64,000 nucleotides of DNA from Gemmatimonadales bacterium (lineage in GTDB: Bacteria; Gemmatimonadota; Gemmatimonadetes; Gemmatimonadales; GWC2-71-9): NCBI GenBank assembly GCA_041615815.1, contig JBFJCP010000020.1, positions 1-64,000 of the forward strand. The letters run 5' to 3'. A model generated the notes under the pieces. The model had not been told where the DNA came from. It searched no databases and saw only the letters and a program-made list of their open reading frames with translations. The position numbers and the translations under genes were made by a program. This document shows, piece by piece, positions 1 through 64,000 of this stretch (positions are counted from its first letter, which is position 1; every line of letters begins with the position of its first letter).

Positions 1-124
1 CCAACCCCTTCTTCGACTGCACCAACGTGATCGCCGCCGTCAACGTCGTCTTCCCATGATCCACATGCCCAATCGTCCCCACATTCACATGCGGCTTCGT
101 CCGCTCAAACTTCGCCTTCGCCAT
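1..124 (-). CDS. tuf: Elongation factor Tu, 5' end (runs off window)
   Basis: Manual translation [33 protein letters not shown]; lies downstream of the classic tRNA cluster. Confidence 0.98.
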
Positions 125-243
125 GGTGTCTGGCTCCTCAAATGGTGAACTGCCCCGCTGTGGCTGCCGCAATCCCGACGGCGCCACTGGACTCGCGGCC
201 GATCAACGTCCCCATTACTCCCCCACCACTGTCACCGATCCAG

Positions 244-315
<72 letters not shown>

Positions 316-320
316 TAGGA

Positions 321-393
321 AGCGGGCGACGGGATTCGAACCCGCGACCCTCAGCTTGGAAGGCTGATGCTCTACCATCTGAGCTACACCCGC
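321..393 (-). tRNA. tRNA-Gly(TCC)
   Basis: GCGGGTGTAGCTCAGATGGTAGAGC..GCCTTCCAAGC..GGTTCGAATCC. Confidence 0.95.
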
Positions 394-433
394 GCTGTCC
401 GTGTCCCACAATCCACCCGATCGCTGACATCCA

Positions 434-516
434 TGGTGGGGGTAGGATTCGAACCTACGTAGGCATTCGCCGGCAGATTTACAGTCTGCTCCCTTTGGCC
501 GCTCGGGCACCCCACC
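434..516 (-). tRNA. tRNA-Tyr(GTA)
   Basis: GGTGGGGTGCCCGAGCGGCCAAAGGG..GACTGTAAATC, long variable arm, GGTTCGAATCC. Confidence 0.95.
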
Positions 517-588
517 GTTGCCCGCTGTGGCGCAAACACGGCCAAACGCACACCCCTCTCGGGGCGCGTCGCCCGCCCGCGCCGGTCA

Positions 589-664
589 TGGAGCTGACGA
601 AGGGACTCGAACCCTTAACCTGCTGATTACAAATCAGCTGCTCTACCAGTTGAGCTACGTCAGC
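589..664 (-). tRNA. tRNA-Thr(TGT)
   Basis: GCTGACGTAGCTCAACTGGTAGAGC..GATTTGTAATC..GGTTCGAGTCC, encoded CCA; Thr-Tyr-Gly-Thr-tuf order as in the E. coli tufB operon. Confidence 0.95.
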
Positions 665-690
665 GTTGGCCCGTTTTTCGCCAGACCTTC

Positions 691-719
691 AGGATAACCA
701 CCCCGGACGAGGCAGTCAA
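691..719 (-). promoter_or_regulatory. Sigma70-type promoter of the tRNA-tuf operon
   Basis: TTGACT-N17-TATCCT on the minus strand, ending 27 nt before the first tRNA. Confidence 0.7.
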
Positions 720-757
720 CGGGCTCCAACACCCTGAAATCAGGACGCTTGGGAGTC

Positions 758-2197
758 TCAAACCCGCCGCCGCCAGCGGGTCCCCTGCGGCGTGTCCTCC
801 AGCTCGATCCCCCGGGCGACGAGCTCGTCACGAATCGCGTCCGCGCTGGCGTAATCCCGCGCTCGCCGGGCGCGCTCCCGGTCCGCGATCCGATCCGTAA
901 CCCATTGTGCCAACGAGGGATCGACGCTTTGGGAGTTCGGGAGCACGTCGAGAACGTCCATCGTGCGCTGAAGCTCGCGAAGCGCCTCCCGCGCCGCCCC
1001 CGAGCCCCAATGACCCCTGTCGAGTTGCCGGTTGGCCTGGCGAGCGAACGAGAAGACCGCCCCGAGCGCGCGCGGCGCGTTGAGATCCTCGTCCATCGCC
1101 ACCTCGAAGTCGCGCCGGAGGAGGGCCACCGGCTCGAGGGCCGACGGCGCCCCACCAGCACCGTCAGCAGCGGCGGCATCCTCCAAACGCACCGCCAACT
1201 CCCCGAGACGGCGCGCACCCTCCCCCGCGGCCCGTAACGCCTCGTCGGTGAAGTTGAGTTGCTGACGATAGTGGGTCGAGAACATGAGCAAGCGCACCGC
1301 GCTCGCGTCTACCCCCTGCTCGTGCAAGTCTCTCGCGGTGAGAATGTTGCCATACCGCTTCGACATCTTGGTGCCGTCCATCAGGAGAAACTCCCCGTGC
1401 AGCCACCACCGGGCGAACGCCTCGCCCGTAGCTCCCTCGGATTGGGCGATCTCATTCTCGTGATGGGGGAAGATCAAATCGACACCACCGGCGTGGATGT
1501 CCAGCGTCTCCACGTTGAACCTCCGCCGGATTTCCTCGAGCGCCATCGCCGAACACTCCAGGTGCCACCCCGGTCGCCCACGGCCAAACGGCGCATCCCA
1601 CGCGGCGCCCACTGCCTCATCCCGGGCCGTCGCAGCCTTCCATACCGCAAAATCCCGCAGATCTTCTTTGCCGTATTCATCACTCGCCACCCGGGCCCCT
1701 GGCTGGAGATCGGCCCGGTCCAACCGCGCCAACCGACCGTACATCGGGAACCGATCGACGGCAAAGTAGACCGAACCGTCATCCCCCCGGTACGCCACCC
1801 CACGCTCGAGCAGCGTCTCGACGAGCGCTACCATGCGCTCGACGTATTCGGTGGCCCGGGGATACACGTCCGCCGGCCGGATTCGGAGGTAGTCGCGATC
1901 TTCGAAGAACGCGCGAACGAAGGGGTCGGTATGGTGGGTGAGCAGGGTGCCGGCGGCCGCCGCTGCATCGATGGTCCGGTCGTCCACATCGGTGAGATTC
2001 ATGATCTGGAAGACCGTGTAGCCTCGGTACTCGAGGTAGCGACGGAGAAGGTCCTCGAAGAGAAAGGTTCTGAAGTTGCCGATATGGGCGTAGTTCCAAA
2101 CCGTAGGCCCGCAGGTGTACATCGTCACTCGTGGAGGGTGGAGCGGCTCGAAGGGCTCGAGCCGCCGGGTCAGCGTGTTGTGGAGCGCCAGGGTCAC
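758..2197 (-). CDS. cysS: Cysteine--tRNA ligase
   Basis: YTCGPTV, HIGN, GRPGWHLECSAM, DLIFPHHENE, KMSK motifs. Confidence 0.98.
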   Translation of the reverse strand: MTLALHNTLTRRLEPFEPLHPPRVTMYTCGPTVWNYAHIGNFRTFLFEDLLRRYLEYRGYTVFQIMNLTDVDDRTIDAAAAAGTLLTHHTDPFVRAFFEDRDYLRIRPADVYPRATEYVERMVALVETLLERGVAYRGDDGSVYFAVDRFPMYGRLARLDRADLQPGARVASDEYGKEDLRDFAVWKAATARDEAVGAAWDAPFGRGRPGWHLECSAMALEEIRRRFNVETLDIHAGGVDLIFPHHENEIAQSEGATGEAFARWWLHGEFLLMDGTKMSKRYGNILTARDLHEQGVDASAVRLLMFSTHYRQQLNFTDEALRAAGEGARRLGELAVRLEDAAAADGAGGAPSALEPVALLRRDFEVAMDEDLNAPRALGAVFSFARQANRQLDRGHWGSGAAREALRELQRTMDVLDVLPNSQSVDPSLAQWVTDRIADRERARRARDYASADAIRDELVARGIELEDTPQGTRWRRRV

Positions 2198-3143
2198 GAC
2201 CGGCGTTCGCGCTCGTGACCGTCGAGCGCTTCGAGCAGCGACCCGGCATCACGCACGTGAACCGTGCGTTGGGGGAACGGGATTTCGATTCCTTCGGCGT
2301 CAAAGCGATTCTTGAGCCGTCGACGCAGCTCTCGCCGAACCTCGAATTGTTTGCCGGGCCGCGTCCCCGCGACGATTCGAATATTGACCGAGCTGTCCCC
2401 CAAGCCCTCGACCCCCCACACGGAGGGCTCCTCGACCAGCCTGGGTCGCCAATCCCCGTCCCGCCACAGCTCTGCCCCGACCTCCCGCATCACCCGAATC
2501 ACCTCGTCCACATTTTCCTTGTACGCCACCGCTATGTCCAGCACCGCGCGCGACCACTCCCGCGTGCGGTTGCTCACCAAATTGATCGAGCCATTGGGAA
2601 TGACGTGGAGAACCCCCTCCACATCGCGCAGCATGACCACTCGCAACGTCATCTGCTCGACGACACCGCCTTTCCCGTTGATCTCGACGATGTCGTCCAC
2701 CGTGAACTGGTTTTCCAGGACGATGAAGAACCCGCTGATCACATCCTTGACGAGACTCTGGGCGCCGAAGGAGACGGCCAGGCCGGCCACGCCAACACCG
2801 GCCAACAACGGCCCAATCGCAATGAACAAATTGAGGATGGAAAGGAGGGCCGCGAGGACAATGACCACCGCACCCGCGCTGTTCACGAGACCCACGAGTG
2901 TCTCGGCTCGTTGACTCCGCTCGTCGTCGCCATCCTGTGCGAACGGCGCTGGAGTCGACCGGTGACCCATCGGAGCACGCGATACGTGAGCCACGCGAAC
3001 ACCACCAGCGCCAGGGCCCTGACCGCATCGTACAGAAGCTCCTGACCGTCGATGCCCAGCGCCTCGGCGAGGCCGCGGGCTGCACTCCCTATCCGCTCGG
3101 CGACTTGCGTCAGACCCCGGATGCTCGAGACCATGAACCCCAC
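2194..3143 (-). pseudogene. Small-conductance mechanosensitive channel (MscS/YbiO-like), split by a 1-nt frameshift near 2945 (true mutation or sequencing error)
   Basis: The N-terminal TM segment is in ORF 2883..3143; the MscS core (GLAVSFGAQSLVKD, IPNG, IEIPFPQRTV) is in the adjacent frame 2194..2994. Confidence 0.75.
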
Positions 3144-3235
3144 CGATAGTCGGTCCTCTAACCCAAACGTTTACAAGAACTTTCGAGTGGAGAAACGTAG
3201 ATGGCTGCTGGGCTCCCCGTCAACGGAGCGACGGG

Positions 3236-3910
3236 TCAAGGGCGGCCAAGGAGCAGCAGCAAGAAGGGCTGGCTGAACGCCCACGTCATCACACCGGCGA
3301 TCATCACGGCCATCACGGGGAGCGCGAACCGCCACGGGCCCAGCCGGGCAGCGACCAGTTCCTTGAGTCCCAGTGACCAGAGCACTACACACCATAGCGC
3401 GACGAGATTGACACGCGCGTCGACCACGTGCATCCACGTCGGTGCGCCCCTCCCGGACCACACGAGCAACGGCCCGCTGACAAAACGATGGGGAAGTTCC
3501 ACCACAGCCCCCGGGGTCCGGGCCACGGCAGCCGCGTAGGTCACGACCAACTCCCCGACGCGTTGCACACCCACGGGAGCGAGTCCCAACACCGCCACGG
3601 CCACGAGTGCCGCTCGGCGGTGGCGGGCGATCCCCAAGGCGGGTTCCGCCAGCAACACCAACACGCCAGCCGCAAGAACGAGAGATGGGGGCGGGACCAA
3701 CCGATCCACCACGATAAGGCGGACGAGCCCGGGCCGCATGAGGGCGTAGCGCGAGTCCGGACCCGCCAGCACCTCTGCCAACAGGGCGAGTTGTCGGGGA
3801 AGCGTTCCGAGGCTGAGCACCACGAGGCTCAAGACGAGCACGATCGTCAGCCGCGTGGCCTGGGGATCGCGCACCGCGGATCGCAAGGCGCTTGTGGGAT
3901 CCACCAGCAT
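3236..3910 (-). CDS. Multi-pass membrane protein, Yip1-like
   Basis: Several hydrophobic segments; N-terminal LVDPTSAL..P and C-terminal LVALW..VLWSLGL pattern; start uncertain. Confidence 0.55.
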   Translation of the reverse strand: MLVDPTSALRSAVRDPQATRLTIVLVLSLVVLSLGTLPRQLALLAEVLAGPDSRYALMRPGLVRLIVVDRLVPPPSLVLAAGVLVLLAEPALGIARHRRAALVAVAVLGLAPVGVQRVGELVVTYAAAVARTPGAVVELPHRFVSGPLLVWSGRGAPTWMHVVDARVNLVALWCVVLWSLGLKELVAARLGPWRFALPVMAVMIAGVMTWAFSQPFLLLLLGRP

Positions 3911-3996
3911 ACCTAGCAGACGAAGCAGGGACGTGCCCAGACCTCGGGTGGCCCCTCGCGGAGCCCCGCCACCGCGACCTCGCGCCGGGACCGAAT

Positions 3997-4019
3997 GCGG
4001 GGAGCCTTTGGCTCCCCGC
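3997..4019. terminator. GC-rich hairpin downstream of the small peptide gene
   Basis: GCGGGGAGCC-TTT-GGCTCCCCGC perfect 10-bp stem; no clear U-tract. Confidence 0.5.
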
Positions 4020-4057
4020 CGCCGCCCGTTCGGTCCGGTATGAATCATGTCAGACCG

Positions 4058-4264
4058 CTACTCAAGAGCGCACAACCCTCCGCGAATGATGTAGCACCAT
4101 CCACGGAGCGCGGACGCGTATATCCCCCCGCCGGGGAAGTCCGCATTGCACGAATCGATCGCCTCCTGGAGGCAGGGCTTCCCGGCCGCCGCTTCGGCGG
4201 GAGAGGCATAGGGCAGCACCGTGAGGGCCGCCGTCACCAAAGCGAGATGCAGTAAGCGTTTCAC
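4058..4264 (-). CDS. Small secreted peptide with twin CX7C motifs
   Basis: GGAGGAGG RBS before GTG; Sec-type signal ending AEA; mature part CLQEAIDSC-X17-CYIIRGGLC. Confidence 0.7.
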   Translation of the reverse strand: MKRLLHLALVTAALTVLPYASPAEAAAGKPCLQEAIDSCNADFPGGGIYASALRGWCYIIRGGLCALE

Positions 4265-4387
4265 GTCGTCCTCCTCCACATCGGGGTGGGGTTGGGACCA
4301 ACCGAGCGGTTGCCCCGTTGGGACGGCGTGAGGATAGGAGTTGTCGGGTTCGGCGGTGTGATCCGACGGGTGCGGCGAAGAGCGTTT

Positions 4388-5533
4388 TTACGCCGACGGC
4401 TGGGCGGGCGCAGCCTCGGTGGTCGTCGGAACGGCGATGATGGGACGCTCACCGGTCTTGGTGTCGACGAGCACGGCAGCGGTCACACGCGTCATGTCCA
4501 GCTCATGATAGATCTCGCTGAAGAGCACGTCGCGAATGACGACCATGGTGACCGCGAGTGCGGGGACGGCCACCACCAGACCGAGCGGGCCGAGCAACGT
4601 CGCCATGATGAGCACGCTGGCAATGGTCAGCACGGGCGGCAAGTTGACCCGGTGCTCAAAGATCACAGGAGCAACGACGTTGGCTTCGACGAGGTGCACC
4701 ACCACACCGAGCCCCGCCACCGCCAGCGCATGCACCCATCCACCGATACCGAGGACCAATAACGCCGGGAGGATCGTGGAGATGATGGTGCCGAAGAACG
4801 GCACGATGGCCACCACTCCGGTGAACACCCCAAAGGCCAGCGCATAGGGAACGCGGAGGGCCAGGAGACCCACCCAGGTGAGGATGCCGAGCACCAGCAT
4901 AGCGAAGAGCTGGGCCCAGATCCAGGTACGGAGCGTGATGGCAAGGTCTGCGAGTGTGGTCCGAGCGATGTGGCGTACCTTGGGCGGAAACAGGGCGATG
5001 AGCCCCTCGCGGTATCGCGAGGGGTTGCGGGCCAGGTAGATCGCCATGGCCAGCACGCTGATCAGCTCAACCGCGAGTTTGCCCCCGGAGGCGAGGTAGT
5101 TGAAGACGGAGCCCCGCATGGCGTCGATCAGCGAGCCCACCAAGCCACCCCCTTGCCCACCGGCGGTCATCCGCTCGAACACCGGATACTCCTGCGCGAG
5201 CTCCACCATGATCCGATCGAGGCCTTGTGCGTAACCGGGGAGCGCACCGACCAGATCTTGAACCTGTCGGACAAACAGCGGCACGATCAGCGCGCCGACA
5301 CCCGCGGCGCCGATCAAGGTGACCAGGATGGCCACCGTGAGTGAGACCGCGCGGCTCAGCCGCGCGTGGTGTACCAGGACGTCGGTGATGGCGGAGAAAT
5401 AGATCGCGACGATCGCCGCGATGAAAATGAGAAGCAGGACTTCTCGGACGTGGCTCAGGAAGATCAGAAGGAGGACGGCGACGAACAGCGCCGCCACCGT
5501 CCCGGCCAGCCGACGCCAGCCGACGTCGCTCAC
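4388..5533 (-). CDS. AI-2E (PerM) family transporter
   Basis: Multi-TM; IVPFFG, EANVVAP, LGPLGLVVAVP motifs; start overlaps the pspA stop. Confidence 0.9.
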   Translation of the reverse strand: MSDVGWRRLAGTVAALFVAVLLLIFLSHVREVLLLIFIAAIVAIYFSAITDVLVHHARLSRAVSLTVAILVTLIGAAGVGALIVPLFVRQVQDLVGALPGYAQGLDRIMVELAQEYPVFERMTAGGQGGGLVGSLIDAMRGSVFNYLASGGKLAVELISVLAMAIYLARNPSRYREGLIALFPPKVRHIARTTLADLAITLRTWIWAQLFAMLVLGILTWVGLLALRVPYALAFGVFTGVVAIVPFFGTIISTILPALLVLGIGGWVHALAVAGLGVVVHLVEANVVAPVIFEHRVNLPPVLTIASVLIMATLLGPLGLVVAVPALAVTMVVIRDVLFSEIYHELDMTRVTAAVLVDTKTGERPIIAVPTTTEAAPAQPSA

Positions 5534-6309
5534 TAACCCTCCCGGCTGGCGTCGTTGTCTTCGATGACCTCAGCGTCCGTGACGTCTTCCCCGTCGTCGT
5601 CCCCACCCGGCAACTGCCTCCGTGCCTCACCGGGAGGAAGCACGCCCATCCGCTCTTTCAGCTCCAACAGTTGCTGATCGGCGCTCCCCTTGAACTCGAG
5701 CTCCTCGAACTGGCGAGACAGGGTGTCGCCGGTCAGTTCACCCGCCAGCTCGGCTGCCGCCAGTGCCTGCTGCTCCATCTCCTCGATCCGCTCCTCCATC
5801 CGCTGAAAGCGCTCGAAGGCGCTGCTCTCGTTGATGGTGGACATGGTCTCGCGGATTCTCGTCTGCGCCTGTGCACGTTTTTGCCGCGCCACGAGCAGGT
5901 TCTTCTTGCGCTTGGCTTCTTCAATGCGATCGTTGAGCTCCCGAAGGGAGTCCTTCAACGACTCGGTGTCCGCTTTGTGGCGCAGCCACGTCTCGTGCAG
6001 CTGCTGCGCGTGCTGCAAGTGCTCGTTGTGGCGCATGAGCGCCTGCTTGGCGAGATCGTCACGCCCCTCCTGCACCGCCAACATGGCACGCCGCTCCCAC
6101 TCGTCGGCGGCCTTTTTCTCTTTCTCCACCTGCGCTTGCAGCTTCTTCTCGTCGGCGATGGCGGCGGCCACGTCCTGTTTGGTCTTGGCCAGCTGCCCGC
6201 GCATCTCGAGCAGCAGCTGATCCAAGACTTTTTCGGGATTCTCGGCCCGGCCAATGAGCGCGTTGATGTTCGCCTTGATGACCGTCATGAGACGTTGGAA
6301 AATGCCCAT
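5533..6309 (-). CDS. pspA: PspA/IM30 family protein
   Basis: MGIFQRL..IKANINALI..AENPEK, coiled coil, GRDDLAKQAL, SAFERFQRMEERI. Confidence 0.95.
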   Translation of the reverse strand: MGIFQRLMTVIKANINALIGRAENPEKVLDQLLLEMRGQLAKTKQDVAAAIADEKKLQAQVEKEKKAADEWERRAMLAVQEGRDDLAKQALMRHNEHLQHAQQLHETWLRHKADTESLKDSLRELNDRIEEAKRKKNLLVARQKRAQAQTRIRETMSTINESSAFERFQRMEERIEEMEQQALAAAELAGELTGDTLSRQFEELEFKGSADQQLLELKERMGVLPPGEARRQLPGGDDDGEDVTDAEVIEDNDASREG

Positions 6310-6390
6310 AATCGGAAGCTCGCCTCCGGATGCGGCGTCCGTGCCCCGGCGGCGGCGGACGCTCGGTCAGAGCTAGTAGTCGCAGTCGGC

Positions 6391-6666
6391 CTAGTCGAGA
6401 CCGGTCGACTGAGGGATCGCCTCCCGACGACGCATAGCGGTCAACGCCCGTTCCGTAAAATCCACCCGCTCGCCGAGGTCGTAGACCTCGGCCCGTAAAC
6501 CAGTCACGGCGTGTGCCAAATCGTCGACCGACTCCTGCAACCGCCGTATCGATTCGTCATCAGCTGGCGCCCGCCGTCTCGCCACCATTTGGCGGCGGCC
6601 GTGCGGCGATCGAAACCAGCAGACCGCGCAGGCCGCGATCGCCATGGCAATGAACATGAATCCCAT
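6391..6666 (-). CDS. Small single-TM coiled-coil protein, PspB-like array member 6
   Basis: N-terminal TM; ERVDFTERAL; RBS GGGAG. Confidence 0.8.
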   Translation of the reverse strand: MGFMFIAMAIAACAVCWFRSPHGRRQMVARRRAPADDESIRRLQESVDDLAHAVTGLRAEVYDLGERVDFTERALTAMRRREAIPQSTGLD

Positions 6667-6751
6667 CGTGAATCTCCCTGGCGAGTAAGATCTCCCGTTA
6701 CCCGTCCGGCCGCCACTCGCGGCCGACCACCGGGCCCTCCACACGCCACCG

Positions 6752-6778
6752 TACGTGTAATGATGCCCCGCCGTTTCA
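6752..6778 (-). promoter_or_regulatory. Putative ECF sigma promoter
   Basis: TGAAAC-N17-CGTA, close to the B. subtilis SigW consensus TGAAAC-N16-CGTA, upstream of member 6 and pspA. Confidence 0.5.
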
Positions 6779-6807
6779 GCAGGGAACACACGCTGGCTAT
6801 TCGCGCG

Positions 6808-7098
6808 CTAGGCGCCCTGGGATGTCCCTTCCCGAGGAAAGCGGTCCGACTCCCGCGACTGCGAGAGAAGCCGCTCGGTGAAATCGAGACGCTCTTGCAC
6901 CTCTGACAGCTCTCCTCGAAGCTGGTCCAGCTCCTCCTGGACGGCGATGTGCGACTCCCAGAGCTTTTCAAAGGCCTTATCCGCTCCTCGCGGCCCCGAG
7001 CGGATCCGGTCGGCGATGGCCCGGCCAACCGGGGAGATGGCGAGCAGGAAGGCGCTCATGCCGCCAAACAGCAGCGTGATGGCGAGGATGTCCTCCAC
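6808..7098 (-). CDS. Small single-TM coiled-coil protein, PspB-like array member 5
   Basis: N-terminal TM; QERLDFTERLL. Confidence 0.85.
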   Translation of the reverse strand: MEDILAITLLFGGMSAFLLAISPVGRAIADRIRSGPRGADKAFEKLWESHIAVQEELDQLRGELSEVQERLDFTERLLSQSRESDRFPREGTSQGA

Positions 7099-7104
7099 GC
7101 CGCC

Positions 7105-7401
7105 CTACCCATCGACTCCCGGCAGCTGCTGACTCTTCGAACGCGCCAGGACGCGCTCGGTGAAATCCAACCGCTCCTCGACCTCCGCCAGCCGGTCCCG
7201 GAGATCGTCGACCCCCGCGAGCTGACGGCGCACGGTATCCAGCTCCGCCTTGAGCGCTGCGGCGTCTCCGCCGGGGAGGCGATCCGCGCGGCGCTCCAGC
7301 TGGCGACCGATCAGCTTCAGGATATGCCAGCCAAAGAACGTGGCCATCCCCATTCCCAGAATGGGGAAGACGACGTTCTGAATCCAGATCCAGCTCGGCA
7401 T
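7105..7401 (-). CDS. Small single-TM coiled-coil protein, PspB-like array member 4
   Basis: N-terminal TM; EERLDFTERVL. Confidence 0.85.
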   Translation of the reverse strand: MPSWIWIQNVVFPILGMGMATFFGWHILKLIGRQLERRADRLPGGDAAALKAELDTVRRQLAGVDDLRDRLAEVEERLDFTERVLARSKSQQLPGVDG

Positions 7402-7443
7402 CGCGGACTCCCGCCTAGTGTGTTTTGGAGCGGTGGTGCGAGG

Positions 7444-7722
7444 TCAGCTATCCCCCTTTGCCAGCCGCGCGCGCTCCTGCTGTTGCGTGAGCATTCGCTC
7501 TGCAAAATCGACCCGCTCCTCGAGCTCGAACACGCGCTCTCGTTCTTGCTCCAGGACCTCGAGCCGAGTCCGCAGCTGATCCAATTCGGCACGAACCTCA
7601 TTGGGAGCCGCAGCATCCCGACTCCGGCCCTCGATCCGCCGGACGACGGCTCGTATCACCGGCAGCCCCAAAATGATTCCGGTCGCCATGCCCGCGAGGG
7701 GAATCAGAATATCCTCTAACAC
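7444..7722 (-). CDS. Small single-TM coiled-coil protein, PspB-like array member 3
   Basis: N-terminal TM; EERVDFAERML. Confidence 0.85.
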   Translation of the reverse strand: MLEDILIPLAGMATGIILGLPVIRAVVRRIEGRSRDAAAPNEVRAELDQLRTRLEVLEQERERVFELEERVDFAERMLTQQQERARLAKGDS

Positions 7723-7777
7723 GGGAGAATCTCGAGGCCCGCGGGTTGGTGCCAGGTGGCGCTGTGCGAGATGGCCC

Positions 7778-8044
7778 TCACTTGTCTCCTGGGAGACTTT
7801 CCCGCTGCCGGGCCTGGGCCAGCAAGCGCTCGGCGAAATCGAGACGCTCCTCCATCTCGGTCAGACGAAACTGCACGTCGTCCAGCACGGAGCGCACCTC
7901 GTGCCGCAGCTCCTCAAGCTCACGGCTCGGCGCGCCGCTGGATCCCCCGGCAATCCGCTCGCCCAGCGCCTTTCCGAAGGGCCCTCGGAAGATCGAAACG
8001 AGACCGATCATCACAAAGAGGGTAATGGGAATGAGCGCCTCCAT
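7778..8044 (-). CDS. Small single-TM coiled-coil protein, PspB-like array member 2
   Basis: N-terminal TM; RGPFGKALGER; EERLDFAERLL. Confidence 0.85.
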   Translation of the reverse strand: MEALIPITLFVMIGLVSIFRGPFGKALGERIAGGSSGAPSRELEELRHEVRSVLDDVQFRLTEMEERLDFAERLLAQARQRESLPGDK

Positions 8045-8046
8045 CG

Positions 8047-8307
8047 CTAATTCCGCGGGGGAAGCCGCTCACGCTCACGCGCAAGCACGCGCTCGGTGAA
8101 GTCCACCCGTTCCTCCATTTCGGTCAGACGGTAACGCAGGTCTTCCACCTCGCTCCGAAGCGCTTCCACATCCGGGGACCCGTCGCGCACCGATCCACCA
8201 CCGAGGCGTTCGCCCAGGGCTTTGCCAAACGGCCCGCGGAGAATCGCCACCGCCGCGATGGACACAAACAGCGTGATGGGGACCAAGAAGACTGCGACTT
8301 CTTCCAT
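8047..8307 (-). CDS. Small single-TM coiled-coil protein, PspB-like array member 1
   Basis: GAGGAGA RBS; TM; RGPFGKALGER; EERVDFTERVL. Confidence 0.85.
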   Translation of the reverse strand: MEEVAVFLVPITLFVSIAAVAILRGPFGKALGERLGGGSVRDGSPDVEALRSEVEDLRYRLTEMEERVDFTERVLARERERLPPRN

Positions 8308-8476
8308 TGAATACCGTCTCCTCGGAGCCCTGCGGCCCGTTCCTGGGCCGGACCCGCTCGGTACGAACGACCCGCTCCCTGAGTTCAGCGACCTCGTTTT
8401 GGGGGCGGCGACCGCCCTATGCAACTACGGTCGCCGTTTCCCTTAGTGTCAACCACGCACCCACGATGCGCAACCG

Positions 8477-11317
8477 TCAGTCGGCCAGAATCTTTCTGAG
8501 GAACGCCCCAGTGTGCGACGCCGAGTTCTGCACGACGGCCTCCGGCGGTCCGGCAACCACGACCGCCCCCCCGGCGTCACCGCCGCCCGGACCGAGATCC
8601 ACCACCCAGTCAGCGGTCTTGACCACCTCGAGGTTGTGCTCGATGACGATCACCGTGTTCCCCCTGTCGACCAGGCGATGCAGCACGGTGAGCAGGAGGC
8701 GGACATCTTCGAAATGGAGCCCGGTGGTGGGCTCGTCCAGGATGTACAGCGTACGTCCCGTGTCCCGCTTACTCAGCTCCGTGGCGAGCTTGACGCGCTG
8801 CGCTTCGCCGCCGGAAAGCGTGGTCGCACTTTGTCCCAGATGCAGGTAGCCGAGTCCTACGTCGTTCAAGAGCTCCAGCCGGTTTCGGATCCGAGGCTGC
8901 GCATCGAAGAACTCGAGGGCATCGGCCACGGTCATCTCGAGGACGTCCGCAATGGACCGTCCCTTGTAGCGGACCTCGAGGGTCTCTCGATTGTAGCGCC
9001 GGCCTTTACACACGTCGCATGAGACGTAGACGTCGGGCAGAAAGTGCATCTCGATCTTGACGAGACCATCACCTTGGCAGGATTCACACCGGCCGCCCTT
9101 GACATTGAACGAAAAGCGGCCGGGCCCATACCCCCGAATCTTCGATTCCGCGAGTTGCGCATAGAGCTCGCGGATGGGTGTAAAGAGTCCCGTGTACGTG
9201 GCTGGATTGGAGCGTGGGGTCCGGCCAATGGGGCTTTGATCGATATCGAGCACTTTGTCGAGCTGATCGAGCCCCTCGAGCCGGTCATGAGCACCCGGTA
9301 GGGTCTTGGCCCGATAGAGGTGTCGGGCCAACGCTCGGTACAGCACGTCCGTCACCAGCGTGGATTTCCCGGACCCCGATACGCCGGTGACGGCGACGAA
9401 GACTCCGAGGGGGAACTGCACGTCCAGTCGGCGGAGGTTGTGCTGGGAGGCACCCACAACCGTGAGCGTGCGGTTGCTGTCAACGGGCCGGCGCGCCGAG
9501 GGGATCGGGATGCGGAGCTCTCGGCGGAGGTATCGGCCGGTCAGCGACCCGGCGTGCGCGAGGACGGCGTCCACGGTTCCATCGACGATTACCTCGCCTC
9601 CGTCTCGCCCCGCCCGGGGGCCCAAGTCGATGACATGATCGGCCGAGCGGATGGTCTCTTCGTCGTGTTCCACCACGATCACGGTATTGCCCAAATCCCT
9701 GAGACCACGGAGCGTGTCGAGCAAACGGGCGTTGTCCCGCGGGTGGAGCCCCACGGACGGCTCATCGAGCACGTAGAGCACCCCCACCAAACGGCTTCCG
9801 ATCTGGGTGGCGAGCCGAATGCGCTGCGCCTCGCCGCCGGACAGCGACGACGCCGATCGTCCGAGGGTCAAATACTCGAGCCCGACATCGCACAAGAACC
9901 GCAGTCGATCCACCACTTCCTTCAGGATCGGGCCGGCGATGTCGGCTTGGACCCCGGTGTTGCCGTTCGATTGCAGCGGCAGGGTATCGAAGAAATCCAG
10001 CGCCGCGCGCACCGGGACGGCCGTCAGTTCGCCAATGCTGTTTCCGCCCACCAGGACACTGAGGCTCTCCGACTTGAGTCGGTGCCCGCCACAGGTATCG
10101 CAGGGCACTTCGGTCATGTACTCCTCGAGCTGCACCCGGACGGCGTCCGAGGTGGTCTCGCGGTAGCGACGGTCCACATTGGTGAGAATTCCCTCCCACT
10201 CGGCTTCATAGCTCCGTTTGGTACCGGTGCGAAACCGAAACATCTTGCCCGAGACCCCGTGCAGCAGGGCTCGGGTGATCTTGGCCGGCAGCTCTCCCCA
10301 CGGCCGGCCCGGATCGAACCCCAATTCCGTGCCCAGCGTGGGAATGACCGTGTTCTTGAGATACCCGTGCGGCTCACCCCACGGCAGCACCACTCCCTCG
10401 AGCAGGGAGATGCGGGGGTCGCCCAGCACCAGGTCGGGGCTCACTTCCCGTCTCGTGCCCAGGCCGCCACAGTCGGCGCACGCGCCGTAGGGCGAGTTGA
10501 ACGAGAACTGCCGTGGCTCCAGCTCGGCAAGTGAATAGCCGCATTGTGGACAGGCGAATTGCTCAGAGAAGAGGGTCACCGCTTCGCTGGTGCCATGGCG
10601 GATGACTTGGGCGAGCCCATCGGCGGCGCGGAGCGCTGTTTCGATGGAATCCCCGAGCCGGCGGTGGTCGTCGGGCCGCACCACGAGGCGGTCCACGACG
10701 AGCCCGATCTCATGATTGACCCGGCGGTTGAGCTTGGGCGGTTTGGCCAAGTCATGCACCGTGCCGTCGACCCGAACGCGAACGAACCCCTGGCGTCGAG
10801 CGCTCTCGAAGAGATCTTTGAACTCACCCTTGCGTCCCCGCACGAGGGGCGCGACGATCTCAATCTTGGTGCCCTGGGGCCAGGCCAACACGGCTTCTGT
10901 GATCTGTGACGCACTCTGTCGTTGGATGGGGGACCCATCTTTGGGACAGTGCGGGGTCCCGGCCCGGGCCCACAGGAGTCGGAGGTAATCGTAGATCTCG
11001 GTCACGGTCCCGACCGTCGACCGGGGGTTATGTCCTGCCGTCTTCTGTTCGATAGAAATAGCAGGGGAGAGCCCATCGATGCCGTCGACATCGGGCTTCT
11101 CCATCAGACCGAGGAATTGCCGAGCATAGGCGGACAGCGACTCCACGTATCGCCGCTGTCCCTCGGCGTAAATAGTGTCGAAGGCGAGGGATGATTTGCC
11201 GGACCCCGAGAGCCCAGTGATCACTGTGAGACGGTTTCGCGGAATCTCCACGTCCACGTTTTTGAGATTGTGGACCCGAGCACCGCGAACCACGAGATTG
11301 TCGCGCACCATAACCAT
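8477..11317 (-). CDS. uvrA: Excinuclease ABC subunit A
   Basis: Two ABC ATPase modules ([26 protein letters not shown]) and zinc fingers. Confidence 0.99.
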
Positions 11318-11431
11318 GAAACGTAGAGCGCGCTCAGGCCCCAGGTCAATTCCCCTGGCCCGGTGCGAACGTGCTTGCGATCATGGGAGGGAGCCCGTAG
11401 TTTCTCCCTCCCTTTCCGGCCCGGACGTTCA

Positions 11432-11788
11432 ATGGTGATGCGCGGCTACGGCGCCTCGACTCATCTGGTCGTTTTGACGACGTTGGAAAACCCCGAACAG
11501 GCTCGCACGCTCATCCGTCGACTCCTGGACGAGCGCCTCGTCGCCTGCGGTACGGTTGTCGGTAACGTGACCTCGGTCTATCGGTGGAAAGGGGCGGTGG
11601 AAGAGACCACCGAGACGCAGGTGCTCTTGAAGACGCGGCAGGACTGTTGGCCCGAGCTCGAGGCCGCCGTGCGGCGATGGCATCCGTACGAGGTCCCGGA
11701 GTTGCTGGCACTCCCCGTGCAGGAGGGTCTCCCCGCATACCTCGATTGGGTACGGGACGAAACACACGCGGAAGGTGGGACGGCATGA
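11432..11788 (+). CDS. cutA: Divalent-cation tolerance protein CutA
   Basis: LVAC, SVYRWKG..E, HPYEVPE motifs. Confidence 0.93.
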
Positions 11789-12669
11789 CCCGACGACGAA
11801 CCCGCCGCCGACGTCTGCGACGTCGTCTCGGCGCCCAGTTGGCCACGCGATCTCGGTGGGGGAACAGCGAAGAGGAATCGGCCCAGGAAGAGGACATGAC
11901 GGCCGAACCGGATCCCACCGACGGCAACGTAGCCACCGATGCGCGTCGTCCCCCAACGTTCGAGCTCGTCGACGGCGAAGGAACCGTGTTGGAAGCCGAG
12001 CAGGCCGCACCGCCACCGTCCATCACCGCCGTTACGCCGCCCCACTTGCCGCAAAGCGACGAGCTCCTCTACCGCGCGGCCCGCGAGGCAGACGCTCGCG
12101 GTGACACGGCGAGGGCCATCGCCATTTACCGGCAGCTCGTGGATCAGGCGCCGCAGCACGTCCGAGCCCGCAACAACCTCGCACTCCTCTTGGATAACGT
12201 GGGAGATCATGTGGGCGCGCTCCAGGAGCTGGAAGCGTGCCTGCATTTCGAGCCCAACAACCCGCATGTCCTGGTGAACCGGGGTGCCGTGTTGGGCGCG
12301 ACCGGCAGCTTCGCCGCAGCCGAATCCGACCTCCGGCGCGTGGTGCAGATGGAGCCGGGCAACGCGGAGGCACACTTCAACCTGGGACTGGTGATCTCTC
12401 GTCGGGGGCTCTGGCGTGACGCCATCCCGCATCTCCGCCGCGCCATCGAATTGGATTCGAGCCGTGCCACGGCGTACTTCTATCTCGGCGAAGCGTTGAA
12501 TCACGTGGACGACTTGGATGGTGCGCTCCAGTCGTACCAGCGGGCGGTGGAGCTCCGGCCCCACAACCCCAAGGCCTTGTACGGGCTGGGAATCATCTTC
12601 GATCGCATGAACCGCCCGGAGGAGGCCGCGCAGATGTACCGCCGTTCGCGGGAACTCGCCGGACAGTGA
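11785..12669 (+). CDS. Tetratricopeptide repeat protein
   Basis: About 6 TPR units (ARNNLA, AHFNLG, AYFYLG, ALYGLG); start could be 11896. Confidence 0.85.
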   Translation: MTRRRTRRRRLRRRLGAQLATRSRWGNSEEESAQEEDMTAEPDPTDGNVATDARRPPTFELVDGEGTVLEAEQAAPPPSITAVTPPHLPQSDELLYRAAREADARGDTARAIAIYRQLVDQAPQHVRARNNLALLLDNVGDHVGALQELEACLHFEPNNPHVLVNRGAVLGATGSFAAAESDLRRVVQMEPGNAEAHFNLGLVISRRGLWRDAIPHLRRAIELDSSRATAYFYLGEALNHVDDLDGALQSYQRAVELRPHNPKALYGLGIIFDRMNRPEEAAQMYRRSRELAGQ

Positions 12670-13172
12670 TCCGCGTGGTCGTAGAGGACCTCGCGTCCAT
12701 CCCGGCGGACGCGGTGGTTCGACCTGCGACAGCCAGCCTCGCTCCCTCCTCACCCGCCCTCCGCCGACTCGAGCAGGTCGGCGGCGCTGCGTTGCGGGAG
12801 GCCCTCACCCTCCACGAAGAATTGGAAGTCGGCGCCGCGGTCGTGACCCCCGGCGGCGGTCTCGCCGCCGAGCTGGTCATTCACGCGGTCATCCTGAGCG
12901 CCGACCGGCCCGATGTTACCCCCCGCGGGGTCGAGCTCGCGCTCACCGGAGTGCTACAGCGCGCCAACGACTTCGAGCTCGCCCGGATCGCCATGCCGCC
13001 GGTGGGGGCGGGCCCAGACCACCTGGCGCTGGAGGACGCCATCCGTGTGCTTGGCCAGGTGCTGCGCCGTGATCTTCCCCACAAAACCTACCCCAAGGAG
13101 GTGTGTATAGTGGTGGATACCCCGGAGGAGCAATTGCTGGTCGAACGCCTCCTCCCAGGAGACGACCTGTGA
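12666..13172 (+). CDS. Macro domain protein (degenerate)
   Basis: ADAVV, GAAVVTPGGGL..VIHAV, IAMPPVGAG; lacks the canonical NAAN and GGGV motifs. Confidence 0.8.
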   Translation: MIRVVVEDLASIPADAVVRPATASLAPSSPALRRLEQVGGAALREALTLHEELEVGAAVVTPGGGLAAELVIHAVILSADRPDVTPRGVELALTGVLQRANDFELARIAMPPVGAGPDHLALEDAIRVLGQVLRRDLPHKTYPKEVCIVVDTPEEQLLVERLLPGDDL

Positions 13173-14713
13173 ACCGACGCGCGCTGGCGATTCTCATTCT
13201 CGTATTTTGGGCGGTAGCGCTGGGATGGCTGCTACGACGAGAACTCTTCCGTCCGCAGGCCCGGCTCCTCGCCGAGGCGGCGCTGAGCGTCTCGCCAGGC
13301 GCGACCTACTATCAGGTGCTGCTCGGGCAGGAGCAGATCGGTTTTGCGACAAACAAAGTCGACACGCTCACCGACGCCATTCGGGTCGAGGACGCGATGC
13401 TGTTACAGATCCCGGCCCTCGGAAGCCTGCAGCGCGTGGACGCCAGAACCGAGGCACACCTGACCAGATCGCTCAAGCTCGTCGGGTTCGACGCGACGCT
13501 CCGAAGCGACGACGCGCGATTTGCCGCGACGGGCACGGTGTCCGGGGACACCCTGTTGACGGTGGAAATCACGAGTGGAGACTCCCCCCGCACGGTACGG
13601 GTGCCCTTGGATGAGCCCATCGTGCTCCCCGGCCCCATGCCGCTGCAACTCACCTTTGGCGGGGGGCTCGAGGTTGGCAAACGCTACAGCCTCCGCATGT
13701 TCGACCCGCTCTTGCTCGCGGCGCGGGAGATCACGGTCACGGTGACGGCGGAATCGACTTTGGTCGTACCGGACTCGGCAACGCTCGATCCCGCAACGGA
13801 CACCTGGATCCCGGCGCGCTGGGACACGCTGCGGGCCTGGCGCGTGTCGCAAGAGCTGAGCGGCGTGGAGGTCAACGCGTGGATCGACGAGATGGGACAG
13901 ATCGTCGAAGCCACTTCCCCCATGGGATTCGCGCTGCGACGCACGGCGTTCGAGATCGCCTACGAGAATTTCCGGCGGCGTGGCCCCACGCCGCTTGCCG
14001 GAGCCTCGGACATCATTCGCGGAACGGCGATCGCCGCGAATATCGGGGTGGGGACAGAGCAGCTGCGCGAACTGCGCGCGCGGCTCACGGGCGTGGATCT
14101 CACCCGCTTCGATCTCGGGGGCGGCCGCCAGCGGCTCGCCGGAGATACCCTGATCGTCCGTCGCGAGCCCGAAACCGCGATGCGTCCGACGTATGTACTC
14201 CCCCGTGCACCGGACAGCCTCCGCCCGTTTCTACGACCGGAGCCGTTGATCCAAAGTGACGATCCACGGATCCAAGCCCAGGCACGCCAGATCGTGGGCC
14301 GCGAGCGCCAGCCGCGCCGCGCAGCTCAACAACTCGTGCGCTGGGTCTACCGCGAGCTGGACAAACGGGTCACCGTGAGCGTTCCCAACGCTCTCGAGGT
14401 GCTTTCATCACGGGCTGGCGATTGCAACGAGCACACGGTGTTGTTCGTTGCGCTCGCCAGGGCCATCGGTATTCCAGCCCGCACGGCAGCGGGGCTCGTG
14501 TACGTGGACGACGCCTTCTACTACCATGCGTGGCCCGAGGTGTACCTCGGCGAGTGGGTGGCGGTGGACCCAACGTTCGATCAGTTCCCCGCCGACGCCG
14601 CCCACCTGCGGTTCACGATCGGTGGGCTCGCGCGCCAGGTCGAGCTGGTGCGCCTCATTGGGCGCCTCGAAATTGAGGTGCAGTCCTCCGACCGGCAGGT
14701 GCAAGGTCCATGA
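13169..14713 (+). CDS. Membrane-anchored transglutaminase-like domain protein
   Basis: N-terminal TM; GDCNEH, YHAWPEV, DPTF catalytic triad motifs. Confidence 0.88.
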   Translation: MNRRALAILILVFWAVALGWLLRRELFRPQARLLAEAALSVSPGATYYQVLLGQEQIGFATNKVDTLTDAIRVEDAMLLQIPALGSLQRVDARTEAHLTRSLKLVGFDATLRSDDARFAATGTVSGDTLLTVEITSGDSPRTVRVPLDEPIVLPGPMPLQLTFGGGLEVGKRYSLRMFDPLLLAAREITVTVTAESTLVVPDSATLDPATDTWIPARWDTLRAWRVSQELSGVEVNAWIDEMGQIVEATSPMGFALRRTAFEIAYENFRRRGPTPLAGASDIIRGTAIAANIGVGTEQLRELRARLTGVDLTRFDLGGGRQRLAGDTLIVRREPETAMRPTYVLPRAPDSLRPFLRPEPLIQSDDPRIQAQARQIVGRERQPRRAAQQLVRWVYRELDKRVTVSVPNALEVLSSRAGDCNEHTVLFVALARAIGIPARTAAGLVYVDDAFYYHAWPEVYLGEWVAVDPTFDQFPADAAHLRFTIGGLARQVELVRLIGRLEIEVQSSDRQVQGP

Positions 14714-15468
14714 TTCGCTTGGAAGCCCTCACCAAGACCTACGGCTCGTTCGTGGCCGTCGATCACCTCGATCTGCACGTGCCCAGGGGCGAGCTGTTTG
14801 GCTTCCTGGGCCCCAACGGCGCCGGAAAGACCACCACACTCCGCATGATCGCCGGGATCATGCGGCCAACGGCGGGGCGGATTTGGCTCGGTGGTGACGA
14901 CCTGCTGACCAGCCCCATGGCCGCGAAGGCCCGGCTTGGTTTCATCCCTGACCGGCCGTTCGTGTACGAGAAACTCACGGGCGCCGAGTTCCTACGGTTC
15001 GTCGCCGGTTTGTACGGCCAGGACGGCGAACTCGTGGAACGACGCATCGACGAGCTCCTCGAGGTCTTCGAGCTGCAAGTGTGGAAGGACGAGCTCGTCG
15101 AATCGTATTCGCACGGGATGCGACAGAAGCTGATCATCTCGAGCGCGGTGATTCACCGACCGGAGTGCATTGTGGTGGACGAACCGATGGTGGGGCTCGA
15201 TCCCAGGGCCGCCCGTCTCCTGAAAAACATCTTCCGCGAGTTCGTCGACCGCGGTGGAACGGTGCTGATGAGCACGCACACCCTCGAGGTGGCCGAAGCC
15301 ATGTGCGACCGGATCGCGATCATCCAAGGCGGCAAGATCGTGGCGCAGGGCACGATGGATGAGCTCCGGCGGCACGGAGCGGCCGGCGATGTATCGCTGG
15401 AAGATCTGTTTCTCCGACTCACGGGAGGCGCCGCGGCGAGGCAACTCGCCGCCGTCCTGGACGGCTGA
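14710..15468 (+). CDS. ABC transporter ATP-binding protein
   Basis: GPNGAGKTT, YSHGMRQK, VVDEP. Confidence 0.95.
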   Translation: MIRLEALTKTYGSFVAVDHLDLHVPRGELFGFLGPNGAGKTTTLRMIAGIMRPTAGRIWLGGDDLLTSPMAAKARLGFIPDRPFVYEKLTGAEFLRFVAGLYGQDGELVERRIDELLEVFELQVWKDELVESYSHGMRQKLIISSAVIHRPECIVVDEPMVGLDPRAARLLKNIFREFVDRGGTVLMSTHTLEVAEAMCDRIAIIQGGKIVAQGTMDELRRHGAAGDVSLEDLFLRLTGGAAARQLAAVLDG

Positions 15469-17150
15469 TGTCGTCGCTTTCACTGTTGGTGAAGCCGAAA
15501 TGGCAAACCTTCCTGACCAGGATGCGGCAGGAACGGAGCGAGAGCGGTTCGAAGGCCTTACTCGTGGCTTCGGTGGGCCTGCTCTTCTGGTTTGCGGTCT
15601 TCGGCGTCATGTACCGGGTGTTACGCTACTTCCGCGGGGTCGAAGAGATCGGCTCGCTCCTCGCGGGGAAGCTCCTGGGCCTCGTCCTCCTGTCGTTCTT
15701 GGCGATCCTCCTGCTCTCCAACCTCATCACGGCGCTCTCCACGTTCTTCTTGGCGAAAGATCTCGATCTGCTGGCCAATGCGCCGGTCGATTGGCTCCAC
15801 ATCTATCTCGCGAAACTCGGTGAGACGATGGTCCACAGTTCGTGGATGGTGGCGCTCATGGCGGTCCCGATCTTCAGCGCCTACGGCGTGATCTACGATG
15901 GCGGCTTGCTGTTCGCGATTCATGCGCTCGTGCTCTTCGTTCCACTTCTGATCGTGCCGGCGGTGCTTGGCAGTGCCATCACGCTGATCCTCGTCAACAT
16001 CTTTCCGGCCCGCCGCACACGGGATCTGCTGTCCGTGATCGCGATCGGGGCGGCCGGTGTGGTGGTGCTCCTGTTCCGTGTGATCCGGCCGGAACAGCTC
16101 GCTCGTCCGGAGGGCTTTCGAAATCTGCTGGATTTCATCACCGTGTTGCGCACGCCCACGTCGCCGTTCCTACCGAGCGAGTGGGCGACCGACGCAGCCA
16201 TGGGGTTGCTCGTGGGACCGTTCGATCCCTTCCCGGTGATGCTGCTCTGGAGCACGGCGGCCGCGTTCGTGGTCCTCGGAGCGATCCTGCACGCCCGGCT
16301 CTATCCTGCTGGCTTCACCAAGGCGCAGGAAGGTGCCGAGCGGTTCGTGAAGGGGTGGGTGTGGCGGGTCATGCTGGAACCACTCTTTAAGCCGCTGTCC
16401 GTGGCCAAGCGTGAGTTCATCATCAAGGATCTCAAGCTCTTCTTTCGCGATACGACTCAGTGGAGCCAACTCATCTTGTTGGGCGTCCTGGTGGTGATCT
16501 ACCTGTTCAACATTCGCGCACTCCCCCTGTTTACCGGCGAGCGCGTCCCCTTCCTGCTCGTGACCGTGGTGTCGTTTCTGAATCTCGGGCTCGCGGGGTT
16601 CGTGCTGGCTTCCATTGCCGCGCGCTTCATTTTTCCGTCGATCTCACTCGAGGGACGGCAGATGTGGCTGCTCCGCTCGAGCCCGCTTGATCTTCGGGCC
16701 CTGCTATGGTCCAAGTATTGGATAGGCACTATCCCGCTCTTGGTCCTCGCCCTGATCATCACGATCTTCACGAATGTCCTGCTGCGGGTGACTCCGTTCA
16801 TGATGATCGTCAGCGTGGGAACCATCGTGCTCCTGACGTTCGCCATCGGGGCCATGGCCCTAGGATTCGGCGCGCTGTACCCGCAGTTCGAGACCGAGAA
16901 TGCCGCGCAGATTCCTACCTCGTTTGGCGGCTTAATCTTCATGATGGCGACGATCGCGCTGCTGGCAGCGGTGATCGTGATCGAAGCCGTGCCCGTCTAC
17001 GGGTATCTCCGCGCGGCGACGCTCGGGACACCGGTGGGACTGAGCGGTACGATGGTGACCGCCTTCGTGGGGGTTGCCGTGCTTTGTGCCGTCGCCACCG
17101 TACTTCCGCTGCGCATCGGCCTGCAGCGCATGCAGGCGTTCGAGTTCTAG
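15468..17150 (+). CDS. Putative ABC exporter permease
   Basis: Many TM helices; SLEGRQMWLLRSSP motif; coupled to the ATPase gene. Confidence 0.85.
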   Translation: MSSLSLLVKPKWQTFLTRMRQERSESGSKALLVASVGLLFWFAVFGVMYRVLRYFRGVEEIGSLLAGKLLGLVLLSFLAILLLSNLITALSTFFLAKDLDLLANAPVDWLHIYLAKLGETMVHSSWMVALMAVPIFSAYGVIYDGGLLFAIHALVLFVPLLIVPAVLGSAITLILVNIFPARRTRDLLSVIAIGAAGVVVLLFRVIRPEQLARPEGFRNLLDFITVLRTPTSPFLPSEWATDAAMGLLVGPFDPFPVMLLWSTAAAFVVLGAILHARLYPAGFTKAQEGAERFVKGWVWRVMLEPLFKPLSVAKREFIIKDLKLFFRDTTQWSQLILLGVLVVIYLFNIRALPLFTGERVPFLLVTVVSFLNLGLAGFVLASIAARFIFPSISLEGRQMWLLRSSPLDLRALLWSKYWIGTIPLLVLALIITIFTNVLLRVTPFMMIVSVGTIVLLTFAIGAMALGFGALYPQFETENAAQIPTSFGGLIFMMATIALLAAVIVIEAVPVYGYLRAATLGTPVGLSGTMVTAFVGVAVLCAVATVLPLRIGLQRMQAFEF

Positions 17151-17238
17151 GCCAACCCTCCCCTTCGCCACCGGCCACCCCCGCCCCGCCACCGACCGTA
17201 CGGCCCGCAGCAGCGGCAGGGGTGGCAGATTCAGTGCG

Positions 17239-18192
17239 TTACGCTCCAGCGTCGTCCAAGACTACGTACGGAATTCCCCAGATATTCGCGCGGTAATCGT
17301 CCTCGGACTCCGTCGTGAATGTCTCCGAGTCGATGGCATCCACCGCGATCCGTTCGCGGCCCGTATGCCGAACCGTCCAGCTTCGACTGAACATGCCGGG
17401 CTCCCCTTCTTCCATGGGGAGACGCAACCAGATCCGGGCATTGGGGCTCGCGTGAAACAGATGGAGGAACACGAAGGTGGGGGGCGTGTGCTCTTGATTC
17501 TCGTTGCTCACCGATGCCGTGACCACCACCTCATCTCCGCGCTGCAGCCGGGGCACCCGCCCGTTCACGAGCAACGGCTCGGCCGGATCAGTGATATCAG
17601 CGACGATCGCCCCGTTCACTTCGACGGTGATTTGCGCAATGGCCACGGTCTGCTTGGCCGGATCCGCCATCACGAACTGCGCCGGGGAGACGGCGACGAG
17701 CCGCCATCGTCGACGACGTCCCTGCTCGTCGATCTCCTCTTGCGCGAGTCGTTCGAACTCGGCGTGCTGCATCAGGATGTCCTGGAGTGGCTTCTCGGTC
17801 GGGTTCACCTGATCGTCATCGGTGATGTCCAGCAGGAAGCGGCCGTCGAACTCGACTTCCTTCCAGGCGACCGCCGTGCCTTCGGTCGGGTTCACCTCGA
17901 TGGTCACCTGACGTCGGACCGGAAGCCCGCGCCGACGCCCCCAAAGCCGTGGGGCGGTGACTTCTCCGTCTGGCTCGGCCAGAAAGCTCGCGGAGGCTGC
18001 ACTCGCGGATCCGTCATTCACCGCGCCCTGATCGCCGAACTCGTCGGCGAAGAACCCGGACTCATCCAAGAGTTGGACGAGCTCCTGACGCACGTCCTCC
18101 GGGACTTCTGAACCCGGCGACACGCCGTCGCTGCAGGCAGCGAGCGCGAGCGGTCCCAGGATCAACAGTCCCATCAGTTGGTTGCGGTACAT
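17239..18192 (-). CDS. Hypothetical lipoprotein (paralog B)
   Basis: Lipobox LAAC; shares ESGFFA, KEVEFD, DAIDS.TF.TES.DDYRAN.WGIP with its neighbour. Confidence 0.85.
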   Translation of the reverse strand: MYRNQLMGLLILGPLALAACSDGVSPGSEVPEDVRQELVQLLDESGFFADEFGDQGAVNDGSASAASASFLAEPDGEVTAPRLWGRRRGLPVRRQVTIEVNPTEGTAVAWKEVEFDGRFLLDITDDDQVNPTEKPLQDILMQHAEFERLAQEEIDEQGRRRRWRLVAVSPAQFVMADPAKQTVAIAQITVEVNGAIVADITDPAEPLLVNGRVPRLQRGDEVVVTASVSNENQEHTPPTFVFLHLFHASPNARIWLRLPMEEGEPGMFSRSWTVRHTGRERIAVDAIDSETFTTESEDDYRANIWGIPYVVLDDAGA

Positions 18193-18265
18193 CTTCTCCT
18201 CCCTGCGAAGGTCTCGTGCTGTGGACTCGCCCTTGTAGACGACCGACCGCAGAGAGGGTTAAACG

Positions 18266-18281
18266 CGTGATCTGGGTCACG
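18266..18281. promoter_or_regulatory. CRP/FNR-family-like binding site
   Basis: CGTGA-TCTGGG-TCACG palindrome upstream of paralog B. Confidence 0.55.
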
Positions 18282-18375
18282 TGGGGCAAAAGGCGCGGCC
18301 CACGCGGCAGAGCGGCCGACGCCAGGGCTCGGCCGTCTCGTCGACTGCCGCACTCCCGTTCCTGCCGCCCGACAC

Positions 18376-18407
18376 AAAAAAAACGCGGAGCGCCGAAGCG
18401 CCCCGCG
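18376..18407 (-). terminator. Rho-independent terminator
   Basis: CGCGGGGCGC-TTCG-GCGCTCCGCG followed by T8 on the minus strand. Confidence 0.85.
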
Positions 18408-18434
18408 AGACTGTTCGAATCTGTGGTGGTGTGA

Positions 18435-19484
18435 TCAGGTACTGCCGCCACCGTCCCCGTCATCATCCACGGGCGCGGCCACGGTGTGCGGAATTCCCCA
18501 CGTGTTAGCGCGGTAGTCGTCGTCCGACTCGGTCATGAAGGTCTGCGAGTCGATCGCGTCCACGACGATCCGCCCGTGGGCGTAGGGTTCCTCGACGGTA
18601 TAGGTATAGGAGTACGAGACCTCGCCCGTCTCCAACTGCGACTGCTCCATGAGGACGCGGTGCCACATGCCACGCTTCCGACTGCCCTCGAAGAAGTGCA
18701 GGAAGACGAATGCGGAGCGCATGTCTTCCTGATCGTTGGAGACCGCCGCCGTGACCGTCACCTCGTCCCCAACTTGCAGCATGGGAACGCCACCATCCAG
18801 GTCCAAGAGCGGTGGAAGCGCCTCCGAATCGTGCAACAGCTCGAGCACGACCTCCCCGTTGACCGCGACGGTGACGCTGCCGATCTGGACCGTGCGTTTC
18901 TCGGCATCGGTCATGATGAACCGAGCTGGGGCAATGGAGACCAAACGCCAATGCCGCTCGCGACCCTTTGCGTCCACGATGGGCTCTTCGAGCTCCTCGA
19001 ACGCCGCCTGATGCAGCAAGAGCTCCTGGAGCGGCTTGGACGTGGGATTCAGCGTGTAGTCGTCGGTGTTGTCGAGGAGGAACTCCTTGTCGAATTCCAC
19101 CTCTTTGGTGGCGATGGCGAGTCCGGATTCTTCGTCCATCTCCACGGTGACGTCCATACGAACCGGACGGCCCCGGAGCCGTACCCATAGCGGGGTGGGA
19201 CCCACCTCGCCTTCTCCGCCATCTTCCTCACCCACCGCAGCCAGATTAGCGCTCGCCGCGGTTCCGGCGTTGATGTCGTCTGAGCCGAAGTCTTCGGCAA
19301 AGAAACCTGACTCCTCGGCGATCTCGAGGATCTGTTCCCGGTCCTGCTGCGTCAGGACCGTCACCGGCCCTGGTTGATTCTGTTCCTGATCTTGCTCTAG
19401 GGCGCCATCGGGACCCACGCCTTCTGCGCAGGCGGAGATACCGAGCGCGCCAAGAGCGAGCAACGCCATGAGGGGTTGCCTCAC
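18435..19484 (-). CDS. Hypothetical lipoprotein (paralog A)
   Basis: AAGGAGG RBS, GTG start, lipobox ISAC; paralog of 17239..18192. Confidence 0.85.
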   Translation of the reverse strand: MRQPLMALLALGALGISACAEGVGPDGALEQDQEQNQPGPVTVLTQQDREQILEIAEESGFFAEDFGSDDINAGTAASANLAAVGEEDGGEGEVGPTPLWVRLRGRPVRMDVTVEMDEESGLAIATKEVEFDKEFLLDNTDDYTLNPTSKPLQELLLHQAAFEELEEPIVDAKGRERHWRLVSIAPARFIMTDAEKRTVQIGSVTVAVNGEVVLELLHDSEALPPLLDLDGGVPMLQVGDEVTVTAAVSNDQEDMRSAFVFLHFFEGSRKRGMWHRVLMEQSQLETGEVSYSYTYTVEEPYAHGRIVVDAIDSQTFMTESDDDYRANTWGIPHTVAAPVDDDGDGGGST

Positions 19485-19643
19485 GAATGCCTCCTTGTGT
19501 CTGTCTCGCTGAGTAGACGCGCGACGGCCACGGACGTGGTGACTGAGCGGGCTCGGCTCACCATTCCGCAGCGAGTGTCGCTGCAGCTCAATACCATATG
19601 TGATCTTTGTAACTCTCCGCGGTGACCCCACTTCCGCGTCCAA

Positions 19644-19659
19644 CGTGAGCTAGATCACG
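19644..19659. promoter_or_regulatory. CRP/FNR-family-like binding site
   Basis: CGTGA-GCTAGA-TCACG; a weaker TGTGA-TCTTTG-TAACT lies at 19599..19614. Confidence 0.55.
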
Positions 19660-19706
19660 CTCGCTGGGTGGGACGCCCGTCCGAAGAGGAGGGAATCAGG
19701 AAGGGC

Positions 19707-20240
19707 TCAGGCGGCCAGGGCCCCGCCGCAACCCGGGCAGAACCGAGCCTGACCGGGGAGGGTCGCCCCGCATTGCCAGCAGCGCGGGCGGGCGTCGGGA
19801 TTGGCGAGCGCCCGGCCACAGCTGGAGCAGAATACGGCCCCCGGCTCGGGCCGGGGACCGCACGCGGGGCACGCGGATCGCCCGGCGTGGCGCGCCCGCT
19901 GGATGGCTGCCTCGGCCGCGTCCTCGATCGACTCCCCCGGATCGGGCCCCGGGGCCTGATCCGACTCCGAGTGGATGGCGGCGACGGCGACGGCCGAGTA
20001 CTTGGCTCTGAGCGTTGCGTAGTCTTCGTCGGACAGCTTACCGGTGGCGCGGTCGAACTCGATCTCCCGCAAAGCCAGCAAGGCCCGCACTTTGGGAGAG
20101 TCGGACTCCTCGAGGGCGATGGGGAGGCTTTCGTCATCCACCGCGAACGGGGCTCCAGGTTCGTCCCGGCGAACCAGTGGTTCCAGCACCAACGCGATGG
20201 CGGCGAACGCGACCAGGGCCCCGGCGAGCACCTCGAGCAC
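19707..20240 (-). CDS. Membrane-anchored double zinc-ribbon protein, CcmI-like N-terminus
   Basis: TM; LREIEFDRATGKLS..DY; four CxxC; last gene of the ccm cluster. Confidence 0.7.
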   Translation of the reverse strand: MLEVLAGALVAFAAIALVLEPLVRRDEPGAPFAVDDESLPIALEESDSPKVRALLALREIEFDRATGKLSDEDYATLRAKYSAVAVAAIHSESDQAPGPDPGESIEDAAEAAIQRARHAGRSACPACGPRPEPGAVFCSSCGRALANPDARPRCWQCGATLPGQARFCPGCGGALAA

Positions 20241-20244
20241 GATC

Positions 20245-20838
20245 TCAGCTCTCGAGCTGCTCCAGCTCCCGCTGGATCAGCTCCGCTTCGTCTTGAGTCA
20301 AGCCGCTCTGCGCGCTGGCCTCGGGAGACGCCGGCACCTCGGCCGCACGGTGGATGCGCCGGGACAGGATCCAAGTCATCCCTGCCCCAACGGTGGTGAT
20401 CACAATGCCAGGCACCACGTACGCGGCGATGTTGAACCCTCGCCTGGGCGGCGCCATCAGCACGGATTCTCCATGCCGCGCCACAAACGCATTCAGGATC
20501 TCTTCCGCAGACCGATCGTCCTCCACGAGCGCGATGACCTCGCCATGCATGGCAGGCGACGTCTGACACGTGAAATCGGTGGTGCGACACGTATACACGC
20601 TCAGGTTACATCCGCAGGTGCACCGGATCTGCGATTCGAGGTTCACGATGAACGGATCGTTTTCGTAATCGGTGACGCGCGTGCGGGGAAGCCCCGCCAT
20701 GTCCGGTCGTGGCAAGCGGGCCGAAGCCTCGTCTTGCGGGGCTTGTTCCTGCTGAGAGGAGAGACGTCCAGGCACCAGCGCGGCCAGCGCGATGCCCAGC
20801 ATGTCGCGGCGGGAGACCAACATCGGATCGCGGCTCAT
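20245..20838 (-). CDS. ccmH: Cytochrome c biogenesis protein, CcmH-like
   Basis: IRCTCGC redox-type motif, FVARHGESVLMAPP, C-terminal TM; follows ccmF. Confidence 0.75.
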   Translation of the reverse strand: MSRDPMLVSRRDMLGIALAALVPGRLSSQQEQAPQDEASARLPRPDMAGLPRTRVTDYENDPFIVNLESQIRCTCGCNLSVYTCRTTDFTCQTSPAMHGEVIALVEDDRSAEEILNAFVARHGESVLMAPPRRGFNIAAYVVPGIVITTVGAGMTWILSRRIHRAAEVPASPEASAQSGLTQDEAELIQRELEQLES

Positions 20839-22892
20839 GCGGGCGTTCCCGCTCCCACCTGGTCGGGCTTTCCGACCAGTGTCGCCGCGTAACCCGGCAT
20901 GGCCCGGCGTAGCGAAGCCCGGGTGGGTCCGCCACCAGGCCACATGACCACGACCCCACCTGCGACGAGCACGACACCTCCGAACCACACCCACCACACC
21001 AGCGGGTTCAGCGTGAAGCGATAGACGGCCTCCTCGGTGCCCGCCACGGACCCGGCATAGACGACGTAGATGTCTTCCCGAAGTCCGCTGTGAATGCCCG
21101 CTTCGGTAGAGGGTTCGAAGCTGGCGCGACCAAACGAATCGATGTGCTGCCGCTTCTCGCTCTTGATCACGCCCACCCGACCGCCGCGATCGCTGGTGAC
21201 CTCCACGGTGGCCGCGGAGACGACACGGTTGAGGTCACGATACTGGGAAACCCCGAGATGCGTGAAGCTATACGTGTGCCCAAAGGGTGACCGTAGGCGG
21301 GTCGTCTCGCCCGGCTTCAGCGACGCCTCCATCTCGGTCTTGAACGCCATGCCGGCGAAGGCGACGAAGTAGATGACGATTCCGACATGGACGACGTACC
21401 CACCGTAGCGGCGCCGATTACGTCCCACGAGCCGGAAGAACGCCGTGAGGTACTGCTCGCGGTGTAACCGGTGTCGAGCGCCGATCCCCCGAACGAACTC
21501 CTGGGTAATGGTGGTGAGGACGAACGCGGCGAGCGAGATGGCCATGCCCGCGTAGAAATCCCCAAACCCGAGGGCCAGCAGGATCGCGCCGGTAGCGAGC
21601 CCAGCCGCCACCGGCATGGCGAACTGCCGCTGGAGGTTCCGGACACTCGCTTTGCGCCATGCAATGAGCGGACCCACCCCGGTCAATGCCAGGAGCGCCA
21701 ACCCAATGGGGATGTTCACCTGATTGAAGAATGGCGGTCCCACCGTCACCTGCGTGCCTCGGACCAATTCCGAAATGATGGGAAAGAGGGTGCCCCAAAG
21801 AATCGAGAACGCGATCCCCACGAGCAGGAGGTTGTTGAACAGGAAGCTCGCCTCCCGCGAGACCATGCTCTCGAGCTGCGCCTCCGCCTCCAGATCTGGG
21901 AGCCGGGTCCAGAGCAGGATGCCGACCCCCAACGCAATGACGATCAAGAACCCGCCAAAGTACGTGCCTACGGCGGATTGGGTAAACGAATGGACGCTGG
22001 AAATGATGCCGCTGCGGGTCAGGAACGTGCCGAAGATCGAGAGCAGGAAGCTCACGAGAACGAGCACGATATTCCACTTCTTGAGCATCCCGCGCTTCTC
22101 TTGGATCATGACGGAATGCAGAAACGCGGTCATCGTGAGCCACGGAAGGAAGCTGGCATTTTCCACCGGATCCCACGCCCAGTAGCCACCCCACCCCAAC
22201 TCCACGTAGGCCCACCACATCCCCAAGGTGATCCCAATCGAGAGAAACAGCCACGACACCACCGTCCACCGGCGGATCGCATGGAGCCAGCCGGTGTCCA
22301 AGCGCCGGGTGAACAAGGCGGCAACCGCGAAGGCAAAGGGGATGGAGATGCTGATGTATCCGAGGTACAGCATGGGGGGATGCACCACCATGCCGGGGTT
22401 TTGGAGCTGCGGATTGAGCCCTCGGCCGTCCATCGGGGTGAACGCCAGCCGCTCGAACGGGTTCGCCGCAAACAGGGTGACGACCACGAAGAACAAGACG
22501 ATAAAGGAAGTGGTGGCCGCCACATACGGCAAGAGATGGTTGTGGCGCCTGGGCGTGACCCATTGCGCCAGGGCGGCGAAGACGCTCAGGACCAACGCCC
22601 AGAACAGTAGGCTTCCCGCTTGTCCACCCCAGAACGCCGCGATGGTGTATACCATCGGGAGATTCCGACTCGTATAGCTCGCCACGTACTGCACGTTGAA
22701 GTCGTGCCGCACGAGGGCGGTAAGAAGCCCGATGGAAGAAACGATCAAGACAGCGCACAGCGCATACGTCGTGCGCTGGGCGCTGCGGATCAATGCAGGC
22801 CGGCGCGTTCGCCCGCCCAAGAACCCCACGACGGTGCCCCAGGTGGCGAGCAGCATCGCTACCCAGAGGGCCAACTCACCCAAGATGGTCAT
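20835..22892 (-). CDS. ccmF: Heme lyase CcmF
   Basis: WGGQAGSLLFW, HPP, WAYVELGWGGYWAWDPVEN, SVHSF. Confidence 0.97.
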   Translation of the reverse strand: MTILGELALWVAMLLATWGTVVGFLGGRTRRPALIRSAQRTTYALCAVLIVSSIGLLTALVRHDFNVQYVASYTSRNLPMVYTIAAFWGGQAGSLLFWALVLSVFAALAQWVTPRRHNHLLPYVAATTSFIVLFFVVVTLFAANPFERLAFTPMDGRGLNPQLQNPGMVVHPPMLYLGYISISIPFAFAVAALFTRRLDTGWLHAIRRWTVVSWLFLSIGITLGMWWAYVELGWGGYWAWDPVENASFLPWLTMTAFLHSVMIQEKRGMLKKWNIVLVLVSFLLSIFGTFLTRSGIISSVHSFTQSAVGTYFGGFLIVIALGVGILLWTRLPDLEAEAQLESMVSREASFLFNNLLLVGIAFSILWGTLFPIISELVRGTQVTVGPPFFNQVNIPIGLALLALTGVGPLIAWRKASVRNLQRQFAMPVAAGLATGAILLALGFGDFYAGMAISLAAFVLTTITQEFVRGIGARHRLHREQYLTAFFRLVGRNRRRYGGYVVHVGIVIYFVAFAGMAFKTEMEASLKPGETTRLRSPFGHTYSFTHLGVSQYRDLNRVVSAATVEVTSDRGGRVGVIKSEKRQHIDSFGRASFEPSTEAGIHSGLREDIYVVYAGSVAGTEEAVYRFTLNPLVWWVWFGGVVLVAGGVVVMWPGGGPTRASLRRAMPGYAATLVGKPDQVGAGTPA

Positions 22893-22904
22893 GTATCGTC
22901 GAGA

Positions 22905-23309
22905 CTAGGCTGAAGGGACGGCCTCGTACCGCGCTCCGCACTTGGCCAAGAGAGTGGTCGCCTGAAACGTACCATCGGGTCCCAGCCGACCTTCGACGAC
23001 GACATCGACGTCGTCCGTGAACGTGTCGGGCGCGAGCCCCCGATAGATCACCGGGTAGGTCTGCTGTCCGTCGGTGACCTGGAACATGATGGTCTGCGTC
23101 GCCACGTCGCGGCTAATACTGCCATGGACCACCCGGGCGCCCAGCTTCACGCCCACATCCCTGAGGGAGGGATCGGCCTCGACCTTCTCCGCAAGCTCCG
23201 TGGGTGTCAGGAAGTAGACGCCGGTGTCTTTGATGCCGGACGCCATGAGGTATCCCACCGTGACGACTACGAGGGATGCGCCGAGTATGAACTTGGTCCG
23301 TGCTCGCAT
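22905..23309 (-). CDS. ccmE: Heme chaperone CcmE, CxxxY variant
   Basis: N-terminal TM, YRGLAPDTF, VVVEG, LLAKCGARY. Confidence 0.9.
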   Translation of the reverse strand: MRARTKFILGASLVVVTVGYLMASGIKDTGVYFLTPTELAEKVEADPSLRDVGVKLGARVVHGSISRDVATQTIMFQVTDGQQTYPVIYRGLAPDTFTDDVDVVVEGRLGPDGTFQATTLLAKCGARYEAVPSA

Positions 23310-23413
23310 GTTAGGATCGCCGAAGCTTCAGGTAACGATAACTACCGGTGTATTGAGAATATAGCCTACGCCCGGGACCGAGAAAAGTTCATGAACGCGC
23401 CCAAAAGACTCCT

Positions 23414-24898
23414 TTAAGAACCCGCGCTGTCCGCCCAATGGAGGGCGGTTCGAACCGCCCGTCCCCAGCCGGCGTATCGCGTGTCGTCCGTGGAACCCGG
23501 GTCGAACCACACGTACTTCCGCGACGCCAGGAACGCGTCCGCGTTCTCCCACACGCCCGTGGCCAGCCCGGCGAGGCCGGCGGCACCCATGGCGGTGGTT
23601 TCCACCACATCTGGCCGGGCAACCCGCACGCCCAGCGTATCGGCTTGAAACTGCATCAGCCAATCGTTGGCCGCCGCGCCCCCGTCCACTTTGAGCTCGG
23701 CGAGTGACACACCGGATGCCCGAGCCATCGCATCGACCACGTCGCGAGTGCTGTAGGCCATCGCCTCGAGCGCAGCCCGCACCAGGTGCGCCCGCCCGGT
23801 CCCCCGGGTGAGCCCAACGATCGTCCCGCGGGCCTCCGATTCCCAATAGGGCGCGCCCAATCCCACGAACGCGGGCACGAAAAACACTCCACCCGTGTCC
23901 GCAACGCTCCGAGCCAGCGTTTCGGTTTCCCCTGCTTGCGAGATCAGTCCCAATCCATCCCGCAGCCACTGGATGGCCGCTCCCGCGATGAAGATCGACC
24001 CCTCCAGGGCGTAGCTCGGGGCCCCGTGCGCATCGCAGGCAACGGTCGTCAACACCCCACCCCCACCCTGGTCCGGTGGGACTTCGTCCCCCACGTGCAT
24101 TAGAAGGAATGCGCCGGTGCCATACGTGCACTTGGCCCGGCCCGGCACCCAACACCCCTGCCCGAACAACGCCGCCTGCTGGTCGCCGGCGATCCCGGCG
24201 ATGGGGACGGGACGACCGAGGATATCTGGATCGGTCTCACCGAGGACCTCGCTCGAGCGCCGAAGGGCGGGGAGGCTCGACTTGGGGACGCCGAACAGTC
24301 CCAACAGCTCCTCATCCCACTCCCGGTGCCGCACGTTGTACAGGAGTGTCCGCGACGCGTTGGTATGATCCGTCGCAAACACCTTGCCACCGGTCAATCG
24401 GTAGACCAGCCAGCTATCGATGGTGCCGAACACCGCATCGCCGGACGCTGCCTGGGCACCAAGCTCGGGCACGTGGTGGAGCAGCCATTCGATTTTCGTA
24501 CCCGAGAAGTACGGGTCCCACACGAGTCCCGTTCGAGAGGCGATAAATTCGTCGCCCAACTCGCGCTTCAGCTCTCGGCAACGGGCTGCCGTCCGACGGT
24601 CCTGCCAGACGAGCGCTCGGTGAAGTGGAGCCGCAGTCTGCCGATCCCAGACCACGACCGTTTCCCGCTGATTCGTAATGCCGATGGCCGTGGGCGTGGT
24701 GTGGGACTGTCGCACCGCGTCCCGTGCGGTTTCCAGGGTGACCTGCCAGATCTCCTCGGCGTCATGCTCAACGTGGCCCGGCTCCGGAAAGTGTTGGGTG
24801 AACTCGCGATACGACCGACCCGCCACTTGCCCTGCCTCGGAGATGACGAGGGCGGTGGTCCCGGTGGTGCCCTGATCGAGGGCGAGGATGGTCCGCAT
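23414..24898 (-). CDS. glpK: Glycerol kinase
   Basis: DQGTT, GITNQRET, GDQQAALFG, KCTYGTG, ALEGS. Confidence 0.97.
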   Translation of the reverse strand: MRTILALDQGTTGTTALVISEAGQVAGRSYREFTQHFPEPGHVEHDAEEIWQVTLETARDAVRQSHTTPTAIGITNQRETVVVWDRQTAAPLHRALVWQDRRTAARCRELKRELGDEFIASRTGLVWDPYFSGTKIEWLLHHVPELGAQAASGDAVFGTIDSWLVYRLTGGKVFATDHTNASRTLLYNVRHREWDEELLGLFGVPKSSLPALRRSSEVLGETDPDILGRPVPIAGIAGDQQAALFGQGCWVPGRAKCTYGTGAFLLMHVGDEVPPDQGGGGVLTTVACDAHGAPSYALEGSIFIAGAAIQWLRDGLGLISQAGETETLARSVADTGGVFFVPAFVGLGAPYWESEARGTIVGLTRGTGRAHLVRAALEAMAYSTRDVVDAMARASGVSLAELKVDGGAAANDWLMQFQADTLGVRVARPDVVETTAMGAAGLAGLATGVWENADAFLASRKYVWFDPGSTDDTRYAGWGRAVRTALHWADSAGS

Positions 24899-24921
24899 CC
24901 CCAAAAGTATAGCGCCGAACG

Positions 24922-25572
24922 TCACCTGAGGGCGGGCGGTACGGCGGCGGAGAGCCCCTTCCGACGTGCCAGGTGCCGCAGCCGGCCCTGCTCCTCACGC
25001 TCACGTTCGTCGAGCACTCGTCGCACTCCCATGATTTGCCGATCGAGGGAAGGCCCCACTCGCTGCTCGAGGACGTTCACCTTGCGCGTGGTGGCTGTGA
25101 GCGCCTCTCCCAAGCGGCGAATGAGGATCTCGCGAGTGGCGGCATCGAGGACGAGCTCCACCAGCTCCTCGAACCGGGTGGCCGCGTCGACGGCCGCCGG
25201 CCCCGTGCTGCCCGGCGGTGTCCCCCGAGCGCCCAGCGTCCGACGGAGCGGCGGACGAGCGACGATGTCCGCGACGGCGATGTCCCACACCTGCCTGGCG
25301 CGAATCTCGACCTCGATCTCCCGCGTGGGCCAGCCAATGGCCATGAGCCCGGCGTGCCCGTGGCGCGCCAATGCGCTCAGCAAGGCGTGGTAGGCTTCTG
25401 CGGCGCGTTCGGTGATCATGGCTCGGGTGTCCACGGCGCGACGTGCCAGCTCGAACAGTTCCGAGACCAGCGCCTCCCGTTTGCGCCGCAAGAGGTCGGT
25501 CCCCCGCGACACCTGTTCGAGCTGCCGCTGCGCGCGGAGCAGATTCAGCCTCGTGGCCGGGAGCCTAGGCAT
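24922..25572 (-). CDS. V/A-type ATP synthase subunit D
   Basis: PATRLNLL, G..LLRRKR, TTRKVNVLE, LDEREREE. Confidence 0.93.
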   Translation of the reverse strand: MPRLPATRLNLLRAQRQLEQVSRGTDLLRRKREALVSELFELARRAVDTRAMITERAAEAYHALLSALARHGHAGLMAIGWPTREIEVEIRARQVWDIAVADIVARPPLRRTLGARGTPPGSTGPAAVDAATRFEELVELVLDAATREILIRRLGEALTATTRKVNVLEQRVGPSLDRQIMGVRRVLDEREREEQGRLRHLARRKGLSAAVPPALR

Positions 25573-26977
25573 CGGTCTCCGTTGCTTCCGCCCGCCGCAT
25601 CGATCGCTCGTGGCGCGCGTCCCAGGTGGTATCGCGAACACGGAGCAGATCTTCCCGGGGAAGGGTCTCGAGCAGTCGCCAACCCGTCTCCACCGTCTCC
25701 TCGATCGTGCGCCGCCCAGGTCCTTGATGCACGAACTCCCGCTCGAAGCGGTCGGCGAACGCGAGGGCGCGTTGGTCCGGAGCACCAAGTCCGGCTTCGC
25801 CGACGATCGCCGCCATCAGCCGCGCCTCTCGACCGGTGGCGTACAGCGCATACAACTGATCCGCCCACTCCCGGTGTTCGGGGAGCGTGCGCGCTGAACC
25901 AATCCCGGCATTCATGAGACGTGAGAGCGATGGCAGCACATCGACGGGAGGGAATACACCCCGTCGATGAAGCTCACGACTCAGCACGAGCTGCCCCTCG
26001 GTGATGTATCCCGTCAGATCCGGAATGGGATGGGTGATGTCGTCATCGGGCATGGTGACGATGGGCAGCTGGGTGAGCGAGCCAATCCCGTCGACTAGCA
26101 CGCCGGCACGTTCGTACAGCGTGGCAAGATCGGTGTACATGTATCCCGGAAAGGCTCGCCGTCCGGGGACTTCTTCGCGCGCGGTGGCGATCTCGCGAAG
26201 CGCCTCGCAGTAGTTTGTCATGTCCGCAAGCACCACGAGCACGTGGAAACCTGCCTCGAACGCGAGGAACTCGGCCTGCGTCAGAGCCGTACGCGGGGCC
26301 AAGAGGCGCTCGATCGTCGGGTCCCGGGCTTCGTTCAGGTAGACGACGCTCCGTTCGAGGGCACCGCTCCGTTCGAACCGATCCAGAAAGGCCGTCGTTT
26401 CCCGCGTCGTGATGCCGATGGCGGCAAATACCAACGCGAACGGTTCGTCCCCGGGAGCGCGCGCGCCCTCCACGATTTGCGCCGCGAGCTCCAGACCGGG
26501 AAGCCCCGGACCAGAGAAGACCGGGAGCTTCTGACCGCGGACGAGCGTGTTGAGCCCGTCGATCACCGATACCCCGGTTTCCAGGAAGTCGGCGGGAGGC
26601 GCCCGGCGAGTGGGATTGAGTGGCGCTCCCCAAATCGGGCGGACGGCCTCCCCGACCGGTGGAGGAAGTCCGTCCAGCGGAAGGCCGACGCCGTTCATGA
26701 CTCGACCCATCAGCTCGCGGCCCACGACCGTCCAGGCCACATCCCCGGTGAGGGTGACTTCGACATCGGCTGGCGGCAGGCCCAGCGTCTCTTCGAGAAC
26801 CTGGATGACGGTCATCTCCTGCCCGGCGTCGATCACTTGGCCACGACGTTCCGGAAAGCCGGCCCCACGAATCCGAACCCACTCGCCGAGTGCCGCGCGG
26901 GAGGTGCGTGGGAGATACAGCAGCGGACCCGCCGCCGCGGCTGCTCCGCGGTACGTTCGTGCCACCGGCGCGGTCAT
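25565..26977 (-). CDS. V/A-type ATP synthase subunit B
   Basis: LVRGQKLPVFSG, DMTNYCEALRE, PGYMYTDLA, HPIPDLTGYITEGQ. Confidence 0.97.
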   Translation of the reverse strand: MTAPVARTYRGAAAAAGPLLYLPRTSRAALGEWVRIRGAGFPERRGQVIDAGQEMTVIQVLEETLGLPPADVEVTLTGDVAWTVVGRELMGRVMNGVGLPLDGLPPPVGEAVRPIWGAPLNPTRRAPPADFLETGVSVIDGLNTLVRGQKLPVFSGPGLPGLELAAQIVEGARAPGDEPFALVFAAIGITTRETTAFLDRFERSGALERSVVYLNEARDPTIERLLAPRTALTQAEFLAFEAGFHVLVVLADMTNYCEALREIATAREEVPGRRAFPGYMYTDLATLYERAGVLVDGIGSLTQLPIVTMPDDDITHPIPDLTGYITEGQLVLSRELHRRGVFPPVDVLPSLSRLMNAGIGSARTLPEHREWADQLYALYATGREARLMAAIVGEAGLGAPDQRALAFADRFEREFVHQGPGRRTIEETVETGWRLLETLPREDLLRVRDTTWDARHERSMRRAEATETDA

Positions 26978-28800
26978 GGGGGCGCCATCCTCGCGTCGAC
27001 CGAGCTTCCCGCATCTCGGCGCCCGTCCTCGGCCGGTGCGCGGGCACTCCGCGCGGTTCCCGCCACGGTCGCCGGAAGGCGACGAATCTCGGCCTCCACT
27101 CGTGCGGCCAACTCGTCGATCTCCTCCACGGAAGCGTGGCGCAGGGCCACCAGATGCTGTCGCAACGCGCCGACCGTTCGCTGCTCAAGTGCAACGCCGG
27201 CCGCGAGCGCGTCTTCAGCCGTTTGATAGAGTAGGTGAACGAGCGTGACGAGACGGTAGGTCTTGGCAGTCGACGACCAGGCATCGTTGGGGTCGTACGC
27301 GTTCTGACCGAGGATGACCTCGCGAACGACCTGCGCGATCTCCAAGAGCAGACGGTCCCGATCCTGGAGGCCCTCGTGGCCTACCAGCGCTGCGATGTCA
27401 CGAAGCTCGCGATCCCGACCGAGGAGTTCCAACATCTGGCGCCGGAGCACAGGCCACTCCGCAGCCACTTCGCGCGCAAACCAGTCCGCGGTCTCTCGTT
27501 CGTAGAGAGTGTAGCTCGTTTCCCAATCGACCGCCGGGAATTGCCGTTGATGCGCCAGACCCGCATCGAGCGCCCACAACGCGCCGGTGACCCGAAGCGA
27601 GGCTTGGGTCACCGGTTCCGAGAAATCACCCCCGGGTGGAGACACGGCGCTGATGATGCTGAGCGCCCCGGTGCGTTCCGGTTTGCCCGCCGCCGTGATG
27701 CGACCAGCCCGCTCGTACCACTTGGCCAGGCGGTTCCCGAGATACGTGGGATAGCCTTCCTCGCCCGGCATCTCCTGGAGACGCGCGCTCATCTCGCGCA
27801 AAGCTTCAGCCCAGCGCGAGAGTGAATCGGCCATCACCGCCACGCGCAACCCCATGTCCCGGTAGTACTCCGCCACGGTCACCCCGACGTAGACGGACGC
27901 TTCGCGCGCCGCCACCGGCATGTTCGACGTATTGACCACAAGCACGGTCCTGTCCATCACCGAGCGCCCGGTCTCAGGATCCACGAGTTCGGGAAACTCC
28001 TCGAGGACTTCAGCCATCTCATTCCCCCGCTCACCACAGCCGATGTACACCACGACATCGGCATCCGCATATTTGGCGAGGGATTGTTCGATCACGGTCT
28101 TGCCGGTTCCAAATCCGCCCGGGACCGCCACGGTTCCCCCTTCCGCCACGGGAAAGAGAAAGTCGAGGACCCGTTGCCCAGTGATGAGTGGTCGGTCGAG
28201 GGCGAGCCGCCGACCAACGGGGCGAGGCTGACGTACCGGCCACCGATGCGCCAGCGTGAGCGGCGTTCCATCGGCCAGCTGTCCCACGGGCTCGTCCACG
28301 GTGAAGGAGCCCGCGGCGATCTCGGCAATGTGACCACTCGTGCCAGGGGGAATGAGGATCCGGTGCGGCACGCCTGATTTCTCCTCGACGCGCCCGATGA
28401 CGTCTCCTTCCTGTACCGCGTCACCGTCGCCGATCTCGGGGCGAAAGGCCCACCGCTGGTGGGGATCGAGGGTGGGGGCCGTGGCGCCCGGGCCCATGAA
28501 ACTGCCCGTCGCGTCTGCCAGGCGCGCGAGCGGTCGGCCCACGCCGTCGATCACTGCCCCCAAGAGGCCGGGGCCGAGCTGGATGGTCAGCGCCTCGCCC
28601 GTCGCTTCCACCGGTTCGCCAAGCCGGAGCCCCGTGGTGTCTTCGTAGACCTGGATCGTGCCAGTGTCGCCGCGAATGCGAATAATCTCACCGAGGAGTC
28701 GGCGCGCTCCGACGCGCACCAACTCGTACAGGGATACGCCCACGAGCGGTCTCGACTCGACGAGCGCTCCAGTAATTCGCACGGTCCGGGGGTCGTTCAT
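26974..28800 (-). CDS. V/A-type ATP synthase subunit A
   Basis: [41 protein letters not shown]. Confidence 0.97.
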
Positions 28801-29126
28801 CGGAGTCTCACACGATACCCGATAGCCCGCCGCAGCAGGTCCACGATGTATGCCTCCGCGCCTTCGCGACGAGGACGCCACGTGGGTCCCGGGAAGGGGA
28901 CAAGCATGGGGAGCGGTTGCTTGGCCAGCTGCCGATGGAGCGCCGGCGGCAATGCGTCATGGAGCCGTTCCTCGACGAGCACCACGCCGGTATCCGCCTG
29001 CCGCATCAACTCGTCGATACGGTTGGCGGCGTCGGCGGGGCGGTCGACGGCAATCGTCGGAAGACCCGCCAACGCAAATCCGGGAGCCACCTCAGGTCCA
29101 CAGATGATGCGAACGCCGTATCTCAT
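28797..29126 (-). CDS. V/A-type ATP synthase subunit F
   Basis: GFALAG, C-terminal RRAIG; operon position. Confidence 0.88.
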   Translation of the reverse strand: MRYGVRIICGPEVAPGFALAGLPTIAVDRPADAANRIDELMRQADTGVVLVEERLHDALPPALHRQLAKQPLPMLVPFPGPTWRPRREGAEAYIVDLLRRAIGYRVRLR

Positions 29127-30142
29127 GACAGGGTCACTAACTCGGAGACCATCGCGTCGGGCGGAGCGCCGAGGGCGACACCCCAGATGATCCGCGAAAG
29201 ATCGATCACTTCGGCGCGGAGGCGAAGCAGGAACGCCAAAAGCGGCGCGGCTCCCAAGGGTGCCACGCGTGCCACGCGCTCCAGCTCTCGGATCTCCGCC
29301 TGCAATACCGCCCCTTCGAGCGTGGCGAGATCAGTGGCATGCGCCAGCACGAGGTTCGCGTAGGGGGTCGCCTGCAAGGAGTGCGCGAGGTGGTGGGCAC
29401 AAGTACCGACGTCCGCCGCCCCTGCGGCACGCGAAAACGCATCCACAGCGATCAGCTCGCCTCCCTCCAGGAAACATCGCGCTACGTCCATATCTTCTGG
29501 TGCGCCAGCCAGGAGCAGCGCCGTATACGCGTTCTCCACGTCGATCACGCGACGCACGAAGGCGCGCAGCTCCCTCCCCCCGCGACGCGCCGCTCGGCTC
29601 GCCCGCAGGGCGTACGCCCGATCGAGCTGAAGTTGAAGCATGAAGAGGTCCGGACTCCGCTCCTCAGCCTCGGTGCGGATCGCGGCGCCGAATGGGTGGT
29701 TCCACGCAATCAGGAGGGTGGCCATGTCCCGGACGCTCGCCAGTCGCGCGAGCTCACCGAGCGCACGCTCGGGTAGTGAGGGCGTAGGTATCAAGCCTGT
29801 GAGTCGTTGCTCCCACGGGGTGACGTGGAGCGCGCCTCGTAGCATGGCGCGGAGACTGCGCCGATCCTCGTCGTCCAGAACGACACTCATCGCCCTCGCG
29901 CGGTCTCCCGCCCACCGCACAATCGTGCGTAGCTGGCGAGCGGCTCCGCGCCGGACCGCGAGCTCCAACGCGTTCGGCTGCAACGCCGTGACATCGACGT
30001 CCACGGGATACCAAGTGGACACCAGGCCCGTGCCCAGCGCCTCGAGATCCGCAGAGGTGGACAACTGCTCCAGGTGGGACCGTCCCAGGAGGTGTGTCCC
30101 CAGCCCTCGCGCCCGGACATTGACGTCGGACCACGTAATCAT
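29123..30142 (-). CDS. V/A-type ATP synthase subunit C (d)
   Basis: NVRARG, IDVEN, LR.EV.DL motifs; operon position. Confidence 0.85.
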   Translation of the reverse strand: MITWSDVNVRARGLGTHLLGRSHLEQLSTSADLEALGTGLVSTWYPVDVDVTALQPNALELAVRRGAARQLRTIVRWAGDRARAMSVVLDDEDRRSLRAMLRGALHVTPWEQRLTGLIPTPSLPERALGELARLASVRDMATLLIAWNHPFGAAIRTEAEERSPDLFMLQLQLDRAYALRASRAARRGGRELRAFVRRVIDVENAYTALLLAGAPEDMDVARCFLEGGELIAVDAFSRAAGAADVGTCAHHLAHSLQATPYANLVLAHATDLATLEGAVLQAEIRELERVARVAPLGAAPLLAFLLRLRAEVIDLSRIIWGVALGAPPDAMVSELVTLS

Positions 30143-30723
30143 GGGACGGGCGCCGCACGAGCGACGATGTCCAGCGCGATTCGCGGCCGCAGCCGCTCCA
30201 GGCGCGCCTCGAGCGTGTTGTCCACGGTCACCGAGCCATCTGTGGATTCGACGACCGGTCCAGTGAGAGCGGCTGCGTCTTCCACGACCGCGACGGATGG
30301 CCGTGAGGACGCCAAGCCGCGCACAATCTCGGCAATCACCGGCGGGCACCGCACCGTACATGCCCCATCTCCCACGTATGCCAAGGCGTCGTCGAGGTGC
30401 GTCGGTAGCACCGTGCGGTACCGGTCCTCCGATAAGGTCTCCGGCAGGCGCTCACGCGCGTTCGCAAACACACGATCCAGCAGGTGCTGGCGGGCCGCGA
30501 GAACCTCGCCGCGTGCGTGTCGCCGTGCCGCGGTGAGAACCGCCGAAGCCTCATCACGCCACTCTCGCTCGCGCGGTCCCAGGTACGCGGCCTGCTGGTC
30601 CGCGATGCGCGCGGCGGTGCGGGCACGGATCCGCCCCACTTCCGTCTTGGCCTCCGCCAGGAGCGCCGCCTGCTCGGCAGCGGCCTCATGCTCCAGCGCG
30701 GCCAGCAGCTGTTCGATGGCCAC
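30139..30723 (-). CDS. V/A-type ATP synthase subunit E
   Basis: N-terminal coiled coil; G..VES.DG..VDNTLEARL. Confidence 0.88.
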   Translation of the reverse strand: MAIEQLLAALEHEAAAEQAALLAEAKTEVGRIRARTAARIADQQAAYLGPREREWRDEASAVLTAARRHARGEVLAARQHLLDRVFANARERLPETLSEDRYRTVLPTHLDDALAYVGDGACTVRCPPVIAEIVRGLASSRPSVAVVEDAAALTGPVVESTDGSVTVDNTLEARLERLRPRIALDIVARAAPVP

Positions 30724-30738
30724 GGTCCCCCCCTTCGC

Positions 30739-30960
30739 TTACCCTCCCGTCCGCAGCAGAATGAGCACGGACACCACGAAACCGAGAATCACCATCGTCT
30801 CAGGAATGGCGATCATGAGCACTGCCACGGTGCTCAATTCGGGTTTCTCGGCCATGCTCGCGGCGACCGCCGGCCCGATCTTCGACTGGGCCCACGCCGT
30901 GGCGAGGGCGGGCAAGCCGATGGCGACGGCTGCGGAAAGCGCGATCGAGAGTGCTTCCAT
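30739..30960 (-). CDS. V/A-type ATP synthase proteolipid subunit K/c
   Basis: Two TM helices; AQSKIG, AEKPE, IPET. Confidence 0.93.
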   Translation of the reverse strand: MEALSIALSAAVAIGLPALATAWAQSKIGPAVAASMAEKPELSTVAVLMIAIPETMVILGFVVSVLILLRTGG

Positions 30961-30984
30961 GAGTGCTCCTCTCTGCGGCGGGCC

Positions 30985-32874
30985 TCACGCCCGCTCGTTG
31001 TGTATTCGAGGCGTCCAATGTCGAAGGGGCTCGTACCGAATGCCGCCGGGACTGTAGAACTTCCCGAAGAACTCGACGTATTGAAGACGCAAGGCGTGAA
31101 TGGTGGGGCTGAACACCCCAATGGCGAAGTTCACCAGATGGAACAGCAACGCGAATAACACACCGACGGCGACGCTGCCCAACGCACCGACCATCCGGTT
31201 GGCGACCACCGCCAACATCACGGAGGCGATCCCCACGGCCATGATGCGCGCGTAGGACAGGATGTTACCCAATGTCGAGAGCAGCTCGATGGGTGCCACC
31301 AGCCCTTCGGCGATGATCAGGATCGGGAACGCGACGAGAATTCCCACCACGGCGGGGTTGAAGAACGCCCGCGGGAGGACACCGATGACGGCCAGCAACG
31401 CGAGGATGATCAGCACGATCATGAGCGCCGAGATCCCTCGGCCCACGGCCCGGCGTGGGTGACTCCGGGCAGCGACGACTCCCAACACGAGACCGACGAG
31501 GATGTGCACCCCGCCGAGCGCGACGGCGAGGATCAGAAACGGCACCACCGCTTCTTCGCGATCGAAGGCGAGCGGTCTCAGTCCCATCCGCTCGCCGAGG
31601 TCGCCGAGGAACTCTCCATAGAGAAAACCGGCCAGTACCGTAAACAGCGCGCAGGCACCGGCGATCTCCGCCAGGTTGCGGAGCGTGCTGCCTGCCTTCG
31701 AACGGAGTCTGAGCACGAGCGCCCCGAGACCCAGGACCAGGCCATAGCCGACGTCCCCCAGGATCAGCCCAAAGAACACGGGGAAGAACACTGCCACGAA
31801 CGGCGTGGGATCGATGGTGCCATACTGTGGCAACGGGAACAGTCTGATCAGCGCCTCGAACGGGCGGAACAGTCGAGGATTGTGCAGCACGACCGGTGCT
31901 TCCTCCGCTACCCATTCTTCCCGACCAACTTCCGAGACGACCACTTGACCCTGAAAGCGATCCTCGAGGCGCTGCGTGAACGACGGTCGGGTCCCGGATG
32001 GGAGCCAGCCTTCCACCACGAACGCCCGGCCGGACAGCCCCGACAGCGGAATGGCGGCCAGCTCGGCCAACCGGTCCCGCACGGCGTCTCGCGCATCCAC
32101 CAAATCCGGGCCGTGGGTGCGAGCGAGCTCAGCTCGTCGTTCCGATACGGCACGGAGCGCGTCGGGGATCTCCCCGAGTCTCGCGATCATACGTGGGATC
32201 GCCTCCGCAAGGGAGCTCCCGTACCCGCTGGGAACGGGTATCTCGCGGACGCGCGCTTCCGCCATCAGCGCCTCGACTTTCGGCGCCGAGCTGGCGGAAA
32301 CCAGAACCAGCAATGCCGTTTCGCCCGTGGGAAGTCGTTGCGTGTAGAGTTCGAACTCGTCTCCAATGGCCTCGCCCAAGCTGGTGCGCAGCTTGCCTAG
32401 CGACGCCGCTTCGTCCGCCTTCAAGAGCACGTGGTACGCGGTGGCGTTCGGCCACCGGGACGCGGCCTCGATGAACGAACGAAAAGCCGAGAAGTACCGC
32501 TGATACTTGAGGACGAGCGCGCGTTCTTCTTCGAGTGCTGCCCGTTCCTGCTCCAACCGCTCCGTCGCTCGACGCATGCGACGACCGAGGCGCGCCCAGC
32601 GCGCGTAATCTCCCACGGTCGGGGGCGGCCGCTCCCGCCGCCTGGTCGGTCGCTGACGCGGAAGCCCTTCCAGCGCAGTCTCCACGTCCTCCAGCACATG
32701 CCGGAGGTGGCGGCGTTGGCGTGCGAGCCGTGGGGTGAGCACGGCGGGCGCGAGGGGTTCGTCGGTGGGTGGAGCCGCCAGGTGGAGAACGCCCAGGTCT
32801 TGAACCACGCGAAGCACATCCACTAGGACGTCACGCGGTCCCAGAATGCGGACCCGAGACATCTTGGTGATCAC
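30985..32874 (-). CDS. V/A-type ATP synthase subunit I (a)
   Basis: P.YGTIDPT, GDVGYG, NILSYARI, HALRLQYVEFF. Confidence 0.96.
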   Translation of the reverse strand: MITKMSRVRILGPRDVLVDVLRVVQDLGVLHLAAPPTDEPLAPAVLTPRLARQRRHLRHVLEDVETALEGLPRQRPTRRRERPPPTVGDYARWARLGRRMRRATERLEQERAALEEERALVLKYQRYFSAFRSFIEAASRWPNATAYHVLLKADEAASLGKLRTSLGEAIGDEFELYTQRLPTGETALLVLVSASSAPKVEALMAEARVREIPVPSGYGSSLAEAIPRMIARLGEIPDALRAVSERRAELARTHGPDLVDARDAVRDRLAELAAIPLSGLSGRAFVVEGWLPSGTRPSFTQRLEDRFQGQVVVSEVGREEWVAEEAPVVLHNPRLFRPFEALIRLFPLPQYGTIDPTPFVAVFFPVFFGLILGDVGYGLVLGLGALVLRLRSKAGSTLRNLAEIAGACALFTVLAGFLYGEFLGDLGERMGLRPLAFDREEAVVPFLILAVALGGVHILVGLVLGVVAARSHPRRAVGRGISALMIVLIILALLAVIGVLPRAFFNPAVVGILVAFPILIIAEGLVAPIELLSTLGNILSYARIMAVGIASVMLAVVANRMVGALGSVAVGVLFALLFHLVNFAIGVFSPTIHALRLQYVEFFGKFYSPGGIRYEPLRHWTPRIHNERA

Positions 32875-33233
32875 GGCTCCGCTCCGGCCGCCAGGAGTCG
32901 ATCGAGCACGATCTCGCTCCACTCACGGATTCGCGCGTCTGCCACCGCGTGGAACGCGCGAACCTGCCGCGTAGCATCCTTCGTGATCGACTCGAGCTCG
33001 CGATCCCGCTCGGCCTGGATCGTCGCGCGGAGCCGGTGTGCCGCAGCCTCACATTCGTGCGTCGCCGCGGCTTCGGCCTGCTCCCCATCACGACGCGCAG
33101 CCTCCACCAGGCGCTCCGCTTCCGCACGTGTCTCCTGCCGGGCCGCGTCGAGAAGACGCTCGGCGGCAATCAGGCGGGCGAGATCGCTCTCCACCACCTG
33201 TGGTTCCGTCCGCGCTGCCTTTTTGCTGCGCAC
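32871..33233 (-). CDS. V/A-type ATP synthase subunit G/H-like peripheral stalk
   Basis: Ala/Glu/Arg-rich coiled coil; first gene of the operon. Confidence 0.7.
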   Translation of the reverse strand: MRSKKAARTEPQVVESDLARLIAAERLLDAARQETRAEAERLVEAARRDGEQAEAAATHECEAAAHRLRATIQAERDRELESITKDATRQVRAFHAVADARIREWSEIVLDRLLAAGAEP

Positions 33234-33466
33234 CTCGAAGCCCCCAAGAAACCGTGTGGCTGCGGTGGAAGCGGCCCTCCGACGAGGCGGCCACGACCCA
33301 TCCAAGCCACCACCAACGGCGAACATAGGGGCCGAACCGTTAACCGACCTTGTAACAGCGAATTAATGCTTTCTTAAAGTTCGCCCGCCTACGATGCCCT
33401 CACGTTCATAAATCCGAGCCGTTCCCCCGCCAGGCGGCCCGCGTCTTCGGACCCGGGAGGCTCCTT

Positions 33467-34612
33467 ATGTATCTGCCGTCGTCGCATCCATGGGCTCCGG
33501 GCGAGACCTTGAGCCAGCATCTCGACCAGCGGGGTGTGAAACGGCGCGACTTCCTCGCCTTCTGTGCGGAATTCACCGCGATCCTCGGCCTCAGCACCAC
33601 GTTGACTCCCAAGGTGGCCCACGCACTTGCGCAGCTGAAACGCCCCAGTGTGATCTGGGTGCAACTGCAGGAGTGCACGGGATGTGTCGAGAGCGTACTC
33701 AGGACTGCGGAGCCCACCGTTGGCGATCTCGTGCTCGATCTCGTCTCGCTGGATTACAGCCACACCATCATGGCGGCCGCCGGGGATGCCGCCGAGCAAG
33801 CACTCCATCAGGCCATGGAGGCAAACAGCGGTCAATACGTCCTGGTGGTGACCGGATCAGTCCCACTGGCTGACGATGGGATCTATTGCACCATCGGTGG
33901 TCGGACCGCCAAGACCGTGCTCGAGGAAGCGGCGGCGGGAGCGGCGGCAGTGATTGCGGTGGGCGCCTGCGCGCATTGGGGCAGCGTCCAGGCGGCGCGT
34001 CCCAACCCTACTGGGGCCGTAGGCGTCTCCGAGATCGTTCGGGACAAGCCGGTGGTCAACATCGCGGGTTGCCCCCCCATTGGCGACGTCGTCACGGCGA
34101 CCATCGTGCACCTCCTCACGTTTGGCCGCGTGCCGGCACTCGACGCGGACGGCCGGCCCCTCTTTGCCTATGGAGCCCGCATCCACGACCAGTGCCCTCG
34201 CCGGGCGCACTTCGATGCTGGGCAGTACGTCGAGGCGTTCGACGATGATTCTGCACGGCGGGGGTGGTGTCTCTACCGTGTGGGATGTAAGGGACCGGCC
34301 ACCTTCTCGCCCTGTCCCATCTTTCAGTGGAATACACGTACCAACTGGCCCATCGGAGCCGGCCATCCCTGCATCGGCTGCACCGAGCGGAATTTTTGGG
34401 ACACGATGACGCCGTTTTACGGTCGGCTTCCCGACGTGGCGGGCTTTGGGATCGAGCGTCGCGTGGACACCATCGGCGCCGCACTCGCCGTCGGCGCCAC
34501 GGCTGGCGTCGCGGCTCACGCGATCGCCACCGGCGTCCATCGGATGCGACAGCGCCGTGCGTTGGCGGTCGTGGAATCCCCTTCACAGGGGAAGGAGGTG
34601 GACCGTGGCTAG
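33467..34612 (+). CDS. Group 1 [NiFe]-hydrogenase small subunit
   Basis: Tat motif RRDFL, ECTGC, GCPP, HDQC, CLYRVGCKGP, GHPCIGC, C-terminal TM anchor. Confidence 0.96.
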   Translation: MYLPSSHPWAPGETLSQHLDQRGVKRRDFLAFCAEFTAILGLSTTLTPKVAHALAQLKRPSVIWVQLQECTGCVESVLRTAEPTVGDLVLDLVSLDYSHTIMAAAGDAAEQALHQAMEANSGQYVLVVTGSVPLADDGIYCTIGGRTAKTVLEEAAAGAAAVIAVGACAHWGSVQAARPNPTGAVGVSEIVRDKPVVNIAGCPPIGDVVTATIVHLLTFGRVPALDADGRPLFAYGARIHDQCPRRAHFDAGQYVEAFDDDSARRGWCLYRVGCKGPATFSPCPIFQWNTRTNWPIGAGHPCIGCTERNFWDTMTPFYGRLPDVAGFGIERRVDTIGAALAVGATAGVAAHAIATGVHRMRQRRALAVVESPSQGKEVDRG

Positions 34613-36320
34613 GACCAAAGTCGTCGTCGATCCCATCACGCGCATCGAGGGCCACCTTCGGATCGAGGTGCAGGCGGAGAACGGCCGGATCGCGGACGCC
34701 TGGGCGTCATCCACGCAGTTTCGGGGCATCGAGATCATCATGCAGGGAAGGGATCCACGGGACGCGTGGGCGTTCACGCAGCGCATTTGCGGGGTGTGCA
34801 CGGTCGTCCACGCCGTCGCCTCGTGTCGCGCCGTCGAGGATGCCTTGGACATTCGCATTCCCACGAATGCCAACCTCATCCGGAATCTCATCCACGGCAT
34901 GCAGTTCATTCAGGACCACGTGATCCACTTCTACCATCTGCATGCCCTCGACTGGGTGGACGTCGTGAGCGCGCTGGACGCGGATCCCAACGGAACCGCC
35001 CGAATTGCACGGACGATCTCGCCCTGGCCCAACAACTCGGGAACGTATTTCAAGGAAGTCCAGGATCGTCTGAAGACATTTGTTGCCAGCGGTCAGTTGG
35101 GAATTTTCACCAACGGGTATTGGGGGCACCCGGCATATCGGTTGCCGGCCGAGGTGAACTTGCTGGCCGTCGCGCACTATCTCGAGGCGCTCGACTGGCA
35201 ACGCGACGTCATCCGGCTCCACACGATCTTCGGTGGGAAGAACCCCCACCCGAATTTCTTGGTCGGCGGGATGGCTTCCGCCATCAATCTGGACGACACC
35301 GCCACGATCAACGCCGAGCGTCTGACGGACATTCACGACATGATCAAGCGGGCGCGGCGCTTCGTGGAGCAGGTGTACTGGCCGGACCTGCTGGCCATTG
35401 CGGGATTCTACAAAGAGTGGGGCGCCATTGGTGGTGGGGTCGGCAACTACCTCGCCTGCGGTGAGTTTCCCGAAACCGACGTCCGCGATACCGACTCGCT
35501 GTACTTCCCGCACGGTGCTGTCATCGGAAAGAACTTGAACGAGGTGTTCCCCTTCGACCAAGAGAAGGTCAAGGAGTATGTGACGCACTCGTGGTACGAG
35601 TACTCAGGGGGCAACGACGTTGGGCTCCATCCGTGGGAGGGTGAGACCAAGGCCCGGTATACCGGCCCCCAGCCCCCCTGGCAGTATCTGCAGGATCACG
35701 ATGAGTACACGTGGATGAAGGCCCCGCGGTACGAGGAGCGACCCATGGAGGTGGGACCGCTCGCGCGCATGCTCGTCGCCTACGCGTCGGGTCACGATGA
35801 CGTGCGAGAGCTCGTGGGCGAAGTTCTCAATCGCCTGAACGTGGGGCCCTCGGCACTGTTCTCCACCCTGGGTCGCACCGCGGCGCGTGGCATCGAGACG
35901 GCGCTGCTCGCTCACAAGATGCAGGCGTGGTACGACGCCCTCGTCGCACGGATCAAGGGCGGAGACGTGGCGACGTTTACGCGGGAACGGTGGGATCCAG
36001 AAACCTGGCCGGCACAGGCCCAGGGTTTTGGATACCTCGACGCCCCGCGGGGGTTCCTGGGCCACTGGGTGCAGATCCAGGACGAGAAGATCGCTCGTTA
36101 CCAGTGCGTCGTTCCCTCCACGTGGAACTGCTCACCGCGGGATGCGCAGGGCAAGATGGGACCATACGAGGCATCGCTCGTGGACAACCACCCGCTGGCG
36201 GATCCCGAGCGTCCCATCGAGATCTTGCGCACGATCCACTCATTCGATCCGTGCATGGCGTGCGGGGTGCACGTGCTCGACGCCGAAGGCAATCCCGTCA
36301 CGGAGGTGAAGGTCCAGTGA
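34605..36320 (+). CDS. Group 1 [NiFe]-hydrogenase large subunit
   Basis: DPITRIEGH, L1 QRICGVC, L2 DPCMACGVH with a cleavable C-terminal extension. Confidence 0.97.
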   Translation: MARTKVVVDPITRIEGHLRIEVQAENGRIADAWASSTQFRGIEIIMQGRDPRDAWAFTQRICGVCTVVHAVASCRAVEDALDIRIPTNANLIRNLIHGMQFIQDHVIHFYHLHALDWVDVVSALDADPNGTARIARTISPWPNNSGTYFKEVQDRLKTFVASGQLGIFTNGYWGHPAYRLPAEVNLLAVAHYLEALDWQRDVIRLHTIFGGKNPHPNFLVGGMASAINLDDTATINAERLTDIHDMIKRARRFVEQVYWPDLLAIAGFYKEWGAIGGGVGNYLACGEFPETDVRDTDSLYFPHGAVIGKNLNEVFPFDQEKVKEYVTHSWYEYSGGNDVGLHPWEGETKARYTGPQPPWQYLQDHDEYTWMKAPRYEERPMEVGPLARMLVAYASGHDDVRELVGEVLNRLNVGPSALFSTLGRTAARGIETALLAHKMQAWYDALVARIKGGDVATFTRERWDPETWPAQAQGFGYLDAPRGFLGHWVQIQDEKIARYQCVVPSTWNCSPRDAQGKMGPYEASLVDNHPLADPERPIEILRTIHSFDPCMACGVHVLDAEGNPVTEVKVQ

Positions 36321-37054
36321 CGACGCCAACGCAACCTCGCACCAGAGAGCCCGCGCACGTGACCGATACGGCTCAAGGCACATATCGCTGGGTGTATCTC
36401 TGGCATTGGCCAATCCGCGCGATGCACTGGGCAGCAGCTGGTAGCATCCTCGTACTCGTGGTCACTGGGCTGTATATCGCCAACCCGTATTTCATGACTG
36501 GTAACGAGGGAGTACCGCGCTTCGCAATGGGATGGATGCGGTTTCTCCATTTCGTAGCCGCCGCTGTGCTGGTCGCGACCGGAATCGTCCGCGTGTACTG
36601 GCTCTTCGCCGGTAACAAGTTCGAGCGTTTCGCTGCCCTTTTTCCTGTTCGGACTCGAGACTGGGTGAATCTCGTGAAGACGGTGAAGAAGTACCTGATG
36701 ATCCGCCCGGCAAAAGGTCCGCACTATCTCGGTCACAACCCACTGGCGCAGCTCAGCTACACCGCTGTCTATGCGGTCACGCTGATCCAGGTCGTCACCG
36801 GATTCGCCATGTATGGTCTCGCGAATCCCGGGGGCTTCTTCAATACGACCTTCGGCTGGGTGATACCGCTGTTGGGCGGCGTGCAGGTGGTCCACTTCGT
36901 CCACCATGCGCTGCTGTGGGTGTTCCTGATCTTCATCCCGATCCATCTGTATCTCGGTGTCCGCTCGGACGTCATGGAACGCGAGGGCATGATGTCCTCG
37001 ATCTTCAGCGGCGGGCGCTTTGTCCGGTCGGACGCGGAATACGTCGATGATTAG
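36317..37054 (+). CDS. Ni/Fe-hydrogenase b-type cytochrome subunit
   Basis: R.MHW, RFLHF, GHNPLAQ, HH...W, IHLY. Confidence 0.93.
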   Translation: MTTPTQPRTREPAHVTDTAQGTYRWVYLWHWPIRAMHWAAAGSILVLVVTGLYIANPYFMTGNEGVPRFAMGWMRFLHFVAAAVLVATGIVRVYWLFAGNKFERFAALFPVRTRDWVNLVKTVKKYLMIRPAKGPHYLGHNPLAQLSYTAVYAVTLIQVVTGFAMYGLANPGGFFNTTFGWVIPLLGGVQVVHFVHHALLWVFLIFIPIHLYLGVRSDVMEREGMMSSIFSGGRFVRSDAEYVDD

Positions 37055-37562
37055 ACCGCGCGGCACACCGGGCGCGCTCGTGATCGGGCTCGGCAACCCT
37101 CTGATGGGTGACGATGGCCTTGGGATCGCGGCCCTCGAGTTGCTCCGGGCCCGTTGGACGTTCGAGCCCGCGGTGGAGCTGGTGGACGGGGGAACGTGGG
37201 GGATGAACCTCCTGCCCCTCATCGAAACTGCATCCCGGGTCCTATTCCTCGACGCGATCAACCTCTCGGTTGCGCCCGGGCAGTTGCTGATCGTGGAGGG
37301 GGATCAGCTCCCGCGTGCACTCGCCACCAAGCTCTCGCCACATCAGATCGATCTTCGGGAGGTCCTGGCGGTGGCCGAGCTTCGGGGCACGCTCCCCGCC
37401 GAATTCGTGGTGCTGGGACTGCAGCCCGAGACCATCGAGCTGCACGACGGATTGAGCCAGCCGTTACGCGACAATCTCTCCGCCCTGCTCACCGCCACGC
37501 GTGCCCGCCTGAGTGGCTGGGGACACACTGCCCATCGGAGGGATGCCTCGGTTTATGCATGA
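37047..37562 (+). CDS. Hydrogenase maturation protease (HyaD/HybD family)
   Basis: GLGNPLMGDDGLG, DGGT, DA, SPHQ. Confidence 0.93.
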   Translation: MIRPRGTPGALVIGLGNPLMGDDGLGIAALELLRARWTFEPAVELVDGGTWGMNLLPLIETASRVLFLDAINLSVAPGQLLIVEGDQLPRALATKLSPHQIDLREVLAVAELRGTLPAEFVVLGLQPETIELHDGLSQPLRDNLSALLTATRARLSGWGHTAHRRDASVYA

Positions 37563-37815
37563 AATGAGCATCGCCCTCGAGGTCTGTCGCATGGCAGAAC
37601 AGCATGTCGGCGCCGACCAAGTTCCCCACGTTGTGGAGGTCGGCCTCGAAGTGGGTCATGAAGCCAACGTCGAGATCCACGCGCTGCAGTTCTGCCTCGA
37701 GGCGGCCCTCCAGACACCGCCCTTCACAGGGGCGCTTCCCGTGATCACCCAACGGCCCGGTGACGTGCTGCGCCTGGCCTATCTGGAGGTCGATGATGGC
37801 GATCCGAACCATTGA
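37555..37815 (+). CDS. hypA: HypA-like Ni chaperone lacking the Zn finger
   Basis: MHEMSIA N-terminus, ALQFC, C-terminal LRL..LEV; no CxxC pairs. Confidence 0.8.
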   Translation: MHEMSIALEVCRMAEQHVGADQVPHVVEVGLEVGHEANVEIHALQFCLEAALQTPPFTGALPVITQRPGDVLRLAYLEVDDGDPNH

Positions 37816-38467
37816 GGTGCGCGAGCGGGTCATGGCGAAGAACGACGAGCTCGCGGCTGCTGTTCGTGCCCGGCTCGCCAAGCACGGAGTCCTGGCGTTC
37901 AATCTCGTATCCTCACCGGGGGCTGGGAAGACGCTCTTGCTCGAGCGTACACTCGAGCGTCTCGGGACCACGGCGCGCATCGCCGTGATCACCGGCGACG
38001 TCCAGACTCACAACGACGCCGATCGGCTGGCACGGCGTACCGAGCGGCTGGTGCAGGCGGTGGTCACCGGCGGTGCCTGTCACCTCGATGCCCGCCAGGT
38101 GCTCACGGCGTTGGACGCTATTGATCTCGAGGACACCGATCTCGTGTTCGTCGAAAACGTGGGAAACCTGGTTTGCCCCGCGAGCTGGGACTTGGGGGAA
38201 ACGGCCAAAGTCGTGATCTTTTCGGTGACCGAGGGCGAGGACAAGCCACTCAAGTATCCCAAGATGTTCCAGCAGTCCGCGTACGCCCTCCTGAACAAGA
38301 TCGATCTCCTCCCCCACGTCCCGTTCGACGTGGATCGTGCTCTGGCATTCGCCCGTGAAATCAACCCCTCACTTCGCTTCTTCCGCACATCGGGATTGAC
38401 GGGTGAAGGCATTGATGCATGGTGCGCGTTCCTCTCGAATCAGACTAGGCCCATGGTGGCATCATGA
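37793..38467 (+). CDS. hypB: Hydrogenase Ni incorporation GTPase
   Basis: SSPGAGKT, GGACHLDA, ENVGNLVCP, GEDKPLKYP, NKID. Confidence 0.96.
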   Translation: MMAIRTIEVRERVMAKNDELAAAVRARLAKHGVLAFNLVSSPGAGKTLLLERTLERLGTTARIAVITGDVQTHNDADRLARRTERLVQAVVTGGACHLDARQVLTALDAIDLEDTDLVFVENVGNLVCPASWDLGETAKVVIFSVTEGEDKPLKYPKMFQQSAYALLNKIDLLPHVPFDVDRALAFAREINPSLRFFRTSGLTGEGIDAWCAFLSNQTRPMVAS

Positions 38468-40794
38468 CGACGTTCGCCAACCTCGATGAGATCATGATCA
38501 TGGGCGCGGATTGCGCGGCGCTTCGCGTGCATGTCCGTGGCGTCGTGCAAGGCGTCGGGTTTCGCCCATACGTTCACCGATTGGCCAATCGACACGCGGT
38601 GGGGGGATGGGTCAGAAACGAATCGGGCGAAGTGCAGCTTGCCATTCAGGGCGCGCCGGAGGCGTTGCTCGCATTCCTCCTCGATCTCCCCGCCGAGGCA
38701 CCGCCGTTGGCGCGGATCGATTCCATGGAGATCGAGACTGATAGCGTCACCGATACGGCATCGTTCAGCATCCTGACGTCGGCCGAGCGACCGGATGCGC
38801 GTCAGCCGGTCTCTCCGGACGTCGCCATGTGCCCAGCGTGCGAGAAGGAGTTGTCCGACCCGGAGGATCGCCGCTACCGCTACCCATTCATCACCTGTAC
38901 CGATTGCGGGCCGCGCTATACCGTCATCGAGAGCATGCCATACGACCGGGTGCGCACGAGCATGCGGGCATTTCCGCAGTGCGACGCGTGCGCGCGCGAG
39001 TACCACGACCCCGACGACCGCCGTTATCACTCGGAAACCAATAGCTGTTGGGCTTGTGGCCCCCGGGTGCACCTCGTCACTGCGGGCTCGCACGAGCCCG
39101 TGGCGTGCGATGGCGGGGCACTCGAGTCCGCGGCACGTCTCCTCCGACTCGGTCTCATCGTCGCCATACGTGGTCTCGGCGGTTTCCATCTCGCGGTGGA
39201 CGCCACGAGCGAGGCCGCGGTGGCTCGCTTGCGCCACCGCAAGCGCCGGGACGCGAAACCACTGGCCGTGATGGTGCGCACCGTGAGCGACGCACGCGCC
39301 ATCGCCAAGGTGGGTCCGGCGGAGGCCTCGCTCCTCACGTCCCGGGAGCGCCCCATCGTCCTCCTCCCCCGCAAGCAGGGGAGCGGTCTCGCCCCCGCGG
39401 TGGCGCCGGGCCTGAGTGCCGTCGGCGTGATGACTGCGTACACCCCTTTGCACCATCGACTCGCTGAGCTCGTTGACCGGCCCCTCGTCATGACCAGCGG
39501 CAATCTCTGCGAGGAACCCATTGCCATCGCGAACGACGATGCGGCGGCGCGGCTCGGGAACGTGGCAGATGCTTTTCTGCTGCACGATCGGGAGATCGTC
39601 TCCCGCTATGACGACTCGGTGGTCCGGGTGGTGGACGACGCACCGGTATTCCTCCGACGGGCCCGAGGATTTGCGCCGTTACCCGTTCCGTTGCCGGTGG
39701 CAACACCGCTCCCCCTGATAGCCGTGGGACCGCACCTCAAGAACACGTTCACGCTGGCACAGGGACGCGACGCTTACGTCAGTCAACATGTCGGGGACCT
39801 CGAGAACCTGGAGACACTAGAACACTTCCGGGATACACTCGATCGGTATCGACGGCTCTTTCGGATCGATCCCCGCGTCGCCGTGCGGGATCTTCATCCG
39901 GGATATCTCTCCACGAGCATCGCCCAGGAGCTAGGGCTCGAGCGAGTCATCGCCGTGCAGCATCACCACGCGCACCTCGCAGCCGTCGCGGCCGAGCACG
40001 GCGTGCGCGAATCCGTGGTGGGCGTGACGTATGACGGCACGGGATACGGGACCGACGGCTGTGTCTGGGGCGGGGAGATCCTCGTCGGGAATCTCGAGTC
40101 GTTTCACCGAGCGGCGCATCTTCGCTACGCCCCCCTGCCGGGTGGGGACGTCGCAGCCCGTCGCCCGTGGCGCGCGGCCCTCGGGTATCTCTCGCTCCAA
40201 CCCGACGCATGGCCGGCATTTGCCCGAGCCTTCGACCGGGTGGCGTTGGCCGAGCGGAGCTTGGCACAGCAACAACTCGAGGTCGGGTTGAACACGCCCA
40301 AGGCCTCGTCGATGGGCCGCCTCTTCGATGCGGCCGCTGCCGTCTTGGGCGTACGGTGCGTGAGCCGTTACGAAGGACAAGCGGCTATGGAGCTGGAAGC
40401 CCTCGCGGGCGAGCGGGCGGCCAAGCCGCTCCCCTTCCCCATCGTGCAGCTCGAGGACGGAAGCATCCAACTCGATCCGGTCCCACTGCTGATCGCGCTC
40501 GGTGAGCGACGCGCCCGCGGTGAAGACCTGCATCTGCTGGCAGCACGCTTCCACGAGAGCATTGCGGCAGCAACAGCCGACGTCGTCATGCAGATCGGGT
40601 ACCCCAAGGGATATCGCAGCGTCGTCCTCGGCGGGGGCGTATTCCAAAACGCACGGTTGCTACGGTCCACGCGGCGCCGCCTCACCGATCGGGGCTTTCG
40701 TACGATGGTCCCCGTCCAGCTCAGTCCCAATGACGGTGCTATTAGCTATGGACAGGCCGCCGTGGCGGCCGCGCTCTTGGAACGCGAACGATGA
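38464..40794 (+). CDS. hypF: Carbamoyltransferase
   Basis: GVVQGVGFRP, Zn fingers, QHHHAH, DGTGYG, SSMGRLFD. Confidence 0.97.
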   Translation: MTTFANLDEIMIMGADCAALRVHVRGVVQGVGFRPYVHRLANRHAVGGWVRNESGEVQLAIQGAPEALLAFLLDLPAEAPPLARIDSMEIETDSVTDTASFSILTSAERPDARQPVSPDVAMCPACEKELSDPEDRRYRYPFITCTDCGPRYTVIESMPYDRVRTSMRAFPQCDACAREYHDPDDRRYHSETNSCWACGPRVHLVTAGSHEPVACDGGALESAARLLRLGLIVAIRGLGGFHLAVDATSEAAVARLRHRKRRDAKPLAVMVRTVSDARAIAKVGPAEASLLTSRERPIVLLPRKQGSGLAPAVAPGLSAVGVMTAYTPLHHRLAELVDRPLVMTSGNLCEEPIAIANDDAAARLGNVADAFLLHDREIVSRYDDSVVRVVDDAPVFLRRARGFAPLPVPLPVATPLPLIAVGPHLKNTFTLAQGRDAYVSQHVGDLENLETLEHFRDTLDRYRRLFRIDPRVAVRDLHPGYLSTSIAQELGLERVIAVQHHHAHLAAVAAEHGVRESVVGVTYDGTGYGTDGCVWGGEILVGNLESFHRAAHLRYAPLPGGDVAARRPWRAALGYLSLQPDAWPAFARAFDRVALAERSLAQQQLEVGLNTPKASSMGRLFDAAAAVLGVRCVSRYEGQAAMELEALAGERAAKPLPFPIVQLEDGSIQLDPVPLLIALGERRARGEDLHLLAARFHESIAAATADVVMQIGYPKGYRSVVLGGGVFQNARLLRSTRRRLTDRGFRTMVPVQLSPNDGAISYGQAAVAAALLERER

Positions 40795-41255
40795 GAGTCC
40801 CTTCCTCGCTGCAACACGAGCACGACGAGCTCCACACGGAGCTGCACGAACTCACCACGATGCCCGGGAGAATCGGTGAGGTCGCGAAACTGGTAGTGCG
40901 AATCCTCCAGCCGCACTTCGTGCGCGAGAACGATTACGCCACACCACCCCTCGGCCTCCTCGAGCGGCTCGCCAACGGCCGCTTTTCCCCCACGATGCGC
41001 GAGGTCCTCCCGCTGGTCGACCGACTGCGGGCCGAGCTTCCGCTCATGCACGACGAGCATCGAGCACTCACCGGTGCGCTGGAAGCCCTCGCCGAAGCTG
41101 CGCGAGACACGAATCAACCGAGGATCGCGGAGTTCGCCGAACGCCTGATGCTCCATGCACGGATGGAGGAGGAAATCCTCTATCCGGCCGCGATCCTGGT
41201 GGGCGAGTATGTCCGGCTTCGCCTCGACGAGAAAGGTCCTGAGCCATGTGCCTAG
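40791..41255 (+). CDS. Hemerythrin-like domain protein
   Basis: EH..LH, HF..E, EH, H..MEEEILYP metal-ligand pattern. Confidence 0.7.
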   Translation: MRVPSSLQHEHDELHTELHELTTMPGRIGEVAKLVVRILQPHFVRENDYATPPLGLLERLANGRFSPTMREVLPLVDRLRAELPLMHDEHRALTGALEALAEAARDTNQPRIAEFAERLMLHARMEEEILYPAAILVGEYVRLRLDEKGPEPCA

Positions 41256-41545
41256 GTATTCCGGGACGCATCGTGGAGATCCAAGAGCGGGACGGTTTGG
41301 CCACGGGCCTGGTGGACTTTGGTGGCGTGCGCCGCGAGGTGTGCCTCGCCTACGTCGCTGACGACGTCGAGGTAGGGGACTACGCGATAGTCCATGTAGG
41401 CTTTGCGATCTCCCTCGTGGACGAGGACGAAGCCCGGCGCACGTTCGAGATCCTCCAGGAAATGAGCCAGCTCGACGAGCTCGAGTGGATGCGCGAGATC
41501 GCTGAGCGAAGCCTCTCGGCCAGGCAGCCAGAGGTTACCCCATGA
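41246..41545 (+). CDS. hypC: Hydrogenase chaperone
   Basis: MCLGIPG, VHVGFAI. Confidence 0.96.
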
Positions 41546-42657
41546 AGTATCTCAGCGAGTATCGTGATCCGGCGTTGGCTCGGACGCTCATCGAGCGCAT
41601 CCGACACACGGCTACCCGGCGTTGGGTTTTGATGGAGGTGTGTGGTGGCCAGACACACACGATCGTGAAGCAGGGCATCAACCAGCTCCTCACGGAGCAG
41701 GTGGAGATGGTGCATGGTCCAGGATGTCCGGTGTGTGTGACACCCCTGGAGCAGATCGACCGGGCGCTGCACTTGGCAAAGGACGCGCGCGTCATTTTCA
41801 CGTCGTTCGGTGATATGCTCCGGGTCCCGGGGAGTGAATGCGACCTGTTTCAGATTCGTGCGCGCGGGGGGGACGTCCGGGTCGTGTACTCACCGCTCGA
41901 TGCCCTGGCGCTCGCTCGGCACCATCCGGATCGCGACGGCGTGTTCTTCGCGGTGGGGTTCGAGACGACGGCTCCGGCCAACGCCATGGCCGTGTGGCAG
42001 GCGCACGTCCAAGGCGTCGAGAACTTCAGCATGTTGGTATCACACGTGACCGTGCCGCCTGCCATGGTCGCCATCCTCGAATCGCCGGACAACCGCGTGC
42101 AGGGATTCCTCGCGGCCGGACACGTCTGCACCGTGATGGGGTGGACGGAATACGAGCCGCTCGCGAAGCGCTACGAGGTGCCCATCGTCGTCACCGGATT
42201 CGAGCCGCTGGATATCCTGGAGGGCATCTACATGGCCGTGTGTCAGCTCGAGGACGGACGGCACGAGGTGGAGAATCAGTACGTGCGCTCCGTCCGACGC
42301 GATGGGAATCAGCCGGCTCAAGAACTCGTGACCCGCGTCTTCGAGCTCGTCGACCGGCCGTGGCGCGGCATTGGCGTCATACCGGGGAGCGGCTTGCGCC
42401 TGCGGCCCGAGTTCTCGGCCTTCGACGCCGAGCGGAAGTTCGGCCTCGCGGGGATTCGCGCTGAAGAACCGTCAGCGTGTCGCGCCGGGGATGTCCTGCG
42501 CGGGAAGCTCAAACCCTTCGAGTGCGCCGCGTTCGGCACGGCCTGCACGCCCGAACATCCGCTCGGGGCACCCATGGTCTCGTCCGAGGGCGCGTGCGCC
42601 GCGTACTACAACTACGGCCGGATGCAGAGCGTGGTCTCCGAGGAGGTGAGCCCATGA
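41542..42657 (+). CDS. hypD: Hydrogenase maturation protein
   Basis: [32 protein letters not shown]. Confidence 0.97.
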
Positions 42658-43715
42658 CCAGTGCAACGATTGCTGGCGGGCCGGTCTGCCCCACCCCAGT
42701 GACCGAGACGGAGCGCGTGCTCCTGGGTCACGGGTCCGGCGGGAAGATGAGTGCCCGCCTGGTGCGGGACCGGTTTCTCTCCCGCTTCGCCAGCCCCACG
42801 CTGGAGTTGTTGGGTGACGGCGCCGTCGTGCGCCTCGGGGATGCCGAGCTGGTCGTCTCGACCGACACGTTCGTGGTGAGCCCTCTCGAGTTTCCGGGCG
42901 GGAACATTGGTTCGCTCGCCGTCCACGGGACCGTCAACGACGTCGCCATGATGGGCGCCGAGCCCAAGTATCTCTCTGCCGGGTTCGTGCTGGAGGAAGG
43001 TCTGCTTCTGGATCTCCTCGATCGGATCGTCCACACGATGGCCAATGCCGCCGTCGCCGCCGGGGTGACCCTGGTGGCCGGAGATACCAAGGTCGTGGAG
43101 CGAGGAAAAGCCGACGGCATGTACATCAATACCACGGGATTGGGCGCCGTGCGATCAGATTTTCGACCCGTCCCGACTGCGGCACGACCAGGGGACGCCG
43201 TCTTGGTGAGCGGCCCTCTCGGACGGCATGGCATCGCGGTCATGGCCGCCCGCAACGGCATCGCCTTCGAAACGACCATCGAGAGCGACTCGGCCGCCCT
43301 GAGCCCGCTCGTCGCGGCGCTCCACCAAAGTGTTGGGGCCGCCGTGCACGTCTTGCGCGATCCCACCCGCGGTGGGCTGGCGAGTGCCCTCAATGAGATC
43401 GCGGCCGCGGCGGGGGTGGGCATCGAGCTCGATGAAACCAGCGTCCCCGTGCCCGGCCCCGTCGAGGCGGTGTGCGAGATGCTCGGGTTCGATCCGCTCT
43501 ACGTCGCCAACGAGGGGGTGCTGGTCGCTCTGGTGGAGGCCGAAGCGGCACCGCGGGCGTTGCGTGCTCTCCGCGCTCACCCGTTGGGCGCTGACGCAGC
43601 ACAGATCGGGAAGGTGATCGATCGTCACCCCGGTATCGTTGCCATGAAGACCGCCATCGGGGGCTCCCGAGTCGTCGATATGCTGCCCGGCGACCAACTA
43701 CCACGCATCTGCTGA
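42654..43715 (+). CDS. hypE: Carbamoyl dehydratase
   Basis: [26 protein letters not shown]-terminal LPRIC. Confidence 0.97.
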
Positions 43716-43824
43716 GCCGGGCCCGCGGAGCTGCCATTTACCGCGGAGCAGTTCGTCGAAGGCTACTGAGCTTACCATCTCGGGGGCGACATCCGGGGGT
43801 ACCGGTGTCGCAGGCAGGGACCGT

Positions 43825-44730
43825 CTGACCGCTTCGCTGCGCCAGGGGATCTGGCGACTCGCCGATCCCAAGATCTCCCTCGCATCCATGGCTTCCATCT
43901 TCCTCGGCGTGTGCGCCGCCTGGCGAGACGGACCGGTCTCCTTGCTGTGGGTGAGCGTCACGGTCCTCGGGATCTTTGCGATCGAGGTCGCGAAGAACGC
44001 CTCTGGGGAAGTATTCGACTTCGAATCCGGGGCCGACCTCGGTATCGAGGAAGCCGACCGCAGTCCATTCTCTGGTGGAAAGCGCGTGCTGGTGGATGGG
44101 CTCCTCACGAAGCCACAAACGTGGGGAGTGGCCCTGACCGGTTACGCTGTCGGCCTAGGAGCAGGGATCGTCATTGTGCTCCTCCGAGAGCCTAGCGTGC
44201 TCTGGTTGGGCATGGCAGGCGTTGCCGTGGCATTCTTCTATCACGCACCGCCGCTCAAGCTCTCGTACCGGGGGCTCGGGGAGATAGGGGTGGGTCTCGC
44301 ATACGGCCCTTTCATCTGCGGAGGTACCTATCTCGTGCAGCGTGGCAGCCTGCCACTAGAGATCGTGCTGCTCTCGATCCCCCTAGGCTTGCTCATCTCC
44401 GCATTCCTCTGGATCAACGAATTCCCGGACTGCACCGCGGACCAGGCGGCGGGAAAACGGAATCTGGTCGTGCGACTGGGACGCCGGCGTGCGAGCCGTT
44501 GGTTTGCGGGGATCTTGATCGCAGCGTTCGGGTTGCTCGCGGCGGCGGTGGCGTTCGGCCTCCCGCCGTGGGTATTGCTCGGTGGCATGGCCTTGGTCCC
44601 CGCAATCCAGGCCGCGTGGATCGTCCTCCGGCATCCAGAGACGACGTCCGCCATCATCCCGGCGCAAGCGGCCACCTTGCTCGCCTTTCTCTTGATGGCG
44701 TTCGGGTCTGGCGTGGGGGTCCTGCTCTAA
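43825..44730 (+). CDS. UbiA-family prenyltransferase, MenA-like (start uncertain; first ATG at 43888)
   Basis: N..FDF.SG.D, SGG, Y..PP..L.YRGLGE, NEFPD..AD..GK.NL.VRLG. Confidence 0.8.
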   Translation: MTASLRQGIWRLADPKISLASMASIFLGVCAAWRDGPVSLLWVSVTVLGIFAIEVAKNASGEVFDFESGADLGIEEADRSPFSGGKRVLVDGLLTKPQTWGVALTGYAVGLGAGIVIVLLREPSVLWLGMAGVAVAFFYHAPPLKLSYRGLGEIGVGLAYGPFICGGTYLVQRGSLPLEIVLLSIPLGLLISAFLWINEFPDCTADQAAGKRNLVVRLGRRRASRWFAGILIAAFGLLAAAVAFGLPPWVLLGGMALVPAIQAAWIVLRHPETTSAIIPAQAATLLAFLLMAFGSGVGVLL

Positions 44731-44750
44731 TCGATGAGGCGTGCCGATTG

Positions 44751-45773
44751 TCAGTCGAAGAGCCGGCGGATGCTCTCCTGATACGGAGGACGCACGACAC
44801 CTCGGTCCGTCACGATGGCCGCGATGATCTCTGCCGGCGTCACGTCGAAGGCGGGATTGTGCACGGCCGCCCCCGGCGCCGCGTCGACCTCCGCAGCGGA
44901 GCGTTCTTCGATGGGAATGGTTGCACCCGACGCTAGGGAGAGATCGAACGTACTGCGAGGTGCGGCAACGTAGAACGGAATGTCATGAACGTTGGCGAGG
45001 ACCGCGAGCGCATAGGTACCGATCTTGTTCGCGACATCGCCGTTGGCGGCAATGCGGTCCGCGCCCGTGATCACCAAGTCGATCGCCTTTCGGGCCATGA
45101 CGGAAGCAGCGGCGCTGTCGACGATGGATGTCACCGGCACTCCCGCCTTGCTCAGCTCCCACGCCGTGAGTCGCGCACCCTGGCGGAGTGGGCGGGTCTC
45201 GGTCGACACTACCTTGATGCCCTTGCCTTGTTCGTGGGCGGTGTACAACGCCGCGACCGCGGTTCCGATCCCGCCCGTCGCCAATGCACCGGCGTTACAG
45301 TGGGTGAGCACGGTGGCGCCTTGGGGAATCAGCGCAGCGCCGGCGTCGCCCATGGCCCGACACATCTCGGCGTCTTCATCCCAAATGCGCTGCGCCTCGA
45401 GGCGGAGCGCTCGGGCAACGGCGGCCTGATCAGTGGCGTCTGCAAATGCCTGGGCGGCGACATGACGCATGCGGTTCACCGCCCAGACCAGATTCACGGC
45501 CGTGGGACGGGCTTGCGCCATCCGGCCCGCCGCCTCGTCGAACCACGCTACGTTCAGCCCGCCGTCCGCCGCCTGGCGGGCCGCCGCCGCCGCCAGCCCC
45601 ATGGCCGCGGAGATGCCAATCAGGGGCGCGCCACGGACGCGGAGCGCCTTGATGGCTTCGATCATGTCATCAATCGAGTGCACTTCGCGGTGGACCTCCT
45701 GACGGGGCAAGAGGGTTTGATCGAGGAACCGTACCGCGCCGCTGGGAGACCATCCGATGATGTCGAGATTCAT
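44751..45773 (-). CDS. mtnA: S-methyl-5-thioribose-1-phosphate isomerase
   Basis: LDQ..LP, VRGAPLIG, RPTAVNL, THCNAG, ETRP, GADRI, NKIGT. Confidence 0.96.
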   Translation of the reverse strand: MNLDIIGWSPSGAVRFLDQTLLPRQEVHREVHSIDDMIEAIKALRVRGAPLIGISAAMGLAAAAARQAADGGLNVAWFDEAAGRMAQARPTAVNLVWAVNRMRHVAAQAFADATDQAAVARALRLEAQRIWDEDAEMCRAMGDAGAALIPQGATVLTHCNAGALATGGIGTAVAALYTAHEQGKGIKVVSTETRPLRQGARLTAWELSKAGVPVTSIVDSAAASVMARKAIDLVITGADRIAANGDVANKIGTYALAVLANVHDIPFYVAAPRSTFDLSLASGATIPIEERSAAEVDAAPGAAVHNPAFDVTPAEIIAAIVTDRGVVRPPYQESIRRLFD

Positions 45774-45896
45774 GAGGCTCAAGTTACAGCAGGAGCTATG
45801 CCGGGGAAACACGGTCGAGCGCTTTCCCCCGGAAGCGCTTCCAGACGCCATATTGCAGGGGTGCACGCGCGGTCTCCCCGCCTCCGAGAGGTAAAC

Positions 45897-46289
45897 ATGC
45901 GCACTTGGCTGGTCCTCGCTCTGCTCGCTACCTGGCTCCCGATCTTCGTGAGCGCGTGTGGGTCCTCCCAAGGGGAGGACGAGACCCCAGACGTGATTCC
46001 GGTCGTGTTACCGTCCCGCGTGTACGTCACGAACAACAACCAACTCGATATTCGAGTTTTCGCGTTCGACAACACACAGTCGATCCCGTTGGGCGGCGTG
46101 GCGAGCTTCACTACCGAGAGCTTCGAGCTTCCGCGAACCATCGTCGGCCGCGGCCGAGTCCGGATCGCGGCGGATCCCATCGGGAGCACGACCGCTTACA
46201 TCACACCTGTGATCAACTTTTCACCAGGACAGGATATCGAAGTGATCGTGCAGAACAACCTACAACTGTCCACATATTCGCTGCGGTGA
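45897..46289 (+). CDS. Hypothetical lipoprotein
   Basis: GAGGT RBS, signal peptide, lipobox VSAC, beta-rich mature domain. Confidence 0.75.
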   Translation: MRTWLVLALLATWLPIFVSACGSSQGEDETPDVIPVVLPSRVYVTNNNQLDIRVFAFDNTQSIPLGGVASFTTESFELPRTIVGRGRVRIAADPIGSTTAYITPVINFSPGQDIEVIVQNNLQLSTYSLR

Positions 46290-46311
46290 GATCGGGTGGT
46301 GAGGCCGCCGA

Positions 46312-47091
46312 TCAGGCATTCAACGCCGCGAGCACGTCCCCGTGGATCGTGGCGCTGGCCGCGACACAGGACGTCGCCGTGACGGCGCTTTCGCCCGACC
46401 AACCGGTGATGGTGCCACCAGCGCCCTCTATTATAGGAATAAGCGGCAGGAGGTCCCACGGATTCATGATGGGATCGAGCATGACGTCGGCGCCGCCCGA
46501 TACCAACAGCACATAGCCGTAGCAGTCGCCCCACGTGCGCAGGAGCCGGGTCTTGCGTCGCAAGCCGTCGAACCCCTCCCACCGCTGGTGCCGCTCGACA
46601 TTGCCGAGGTCGGTCGTGAGCACGACCGCATCCGCCAGTTGCTTCACCGGTCGGATTCGCGTAGGCGCGTCGTCGAGTCGCGTCTCGCGGCTCGTGCCCA
46701 CACACAGCCGGCCGAGTATGGGGAGGTGAACGACCCCGAGGATGGGGTGACCCTCGCGGAGGAGTCCAATCAAGGTACCGAACAGCGGACAGCCCATCGT
46801 GAACGAGACCGTTCCGTCGATCGGGTCGAGAACCCAGACGAATTCGGCCTGTTCTCTTTCCCGGCCCAACTCTTCACCCACGATGCCGTGGTCCGGGTAG
46901 CGCTTCCGGATCAGGGCCCGCATGACCTCTTCCGCTCGGCGGTCCGCCTCCGTGACGGGTGATGCATCCGTCTTCTCGTCCACACGCAGGTCCGGACGCC
47001 CATAATACCCCCGGATGATTGCCGAGCTCTCCGCCACCAGCGATCCCACGAAGTCGTGCATGTCCGGTGGCACCACCCCTGGAGCCGTCAT
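46312..47091 (-). CDS. Inositol monophosphatase family protein, HisN-like histidinol-phosphatase
   Basis: [28 protein letters not shown]. Confidence 0.85.
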
Positions 47092-47558
47092 GCAAGCGCC
47101 TCGGTGGAACCCAGCAAGTGCCGCCGCACGGCCTCTTGGCGGTACCGGAAAATGCGCTCCACCTGTCGACGAACGAAAGGATGCGCGATGTGGCCAATGA
47201 GCCCGAATGGTATTCGATAGCGAACTTCATCCTCGATCACGGTCTCACCATTGGCCTCGTAGAACCGGTGGGTATGGATCCACTCGGCATAGGGTCCCTT
47301 GACCTGCTCGTCGACGAAGAGCTTCGGGGGATCCCACCGTGAAATCCGTGTACGCCAACGCATCGGGAGACCGTAGAGGCGAATAGTGTAGTCGATGAGC
47401 GTTCCCTCCGCGATCTCGATCGGTGGGGGCGTGAGAATCTTGAAATGGAGCTCTGGCGGCGTGATTCGGCCGAGGTTGTCGGCATTCGCGAAGAAGGGAA
47501 ACACGGTGCGCAGGGGAAGGGGCACTCGCATAGCGGTTTCGAAGCGATGCTGTCTCAT
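47088..47558 (-). CDS. SRPBCC family protein
   Basis: FPFF...NL..ITPP, FVDEQ.KGPY..W.H.H.F. Confidence 0.85.
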
Positions 47559-47562
47559 CCCG

Positions 47563-48081
47563 CTAGCGCACCAACAAGACGATGGCGAGGAGGGGCAGTG
47601 TCACACCGGCGACGAGGACGAGGCCCAGGAGCCCAAGGACGCCCAGCAACGCCCGGCGACTCGCTCTCCGAGTCTCGGACGGATGGGCCAGATGTTGTTC
47701 GAGTAGGGCCACGTTTCTGATGTTGGCTCTCCACCCCACGTCGAAGAGGTCACCTAGAGCGGGCACCGATCCCAGGAGGACATCGAGGGCGATGTTGCCC
47801 AACATGCGCAGCAGTGTGGATGCCGATACACCGAGGCGCCACGCCTCGATCACGATGTACCCGGACGCAAGCCCGCTGAGGACGTCGCCCCAACCTGGGA
47901 CCAACCCTACCACCGCATCCAACCCCACGCGGAAGCGCGTGAACGGAATCTCGAACGCCGCGTCGAGCAGCCGGGCAAGCGCCTCGAGCCGACGGAGTCG
48001 GGCGGGGATATGCCCCTCGCTTCCCTGGTGGTTAGCCGGTGACTGGACGGTGCTGGGCCCAGCATCGCTTGCGGCGATCAT
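47563..48081 (-). CDS. DUF4112 family membrane protein
   Basis: LLD..F.IP..FRVGLD.VGLVPG.GD, GDLFD..WRAN.RN. Confidence 0.85.
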
Positions 48082-48327
48082 GGTCGAGCGTCCCCGCGAT
48101 CGTACGTGAACGTGGATGAGCTAGACAAGTTGGCCTGGCAGGACGATGAGGCCAAGAGGCCAGTTCCGCAGGTTGGTGTCAATGTGCTTGGGACCGAATC
48201 TGGACCGCTGAAGGACGTGACCGGGTGCATCCACACATCGCGATGCGCAAGAAAACGCCGCCATCACCGAGACCAACCGCCCGACGACAGCTCGCGCCTT
48301 GTCACCTGCGACGCACACGGGTGAGGC

Positions 48328-48972
48328 TCACCGGCCCCTGTCGAGCGAATCTCCCAGGACGGTGACCAGTGAATCAGGCGCGGGGCGAGGTTCCGCGAAT
48401 CCGTCCTCCTCCCACGATCTGACGAACAACGAATCTGCAGCGCGGTCCACTAGGTCGTCGTCGGTCCAGAATACCCGCTTCCGCTGCACGAGATCGCGCA
48501 CGCCATCACCGGTCACATCCACGAGCGCCGAGCGAATGACGACCTGCCCCGACCCGGTGGAGTAGTTATCCGCGACTCTCACCGGTGGCGCCAGCGCCTG
48601 GTCCTCGGAGAGCACAAACAGATCGATGGCGGACGTCGCGTAGGGACCAGGCACCCGTAGCAGATAGCCACGACGCGCGCGGCCGAGGTTCACCGTGAAC
48701 GTCGCGTAGAAGCCTCCCCGCACCGCCCGCGGATAGAACGGGCGAAGCTCGGGGTCAAACGTGGCCGGTAGTCGTGTACCCCAGAACGAGTCCGCGGGAC
48801 TCACGGGTGAGCGGACGTGAATCTCGTCTCCCTCCCAGACGACCGACAGGCGATCCAGTTCACCGACGAGGCCGGCTGAGCTTTCATCCGCTCCGCTGCA
48901 GCCGGCGAAAACGATCACAAGGCCGAACGCGCGGCACCATCGAGAGCGGCCAGTCCGCGATGAGCTCAACAT
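48328..48972 (-). CDS. Hypothetical lipoprotein
   Basis: Lipobox FAGC; DVTGDGVRD loop; start 2 nt after the upstream stop. Confidence 0.6.
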   Translation of the reverse strand: MLSSSRTGRSRWCRAFGLVIVFAGCSGADESSAGLVGELDRLSVVWEGDEIHVRSPVSPADSFWGTRLPATFDPELRPFYPRAVRGGFYATFTVNLGRARRGYLLRVPGPYATSAIDLFVLSEDQALAPPVRVADNYSTGSGQVVIRSALVDVTGDGVRDLVQRKRVFWTDDDLVDRAADSLFVRSWEEDGFAEPRPAPDSLVTVLGDSLDRGR

Positions 48973-48973
48973 G

Positions 48974-49612
48974 TCAAAAATGAAACTCCTGCACCTCGGG
49001 ATCCCCCAACAGCGCGCTGGTGACGCGATCATGGCGCTTGAGTGATCCCCAGACTTGCCAGGTACACGTCATTTTATCACCGGACTTGGTCTGTCGATGA
49101 CTTCGCACCGACATGCCCAGGTCACGAAACCGCTGCTCCAGCTGTTCGAACTTCCCGGGAATGATGCCGCACACCACCCGGTACGTGCGCATCTCGCTCG
49201 AACGATCGATGGCGTGCTCGAGAATTGGGAAGAGCCAGAGCACGATCAGGGCTGCCCCGAGCGCCACGCCTACGAACGCGTATTGTCCACCCCCGATCCC
49301 CATCCCCAGGGCGGCGACGAGCCAGATGGTGGCCGCGGTGGTCAGTCCCACAACCCGGCCGCCGTCGCGCAAGATGGCCCCAGCTCCGAGAAAGCCGATC
49401 CCGGTGACGACGTTGGCGGCAATCCGGGCAGGATCGCCTTCGCCGGCGAGTTTTGCCGAGAATATGGTGAATAGGGTCGCGCCAACACAGATGAAGATAT
49501 TGGTTCGAAAACCAGCGGCCTTGTCACGGAATTCCCTTTCCGCACCGATGAGGCCGCCCACCAAGACCGCGAGCAGGAGCTTGATCAGATCTTGTAGCTC
49601 AAAGAGGAACAT
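48974..49612 (-). CDS. MgtC/SapB family protein
   Basis: IGAERE..KAAG.RT, DPARIAANVVTGIGFLGAG, GLTTAA.IW. Confidence 0.93.
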   Translation of the reverse strand: MFLFELQDLIKLLLAVLVGGLIGAEREFRDKAAGFRTNIFICVGATLFTIFSAKLAGEGDPARIAANVVTGIGFLGAGAILRDGGRVVGLTTAATIWLVAALGMGIGGGQYAFVGVALGAALIVLWLFPILEHAIDRSSEMRTYRVVCGIIPGKFEQLEQRFRDLGMSVRSHRQTKSGDKMTCTWQVWGSLKRHDRVTSALLGDPEVQEFHF

Positions 49613-49888
49613 GGGTCCTTCCCACGCGTAGCAACCGGAACAAAGCGCGTCGCCAACTTAGGAACGGACCTGGCTGGCGTCCAGCCATCCAGATCGATTC
49701 CCTTCTCCGAGACCCGTGATGTGAGGGTATCCATGCACGCGGCGCCGTGTTGTCAGCTGGCGTGGACGGCTGAGAGGCCAAGCGGCTGGGCCACAGGGCG
49801 TGAACTCACCCACCCGATTCGGGTATCTTTCGACACCGCTTGAGGACCAAGCTCGTTCCGCTTGAACGTCGATACTCGGAGATGGTGT

Positions 49889-51574
49889 ATGCGAGGCATT
49901 CGGTTGGCATCCGCGCTGTCAGTCTCGAGCCTCGTGCTCGTCTCACCTCTCGTCGCGCAAGAACCGGATTCGGTCTCTCTTCCCGCCGCCGTCGCCCGTC
50001 TTCAGGCCCAGGAGTGGGAAGCCGCCGCCAGAATCCTCGAGGCGCTCACGGCCCGTGAGCCGGACAACGCCCGCGCGTGGGCCCTCCTGGGATTTGCGCT
50101 CCACTCCGCTGGCGAGCTGGATCGCGCACTGACGGCGCACCTTCGCGCGACCGAGTTCGAGCAAACGGCTCCCACGGCCACCTACAACGTGGCCATGGTG
50201 TATGCGCGCAAGAACGACACGGACCGGGCCTTCGAATGGCTCCACAAGGCAGAGGTTACGGGCAAAGTGGATTTGACTCAGCTCGGGATCGATCCGGATG
50301 CCGAGTCGTTACGCGATGACCCACGCTATGCGGCCTTGTTTCCATCGCCCGCGGAGTTCGCCGATCCCTTCGTCGAGTCCGTTTCCATCATTCGGGAGTG
50401 GCAGGGCGAAGCTGCGGGAGACGAGTTTGGGTGGATTGCGCGCAATGTCGGGGATGTGGATGGCGACGGTATCCACGACGTGACCACGTCCGCGCCATCG
50501 GCGGCGGCGAACGGCGGTGCCAACGCCGGCAAGGTCTACGTGTTCTCCAGCGTGACGGGCGACTTGCGATGGAAACGCACCGGGGAGCCGGGTCACCGAT
50601 TGGGCCTCGGGATCGAAGCCGCGGGAGACGTGGACGGTGACGGCATCCCGGACGTGATCGCCGGGGCCCCTGGAGGCGGCCGCGCGTACGTCTTCTCGGG
50701 TGAGAACGGCATGGTACTCCACACGTTCGAAGCGGAGGACCCGGGCGATCTCTTTGGCCGCAAAGTGTCCGATCTCGGAGACGTGAACGGCGACGGATAC
50801 GCCGACGTGATCGTCGGTGCGCCCGGCCATGACGGGAGGGGCCAGGATGCCGGACGCGCGTACGTGTATTCGGGGCGAGATGGGTCGCTGCTGCTGACGC
50901 TCGACGGCGAAAAGGCCGGGGACCGATTCGGGAGCGCCGCCGCAGGGCTGGTGGCCAACAACCGGATCTTCATCGTCGTGGGCGCCCCTGGCGCCGGCGG
51001 GGAAGGTCGCGGCCGGACGTACGTGTATACCTCGCTGGCGATCACGCCCGCATTCGTGATCGACGCGGACGATACGGGCGCGAGTCTCGGGGGCATGTTC
51101 GTGTCAGTGGTCGGCGACGTCAATGGTGACGGCATTCAGGACGTCTACGCCTCGGACTGGTCGAACGCAGCGTACGGGCCCACCACCGGACGGATCTACA
51201 TTCATTCGGGGGCAGACGGAACACGCCTCCACACGTTCACCGGTGAAGCTGCCGGGGACGGGTTCGGCATTGGGCCGGCGGACGCCGGCGACGTAGACGG
51301 TGACGGCGCGGCCGATCTCGTCGTGGGGGCGTGGCGGCACGCTGGAGCGGCCCCCATGGGCGGCAAGATCTACGTGTTCTCCGGCCGGGACGGGCGTGTG
51401 CTTCGGACTTACACAGGCAAGGTCTCGGGAGAAACCCTCGGATTCGACGCCACGGGTATGGGTGACGTGAACGGCGACGGCATCAGCGACTTCCTCGTGA
51501 CGTCCGCGTGGAGTGCTGTGAACGGATCCCGATCGGGCCGAATGTACATCGTGTCAGGTGAGCTGCCACGATGA
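49889..51574 (+). CDS. Secreted TPR plus FG-GAP (integrin-alpha-like) repeat protein
   Basis: Signal peptide, N-terminal TPRs, repeated GDV(D/N)GDG..D...GAP..G..YV.SG units. Confidence 0.88.
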   Translation: MRGIRLASALSVSSLVLVSPLVAQEPDSVSLPAAVARLQAQEWEAAARILEALTAREPDNARAWALLGFALHSAGELDRALTAHLRATEFEQTAPTATYNVAMVYARKNDTDRAFEWLHKAEVTGKVDLTQLGIDPDAESLRDDPRYAALFPSPAEFADPFVESVSIIREWQGEAAGDEFGWIARNVGDVDGDGIHDVTTSAPSAAANGGANAGKVYVFSSVTGDLRWKRTGEPGHRLGLGIEAAGDVDGDGIPDVIAGAPGGGRAYVFSGENGMVLHTFEAEDPGDLFGRKVSDLGDVNGDGYADVIVGAPGHDGRGQDAGRAYVYSGRDGSLLLTLDGEKAGDRFGSAAAGLVANNRIFIVVGAPGAGGEGRGRTYVYTSLAITPAFVIDADDTGASLGGMFVSVVGDVNGDGIQDVYASDWSNAAYGPTTGRIYIHSGADGTRLHTFTGEAAGDGFGIGPADAGDVDGDGAADLVVGAWRHAGAAPMGGKIYVFSGRDGRVLRTYTGKVSGETLGFDATGMGDVNGDGISDFLVTSAWSAVNGSRSGRMYIVSGELPR

Positions 51575-51647
51575 GGACGAGGTTCGGGAAACTCACCGCG
51601 GGCGAGGTAGCCGCCCGATCTTCGGCGAATCCGGCGCCACGAGCGTG

Positions 51648-51869
51648 TTACGTGGTCCGTATTTCTTTCAGCACCCGTCGCAGCGTCGCCATGGCCGAGA
51701 AGAGGGCGATGACGATCACCAAGAATCCGATTTGCAGCACCCGCCATTCCAGCGAGAGGTCGCCTTCACCGTGCCAAATGTCGGTAAGCGCCAAGTGGCA
51801 CACGACGACCGCCGCCAGGGCGACGATCCCGAGCAGAAACGATCGCTGCGCACTCGTTCGCAGGGTCAC
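51648..51869 (-). CDS. Small two-TM hypothetical protein
   Basis: AAGGAGG RBS, GTG start, two hydrophobic helices around HLALTDIWHGE. Confidence 0.65.
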   Translation of the reverse strand: MTLRTSAQRSFLLGIVALAAVVVCHLALTDIWHGEGDLSLEWRVLQIGFLVIVIALFSAMATLRRVLKEIRTT

Positions 51870-51888
51870 GATACCTCCTTTGCTCCGA

Positions 51889-52155
51889 TCAGGCGTTCTT
51901 TGATGCCGCGCCGCTGGCGCGGACACGCGCCAGCGTGTACGCGGCAATGGCAATCCAGACGACGTTCACGAACGTGGAGGGATACGCACGGTAGTACGCC
52001 GTGTTGACGATCAAGCCCAGACTGCCCACGACGTTGAGGGCCTGGTACCCGATCGAATGGCCAACGAATCGCCCTCGTGAAATGAGCGCATACGCCACGA
52101 GGAGGGCCGCGGCTCCTACCCACCCCAGGAGATCTACCAGGAGGTTCACCGTCAT
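51889..52155 (-). CDS. Small membrane protein (CBU_0592-like)
   Basis: D..GW.G..L.AY, YQ.LN..GS..L, N..W pattern. Confidence 0.7.
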   Translation of the reverse strand: MTVNLLVDLLGWVGAAALLVAYALISRGRFVGHSIGYQALNVVGSLGLIVNTAYYRAYPSTFVNVVWIAIAAYTLARVRASGAASKNA

Positions 52156-52244
52156 GGATCTTCGCCTTGTTGAGCATCGCCGGAACCCTTGGCCCCTTGC
52201 CGATCCCGCCAGTGGGAACAAAATATGCAGCACCGCGTAGCGTA

Positions 52245-53597
52245 ATGACCATGAAAAATGGCAGTCCGAGCCTCGTCCTCGCCATCATGGCGATCCTACC
52301 GCTCATCGGCGGTTGCGACGGGAACGATCCACTTCGCGGCTACTTCGTGGGATCGACGCCCAGGGAGCGATATGCGGAGTCCCTGAGCGCCGCAGGTCTT
52401 GCGCGCACGGCGCTCGCCCGCGATTGGCTGGCGGCCGGGGAGCAAGCTCTTCGGATTCCGACCCGGATCCCGACCCCGTATCGCGAGCTCGGCTACCTAG
52501 ATCCCTCCGAGCCCCGGGCTGAGGCGTACCGGGTGGAGCTGCGTCGCGGACAGCGCCTCGCCGCGCATATAGCCGTCGAGACGGACAGCACCTTCACGTT
52601 CTTCATGGATCTCCTGGTGGTGCGCGAGAGTGGAAGTCACGGAGACCCGGTACTGCTCGCGACGGCCGACACGATCACCCCCTCCCTCGACTATGTGGCA
52701 CGGCGGGACGGTGTGTATCTGCTCCGTATCCAGCCAGAACTTCTCCGCGGCGGTCGCTACACGCTCACCGTCGAGGTGACGGCTTCGCTCGCGTTCCCCG
52801 TGCTCGGTCGCGACGCGCGGGCCATTCGCAGCCAGTTCGGCGCACCGCGCGACGGCGGAAGACGGCAGCACCACGGGGTGGATATCTTCGCACCCCGAGG
52901 GACCCCCGTGTTGGCCTCCTCACCCGGCCGAGTGCGGCGGGTGAGCGACAGCCGCCTCGGTGGCAAGGTCGTCTGGTTACGGGATGCCGAGGTGGGTTAT
53001 TCGCTCTACTACGCACACCTGGACAGCCAGGCGGTCCGGCGCGGGCAGCTGGTGCATCCCGGCGACACGGTAGGCTTCGTGGGCAACACCGGGAACGCCC
53101 GGACTACGCCTCCCCATCTGCACTTTGGCATCTACATGCGGGGAACGGGTCCTGTCGATCCGACGCCCTTCCTGGAGCTGCCGCCTGGATCGACTCCGAC
53201 CCTCCGAGCGGGACTCGACCAAGTTGGTCGATGGGCGCGAATAACCGGGGATCAGGTGCGGCTACGAGAACGTCCCGGCGGCAGAACCCAGGTTCTGGCC
53301 GAGCTTCCCCAGCACACGACGGTGCGAGTCTTGGCGGCCACTGGTTCCTGGTATCGGGTCGGGCTGCCGACTGGGGGTCAGGGATTCGTCTCGGCGGAGT
53401 TGGTCGAGACGGCCGAGCGGCCCATCGGATCGCGGTTGATTCCAGGGGGCGCCGTGGTCCGGCGGCACCCCGTGGAGAACGCCGCGCCCGTGGACCTGAT
53501 GGAGCTCGACGCGTCGGTTCCGGTGCTCGGGGTCTTCGGCGGCTACGCCCTGGTCACAACTCCCAACGGGCGCAACGGCTGGGTCGTGGTCGAGTGA
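52245..53597 (+). CDS. M23 family metallopeptidase with SH3-like domains (probable lipoprotein)
   Basis: HHGVD, YAHL, PPHLHF; C-terminal LRERP..WYRV..GFVS. Confidence 0.9.
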   Translation: MTMKNGSPSLVLAIMAILPLIGGCDGNDPLRGYFVGSTPRERYAESLSAAGLARTALARDWLAAGEQALRIPTRIPTPYRELGYLDPSEPRAEAYRVELRRGQRLAAHIAVETDSTFTFFMDLLVVRESGSHGDPVLLATADTITPSLDYVARRDGVYLLRIQPELLRGGRYTLTVEVTASLAFPVLGRDARAIRSQFGAPRDGGRRQHHGVDIFAPRGTPVLASSPGRVRRVSDSRLGGKVVWLRDAEVGYSLYYAHLDSQAVRRGQLVHPGDTVGFVGNTGNARTTPPHLHFGIYMRGTGPVDPTPFLELPPGSTPTLRAGLDQVGRWARITGDQVRLRERPGGRTQVLAELPQHTTVRVLAATGSWYRVGLPTGGQGFVSAELVETAERPIGSRLIPGGAVVRRHPVENAAPVDLMELDASVPVLGVFGGYALVTTPNGRNGWVVVE

Positions 53598-53621
53598 TCG
53601 AGCTCGCGACGGATTGACCTC

Positions 53622-53996
53622 TCAACCCGTCTCCCACCACGCCACTTCTCCCTCGTGCCCGCACTGAAAACAGTGCGCTTCCGCCGGTTCGCCCCACAGA
53701 CGCATCCGCATGGAACAGGAGGGGCACACGGCGTAACGCCGGCCCAGATCAGCCCGGGTCCCACGTGCCGGGTTGGGGTCCAGCGTGGCACGATAGACCA
53801 CGGTGAAGCGTGCGGGACGAGCGGGTCGAACTTCCACGAGGTGCCGCGGAAGCATGACGTAGCGCTCCCGAACGTCCAGCATCACGAAGCTGGACCCGTG
53901 GTTCACGATCGGGTACCACGCACCCTGTCTGAGCATCGGATCGGTGTGTGGGCGTGCCAGGGCAAACAAGCGCGCCCAGCCAAGTGGCTCTGACAT
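53622..53996 (-). CDS. Hypothetical protein with C-terminal zinc ribbon
   Basis: CPSC-X12-CFQCGH. Confidence 0.6.
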   Translation of the reverse strand: MSEPLGWARLFALARPHTDPMLRQGAWYPIVNHGSSFVMLDVRERYVMLPRHLVEVRPARPARFTVVYRATLDPNPARGTRADLGRRYAVCPSCSMRMRLWGEPAEAHCFQCGHEGEVAWWETG

Positions 53997-54100
53997 ATGC
54001 AATCGACATGTTGGAGATGTTGGACTGCGGGCGCGGACCCCCAAGGTGGGCATGCCCTAGGCGGACCGCTGTGATGGATACCACAGAGGGGAGTTGAGAT

Positions 54101-55159
<1,059 letters not shown>

Positions 55160-55165
55160 CGATGC

Positions 55166-55784
55166 GTGAAGACCCCCGACTCGCACCGAGCCGGGGGTCT
55201 TTGCGCCATCGGGGCCTCGTGCTTCGGAGCCTTACCGACGGGCGTAGACGGTCCGTTTGCCCTCGGGATCAAACAGCACGACATCGTACGGGTCCTTCCG
55301 GGCGCCTTCCATGCCGGGGGATCCCATCGGCATCCCGGGTACGGCCAGTCCGGTGGCCTTGGGCCGCTCCGCGAGCAATTGGCGAATCACGTCGGCCGGG
55401 ACGTGTCCCTCGATCACGTAACCGTCGATGACGGCCGTGTGACATGAGAAGAGGTCGCGCGGGACCCCGGCGGTCGCCTTCACCTCGGTGAGGTCATTGA
55501 CGTCCTGCGTCACGACCTTGAATCCATGTTCCTGAAGATGGTCTGCCCAGAGTGAGCAACAGCCACACGTGGGTGACTTGTAAACGAGCGCTTCCGTTTG
55601 GGACTGGTCCGCTCGTGCCAGGGTGGCCGGCGGCGCGTTCGACTCTGCAGTCCGGGCATCGGCGCCCGAGCAGGCGGTGGCTCCCGCAAGCACCGCCGTC
55701 AGGACCGCGGCGGCCGGTAGTCGATCAATCGACACTCGCATCCGTTCTTCCTTTCGGTGAAACCCCGACTCACTCCGAGCCGGG
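55166..55784. repeat. Imperfect ~30-nt direct repeats flanking the DUF411 gene
   Basis: GTGAAGACCCCCGACTCGCACCGAGCCGGG (55166) versus GTGAAACCCCGACTCACTCCGAGCCGGG (55757); the first copy forms the hairpin AAGACCCCCG..CGGGGGTCTT. Confidence 0.5.
55232..55741 (-). CDS. DUF411 (CopG-like) metal-binding protein
   Basis: KSPTCGCC, SCHTA, EGHVP, LAVPGMPMGSPGME. Confidence 0.92.
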   Translation of the reverse strand: MRVSIDRLPAAAVLTAVLAGATACSGADARTAESNAPPATLARADQSQTEALVYKSPTCGCCSLWADHLQEHGFKVVTQDVNDLTEVKATAGVPRDLFSCHTAVIDGYVIEGHVPADVIRQLLAERPKATGLAVPGMPMGSPGMEGARKDPYDVVLFDPEGKRTVYARR

Positions 55785-57227
55785 TATGACCGCTCCATGA
55801 CAGGCTGTACACATCTCGGGATTCCGGCGCCGCAGTCGATCCGCGTCGAAATCCGGGCCGTGGGGATTGAACCGGCGTCCCCCCAGCGCCGAGTGACAAG
55901 TTACACAATCTCGCTCGGTGTGGCAGGAGACGCACGATTCCAAGTTCTGCCGCGCCGCTGGGCCGTGACCCAAGATGAAGGCTTGTTTGGCGTCATGATA
56001 CCCCACGCTCAGGCGACGTTCCGCCACGAGTCCGGCACTGGCATGGCAAGCCGCGCAGTATTGGGCGGGATTGTGGCAGTCGCTGCAGGACGACTCTCGG
56101 GCGTACGCCGCCGCCGGATGACGCGTGAGAAACCCGTTGCCGTGATAGCCCGGCGATCCGGCTCCCACACCCGGAATGTGACAATCGAGACAGTCAGACC
56201 GCACGTGGCATCCTGCACACGTTTGCGGAGCGGCTGCAGCTTCGACTGCGTGCTGTTCAAGGAAGAAGTTTCCGTGATTGAGGGGCGGCTCTCGCTCGAC
56301 GATGGCCCCTACTCCCCGTTGGGGACTCCTCTGATACATCGCGCTTACCACTCGCGGCGCGGCCAGGTGACATTCCAGGCAACTTTCCTGCGTGTGACAG
56401 GTACGGCATTCTGCGGGTTCGCTCGTGGCGGAAGGACCATGGCTCGTGAGGAAGCGTGAGTCGGTATGCGAGTCCGGTGCCTCGAGCGTCGCGGCGTGCA
56501 CCAGCGAGCGCGGGTCAGGTGACAGCGCTTGAATGGCCACCTGCTCTGGCGCATCCACATGACATTGCATACAGAAGTCGCGCGCGTGGCACACCGCACA
56601 CGCGACCGCCGCACCCTCCGGGGTGGCCGGCGCCAGCACGGGCTCGTAGCCGATCAGCCCATGTCCGCTGCGACCCGCAAAGTCCGGTTCCTCGTGCGAC
56701 GACGGTGCCGGGAAGTCGGCAATGTCCGATTCCGTGAGACGAACGGCGCGTGCCAACGAAACGTGGCACATGGCGCAATCGGTCTCCGCCACCGCGTAAT
56801 GGGTTTCTCGGATCTCGTGGCAGTCGAGACACTGTTCCACCACCGCCAACTGCACATACATCCACGCGCTGTCGGGAAACGAGTGGCAGTCGACACAGCG
56901 AGCGGGCTCGCGCCCCGCGCCGCTCAGCGTATCGGCGTGCTCGGCATGGTCGAACGCGAGATTCGTTCGGGGAGGATCCACCGGGCCGTCCCATTCCACG
57001 CGCTCTTCCACCTCTCCGTCGTGGCACTCGGCGCACGACGGGGGGTCGGGATAGAGGGCTGCCCCCGGTATTTCGATGCCAGCGTGGCAGCTCACGCAAC
57101 TCGGAAACAGGCCACGATGCTCCACATGATCAAACGCATCCTGTTGGAAACCCGCGAGCGCCAATCCAACCCCGCCCAGGGCAGCGGAACCCGCGAGAAG
57201 GATGGCCGTGAGCCACCGAGCACTCAC
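55770..57227 (-). CDS. Exported multiheme cytochrome c, 16 CxxCH
   Basis: Signal/TM segment; 16 CxxCH counted by eye, many in tandem pairs. Confidence 0.92.
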   Translation of the reverse strand: MSARWLTAILLAGSAALGGVGLALAGFQQDAFDHVEHRGLFPSCVSCHAGIEIPGAALYPDPPSCAECHDGEVEERVEWDGPVDPPRTNLAFDHAEHADTLSGAGREPARCVDCHSFPDSAWMYVQLAVVEQCLDCHEIRETHYAVAETDCAMCHVSLARAVRLTESDIADFPAPSSHEEPDFAGRSGHGLIGYEPVLAPATPEGAAVACAVCHARDFCMQCHVDAPEQVAIQALSPDPRSLVHAATLEAPDSHTDSRFLTSHGPSATSEPAECRTCHTQESCLECHLAAPRVVSAMYQRSPQRGVGAIVEREPPLNHGNFFLEQHAVEAAAAPQTCAGCHVRSDCLDCHIPGVGAGSPGYHGNGFLTRHPAAAYARESSCSDCHNPAQYCAACHASAGLVAERRLSVGYHDAKQAFILGHGPAARQNLESCVSCHTERDCVTCHSALGGRRFNPHGPDFDADRLRRRNPEMCTACHGAVIPGSE

Positions 57228-58732
57228 CGCGTCCTCGGCACGTCGGGGATTCGCAGGATCGCCGGATGCAGCCCTCCTTCACTGCCCCCGGACCCGAAAA
57301 CGAACCGCACACCGGCGTTAACCCGAACCTGATCCCAATCCAGCCGCGCCGCATCCGGCCTCCGGCGCACTTCGTCATACCGGTGCACCTCGAGAAGCAG
57401 ACCCACGGCCGCGTGGGGTTGGTAGTCGACGCGAAATCCGTAGGTCCACACCTTCGCGTCGTCGAAGCGGAACTCGAGTGGTCGTTGTAACGTCCCCACC
57501 AGGGCGGTCGCAGCGAACTCCTCGATGGGCTGGACGCTGACGCCGCCCTCGAATCCCAACGACGCGGCACCAGGACCGAAGTCGGCGTGATACTCCCCGA
57601 AGACGGTCCAGGGATCGAAACGCGAAACGGTCGCTCCCCACGCCCACCGCCATCCGTCGTCTTCGAACCGGGCGAGCCCGGTCTGGGCTTCGCTGTCGTC
57701 GAACCGATAGACCTCGCCTCTCGCGCGGACCTCCACACCATCGATGGGCCTGACCGCTGCCGAGCCAAACAGCGCACGGTACGGCGTGGGACTGAAGGCG
57801 CCCCAAATGGTCCACAGATCGAAGTGTGGGCGATACCGCCGCCCGCCAGCCGTGACATGGACGAGGGCGTGGGGGTGGACCCAACCAACACGGGCCTCAG
57901 CGGTCCCCCAATAGTCGAACGACAGGTCGTAGTCCGCGCCGCCCGCGATGGTCAGACCGCGGAGGGGATATAGCGCCCCTTCGAACGCCACGCGCTCGGT
58001 CACGAACAGATCGACGGCCGGATCGACTTCACGTTGGTAGAGAACGCTCGCCTCGACCGGCCCGGCGGACCAACCCAACCGCGTGCCCACGACGAGTTGC
58101 CGATCGCGAGGCTGAAAATCATCGAGTGGGTTGAGCGCGTCGCTCGTCACCGGCAGCGCGATGCCACGGGCAAGCCCCCACCCTCCGTACCCCAATACCC
58201 GCAAGGATGGGAGCGGCCGCACCTCCACCCGGGCACCGTCGAAGCCGGTGAACCCGAACCGCGACACGACGTGGGTCCTGCCAAGCTGCGCGGTCACGTA
58301 ACGTGACGCGTACTCCGCGTACCCCTCGAGGAGTTGGACCGCCGGGTCGGTGCCCGGCCACGTGTCCACGTCACCCAGGTCCGCACCGATACGGAGCTTC
58401 CCTCGTACCGTGAGACCGGGGATCCCCAGCCCCCAGACAGCGACATCAGCGGTCGTGACCAGCGGACCACCCTGACGCTCAGGACCAGGACGGAAGAACG
58501 TGCAGAACGCCAGTCCCGAAAAACACTGGGCGGCGATCCCGTCAGGCGTCAGGAACCCACCGGACGGTCCCATCACGGCGTCCGATGCCGGGATGCTGTC
58601 CAGTTGGACACCCCGGAACGCCACCGACTGGAGTCGCGTATCCAGCCGGACGCGATACCCTTGGGCCGGCAGCAGCGCGGGCATGAGCGCCGCGAGCATC
58701 GCGACCACCACGCAGCGACCCATCATCGTCAA
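57224..58732 (-). CDS. Putative outer-membrane beta-barrel (porin) protein
   Basis: Signal peptide, no hemes, alternating amphipathic strands rich in Y/W/F/G; sandwiched between multiheme genes. Confidence 0.7.
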   Translation of the reverse strand: MTMMGRCVVVAMLAALMPALLPAQGYRVRLDTRLQSVAFRGVQLDSIPASDAVMGPSGGFLTPDGIAAQCFSGLAFCTFFRPGPERQGGPLVTTADVAVWGLGIPGLTVRGKLRIGADLGDVDTWPGTDPAVQLLEGYAEYASRYVTAQLGRTHVVSRFGFTGFDGARVEVRPLPSLRVLGYGGWGLARGIALPVTSDALNPLDDFQPRDRQLVVGTRLGWSAGPVEASVLYQREVDPAVDLFVTERVAFEGALYPLRGLTIAGGADYDLSFDYWGTAEARVGWVHPHALVHVTAGGRRYRPHFDLWTIWGAFSPTPYRALFGSAAVRPIDGVEVRARGEVYRFDDSEAQTGLARFEDDGWRWAWGATVSRFDPWTVFGEYHADFGPGAASLGFEGGVSVQPIEEFAATALVGTLQRPLEFRFDDAKVWTYGFRVDYQPHAAVGLLLEVHRYDEVRRRPDAARLDWDQVRVNAGVRFVFGSGGSEGGLHPAILRIPDVPRTR

Positions 58733-60714
58733 CGTTCCCCAGCCACCCGGTGGAGCACACCGCGAAAGTCATCCGGCGTGGACTGGAGGTGACACACTGT
58801 GCAGGTCTTCTCGGGATAGTGATCGCCGTCCTCCAGATGACAGGACAGACAGAACCCTCGATCCGGTTCGAGCCGCACAACTGTTGCCTCCACATGACAA
58901 TCCGTGCACCAGCGGTGTGCATCCGCGGGTGGTGCGTGGAGCGAGTCGTCTGGCAACGCGGGATGACACGAGACACAGCTGATGGCTGCCGCATGATGAT
59001 CGTCGTGACAGTCCGCACAGGTCGCCACCGCCGCGGTGGTCACGAGCGTCACCGGGACCGTATGACAGTCTACACAGTTCACATCGGCGTGTTGATCGTG
59101 AAGAAAATCCGCCGGCCGCTCTCGAGATGCCGCGTTCTCGACGCTCACGGTAACGACCGCCCGAAATGCCGTCTGCAACTCGTCCGACGTGTGACACGCG
59201 GCGCAGTCTGACGTGGCCGGTGCCTCGTGGTGACAGATTTGGCAGCCCCGTGGGGCTTCGAACGTCAAGGCGCCGTGGCCGGTTTCTGTCTGGTGACACG
59301 TGAGACAGGAAAGCTCGGCGTGTTGGTCGTGGGAGAAGGTATCGGGCGGCGTGACGGGGAGCTGGATTGGGGCCTCGGGTTCCGGGCGGGGGCCGATGGG
59401 CGGCGGGACGTCTCCCTTCCCCCGCGGCCGGTCCGGGTCCGCCCGCCAACTCACACCGAACGGACGATGTAGTTGGGGCACCTCCGAGCGTTGCAGCGCA
59501 CGAGTGGTATCGAAGGGCGCAATGCGTTGGAGCCCCTCCCGGATTCGCCGCGGCACGGTTGGGTCGTCGATGATCCGCGTGTGACACCCCTGACAATCAC
59601 TGGCATCCACGCGGGCTCGGTGCGGCTCGTGACAAAGCGTGCACTGGCTCCCCACGTCCAAGTGCCTGGTCCCCACATGAAATGGCTCGTCGCGCCAGTC
59701 GATGTGACAGTTGGCGGAAGCGCACGTTTGGTCGGCGGCCGTTGCCACCTCCTGTTCGTGGGGCTTGTGGCACATGCCACAGCTTCCGCTATGCGGATCG
59801 AACCTCGGATCGAAGTCCGCGAGGATCGCTTGCATTTCGTGACACGAGATACACTGCTCGGTGGCGGGCACGAGCGTGCCGGCAGCAGAGTCTCGTGTGG
59901 CCAGCGCGGGGACCTCCACCGCGAATTGGTGACAGGTGACGCAATGCAGGGAGGTCTGATTCTGCATCGCGCCCATCGCGATCTTCGAGTCGACGTGGCA
60001 ATCGGCCTGCGCGCATGTACTGTCGACGGGGACAAACTGGTGCACCTCCTGACCGTGGCAGGTGACACACATGACATCGTCCAAGCTCGTGGAGTCGGAT
60101 TCCAGATGCGTCCGGTGGCCGGCCGTGGAGGCGATTCGCTGCCACACCTCGGGCTCGCCCGTCACGTGGCACCGCTCGCAGACCGCATTGGCAACCGGTG
60201 AGTGCTCGCCGATCTCGCCGGGACGTTCCGCCACCCAGAGGTACAGCTGGCGCATGCTGGCGATAACCGATTGCTGGTGGCAGTCGTGGCAGCTAAGGGA
60301 GTCGTGCTCGCTGGCCGTGAACCGTTGGAACGCCGGGTTCATCACATGACAGCCCGTGCAGAACCCGTTGTCGTGCTGCATGTAGTCCCAGCTCACCTTG
60401 CTGGCACCCGCGGCGGCGAGGACCACGAAGACGATCGCCACGGTGATGGCGATCTTCACTCCGCGGGAGCGCGTGAGTGTCCATCGCAGGATCGGCTCCC
60501 GCTGGAGCCAGCAATAGACCAGGACACCCAACGCCACCATGACCCCCGCCACGAACCCCCAGATTTGGATCCACTGGGGCACCGTTTGGAGCAGAAACCG
60601 GACGGTGGTCGCGACCCCTCCCGGGAGAGGGGATTCCACCAGCACCGAGTCCTGCGCGGCCTGACCGGCGGCGCTACTTGTTAGCTGGGCGAGCGACGAG
60701 TGGAACGCGATCAT
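58729..60714 (-). CDS. Membrane-anchored multiheme cytochrome c with NapC/NirT-like N-terminal module, ~20 hemes
   Basis: Two TM helices then FCTGCHVM; 18 CxxCH plus 2 CX4CH; Pro-rich linker. Confidence 0.88.
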   Translation of the reverse strand: MIAFHSSLAQLTSSAAGQAAQDSVLVESPLPGGVATTVRFLLQTVPQWIQIWGFVAGVMVALGVLVYCWLQREPILRWTLTRSRGVKIAITVAIVFVVLAAAGASKVSWDYMQHDNGFCTGCHVMNPAFQRFTASEHDSLSCHDCHQQSVIASMRQLYLWVAERPGEIGEHSPVANAVCERCHVTGEPEVWQRIASTAGHRTHLESDSTSLDDVMCVTCHGQEVHQFVPVDSTCAQADCHVDSKIAMGAMQNQTSLHCVTCHQFAVEVPALATRDSAAGTLVPATEQCISCHEMQAILADFDPRFDPHSGSCGMCHKPHEQEVATAADQTCASANCHIDWRDEPFHVGTRHLDVGSQCTLCHEPHRARVDASDCQGCHTRIIDDPTVPRRIREGLQRIAPFDTTRALQRSEVPQLHRPFGVSWRADPDRPRGKGDVPPPIGPRPEPEAPIQLPVTPPDTFSHDQHAELSCLTCHQTETGHGALTFEAPRGCQICHHEAPATSDCAACHTSDELQTAFRAVVTVSVENAASRERPADFLHDQHADVNCVDCHTVPVTLVTTAAVATCADCHDDHHAAAISCVSCHPALPDDSLHAPPADAHRWCTDCHVEATVVRLEPDRGFCLSCHLEDGDHYPEKTCTVCHLQSTPDDFRGVLHRVAGER

Positions 60715-60849
60715 TTCGTCTCGGCGAATTCAGTGGCTGCTCGAAACCCGAACGCTTGGGCTGTCGGACTGCTAACGTCGGGCACGTCCTCACACAAGGA
60801 CGGACCGGAGATCACTCCGGTCCGCCACTTGTGGCACCCGCAATGCATC

Positions 60850-62358
60850 CTACCGATTGAAACGCCTCGTGAGAGCCTGGAGCCGTGCGTCGTAGTCGAT
60901 GGGCGTGGACGGGGCGACCCCGTACGTGTCCTCGACCGCCTGTTGGCTCGCGATCAGCAGCGCCTCCACCAGGAACGGATTGTGGGTGGATGATCCGAGA
61001 GGCGATCCACCATGGAGCGCCAAATGGTAGTTGAAGATCGCGCCCTCCGCCACGGTGAACGTGGGGTTCGTGGCGTCGATCTCGCCGCCGGCGTCCTCGA
61101 GGTTGGGATCCACCACCGTCAGCTGCGCCAGGAGATCGTCCGCCAGCGTCTGGTTGTTGCCCGACGCGAGCAGAAGCAATCCCCGAGCCACAGCCTCGGT
61201 GCCGTGGCAGCCAGCCGCGGTGCAGCCCCGGAAGGTCCGGGCCGTGGTGGTCAGTTCGCAGTCATCCGGCTGCGGACGCAGCGGTCCCCCATTCGCATCG
61301 ATGCACGGGATAGCCGCGAACAAATGCCCGGTGGCGTTGAACTGGAAATCACCGGTTACGGCGTCGGTGACCGCGAACGACGTTACGTGGCAGGTGGCAC
61401 AGAGCTGCGCATTGCTCTCGGTCCCATGGGTGCCGATGATGTCCCCCTGGTTGATGATCGCGTTGGGCGGGAACCACCCGGCGTCACCAAGGATCAGCGC
61501 CGTCTCTGGCGAATGGGGCTCCAGTCCATGGGACGAATTGGGATCCGGCGCCGTGCGCCGATCGTGGCACTGCGCGCAGAGATGCTGCGTGGGATCGCTC
61601 GTCTCGATGGGACGCCGGAGCTGTGCCGTATTGTTCGACCCATGGGGATCGTGGCATACCGAGCAGGTGGTCGGCATGTGGGTAGCCGAGTTCTGCTCCA
61701 GATACGTGGCATCCGGATCGAACCGTGCCAGCGCAGCCTGGCCGCGATGGCAGCCCTCGCAGGATTCCCGTCCCGCCGCGAAGCCGACCACCGCCGCATG
61801 CCCGGACGCCGCCCAATCCTCCGCGAACGGATGGTGATCGCCACTGTGACACTCGGCGCAGTTCTGATCGATGTTCGCGCCGAGATCCGCCCCGGCAATG
61901 GGCTGGGACGCGCCGGGATCCACCGAGACGTGCTGGAATCCCGGCCCGTGACAGCTCTCGCACTGGACGTCGCCGTACGTCACCGAGTCCGCCATGACGT
62001 TAAAGCCACCCGGAGGATCAATGGAATTGCCGAGGTCACTGACACTGTGACACCCAACGCAGAAGTCCTGACCCGAGCCGGAGCTGATCAGGTCCGCGAG
62101 CGCACTGGCGTGGGCCGTGTTGACCCACCGTGTCTGGACGCCCACGTGGCAATTGCCGCAGGTGGTGAGCTTCAGGTCGGGATCGAAGTATCCGAGGAAC
62201 CCGTTGGCCTGATCGGGGGGAGGATTGAAGAGCTCCCGGTCCCGGAAGACCACCGTCTCCTCTGTGCAGGCCAGGCCCGCCACCACCGTCCCAAAGACCG
62301 CCAGCTGGAGAAGGCGACGTTGCATATGATGAAGTGTGATCATGTCCGCCTCTTGCAT
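60850..62358 (-). CDS. Multiheme cytochrome c lipoprotein, ~9 hemes (start may be ~62325)
   Basis: Lipobox GLAC; 8 CxxCH plus CTAAGCH; C-terminal AIFNY..HNP helical domain. Confidence 0.88.
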   Translation of the reverse strand: MQEADMITLHHMQRRLLQLAVFGTVVAGLACTEETVVFRDRELFNPPPDQANGFLGYFDPDLKLTTCGNCHVGVQTRWVNTAHASALADLISSGSGQDFCVGCHSVSDLGNSIDPPGGFNVMADSVTYGDVQCESCHGPGFQHVSVDPGASQPIAGADLGANIDQNCAECHSGDHHPFAEDWAASGHAAVVGFAAGRESCEGCHRGQAALARFDPDATYLEQNSATHMPTTCSVCHDPHGSNNTAQLRRPIETSDPTQHLCAQCHDRRTAPDPNSSHGLEPHSPETALILGDAGWFPPNAIINQGDIIGTHGTESNAQLCATCHVTSFAVTDAVTGDFQFNATGHLFAAIPCIDANGGPLRPQPDDCELTTTARTFRGCTAAGCHGTEAVARGLLLLASGNNQTLADDLLAQLTVVDPNLEDAGGEIDATNPTFTVAEGAIFNYHLALHGGSPLGSSTHNPFLVEALLIASQQAVEDTYGVAPSTPIDYDARLQALTRRFNR

Positions 62359-62490
62359 TCGGCACGGGGGATGCCGATTTCCGTAGTAACACGGGTGAAA
62401 CTGCCGTAACAGTACTCAGGACAGCGCTTAAATTGTATCATTGGGCTGAGTGGGTACGTTAAAGTCCGCCTGAAGATCCCTTTACGCAAC

Positions 62491-63183
62491 ATGGCCTTCA
62501 ACGTGTACAGCGATCGCCCAGAAAAAACACTGCACGGCGCGCGAACTTTTCACGTGGCTAGCGCCGTGATGCGTCTAGCCGTGGCGGTAGAAGACGCGGC
62601 CATCGTCTCCGTCGAGTTCCAAACGAACCTCGTGGCGCCCCCGGAGACCCCCTTCGAGCGGCAGGTGGCTGCCGAGCTCGAGGAGTACTTTGGGGGACGG
62701 CGCACGGTATTCTCCGTTCCGGTACGGACGGAGGGATCGGCGTTCGAAGAGGCGGTGTGGGCGGCGATCGCCCAGATTCCCTACGGGGAGACCCGCACGT
62801 ACGGCGACATCGCCCGCCAGGTGGGGCGTCCCGCGGCCGCGCGGGCGGTGGGGACGGCCGCGGGACGCAACCCCACACCCATCGTCGTTCCCTGTCACCG
62901 CGTCGTCGGGGCGCGAGGCCGGCTGGGCGGCTTTGGCGGCGGCACCGCCCTCAAACGGTGGCTCCTGGGTCTCGAGACACGTCACCGACCGGTGGGGCGG
63001 AACAACGCGGGCGCATCGCTCTTTGGACTGCTCGCCCTGGTCGTGGGGTTGTCGCACGCCTGCACGGACCCCGAGCGTCCCGTGTTCGAGGCTGGTGACA
63101 CGAGCGGCGTGGACTCGCTGGTGGTGAGCCTCTCCACCGCAGTGCCACTGGGCATCACGCCCGAGGGCTTCCCTGCAGGCTGA
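62491..63183 (+). CDS. ogt: Methylated-DNA--protein-cysteine methyltransferase with C-terminal extension
   Basis: IPYGET.TYG, ARAVG, NP....PCHRV, K..LL..E. Confidence 0.9.
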   Translation: MAFNVYSDRPEKTLHGARTFHVASAVMRLAVAVEDAAIVSVEFQTNLVAPPETPFERQVAAELEEYFGGRRTVFSVPVRTEGSAFEEAVWAAIAQIPYGETRTYGDIARQVGRPAAARAVGTAAGRNPTPIVVPCHRVVGARGRLGGFGGGTALKRWLLGLETRHRPVGRNNAGASLFGLLALVVGLSHACTDPERPVFEAGDTSGVDSLVVSLSTAVPLGITPEGFPAG

Positions 63184-64000
63184 ACCGCTTCCATCGCCTG
63201 AGCCCGCCGTCCCCGAGTCCCCCACCCCGGTCCGGCTCACCCAGCTCACGGTGCGGGATTTCCGCAACCTGGGCTCGCTCGACGTGGAGATCCCTCCAGA
63301 AGGAGTCGTCATCATCGGCGACAATGGCCATGGCAAGACCAACTTCTTGGAAGCGATCTACTATTTGGTTCTCTTCAAGTCCTTTCGGGGAGCACGGGAC
63401 CGCGAGCTGGTGCGTTTCGAGCACGCTGGGTTTTTCGTGGCCGGGAACGCCGACGTGCGCATCACGGCCGGATACGAGGTCGCGGGACGCCGCAAGAAAG
63501 TCACGGTCGACGGACAGGAGATTCGCCGGCTGGCCGACGCGGTGGGCCGGCTCCCCACCGTCGTCTTCTCGCCGGCCGACCGGGAGATTATCGCCGCCGG
63601 TCCCGCCACCCGCCGGCGATACATGGATGTGCTGCTGGCGTTGAGCGCCCCACGGTACCTCACGCAGTTGGCGAAGATGCGGAGCGCGCTGAAGCAGCGG
63701 AACGCAGCCCTTCGGCGCGGCCGCTTGCAGGAGGCACAGGCCTTCGACGCTCCCTTCGCCGACACGGGCGCCGCCGTGGCTGAGGCGCGGCACCGCTGGG
63801 TCGCCACATGGAGGCCACGGTATGGTGAGCTGTCCAGGGCCCTGGGCGAGCGCGGCACGGCCCACATGAGTTACCACGCGCGCCATCACGTGGAACCCAC
63901 CGTGGAGGGGCTCCTGCGCGCGCTTGGCGAAACCCGCGATCGCGATTACCGGCGCGGGATGACTACGGTTGGCCCACACCGTGACGACCTCGTCCTCACC
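63173..64000 (+). CDS. recF: DNA replication/repair protein RecF (partial, start uncertain)
   Basis: Manual translation RLTQLTVRDFRNL..GDNGHGKTNFLEAIYYL..KSFR, RRRYMD, QRNAAL, GPHRDDL. Confidence 0.92.
   Translation, partial: MQAEPLPSPEPAVPESPTPVRLTQLTVRDFRNLGSLDVEIPPEGVVIIGDNGHGKTNFLEAIYYLVLFKSFRGARDRELVRFEHAGFFVAGNADVRITAGYEVAGRRKKVTVDGQEIRRLADAVGRLPTVVFSPADREIIAAGPATRRRYMDVLLALSAPRYLTQLAKMRSALKQRNAALRRGRLQEAQAFDAPFADTGAAVAEARHRWVATWRPRYGELSRALGERGTAHMSYHARHHVEPTVEGLLRALGETRDRDYRRGMTTVGPHRDDLVLT

Follow-up and report, generated by a model that had tools for sequence, protein, structure and literature searches.

Tandem PspB-like membrane proteins ahead of pspA in Gemmatimonadota: a conserved array probably under ECF-sigma control

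Why should a single gene for PspA, an ESCRT-III-like protein, be preceded by six tandem genes for small membrane proteins, and what might their products do for it? The window analysed here is the whole stretch of 64,000 nt at positions 1 to 64,000 of contig JBFJCP010000020.1 (assembly GCA_041615815.1), from a Gemmatimonadales bacterium. As described in an initial annotation, six consecutive minus-strand ORFs of 86–98 amino acids lie in it directly upstream of pspA, which is followed by an overlapping AI-2E gene; Pfam matches bear out both downstream genes (Table 1). Only one copy of pspA was found in the genome. An AI-2E gene is a common neighbour downstream of pspA at other loci, and uvrA, upstream, is probably outside the psp system and a synteny marker only. 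The reported absence of pspC and pspF from the window was confirmed and extends to the genome, in which no tailed PspC was found and none of 12 NtrC-type matches exceeded the TIGR02974 cut-off for PspF; the sole PspC (PF04024 match), on contig C24, is unlinked and ends right after its domain, without a tail.

Table 1. Genes and promoter motifs of the array locus, in window coordinates.
Feature	Position	Strand	Description
Array member 1	8047..8307	-	86 aa; predicted TM, short helix and coiled coil, ERVDFTER
Array member 2	7778..8044	-	88 aa; start 2 nt past member 1 stop
Array member 3	7444..7722	-	92 aa; GTG start, weak ribosome site
Array member 4	7105..7401	-	98 aa
Array member 5	6808..7098	-	96 aa; GTG start; in most widespread subfamily (28/135 rows)
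Array member 6	6391..6666	-	91 aa
pspA (PspA/IM30, ESCRT-III-like)	5533..6309	-	258 aa; PF04012, E 4e-44
AI-2E family transporter	4388..5533	-	PF01594, E 6e-55; one-base overlap with pspA stop
uvrA	8477..11317	-	conserved upstream neighbour of array
P1, SigW-type ECF promoter motif	8426..8451	-	TGACAC-N16-CGTA, between uvrA and member 1
P2, second ECF promoter motif	6752..6778	-	TGAAAC-N17-CGTA, ahead of member 6 and pspA

The array, its distribution and its history

Each of the six array ORFs contains one hydrophobic 19-mer (Kyte–Doolittle 1.65–2.73; next best at most 0.26 in all six) followed by three to six lysine or arginine residues, a hydropathy and charge pattern that predicts one N-terminal membrane helix and a cytoplasmic alpha-helical domain. 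The AlphaFold model of member 2 (pLDDT 87) has helices at residues 4–20, 22–33 and 39–83, and the members are predicted to combine a membrane helix with a cytoplasmic tail in which a long coiled coil follows a short helix; a Foldseek search of the PDB with this model returned 0 matches. Hydropathy and alignment agree with the single N-terminal helix and ER(L/V)DF(T/A)ER tail originally assigned to each ORF, and the pattern E-R-x-D-F-x-E-R-x-L is invariant across all six. In the genome's 58,853 six-frame ORFs, the pattern ER[LVIM]DF[TAVLMS]ER occurs 12 times, in every case in a member of this protein family, and the motif is therefore not a product of chance. GC content by codon position in the array ORFs is similar to that of pspA and uvrA.

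The linkage to pspA holds across genomes: an array of 2–12 copies stands directly upstream of pspA in 31/31 genomes of the Gemmatimonadota family f1, and pspA lies behind 64/64 further arrays having enough downstream sequence. These belong to a set of 80 further loci, in 65 of which pspA is downstream (64 arrays and one single member); 12 arrays stop at a contig edge, and three single members have no pspA. Copy number across loci ranges from 2 to 14. Outside f1, 14 of 16 pspA loci are without any array member, and PspA there therefore works without an adjacent array; five genomes of other families have 2–6 members each, just one of which adjoins pspA. Nine further family members lie away from pspA in this genome, some fused to other domains; the initial annotation had missed them, along with the ECF-type promoters and the published Erythrobacter multi-PspB operon considered below. 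A search for longer forms gave 18 matches; of the 12 inspected, most were array genes run together, several with an evident frameshift, and none was a PspC fusion, which is weak evidence.

Members 1 and 2 do share the blocks PITLFV..RGPFGKALGER and RLTEMEER, as claimed, but the recent duplication read from them is rejected: the two are 61% identical, the codon is the same at just 19 of the 49 positions where they agree, and both have nearer relatives elsewhere (71–78%). The paralogues are old and have been retained: for 125 of 135 members the best match lies in another genome. The member tree is a quick version with 99 columns and many open forks, from which window members 2 and 4 are left out. 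The array genes are real, conserved paralogues.

Probable distant kinship with PspB

The description of these proteins as PspB-like is supported in the sense of remote kinship and fails in the strict sense. No window member matches the PspB models, and a PF06667 search of the genome finds 0. When relatives were compared with NCBIfam, TIGR02976 was the most frequent match (41/137 at E<=0.1, the best at 8.7e-7, ahead of 16 for the next family), with 13.9–24.7 bits among the matches listed against a curated cut-off of 51.7. No family member was seen to reach the curated PspB cut-off, and strict PspB membership is rejected. Other membrane coiled-coil families, such as GspM (16/137) and CcmI (11/137), also match weakly. 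Profile comparison by hhalign gave modest probabilities, 29 against E. coli PspB and 64–73 against small PspB-like sets, all resting on about 30 coiled-coil columns and, for the small sets, on 3–6 template sequences. The PspB-side profiles are shallow because the sequences collected were enterobacterial near-copies (the best 120 of 849 all 72–100% identical, and plasmids) plus one Sphingomonas record. Against the tail of PspC, which Ravi et al. 2024 (PMC11237479) call a divergent PspB domain, the value was 0.4–0.6, not significant; with the profile match nil, the view that homology to the PspC tail has been shown is rejected.

Searches in both directions point to sphingomonads. In an 880-kb Sphingomonas record, the family profile matches best a pair of unannotated genes that directly follow pspABC (E 6.6e-5 and 2e-4). 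E. coli pspB came only third of five in the family profile search (E 0.245). The reverse search, with a profile of three Sphingomonas extra psp genes, placed family members at ranks 1–7, 9–11 and 15 of 58,853 genome ORFs; a search with one such gene recovered only itself. The unannotated extra psp genes of Sphingomonas parapaucimobilis are thus reciprocal best profile matches of the Gemmatimonadota family. The closest clusters with a Pfam label in the ESM Atlas are PspB at 0.76 (45–49% of members), which is a lead only. Judged from sequence, the family is probably a diverged PspB-domain lineage and a distant relative of PspB.

A psp operon with multiple PspB domains is already known: Erythrobacter litoralis (AOL22920.1) carries pspF ‖ pspA-PspB-PspC+PspB-4x SIG+PspB-PspB, with seven PspB domains (Ravi et al. 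2024, PMC11237479). The Gemmatimonadota array represents a divergent variant in which neither PspC nor PspF is linked. Like the Sphingomonadales operon, it encodes tandem small membrane proteins, here with a probable PspB domain, together with pspA; unlike it, the array precedes pspA, adjoins neither PspC nor PspF, has the tail ER(L/V)DF(A/T)ER rather than ERI..LER and a short helix past the membrane segment, reaches up to 14 copies, and has an ECF-type motif upstream. PspB of the proteobacterial pspFABC system (PF06667 / TIGR02976) is of similar size, has the one N-terminal membrane helix and the cytoplasmic coiled coil predicted for the members, and likewise lies near pspA, whereas the array is multi-copy, falls below curated cut-offs and has no linked PspC, with no sigma-54 site or PspF found. 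Bacillus subtilis pspA-samGHI (ydjGHI) and LiaI-LiaH likewise combine a PspA homologue and a TGAAAC/CGTA ECF promoter with recruitment by co-encoded membrane partners (PMC13713150, PMC7619361). Those partners, however, are an SPFH protein with TPM or other membrane proteins, or LiaI, to which the Gemmatimonadota family has no NCBIfam/Pfam match among the families listed. The CesT/Tir-PspA dyad (Ravi et al. 2024) has a counterpart at some of these loci: 11/31 f1 loci have a CesT_Tir_1 gene (PF22550, E 6e-26) separating array and pspA, and in 12/16 other pspA loci such a gene precedes pspA; the array is an addition to this dyad.

Promoter motifs and a SigW-like sigma factor

The strict SigW-type motif (TGA[A/C]AC-N16/17-CGTA) has just two occurrences in the 64 kb window, each of them inside the cluster. 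It fits the B. subtilis SigW consensus (PMC5758882), and pspA of that organism is under SigW regulation (PMC13713150). The motif is present on the sense strand in 24/31 f1 loci and 3/16 other pspA loci (antisense 0/48), and in 66/77 array or pspA-linked loci of the further set (antisense 0/80); an internal site equivalent to P2 stands at the same place in eight loci (L033, L050, L059, L063, L064, L069, L070, L072). The seven of 31 f1 loci without the strict motif count against the promoter reading. Across the genome the motif is weakly enriched, 29 seen against 16 expected, and a genome-wide regulon from the motif alone is rejected, as chance accounts for about half of the sites. A sigma-70 scan gave 0 promoter-like sites, and no terminator-like site was found from uvrA to the end of pspA; at 5500–8600 no sigma-54 pattern was found.

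A candidate sigma factor (G000:C19:40405-40914) is the genome's best ECF match and closest to SigW (E 6e-42), at 143.5 bits against a SigW cut-off of 209. Each of 45/45 other genomes of the class has it as a single copy. In 29/30 loci its gene is immediately followed by the same motif, whose TGA there is often the stop codon, and in 4/30 the motif stands ahead of the gene. Consensus and conservation suggest that P1 and P2 may function as ECF promoters, and the array and pspA are probably under ECF-sigma control. If this sigma factor does regulate them, there is no need for the array to release PspF, and its main role would be that of an effector or anchor.

A proposed role and its competitors

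On balance, we think it somewhat more likely than not that these conserved paralogues, a likely divergent PspB-domain branch, are co-transcribed with pspA from the SigW-type ECF promoters under envelope stress. The stress would act through the SigW-like sigma factor to induce array and pspA together; the cytoplasmic coiled-coil tails would pair with one another, forming oligomers, and would take over from the PspB–PspC pair the task of bringing PspA to the inner membrane or anchoring it there. Variable membrane segments and a constant tail may reflect a division of labour. Points against PspA recruitment are the members away from pspA, the nil PspC-tail match and the mostly array-free pspA loci outside f1. 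As to the putative PspA-docking motif of the initial annotation, PspA is bound in Yersinia by the C-terminal domain of PspC and not by PspB (PMC5596341). In favour of recruitment, this PspA-binding tail of PspC is a divergent PspB domain according to Ravi et al., and the only PspC of the present genome lacks it. A complex prediction for PspA 1-225 with member 5 scored 0.00 in two runs with no controls folded, and carries no weight either way.

It is possible, if unlikely, that the members are instead PspB-type stress effectors co-induced with pspA without binding PspA, whose mixed coiled-coil complexes catch or seal leaking membrane proteins, with a distinct client for each membrane segment. 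PspB–PspC act in this way on mislocalised secretins in Yersinia, and PspBC alone counter secretin toxicity (PMC5596341); the family resembles PspB rather than the PspA-binding PspC tail, and some members are found apart from pspA or joined to TM2 or zinc-ribbon membrane domains. The near-perfect adjacency of array and pspA nevertheless argues against such independence, as do the internal promoter, which would couple the last member to pspA, and the near-invariant tail, which, partly fixed by the selection pattern, suggests one constant partner. Convergence is a distinctly improbable explanation: an anchor and coiled coil without PspB kinship would have only an ECF regulon in common with pspA, and the tail would bind a protease, an anti-sigma factor, a CesT-like protein or kinases. 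The missed PspB cut-offs and short alignments suit it, and three dispersed members adjoin ORFs resembling Ser/Thr kinases (recognised by eye). Reciprocal best matches inside a proteobacterial psp operon, however, are unexpected under convergence, and the CesT-like gene, missing from 20/31 f1 array loci, was not found in this genome either. It is very improbable that the array is unexpressed or that a single small gene expanded in a redundant, mostly neutral way: copy numbers do range between 2 and 14, with split or truncated copies at some loci (L036, L032, L033, L065, L066, and contig C16 of this genome), but the subfamilies are maintained from genus to genus, their order and coupled starts are kept, and the tail is conserved despite saturated codons.

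Recruitment or anchoring of PspA, our preferred reading, has a broader form that we regard as doubtful, in which the PspB-type tail is a portable ESCRT-III docking module. The up to 14 operon paralogues, with TM2, zinc-ribbon and other fusions, would then be combinatorial adaptors under the SigW-like sigma factor, each sensing its own kind of membrane lesion and drawing the single PspA there; if true, bacteria would have a parallel to the several adaptors by which eukaryotic ESCRT-III is targeted.

The locus bears on how, in bacteria other than E. coli and B. subtilis, ESCRT-III proteins are delivered to membrane damage, in a phylum that is common and little studied. It offers a natural protein series, with variable membrane segments, one constant short tail, a single pspA and a recognisable promoter, in which it becomes testable whether PspA docks on the PspB-type helix itself. 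A further link runs from the Gemmatimonadota family to the extra psp genes, so far unstudied, of sphingomonads, bacteria that are culturable and manipulable.

Conservation of the array upstream of pspA

The array and pspA form a real, conserved system. The six ORFs, their lengths and common tail (ER(L/V)DF(A/T)ER), and the pspA and AI-2E genes that follow them all agree with the initial annotation; the coordinates give intergenic gaps of 2, 55, 42, 6, 141, and 81 bases along the cluster. Every array protein contains a single hydrophobic stretch followed by basic residues, and pairwise identity is 24–44%, except between members 1 and 2 (61%). An AlphaFold model of member 2, built on a 137-row alignment (pLDDT 87, pTM 0.47), predicts a membrane-length helix (4–20), a short helix (22–33), and a long helix (39–83). 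The tail pattern ER[LVIM]DF[TAVLMS]ER occurs 12 times in the genome's 58,853 six-frame ORFs, each time in a PspB-like family member.

Linkage to pspA, for which the initial annotation had proposed a survey, holds across genomes. The set of 47 fetched pspA loci takes in neither the weakly matching G014 hit nor one fragmentary pspA in G033. Within it, all 31 genomes of the same family, the window's included, carry 2–12 members directly upstream of pspA, with hits <150 bases apart merged and counts at contig ends being minima. The 16 other pspA loci have one divergent member (two loci) or none (14), and no member lies beside the second, distant PspA of G041. These loci typically run uvrA–(sdaA or DPP-IV gene)–array–(CesT_Tir_1 gene)–pspA–AI-2E–DUF1611; a CesT-like gene accompanies 11 of the 31 arrays, and none was detected in the genome of the window. 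At least 80 species-collection loci were also chosen by tail pattern, 79 of 80 being titled Gemmatimonadota or a sub-taxon and the remaining one only as a bacterium. In these 80 further loci, some of whose genomes may coincide with the first set, pspA lies downstream of 64 arrays and one single member, 12 arrays end <1,200 bases from the locus end, and three single members lack pspA; copy number reaches 14. Because the loci come from kin and are not independent, they reflect one conserved ancestral layout rather than many origins.

Of 7,996 candidates scored with a six-sequence family profile, 4,998 proteins matched; in the 120 matches listed, every taxon-named protein belonged to Gemmatimonadetes and none carried a Pfam label. 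A 137-row profile gave 4,185 representatives at 50% clustering. Across 61 genomes of the phylum, the six-row profile matched 31/31 in the same family, 9/15 elsewhere in the class, and 0/15 in other classes (pspA itself matched in only 2 of these 15). A deeper profile found 2–6 members in each of five genomes tested from outside the family.

Features of the window and related loci
Feature	Location	Strand	Remarks
tRNA cluster Thr(TGT)-Tyr-Gly-Thr(GGT)	window 243–664	−	
cysS-like ORF	window 758–2197		after tRNA cluster; recognised by eye
MscS-like ORF	window 2194–2994		recognised by eye
73-aa ORF	window 4058–4279	−	signal-peptide-like start, four cysteines; unmatched in Pfam and NCBIfam; fetched loci L033 and L069 have similar ORFs at same position
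AI-2E gene	window 4388–5533		
pspA	window 5533–6309		
Members 6 to 1	window 6391–8307	−	
Motif P2	window 6752–6778	−	before member 6
Inverted repeat, 8 bp	window 8404–8432 (approx.)	−	GGCGACCG / CGGTCGCC
Motif P1	window 8426–8451	−	between uvrA and member 1
SigW-like factor	C19:40405–40914		locus L160, C19:39825–40914
TM2 fusion	C8:71176–71649		L165
Zinc-ribbon protein	C44:14203–14730		L164
Zinc-ribbon protein	C16:58866–59684		L166; split over two frames
Variant member	C5:117184–117492		L169; tail EQTQFL; adjoins MurJ-like ORF (by eye)
Three-gene tandem of family	G045:C72:9273–10257		far from pspA; another family of the class
Three small membrane coiled-coil genes, S. parapaucimobilis	L170:3212–4092 (from NZ_CP155749.1)		unannotated; behind pspABC

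Promoter motif and a SigW-like factor

The array is probably under ECF control. Sequences upstream of arrays contain the motif TGA[A/C]AC-N16/17-CGTA, which passages of one source give as the Bacillus subtilis SigW consensus (PMC5758882); passages of another describe pspA-samGHI of B. subtilis as SigW-regulated (PMC13713150). The motif lies on the sense strand in 24/31 loci of the same family and 3/16 other loci (antisense 0/48), and in 66/77 further array or pspA-linked loci (antisense 0/80). It occurs twice in the window, as P1 and P2. The inverted repeat encloses the −10 box of P1, and could block that promoter or serve as a hairpin after uvrA.

The genome's best ECF match is closest to SigW (E 6e-42), scoring 143.5 bits against a SigW cut-off of 209, and each of the other 45 genomes in the class has a single orthologue of it. 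In 29 of 30 loci the motif directly follows this gene, its TGA often being the stop codon, and in 4 of 30 it precedes the gene; the membrane-protein gene that follows has no Pfam match, and its product is a candidate anti-sigma factor. Genome-wide, 29 motif sites were observed against 16 expected, so single sites are weak. Of the 27 ORFs downstream of such sites, the 16 scanned include pairs of outer-membrane efflux proteins and of MacB/FtsX permeases, M48 and M16 peptidases, a VTT-domain protein, and DUF418, but also a kinase, one GNAT and one TetR protein, and two ORFs without a match. The absence of pspF, first noted for the window, extends to the genome, where no PspF match exceeded the cut-off; no sigma-54 pattern was found near the array.

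Relation to PspB and possible modes of action

Strict PspB membership was rejected, as the PspB models of Pfam and NCBIfam match none of the window's members. Across the family, the PspB model TIGR02976 is the commonest NCBIfam match (41/137 members at E ≤ 0.1, best 8.7e-7; GspM 16, CcmI 11, PspC 4), and 3/137 match Pfam PspB. By hhalign, the family reaches a probability of 29 with Escherichia coli PspB and 0.4 with PspC. A Sphingomonas parapaucimobilis record carries pspFABC, then three small hypothetical membrane proteins that resemble the extra PspB genes of a published Erythrobacter operon. Searched against this 880-kb record (seven candidates scored), the family profile ranked two of these extras first (E 6.6e-5 and 2e-4); on E. 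coli, pspB came third of five (E 0.245). Conversely, a three-extras profile placed the 15 family ORFs of the window's genome at ranks 1–7, 9–11, 15, 42, 63, 70, and 73 of 58,853. PspB-only and PspC-tail-only profiles did far less well, their top ranks being 15 and 14. Sets containing the extras gave hhalign probabilities of 64–73, and two extras match TIGR02976 weakly. The earlier description as PspB-like is supported, as a remote likeness, by top-ranked matches in both directions and fails at the level of the PspB models; judged from sequence, the array family is likely homologous to PspB. Separately, in a plasmid collection, pspB occurs on 454 records, of which most come from Klebsiella and Enterobacter and 311 are typed as conjugative.

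Synteny, promoter conservation, remote homology, and two published points on the PspC tail—passages report that it binds PspA in Yersinia (PMC5596341) and class it as a divergent PspB domain (PMC11237479)—favor, by a modest preference, a mechanism in which a SigW-like factor drives the array and pspA and anchored members replace PspB–PspC. Envelope stress would free the factor, which would use P1 to transcribe array plus pspA and P2 to transcribe member 6 plus pspA; membrane-anchored members would pair via coiled coils and offer the conserved tail to PspA. A rival reading, in which the members form PspBC-like sealing complexes acting independently of PspA, is less likely. The PspB likeness lies mainly in about 30 tail columns, which leaves room for a reading of convergent likeness with a different target; convergence would not explain why the matches fall inside a psp operon, and we consider this reading unlikely.

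Neutral expansion of the array is very improbable, although some copies are split or truncated through gene turnover or assembly error. The best BLAST hit lies in another genome for 125/135 members, and in another genus, congeners excluded, for 119/135. In a quick tree from a set missing window members 2 and 4, member 5 falls within a 28-row subfamily spread across the bacterial family (support 90). The split of members 1 and 2, initially read as a recent duplication, is the youngest in the array, yet not recent: they have the codon in common at only 19 of 49 identical residues, and each has relatives elsewhere at 71–78% identity.

Classification and members away from pspA

Ravi et al. (2024; PMC11237479) report duplicates of PspB and tabulate an Erythrobacter operon carrying seven PspB domains. 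The string "Gemmatimonad" is absent from that paper's main text and one supplementary file, and from text passages and seven small supplementary files of Popp et al. (2022), though the Ravi web app and the external data sets of Popp et al. may list such loci; titles and abstract openings of the literature searched yielded no description of the Gemmatimonadota array, and two of the listed papers mention pspA together with Gemmatimonad. The system is best filed as a variant of the multi-PspB psp operon, from which it differs in its divergent family, its upstream position, the lack of a linked PspC or PspF, and its probable ECF control. Consistent with the initial report of no pspC in the window, the genome's only PspC domain is on another contig, in a protein that ends right after it; the 700 bases examined at this gene contain no ECF motif.

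Nine further family members occur elsewhere in the genome, a 289-codon ORF among them. One is a TM2-domain protein (E 1.5e-17) fused to the family tail, with an ECF motif directly upstream; two loci encode a zinc-ribbon, membrane, and family-tail protein. In two other genomes, G045 and G054, variants similar to L169 stand as the single gene before CesT–pspA, an arrangement that may be ancestral. As members are dispersed and fused to other domains, the tail is a portable module, not confined to pspA.
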